A stretch of DNA of 20,000 nt, taken from contig KE561167.1 of NCBI GenBank assembly GCA_000442015.1, positions 53,673 through 73,672 of the forward strand, read 5' to 3'. Position 1 is the first letter of the stretch; each line of letters starts with the position of its first letter. The DNA is from Rozella allomycis CSF55 (lineage: Eukaryota). Both the position numbers and the translations under genes were made by a program. The notes beneath the pieces were generated by a model. That model had not been told where the DNA came from and made no database searches. It saw only the letters and a program-made list of their open reading frames with translations. Below, piece by piece: positions 1-20,000 of this stretch.

Positions 1-438
<438 letters not shown>

Positions 439-456
439 ATAATCAAATTATTAAAA

Positions 457-472
457 GGCTTTTCTAAAAGCC
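457..472 (+). promoter_or_regulatory. Histone mRNA 3' stem-loop (Histone3-like element)
   Basis: AAAA-GGCTTT-TCTA-AAAGCC-GCCT, 18 nt after the H3 stop: perfect 6-bp stem starting GG, 4-nt UYUN loop, A-rich 5' flank. Confidence 0.8.
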
Positions 473-595
473 GCCTGATTTTGTTGGATAACAAGTATTC
501 TTGTATTCCAACTGATTTGGTGGTAAAATAAAATCGGCTTATAAATCAACTTGTAAAACTAACTCATCTTGTTTTTTACATTTAAAATTTATTAA

Positions 596-3078
596 CTAAA
601 TTAAACCGAATCCTTCAGCGTTTTGAATGGCTGTTAAGAGTCTTTCTCTCAATTTTTCTTTGGAGCTATATTCATTTAGTAGCAATACATTGAAGCAAGT
701 ATGCGATGTAGGAAGCCTATCGCAGTCAGGACCGTTTCTAGCGATAACAAAGTTCAATTTTGAAAGACCACCGATAGGAACTCTATCAGTTCCAGTTGTA
801 AAAAAGAGTAACAATTTCTTTTCCTTTTCAGAAAAGGCGTGTACAACTTCCCAGAACCATCTGCATTATTAATGAGTATTTTAATTACTGAATGACTGTG
901 GTGTCTGGAGAGTAACCGCCATCGTAAGCTGTGTTGGCTTCCAACGCTTCAAAGTCCAAGTCGCTTGATCCACAAACTAATTGTTCCAATTCTTCAGGTC
1001 TGAATATCTTTTATCATTAAACTTTAAAGATTTTACTGTTATAGCTGTGCCTTTACAAACAGATTCAAAACCACCTCTAAAAGCTTCGAATTGTTTAAAG
1101 ACGGATTTATTGAATACAAAATCAATGTAAAGATCAACAAATTCTTTTCTATTTTCGTTGGTGAGAGAAATTTTTGAGCCGCCTGGTTTTAATTCGACGC
1201 ATTTTCTATTTCCGAATATTTCATATTCGATTTCAAAAGTTCGATCATAAAATTCTTGTACGGATTCTTTAAAGTTTAAAAGTTGGTTGAATCCTTGGGC
1301 CATCGATGGATCCAACTGCAATAAATCTTGAAATGAGATTGGCCTATTTAAGAGTTTCTTGTACAAGGCTAGAGGGAAATGAACATCCAAAATGACATTG
1401 TTGTAGATCGCTAATCCAATCAATCTTCCCACAAGACGATATTCATCTAGAGCGACTTCATCATCTTCTGGATTATTCATAAACCAACAAAGATTAGAAT
1501 CTTCATAAAGACGAAACATTCCATATTTCTGATCAAACATTTCTCTGAAAACTAATTGAAAAAATTCCTTTTGTACTCCTCCTTCATCAACGCCTTCTTC
1601 ACCAACAAATTGAACCCTCAATTGCTTCTTTAAATCTTGGGGACTTTTTAAATCTAATTGAAACAATGCGTCTCTTATAATGTGATCTCTTCTAATCTCT
1701 AATATAAGATATGGACTTTGAATCCCTGCAAACATTGCCCTAAAAAATGCATCTTGAAGCTCATGGCGCATTTGAACCATGCTCTCCACTTTCAAAATAT
1801 CAGTCTTCACAGCAGCATTCAAGATATACGAAAAATAACAAAATGAAAATCTACATCAAAACAGCAAATAATCCTTACCCATCTTTGGCTTTCCAATGAG
1901 GGAAATCCTCCTTGATGTCCAACTGTTCGTTAATCGCATCATTATAAAATTCAGCGTAATTTATAAATTCAGATTGCTCATTTGCATCATAAAGCAACTT
2001 CAATGCTTTAGTAGCTTTAACTACCAAAGTGTCCTTGTTGGGAGAATTAAGCCCAGTCAACAGTCTAATAGTTATAAACTGTTGAAATACAGCAACCAAT
2101 CTCGAAAAGGTTTCTGCATCGTAACCAGAACTAATCCAATGAGACATCAAATGTGTTGTTTTATCCCTTAAAGAATCAATAGACCCCGACTCGCGCGACA
2201 TTCTATTTTCTGTAGTTTCTTGTAATGCGCAAAGACATTCAACCAACTTTGGTAGTATTCCAGTATAAGCATCAGTCTCCATTAAAAGTGGGTTCTATCG
2301 TGAAATAGAAACATGAATTACCTCCAGGGAAATAATATAACATGCAATGTATTTGTCACTTTGCTGGCTTGCTTGGGCATATGGGTGAATAGAACTCAAC
2401 ATCGTTTCGATTCCGGTACTCATGGCGCTAACAACAACTTCTGGGCACTATATCAATATTTTTATGCGCGATTACTTGCAAAATTAATTTGTAAACTTTC
2501 CTTACAGTCTCCAAATCAACAGGACACAATCTTTCATCTATTTGCTTTTTGGTAAAGCTAGTAATCAAATTCTCAGGCCTTGAAAATACAGCATATATAT
2601 GCGACGCTAATTTCTGATAATTGCTTTCTGCCCTAGATTCATCTATCCTTCTCTCTAAATCCTCCAATTTCAATACAAGAAAGTCTATCCCTAAACCATT
2701 TTAATACTACCTTCTGTTAAAATGGACCCATTATCCAAACTTATTCCCCCAATCTCTGAATCTTCCAAGCATAAATGCTCCGTTCCTGTCTTTGCCAATG
2801 TGAGGCTTAGCGAAGTTGCCTCGGCTGCGTCCATCTTTTCCATTCCTTTTATTTCATTTATAACAACTTACGCTTACTTCCAGTAGCACAGTATATATTT
2901 TCACAATTGGCGTTAGAACAGCCAAACGTTAATTGATAATAGTAACTTGAATTATGGATGGTGTAATTAATTACCGCTTCACCAGCTGGCTAAATAGTCT
3001 CTGTTTCTCACTATAATTCAGTGATGCATTTTGCTTGGACCCTGATGGAGTCGTAAATATGTGCTCCTGGTTATTCAT
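596..3078 (-). CDS. UBE3A: HECT E3 ubiquitin ligase, UBE3A/E6AP type with N-terminal AZUL zinc finger; 8 introns of ~26-32 nt
   Basis: Spliced N-terminus [26 protein letters not shown] (AZUL; intron 2946-2974); [37 protein letters not shown]-terminal [13 protein letters not shown] with catalytic Cys and ..AEGFGLI*. Confidence 0.92.
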
Positions 3079-3237
3079 ATCGGGAATTTAAGTTGGGGAT
3101 TTTTCTTGGTTGCAAATTGTAAGGCGGAGTAAATTAATTAACGCTAATAAGACATTGTCAAGACCATAAATTACAATTATTCTCTCAATGCTTTATAAAT
3201 TATGTGAAGATTAATTATTTATTATCCTTCCACACAT

Positions 3238-3938
3238 TCATTTTGGATAATTTTCTTCAAAATACTCCTTGGATTTCTTGGGATCTGGTTTCATGGCATT
3301 GTCGCCTTTTTTCCAGTTTACTGGACATACTAATTCTCATTTGAAGTTATTCAATTACCTTCTCCGTGCTCATCTGTATATTGCAAAGCTTGTACTACTC
3401 TTAACGCCTCATCAACATTTCTCCCAATCGGCAAATCATTCATGGTTATATGACGAATAGTTCCCTTTCCATCAATTACAAACAGAGCTCTTCATTCCAG
3501 AGTAAAAACTGGATTACCTGACTGCGACAGCATCATTAATCAAAACTCCGTAAGACTTTGAAATAGATTTGTTCAAATCTGACAAAATTGGAATCTTCAT
3601 CTCTCCTAAACCTCCTTGGTTTCTTGGCATATTAGTCCAGGCCAAATGTGAGTAAACACTGTCCACTGATGCTGCAATCAAATTACAATCGAGTTTTTTG
3701 AATTCTTCAAATCGATCATTAAACGCTATAATTTCAGTTGGGCATACAAATGTGCTAATTTATGTAACCATATTATTGTTACAAGTCCAAAGGATAAAAG
3801 AACAAGACATGATATTTACCATGTAACTTTTCACTACTTAGCTCTTTAATTTCGCCATTAACTAATGCATTGGTCTTCCATTGTGGAGCTTTTTGTTGAA
3901 CTAATAAAGCCAATGAAACAAAATTTACTCATGCACAT
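3238..3938 (-). CDS. TSA1: Typical 2-Cys peroxiredoxin (Tsa1/Prx1 family); 4 introns of 28-29 nt; missed by the ORF track
   Basis: Spliced translation [18 protein letters not shown]...[24 protein letters not shown]...[14 protein letters not shown]...HGEVCPVNW...SKEYF; start at 3938 or 3932. Confidence 0.95.
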
Positions 3939-4118
3939 ATTATGATAGAAAAGGGCATTTAGAGGTTTGAATGCCTTGGTTCGAAAAACTCTTGAAGCGG
4001 AATTAATTGCAAAAATCATTGATTTCGACAAGGGTAAAAAGAAAGCAAAGGGATCAATTGATGACGAATTTAAAAAATTACAACTAAATAAATTCAAATG
4101 CCAAATTTATTAATTAAT

Positions 4119-5171
4119 TTAACCGAAAACTTGCTTCCAAAAAGAAGCACCAGCGGGAGCCTGAATAGGTGGAAGAGCAGTAGAATTCATGTTATTGTTG
4201 AAGAACTTGTCTATCATTTGCACAACTCCATTCATGGTAAGTATATCAGAGTTAACTATTTGAGATCCATTGACAGTAATGTTGGACCAGTTTTGAGAAG
4301 TGTAGGAAAGGTTTTGACCGGCCATGGTTGCTTCATTTTGAGGAATTGAATTGTTCAAAAACAATGGAGAGTAATAAGCAGTCTTGTTGGAAATTACAGT
4401 ATAATTTTGAATAAAAGAATTTGCCATGGTCATGTTGGATGCGTTAAAATTGCTGGGAAATGCGCTGTCAATCGGGGCAAATAGTGTTACTCCTGGCGTA
4501 TTTTCTAGTTGATTTGACATGTTGGATGCCTTTAGAATTGAATACATCATGGTTAAATTCGCTTGCAATAACGTAAAACTGAGATTTCTTGGTGGAACCA
4601 AAACTGAATCTAGACTGTACCAAACACCGTTAGTTGCGTTTCCTCCTTGCAATACATTAGCCTCTTTGTATGGACCAAACTTTATGTATGGGTTTGTATC
4701 ATTATGATTGTGGACTATGAGCACTTGAGAATTGTTTCCTGGGAGCATTACGGCTTGAGTGTCATTCAAAGCAGTGTAAAAAATTTCAACAGACTGATTT
4801 CGACTTTCTGGCGTATGGAAAAGCATTTGTGAGGAACTGTTTGACACGTTTAGTTGAAGAGACTGTCCTGGAATCAAATGATACGACAATAAATTGGTCA
4901 AATTTAGAGCATTAGAAATGGATTGATTCAAAAATGGACTTGTTACGTTGACTGATACCATCCCTGAATTATTTTGATACGTATAAGCTGAATTGATTGG
5001 CACGAATAAAGTTGCGTTTTGCCCTTGATTATTTAAAATTGTCGTAAAGTTGGCTGCAGAAGACGTTAGATTTGAGAATTGAGTAAGGTTTTGTTGATTA
5101 GATATAGCCGCCGTTAAATTTTGACTTAGAACTGGAAATGCCAAAGTAGCAAACAAAGCCAATTGTATCAT
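4119..5171 (-). CDS. Secreted tandem fasciclin (FAS1) domain glycoprotein, intronless
   Basis: Signal peptide MIQLALFATLAFPVLS; FAS1 motifs TLFVPINSA, LLSYHLIPG, NGVWYSLDSVLVPP, TLFAPIDSAF, NGVVQMIDKF; many N-x-S/T sequons. Confidence 0.9.
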   Translation of the reverse strand: MIQLALFATLAFPVLSQNLTAAISNQQNLTQFSNLTSSAANFTTILNNQGQNATLFVPINSAYTYQNNSGMVSVNVTSPFLNQSISNALNLTNLLSYHLIPGQSLQLNVSNSSSQMLFHTPESRNQSVEIFYTALNDTQAVMLPGNNSQVLIVHNHNDTNPYIKFGPYKEANVLQGGNATNGVWYSLDSVLVPPRNLSFTLLQANLTMMYSILKASNMSNQLENTPGVTLFAPIDSAFPSNFNASNMTMANSFIQNYTVISNKTAYYSPLFLNNSIPQNEATMAGQNLSYTSQNWSNITVNGSQIVNSDILTMNGVVQMIDKFFNNNMNSTALPPIQAPAGASFWKQVFG

Positions 5172-5374
5172 TATTTGTGTAGGTCGTCGCTTCGGCTAGA
5201 ATATTTATACCCCAATTTCATCATAAGATCTATCAAATCAAACGATATAATCTAATCAATGATGCTTGATTTTATCATAACTTCAATTATGTAATAAACA
5301 ACATAAAATTCGTTCAAATATTAAACAAGTGCATAGTCTCTTTGCATTACTTTCGCTTAGCCACAAAGGTGTTA

Positions 5375-6350
5375 ATGACACAAACATCGATAACAATTGG
5401 AACCCGGAAGAGTCAGTTAGCCCTGGCACAAACAAATTTTGTAATAGAAAAACTAAAAATAGAATTCCCTGATTTAGAGATTAATGTGATTCCAATGTCA
5501 ACGACTGGTGACTTGAATTTGACACAAGCGTTACCAAAGATGAATGATAAAGCATTATTTACCAAGGAATTAGATATAGCTCTTTTAGATCGCCGTGTTG
5601 ACATGGTGGTGCATTCTTTGAAAGATGTTCCGACCACGCTGCCGCCGGGTCTTTTACTGGGTGCGATTATGGAACGAGAAGATCCTAGAGATGTTCTTGT
5701 ATGTAAAAGTAAATATGAGAAGGGCACAAAATTAATTGATCTGCCTGACGGAGCAGTCATCGGAACTAGTTCATGGAGGAGGACTGCGCAAATTAAGAGA
5801 AACTATCCAAAATTAATTGTAGAAAACATCGTAAATTTAAAAGAATTTAATCAATTAGAGAGGGAATTTGAATACACGGATGCGAAAATTAGAAGAAGAG
5901 AATTACGATGCGATTATTGTAGCTTATGCAGGAATGAAAAGGCTTAATTGGACAGAAAGAATAAGTAGCGTGATAGATTATGAAGAAATTTATTATGCGG
6001 TTGGGCAAGCAGCACTGGCAATTCAATGTAGAGAAAGCGACGCCTTTTGTTTGTCATTGTTGAATCCTTTGAATCATCAGGAAAGCTTTATTAGATGTTC
6101 AGTAGAAAGAGAATTCTTAAGGACTTTAGAAGGCGGATGCAGCGTTCCCATCGGAGTGAATTGCTTTATTTTAGATAATGAAATTCTTTTAAAAGGGGTT
6201 TTGATTTCATTGGATGGATCGAAGCAAATTGAATCTGAAAAGAAGATCTCTTTAGAAAAATGGCCTTCCCTCGGGACTTTGGTGGCAACTGAAATCATCA
6301 AGGAAGGAAGTGACATTCTGAATGAAATAAGGCGATTAAAGAACTCATAA
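5375..6350 (+). CDS. HEM3: Porphobilinogen deaminase (hydroxymethylbilane synthase); one 28-nt intron 5831-5858
   Basis: IGTRKSQLALAQT, LFTKELD, VHSLKDVPT, REDPRD, spliced IRGNLNTRMRKL, LEGGCSVPIG. Confidence 0.96.
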
Positions 6351-6370
6351 AATACAAATAATTCTCTAAT

Positions 6371-7705
6371 TTATTCCATATATTCTTTGCAAATATCTTC
6401 TAAACTTGCATTTTGATTCATCAATTTGCAAGCTCGCATAAATTCTCCTCGTATATCGTAAAGGGTATCTCTGTCTACTAAACGGCCTAAATTATGTGTG
6501 ATTTCAAAGGGATCTTCAACACAAAACCAATATTTGTCCGTCTTTGTGTTATTCTGTTATTTTTTATGTCAATATATTACTGTAACTGTCCAATTTTTAT
6601 CCTCCTTGGATAAAACAGATCCCTCTCGAATGCTAACCACTCCCTCCTTTACAGGGAAATCGTAAGCAAAATAATGAAAGATTTCAAATAGCAATTCTCC
6701 GGTTGATTGTTTATTTCTTCCGACTCCTTTCCAAACAGACTTCAACTTGGAAATATCTTTGAAGAAATAGGCGTTATACCCTTGCACATTATTTTCTCCA
6801 TTAAAATCGTGCGGTAATCGTTGAAGAACAGGTAAAATCGGAACCTTTCTAGTCTGAAATATAAATATTATCATTATAATGTAGCAATAACTATCAATGC
6901 CATTCGAATCGATTACCTGCTTAGGCTACCAAAATAAGGCTCGTTAATCTTCCGCCTTTTAGCCCAATATTTTATTAAGAATGCGACTTTTTTTAATCTT
7001 TCATCGATATCAGAGTAAGCTCTTAGCATTAAAGTATTATGTACAGCTAGAACATTATTGTACCCAATATCACAAGATATATTAGATCTCGCAGATTTTA
7101 ACTTTACAATTGGTATTCTTGCTCTAGGCAGCATTAAAATATCCTTAAAGTCGTTTTCTTATTAACTATCACTGTACATCTTACCCATTCTAAGTTTTTC
7201 GCCCAGAGTCTCAACTATTTGAACAGCTGTCAACACGGAAGCATCATCCATTACAAGGCAAAGATCCATATCGGCATTCTTTAAGCTAAATCCATTTGAC
7301 ATTGATCCAAATTTGTACAACGTAGATCCTACTACAGAAAAGCAAAGATCTCATACCCGGAAACAGTTCATGGCATATTTTTTCCAATTTTTTAAACAAG
7401 TCCTCCTTTTCCTGAATTTCATTTTCGGTCGGCGACAACTCCATCACCAGTTCGTCTATCTTGGCGGAAATCGTCTTTAAATAGCCATCATCGGGTTTTT
7501 TAATTGTTTTTGAATCAGCAGTCAATGGAAGCTTACGTATATGCTTTTCTATTCCATTTTTTACGCACGTTTCGTTTTGTTTTTTTAATGCCATGTTCTG
7601 TAGATCCCTCTCAACATCTTCAAGTGTATGTACAATCTTCTTTGCCGTATTGCTGCTAATGGATGTCTTTTGTTCTGTGGTTCTGCTGGTGGTCATCCTA
7701 TTCAT
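6371..7705 (-). CDS. Cid1/TUT4-7-family terminal uridylyltransferase; 4 introns of ~26-28 nt
   Basis: Spliced FGSMSNGFSLKNADMDLC (GS..DxD), ARIPIVK, CDIGYNNVLAVHNT, KYWAKRRKINEPYFGSLSSY, CVEDPFEITHNLGR. Confidence 0.9.
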
Positions 7706-7748
7706 TCACTTGGACCCTGGTCACTTTTCACATTCTCTTCACCGCTAA

Positions 7749-8330
7749 ATGTTCACGACTGCTTTCAAATTTTCTCCCTCTTTATTAATTAAAGGACGAT
7801 GGCTACCCGATGAAAAAGAAAAACTGCTCTCTATTTATGAAAAGTATGGTCCTGCATGGCCAATCTTTGAGAGGTTTCTTAAAGGAAGAAGAGCAAAGCA
7901 TTGCAGATATTTTATAAGATTTAGACACATGAAGCCTCCAACAAATAATAAACGTGAATTGGGACTTTACCAAATGGGGTGCGAGCTGATTAACAATAAA
8001 TGGTATTATGTTCCTGAAGTACCAATTCCGAAAAGATATGTTGATATTCTATACTTGAAAACTAGGCCGAATTATCTGACTGGCGTTAAAATAAGAAGAT
8101 TAGGATTTGAGGATACGGAATTGCGATTATTAATTGAGGCTTACGAAGAATTCGGTTCGAATTGGAGGAGAATAAAATATTTGCTAAAAGGAAGAGATGA
8201 AGAATTTTGCTATGAAATGCTAAGACAGAGGTCAATGGACTTTTATTCGATCAATTACTACGAAGACAATAAGGAAAGGCTAGTCTCAGAAATGAATGAA
8301 CATCAGGCAAAGTACAAAGATGTTATGTAA
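7749..8330 (+). CDS. Small protein with two Myb/SANT-like repeats, intronless
   Basis: KGRWLPDEKEKLLSIYEKYGPAW..LKGRRAKHCR and FEDTELRLLIEAYEEFGSNWRRIKYLLKGRDEEFC. Confidence 0.8.
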   Translation: MFTTAFKFSPSLLIKGRWLPDEKEKLLSIYEKYGPAWPIFERFLKGRRAKHCRYFIRFRHMKPPTNNKRELGLYQMGCELINNKWYYVPEVPIPKRYVDILYLKTRPNYLTGVKIRRLGFEDTELRLLIEAYEEFGSNWRRIKYLLKGRDEEFCYEMLRQRSMDFYSINYYEDNKERLVSEMNEHQAKYKDVM

Positions 8331-8371
8331 GATGAAAAATAAAGAATTAGTTCTAATTTTTTATGATTGAT

Positions 8372-10321
8372 TTATTCTAACGCTTCGAGCAATCTTTTTG
8401 TGTCAACTGTTGCATTATCTATTTTCAACAATCTTATGACTAATTGTCTTTCATGTAGAGTTAATGATGGCAAAAGCTTAGAAAATTGTTCTTCGAATTG
8501 CTCTAATGGAACTAAATCCGGTTTTATCGTTTTCTTTAATTCCGGTGATTTGATTTTAGCCTAGTATTGAGATATTAGGTTTATTACTAGTATTTCATTT
8601 AAGTTTGATTGAGTAAATTCTTTATGATTTTGCTGCATATAGTTCAATGCGTATTCGTCCGCTTTTTCCAAAACAAAATGATGACCAAAGCAATTAATTT
8701 CCGCGCCTTTATAAAATAGAGACTAATTATATTACCTAGATAGAAATCTTTGCAAGTGTATGCATCGCCATTTTCTTTTTTGAGTTTTGTTCTCTCGAGG
8801 AATTTCCCACCCAAAATTCCAGTGTTTCTTTGGTGTGGCTCAAAAACTTGAACTGATTCATCAGCAACATAAAAGCAAATCACAAATCTCCTATCTTTAT
8901 CTACCATGCGCTTCGATTTCAATTTCGCCTCAAAGCGAAGTACTATTCTATCATAGGCCATCAGTCTCTTAAAGTCTTTATGAGGAGGTTTGGGAATTAA
9001 TGAAATGCAACTACCTAACGAATCGTCTTCCAATCCAAATCCATTATACGGCGGATATGTCCTTTGAGTCATGGCTTGTAAAAGTTCGGCATTGTCATCG
9101 TCTTCAAAGGTTATTGGATCATTAAGTGTCACACAATATTGTTCTAGATAGTAATTTCTAGTAAACGCATCACAATCGCACAGGATAAATGGTCTTCCGT
9201 ACACGCTTATAATTGCCCCGATTCCCAAGTCTCTGTCAGTGTAGTAATCGTTTGGATCCTTTGATGATGCATCAGGAGAATATAATTCAGGGTTTTTAGG
9301 CAGTTTCCCGCGCCTCAGAAAGGTGTTATTTCTTTTGTCTCTACCGGAGTTTTGTTCCACATCTTCAAATATCTCAAACGTATCATCTGCAAGAAAATAA
9401 TTAATCAACATTTTTCTTGTCTCTCCAAACTTGGATAAAGTATCATCCCATAAACAATAAAACCTTAAAACATGCCGATCATGCTCTAGAAACTTTTTTA
9501 GTCCAAAGTTGGTCTCTCTTGAATGAACCGCCTTCATTCTAGAAGTAAGCTCGTGTCTTAACTCTTGGTAGGAATCACGTGGATAATGGCAATTTTCAGG
9601 AACATCAATTTTACATTTTCTTAAAAAGTCCTAATCAATTAATAGTAATGACCAAATTTACCCTAGTAAAGGCGTCACACCCAATAATTTTGAAGGTTTT
9701 TCCATAGAACACTACCGTTTTGTTGACATTCAAATCACCCAGAGTATAGTGTTGAGAGTTGGATTGACCAGGAATTGGAATTCTATGTCGGGCGATTAAG
9801 GCACCTTGAGGTATGCCACTGTTAAGTTCTCGAGGTTCACTGACATATATAGAATCATCTTCGAGGTAAAATAAAATTTGGCATCTAATTATATATGGTC
9901 TTCTTGATTTTACTTTCGAATGCGAAATTGTTCATCTCGACGCTCGTTAACAGACTCTTGAAAGTACGCATAGAATCTTAAAACCTTATTTAAGTAAAAA
10001 ATAATCTTTACTTGGCGGTCAAAGAGTATCCAAGATGGTTGGGCTTTTGCGTTTACGTCAGCGACATTTTTGTATATTAAATGTGAAGTCCGTGGCTCGA
10101 TGTTTACTTGATTTGGTATTGACACAGCCCCTTTTAATAGTAAATCATTTGCTATTACCGATTCCTGGCTTCCCTTGATGACAAAAGGCAACACCGCCTT
10201 TGTAATCAAATACATGAGACTTTCTGAACTGGTCAGGTTTCTCCTAAAGTAATATTATATCTTTTACTTTATCATAATCAAATGTTAAACCTGGAAGAAA
10301 AGGAAGGTTGCTGCCCGGCAT
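8372..10321 (-). CDS. EFHC2: EFHC/Rib72 axonemal microtubule inner protein (three DM10 domains, EFHC2-like); 7 introns
   Basis: Spliced MPGSNLPFLPG...; FDRQVLRFYAYFQE; HDRHVLRFYCLWDD; PPYNGFGLEDDSLGSC; RRFVICFYVADESVQVFEPHQRNTGILGGKFLER. EFHC1 versus EFHC2 assignment is less sure. Confidence 0.88.
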
Positions 10322-10641
10322 TGATAAATGTTTGCCTTGGTTGTCAAGTAAAAGTTCTTCAGCAAAAATATTTAAATAAATTCTTCAAAGGTCCTATTTT
10401 GATTCTATTGTACTCAGACATTATACAAAGTGTTCTTTAAATGTACAAATTAGGAGTCTGATAACGTCCCAGATCTATCATCTGACCCTGTCACATTCAT
10501 TGATTTCGTTGCAAAATTGCTTACTCCTTGTCTTTTAAATTGTCCTCTACTTCCAGATAAGTGATTGGATCTATATTTAGTGATCTCCATCACTGATGCC
10601 ATCAAAGTACCATTCGTACGCGAAAATGCGAATTAAAATTA

Positions 10642-20000: not shown

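Follow-up and report, generated by a model that had tools for sequence, protein, structure and literature searches.

Fungi, in the textbook view, polyadenylate their histone mRNAs and have lost the SLBP/stem-loop pathway. The same position is attributed to Lopez and Samuelsson (2008), for whom fungi are without SLBP and stem-loops, in the introduction of a bioRxiv preprint by Zhao, Bond and Ni Leathlobhair (16 October 2026; 10.64898/2026.10.14.759114; hereafter Zhao et al., 2026), and a review of 2026 on the organisation of histone genes describes stem-loops for animals and algae, naming neither Rozella nor chytrids in the text available to us. The preprint, which is considered here for the parts available to us, arrives at a different picture, since histone loci of a type labelled 'SLBP-SL-PAS' are assigned to Cryptomycota, Blastocladiomycota and some Chytridiomycota, the Cryptomycota loci being classed as stem-loop plus PAS (Zhao et al., 2026). 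For Rozella allomycis it reports stem-loops behind each of the core histones, usually some 26 nt past the stop codon, together with LSM11, a FLASH-like domain and a U7-like snRNA; an SLBP is implied by the entry of the species in a list of SLBP-encoding species, and LSM10 is given for one fungus only, which is not R. allomycis (Zhao et al., 2026). In RNA-seq data of Blastocladiomycota the stem-loops are followed by poly(A) tails: an Allomyces H2A transcript has AATATA, a variant PAS, and then a poly(A) tail behind its stem-loop, and in a Catenaria H4 transcript poly(A) follows the stem-loop with no detectable PAS (Zhao et al., 2026). The same source states that fungal SLBPs are without the SLIP1-binding motif, that the second G-C pair of the stem is diagnostic for the element, that stem-loop models are less sensitive outside animals, and that downstream poly(A) signals act as a fallback in animal histone genes, as seen in Drosophila mutants.

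Because the preprint covers the same species, the stem-loop pathway in R. allomycis has already been reported, as far as the available parts of that source go. Its detection rules are loose, as any 6/4 hairpin (6 bp in the stem, 4 nt in the loop), one mismatch being allowed, counts as a stem-loop within 300 nt, and any of nine hexamers within 300 nt makes a locus PAS-positive (Zhao et al., 2026). In a genome with about 35% G+C nearly every locus will pass the latter rule. We analysed a single stretch of 20,000 nt of R. allomycis CSF55 (contig KE561167.1, positions 53,673 to 73,672), here called the window, which carries one histone H3 gene at its start. What the window adds is, on the one hand, a stricter confirmation at the level of an individual locus, through the score of a covariance model, controls for chance and the strand specificity of the signal and, on the other hand, the anatomy of that locus, where the stem-loop is followed by a second strong hairpin and then by AATAAA.

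The H3 open reading frame matched the Pfam family PF00125 (Histone) with 162.1 bits (E 8.4e-48), and it was the sole histone gene in the 20-kb window according to the Pfam scan of 37 ORFs; none of these 37 ORFs contained an SLBP domain. A family search with the SLBP RNA-binding domain (PF15247), which covered prokaryote genomes, gave no match either, the 14 control genomes included. The space between H3 and the convergent HECT-domain gene, bounded by the stop codon of the latter, is 157 nt long (Table 1). Segment 453-476 reads AAAA GGCTTT TCTA AAAGCC GCCT, and re-reading reproduced exactly the letters and coordinates given in the preliminary description, a note made from the letters of the window before the present analysis, which had placed this element 18 nt behind the stop of an intronless H3 gene (the gap is exactly 18 nt, 439-456). 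All six pairs of the stem are Watson-Crick pairs around a 4-nt loop, and RNAfold returned precisely hairpin 457-472 for the 26-nt RNA 452-477 (-6.6 kcal/mol), so that both sequence and fold agree with the GG-starting 6-bp stem and the U-Y-U-N loop noticed earlier. Stem pairs 1 and 2 are G-C, the 5' arm is rich in pyrimidines, a U-A pair closes the loop, and the loop itself is U-C-U-A, with U at positions 1 and 3. The hairpin lies on the sense strand of a core histone gene, shortly 3' of its stop. Should the mRNA end shortly past the stem, as histone mRNAs do in animals, the predicted cleavage region would, by this analogy, be 473-478.

Table 1. Positions of the features described in the text, in the coordinates of the 20,000-nt window
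Feature	Positions	Strand	Basis or remark
Histone H3 CDS, intronless, 139 aa	19-438	+	uninterrupted ORF; stop TAA 436-438
ATTAAA, poly(A)-signal variant	450-455	+	regular-expression scan; offset 11 past H3 stop; overlaps 5' flank of stem-loop
A-rich 5' flank AAAA	453-456	+	TTAAAA directly before stem
Histone 3' stem-loop (probable)	457-472	+	stem GGCTTT 457-462 / AAAGCC 467-472, loop TCTA 463-466
Long imperfect hairpin	470-526	+	core arms 483-495 / 500-512 (inverted repeat I1); between stem-loop and AATAAA
3' flank GCCTGA	473-478	+	putative cleavage region; position by analogy with animals only
AATAAA, first canonical poly(A) signal past H3 stop	527-532	+	offset 88; 55 nt behind stem
Stop codon of convergent HECT-domain gene	596-598	-	ORF and Pfam HECT
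Cid1/TUT4/TUT7-type terminal nucleotidyltransferase, multi-exon	6371-7705	-	Pfam MTPAP-like_central and PAP_assoc
EFHC1/Rib72-type gene, DM10 domains repeated	8644-10254	-	DM10_dom 207.4 and 80.5 bits, two exon ORFs

The element has much in common with the metazoan stem-loop represented by Rfam family RF00032 (Histone3): the 6-bp stem with its 4-nt loop, the GG base, the pyrimidine-rich 5' arm and the U-A closing pair, the U-Y-U-N loop, an A-rich 5' flank, a CC in the 3' flank and, finally, the place on the sense strand of an intronless core histone gene, shortly past its stop codon. It differs from its metazoan counterparts in having G, not A, directly 3' of the stem, and in the stem GGCUUU with its three A-U pairs, against GGCUCU or GGCCCU in the animal consensus. 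The surroundings differ too, as an accessible purine-rich element is not evident downstream of the R. allomycis stem-loop, and a second strong hairpin and AATAAA are found there. With respect to protist and algal stem-loops, sampled here as 49 environmental segments (loci L004-L076), the R. allomycis H3 element shares stem, loop, spacing and the range of scores obtained with our covariance model R1 (described below), yet lies at the low end of these scores and has an atypical first base in the 3' flank. Compared with the 'SLBP-SL-PAS' loci of the preprint it is the same kind of element, the locus combining a stem-loop with poly(A) hexamers further downstream, and no difference in kind was apparent from the parts available to us.

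We consider hairpin 457-472 to be a genuine SLBP-type 3' stem-loop of the R. allomycis H3 mRNA, with a probability of about 0.9 on the strength of sequence comparison. The alternative would be a chance hairpin, or one of a generic 3'-UTR or terminator kind, not bound by SLBP and possibly belonging with the structure at 470-526 between the two convergent genes. Frequency speaks against it. Perfect 6/4 hairpins occurred 9 times per strand in the 20 kb, and only the one at 457-472 starts with GG; the pattern GGYYYTTNTNARRRCC had a single match on both strands of the window against an expectation of 0.01, any match being found in 3 of 200 dinucleotide-preserving shuffles, and the chance expectation falls to about 3e-5 for 120 nt on the sense strand behind a single histone gene. 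Hairpin 457-472 is thus statistically far from chance. The stem-loop-like hairpins recorded even in Dikarya, which are without SLBP, might be taken as a precedent for a generic structure; they were, however, obtained with a far looser criterion, to judge from the available parts of the preprint (Zhao et al., 2026).

Another point in favour of a generic hairpin is the score with the Rfam model. RF00032 aligned end to end with 452-498 at 23.5 bits (E 9.7e-5 when 161 nt were searched), which is below its curated gathering score of 34 bits, and at that threshold the site is not listed as a member. When the whole window was compared with 4227 Rfam families, RF00032 was nonetheless the best of the seven matches listed (E 0.012). 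The covariance-model check proposed in the preliminary description hence gave a divided answer for this H3 flank, the histone stem-loop being the best Rfam match in the window at a score that stays under the gathering value.

A second covariance model, R1, was built from 49 distinct 30-nt segments of environmental H3 stem-loops, none of them from this window. With filters off it matched 451-480 on the plus strand with 24.8 bits (E 2.8e-5, on a rough calibration), the second-best match in the window reaching 9.9 bits. On the minus strand the same hairpin obtained 7.2 bits, and the signal is therefore specific to the sense strand of H3, a property that argues against a generic or chance structure. 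R1 itself listed 48 of its 49 training segments, with 23.8-40.2 bits, one (L076) being absent at E <= 1; hairpin 457-472 would rank third lowest in this series, and R1 places it inside the range of the group, as a divergent member. The possibility that the hairpin serves the HECT gene on the minus strand was considered and rejected, given the 7.2 bits on that strand and the AATAAA that the HECT gene has 2 nt past its own stop, on the minus strand.

The environmental loci behind R1 were the best 80 of 533 confirmed metagenome relatives of the H3 gene, 78 of which had the stop codon in the sequence. They encode generic eukaryotic H3 (88-94% identity) and served as a calibration, not as a phylogenetic comparison or a basis for covariation among orthologous 3' UTRs. 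A perfect 6/4 hairpin starting with GG was found 16-107 nt past the stop in 50 of these 78 loci, a range that includes the 18-nt spacing of R. allomycis. This corresponds to 5.37 hairpins per kb (50 in 9,312 nt), against a same-strand background of 0.25 per kb (45 in 182,195 nt) on the environmental contigs, and many of these 45 belong to neighbouring histone genes. The R. allomycis stem GGCTTT/AAAGCC recurs identically in two loci (L012 and L038) and the loop TCTA in four (L015, L048, L049 and L052).

Base by base, the environmental stem-loops all have the GG/CC stem base (49/49, as imposed by the selection rule), mostly T-A as the top pair of the stem (44/49), and T at loop position 1 (44/49) and loop position 3 (47/49). 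A is the commonest base 2-4 nt before the stem (31-42 of 49), and the 5' flank UAAAA of R. allomycis fits this preference; the base directly before the stem, A in R. allomycis H3, is C in 32 and A in 8 of the 49. In the 3' flank GCCU the second base is C in 45/49 and the third in 27/49 environmental stem-loops. The base directly after the stem is the outlier, as the G of R. allomycis occurs in 1 of 49 and A in 42. Hairpin 457-472 agrees with the consensus at every position except the first base of the 3' flank, which speaks against a chance or generic hairpin.

Six environmental loci (L023, L036, L041, L042, L056 and L069) had no perfect GG-starting 6/4 hairpin behind the H3 stop. In all six, R1 gave sense-strand matches (18.6-26 bits) close behind H3, 29-33 nt in length as compared to the 30 nt of the model, which suggests, from sequence comparison, stem-loops with a mismatch or with an altered loop or stem length. 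A strict 6/4 pattern search consequently undercounts real stem-loops.

The fold of the whole intergenic region is a further argument that can be turned towards a generic hairpin. The unconstrained minimum free energy (MFE) structure of 436-560 (-28.1 kcal/mol, z -3.94, none of 200 shuffles being equally stable) omits the histone hairpin and draws the bases of its 3' stem arm into the longer hairpin 470-526; folded alone, 470-530 reaches -25.5 kcal/mol. When the histone stem-loop was enforced, a shortened second hairpin at 473-521 remained and the total was -27.0 kcal/mol. The two structures can thus coexist (-27.0 vs. -28.1 kcal/mol), which speaks against a generic hairpin. Taking score, fold and Dikarya hairpins on one side, and rarity, strand specificity, consensus and coexistence on the other, a structure that does not bind SLBP appears improbable at this place. 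The second hairpin could be a terminator-like element or a part of the H3 3'-end signal, and the available parts of the preprint make no mention of it.

The preliminary description had also proposed that an early-diverging organism of the fungal line retains the ancestral SLBP/stem-loop pathway. The fungal-line source was confirmed, since R. allomycis is placed in Fungi; Rozellomycota by the NCBI taxonomy, so that a holozoan or an unrelated protist is excluded as the source, and retention of the pathway is supported by the hairpin and, in its available parts, by the preprint (Zhao et al., 2026). The stem-loop would have been inherited from the opisthokont ancestor, and would later have been lost in Dikarya.

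How the H3 mRNA ends is a separate question. In the reading that we prefer, the H3 pre-mRNA would fold the 6-bp/4-nt hairpin 18 nt past the stop, and the Rozella SLBP would bind it via its defining features, namely the basal G-C pairs, the pyrimidine-rich 5' arm, the pair U-A that closes the loop, U1 and U3 of the loop and the A-rich 5' flank. A cut a few nt 3' of the stem, at about 476-478, would then leave the H3 mRNA with the stem-loop as its end and no poly(A) tail, and AATAAA 527-532 would represent a fallback or alternative end. We give this whole mechanism, including the stem-loop-terminated mRNA end, an even chance; SLBP binding and cleavage are steps that we infer. An end of the animal type is preferred because the spacing to the stop is close and conserved, and because AATAAA is unusually distant from the H3 stop in a window where such signals hug the stops. 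To our knowledge, the only job of LSM11 and U7 is the cut of histone pre-mRNA. The preference is also due to the reported retention of LSM11 and of a U7-like RNA in R. allomycis, as given in the available parts of the preprint (Zhao et al., 2026).

The position of poly(A) signals in the window can be judged from 11 other gene ends, which were inferred from ORFs and Pfam only, two of them being ORFs without any family. AATAAA lay at offsets of 0, 0, 2, 4, 7, 7, 14, 48 and 58 past the stop in nine of them; in the Cid1-like gene it was found at offset 200, and none was present within 250 nt past the stop of the porphobilinogen deaminase gene. The background of AATAAA in the window is 1.45 per kb per strand. 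The earlier observation that AATAAA is close to most other stops and far from that of H3, beyond the hairpin, holds in these numbers (0-58 in 9/11 vs. 88). As a picture of the poly(A) signals of H3 it was correct for the distant canonical AATAAA, and it overlooked the variant ATTAAA at 450-455.

That distant AATAAA is the starting point of the main competing account, in which the stem-loop binds SLBP and is internal to the 3' UTR, the H3 mRNA being polyadenylated via AATAAA 527-532 as in 'SLBP-SL-PAS' loci; SLBP would then regulate stability, export or translation and not end formation. The presence of the signal 55 nt behind the stem, the classification of Cryptomycota loci as stem-loop plus PAS, and the Allomyces H2A and Catenaria H4 transcripts with both stem-loop and poly(A) all speak for it (Zhao et al., 2026, in the parts available), as does the lack of an evident accessible U7-binding element at H3. 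The PAS rule of the preprint, nonetheless, is one that nearly every locus passes at about 35% G+C; AATAAA 527-532 may be a chance occurrence, about 0.18 copies being expected over the 123 nt that separate the stem from the HECT stop; the reported LSM11 and U7-like snRNA point to cleavage by a U7 snRNP; and animal histone genes too carry fallback poly(A) signals (Zhao et al., 2026, in the parts available). Polyadenylation downstream of the stem-loop is, on balance, a substantial possibility to which we attach clearly less credence than to an mRNA ending at the stem-loop. Poly(A)-selected libraries, if such were used for the Blastocladiomycota RNA-seq data of the preprint, would miss ends at the stem-loop. 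Among public sequencing runs, five DNA runs of one organism contained 0.44-0.91 of the words sampled from the window, and no RNA run contained more than 0.05. When Logan contigs of four RNA-labelled runs (one of them an RNA run by guess) were aligned to the window at a likeness of >=85, they covered pieces of the conserved H3 coding region, most of them less than 95% alike and therefore derived from other organisms, and practically nothing past about 445, so that they speak neither for nor against any of these H3 ends.

The overlooked ATTAAA suggests another route, where the stem-loop is real and the ordinary cleavage and polyadenylation machinery, directed by ATTAAA 450-455, cuts just behind it, so that a poly(A) tail added by a canonical or non-canonical polymerase would follow right after the stem-loop. 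With the usual spacing of 10-30 nt, cleavage would fall at about 465-485, at the stem or immediately past it, and the Catenaria H4 transcript, with stem-loop and poly(A) and no detectable PAS, would be compatible with such an end (Zhao et al., 2026, in the parts available). Against this, ATTAAA largely follows from the required A-rich flank, three extra letters (ATT) being enough to complete it, and the signal at the other gene ends is AATAAA, ATTAAA being found at 1 of the 11 and at offset 103. A role of ATTAAA in forming the H3 end is accordingly very unlikely in our judgement.

If the H3 mRNA ends at the stem-loop, as we prefer, an animal-type cut would involve pairing of U7 with a purine-rich downstream element. 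No accessible element of this kind was evident behind the H3 stem-loop, in agreement with the earlier statement that no purine-rich U7-binding element (HDE) is visible: the sole purine-rich stretch downstream, 486-495 (8/10 purines), is buried in the 5' arm of the stable hairpin, and on the predicted fold hairpin 473-521 would compete with U7 pairing. The suggestion in the same description that the pathway may be U7-independent is neither strengthened nor weakened by this, and the preprint gives a U7-like snRNA, LSM11 and a FLASH-like domain for the species (Zhao et al., 2026). U7 itself (RF00066) had no match in the window among the matches listed at E <= 10, a search that covers these 20,000 nt of the genome. 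It is conceivable, and in our opinion unlikely, that the H3 mRNA ends at the stem-loop with no conventional pairing between U7 and a downstream element, hairpin 473-521 substituting for that element. If true, this hairpin would position the cut or stop transcription and would represent a fungal variant of histone 3'-end formation, with a hairpin as the downstream signal, which is not described in the available parts of the preprint (Zhao et al., 2026).

The H3 protein itself has some peculiarities. With 139 aa it is longer than the usual 136, and it reads differently where 74 of the 78 environmental H3 sequences have the standard-length motif GGVKKPHR(Y/F)RPG. Its C-terminus RGERSN extends one residue beyond the ERA or ERS ends of nearly all 78. 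The 139-aa form was found in none of the best 80 of the 533 metagenome H3 loci.

Other genes of the window agree with its assigned source. The porphobilinogen deaminase exon 5375-5794 (140 aa) was 100% identical over its full length to 'porphobilinogen deaminase [Rozella allomycis CSF55]'; the matches that followed, at <=63% identity, came from Mucoromycota, chytrids, Basidiobolus and animals. The stop of this gene (6348-6350, plus strand) and that of the convergent Cid1-like gene (6373-6371, minus strand) are 20 nt apart, and as neither gene has a nearby AATAAA, their 3' UTRs must overlap the coding sequence of the other gene.

The Cid1-like gene is about 6 kb from H3. The best PDB matches of its product were human TUT4 and TUT7, Cid1 of S. 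pombe and plant URT1, and in the alignment of its last exon, EDPFEITHNLGR, to Cid1, EDPFEISHNVGR, the histidine of Cid1 is kept, which we take to be the UTP-selecting residue of that enzyme. In animals, TUT7 uridylates histone mRNAs as their decay begins; the proximity of the Cid1-like gene to H3 is probably a coincidence. GLD2-like polymerases are not listed for Cryptomycota in the available parts of the preprint (Zhao et al., 2026).

The gene with repeated DM10 domains encodes what is presumably a ciliary microtubule inner protein of the EFHC1/Rib72 type. Its nearest ESM Atlas clusters were all DM10 proteins, which confirms the family and gives no taxonomic resolution, and its presence is consistent with a fungus that has flagellated zoospores.
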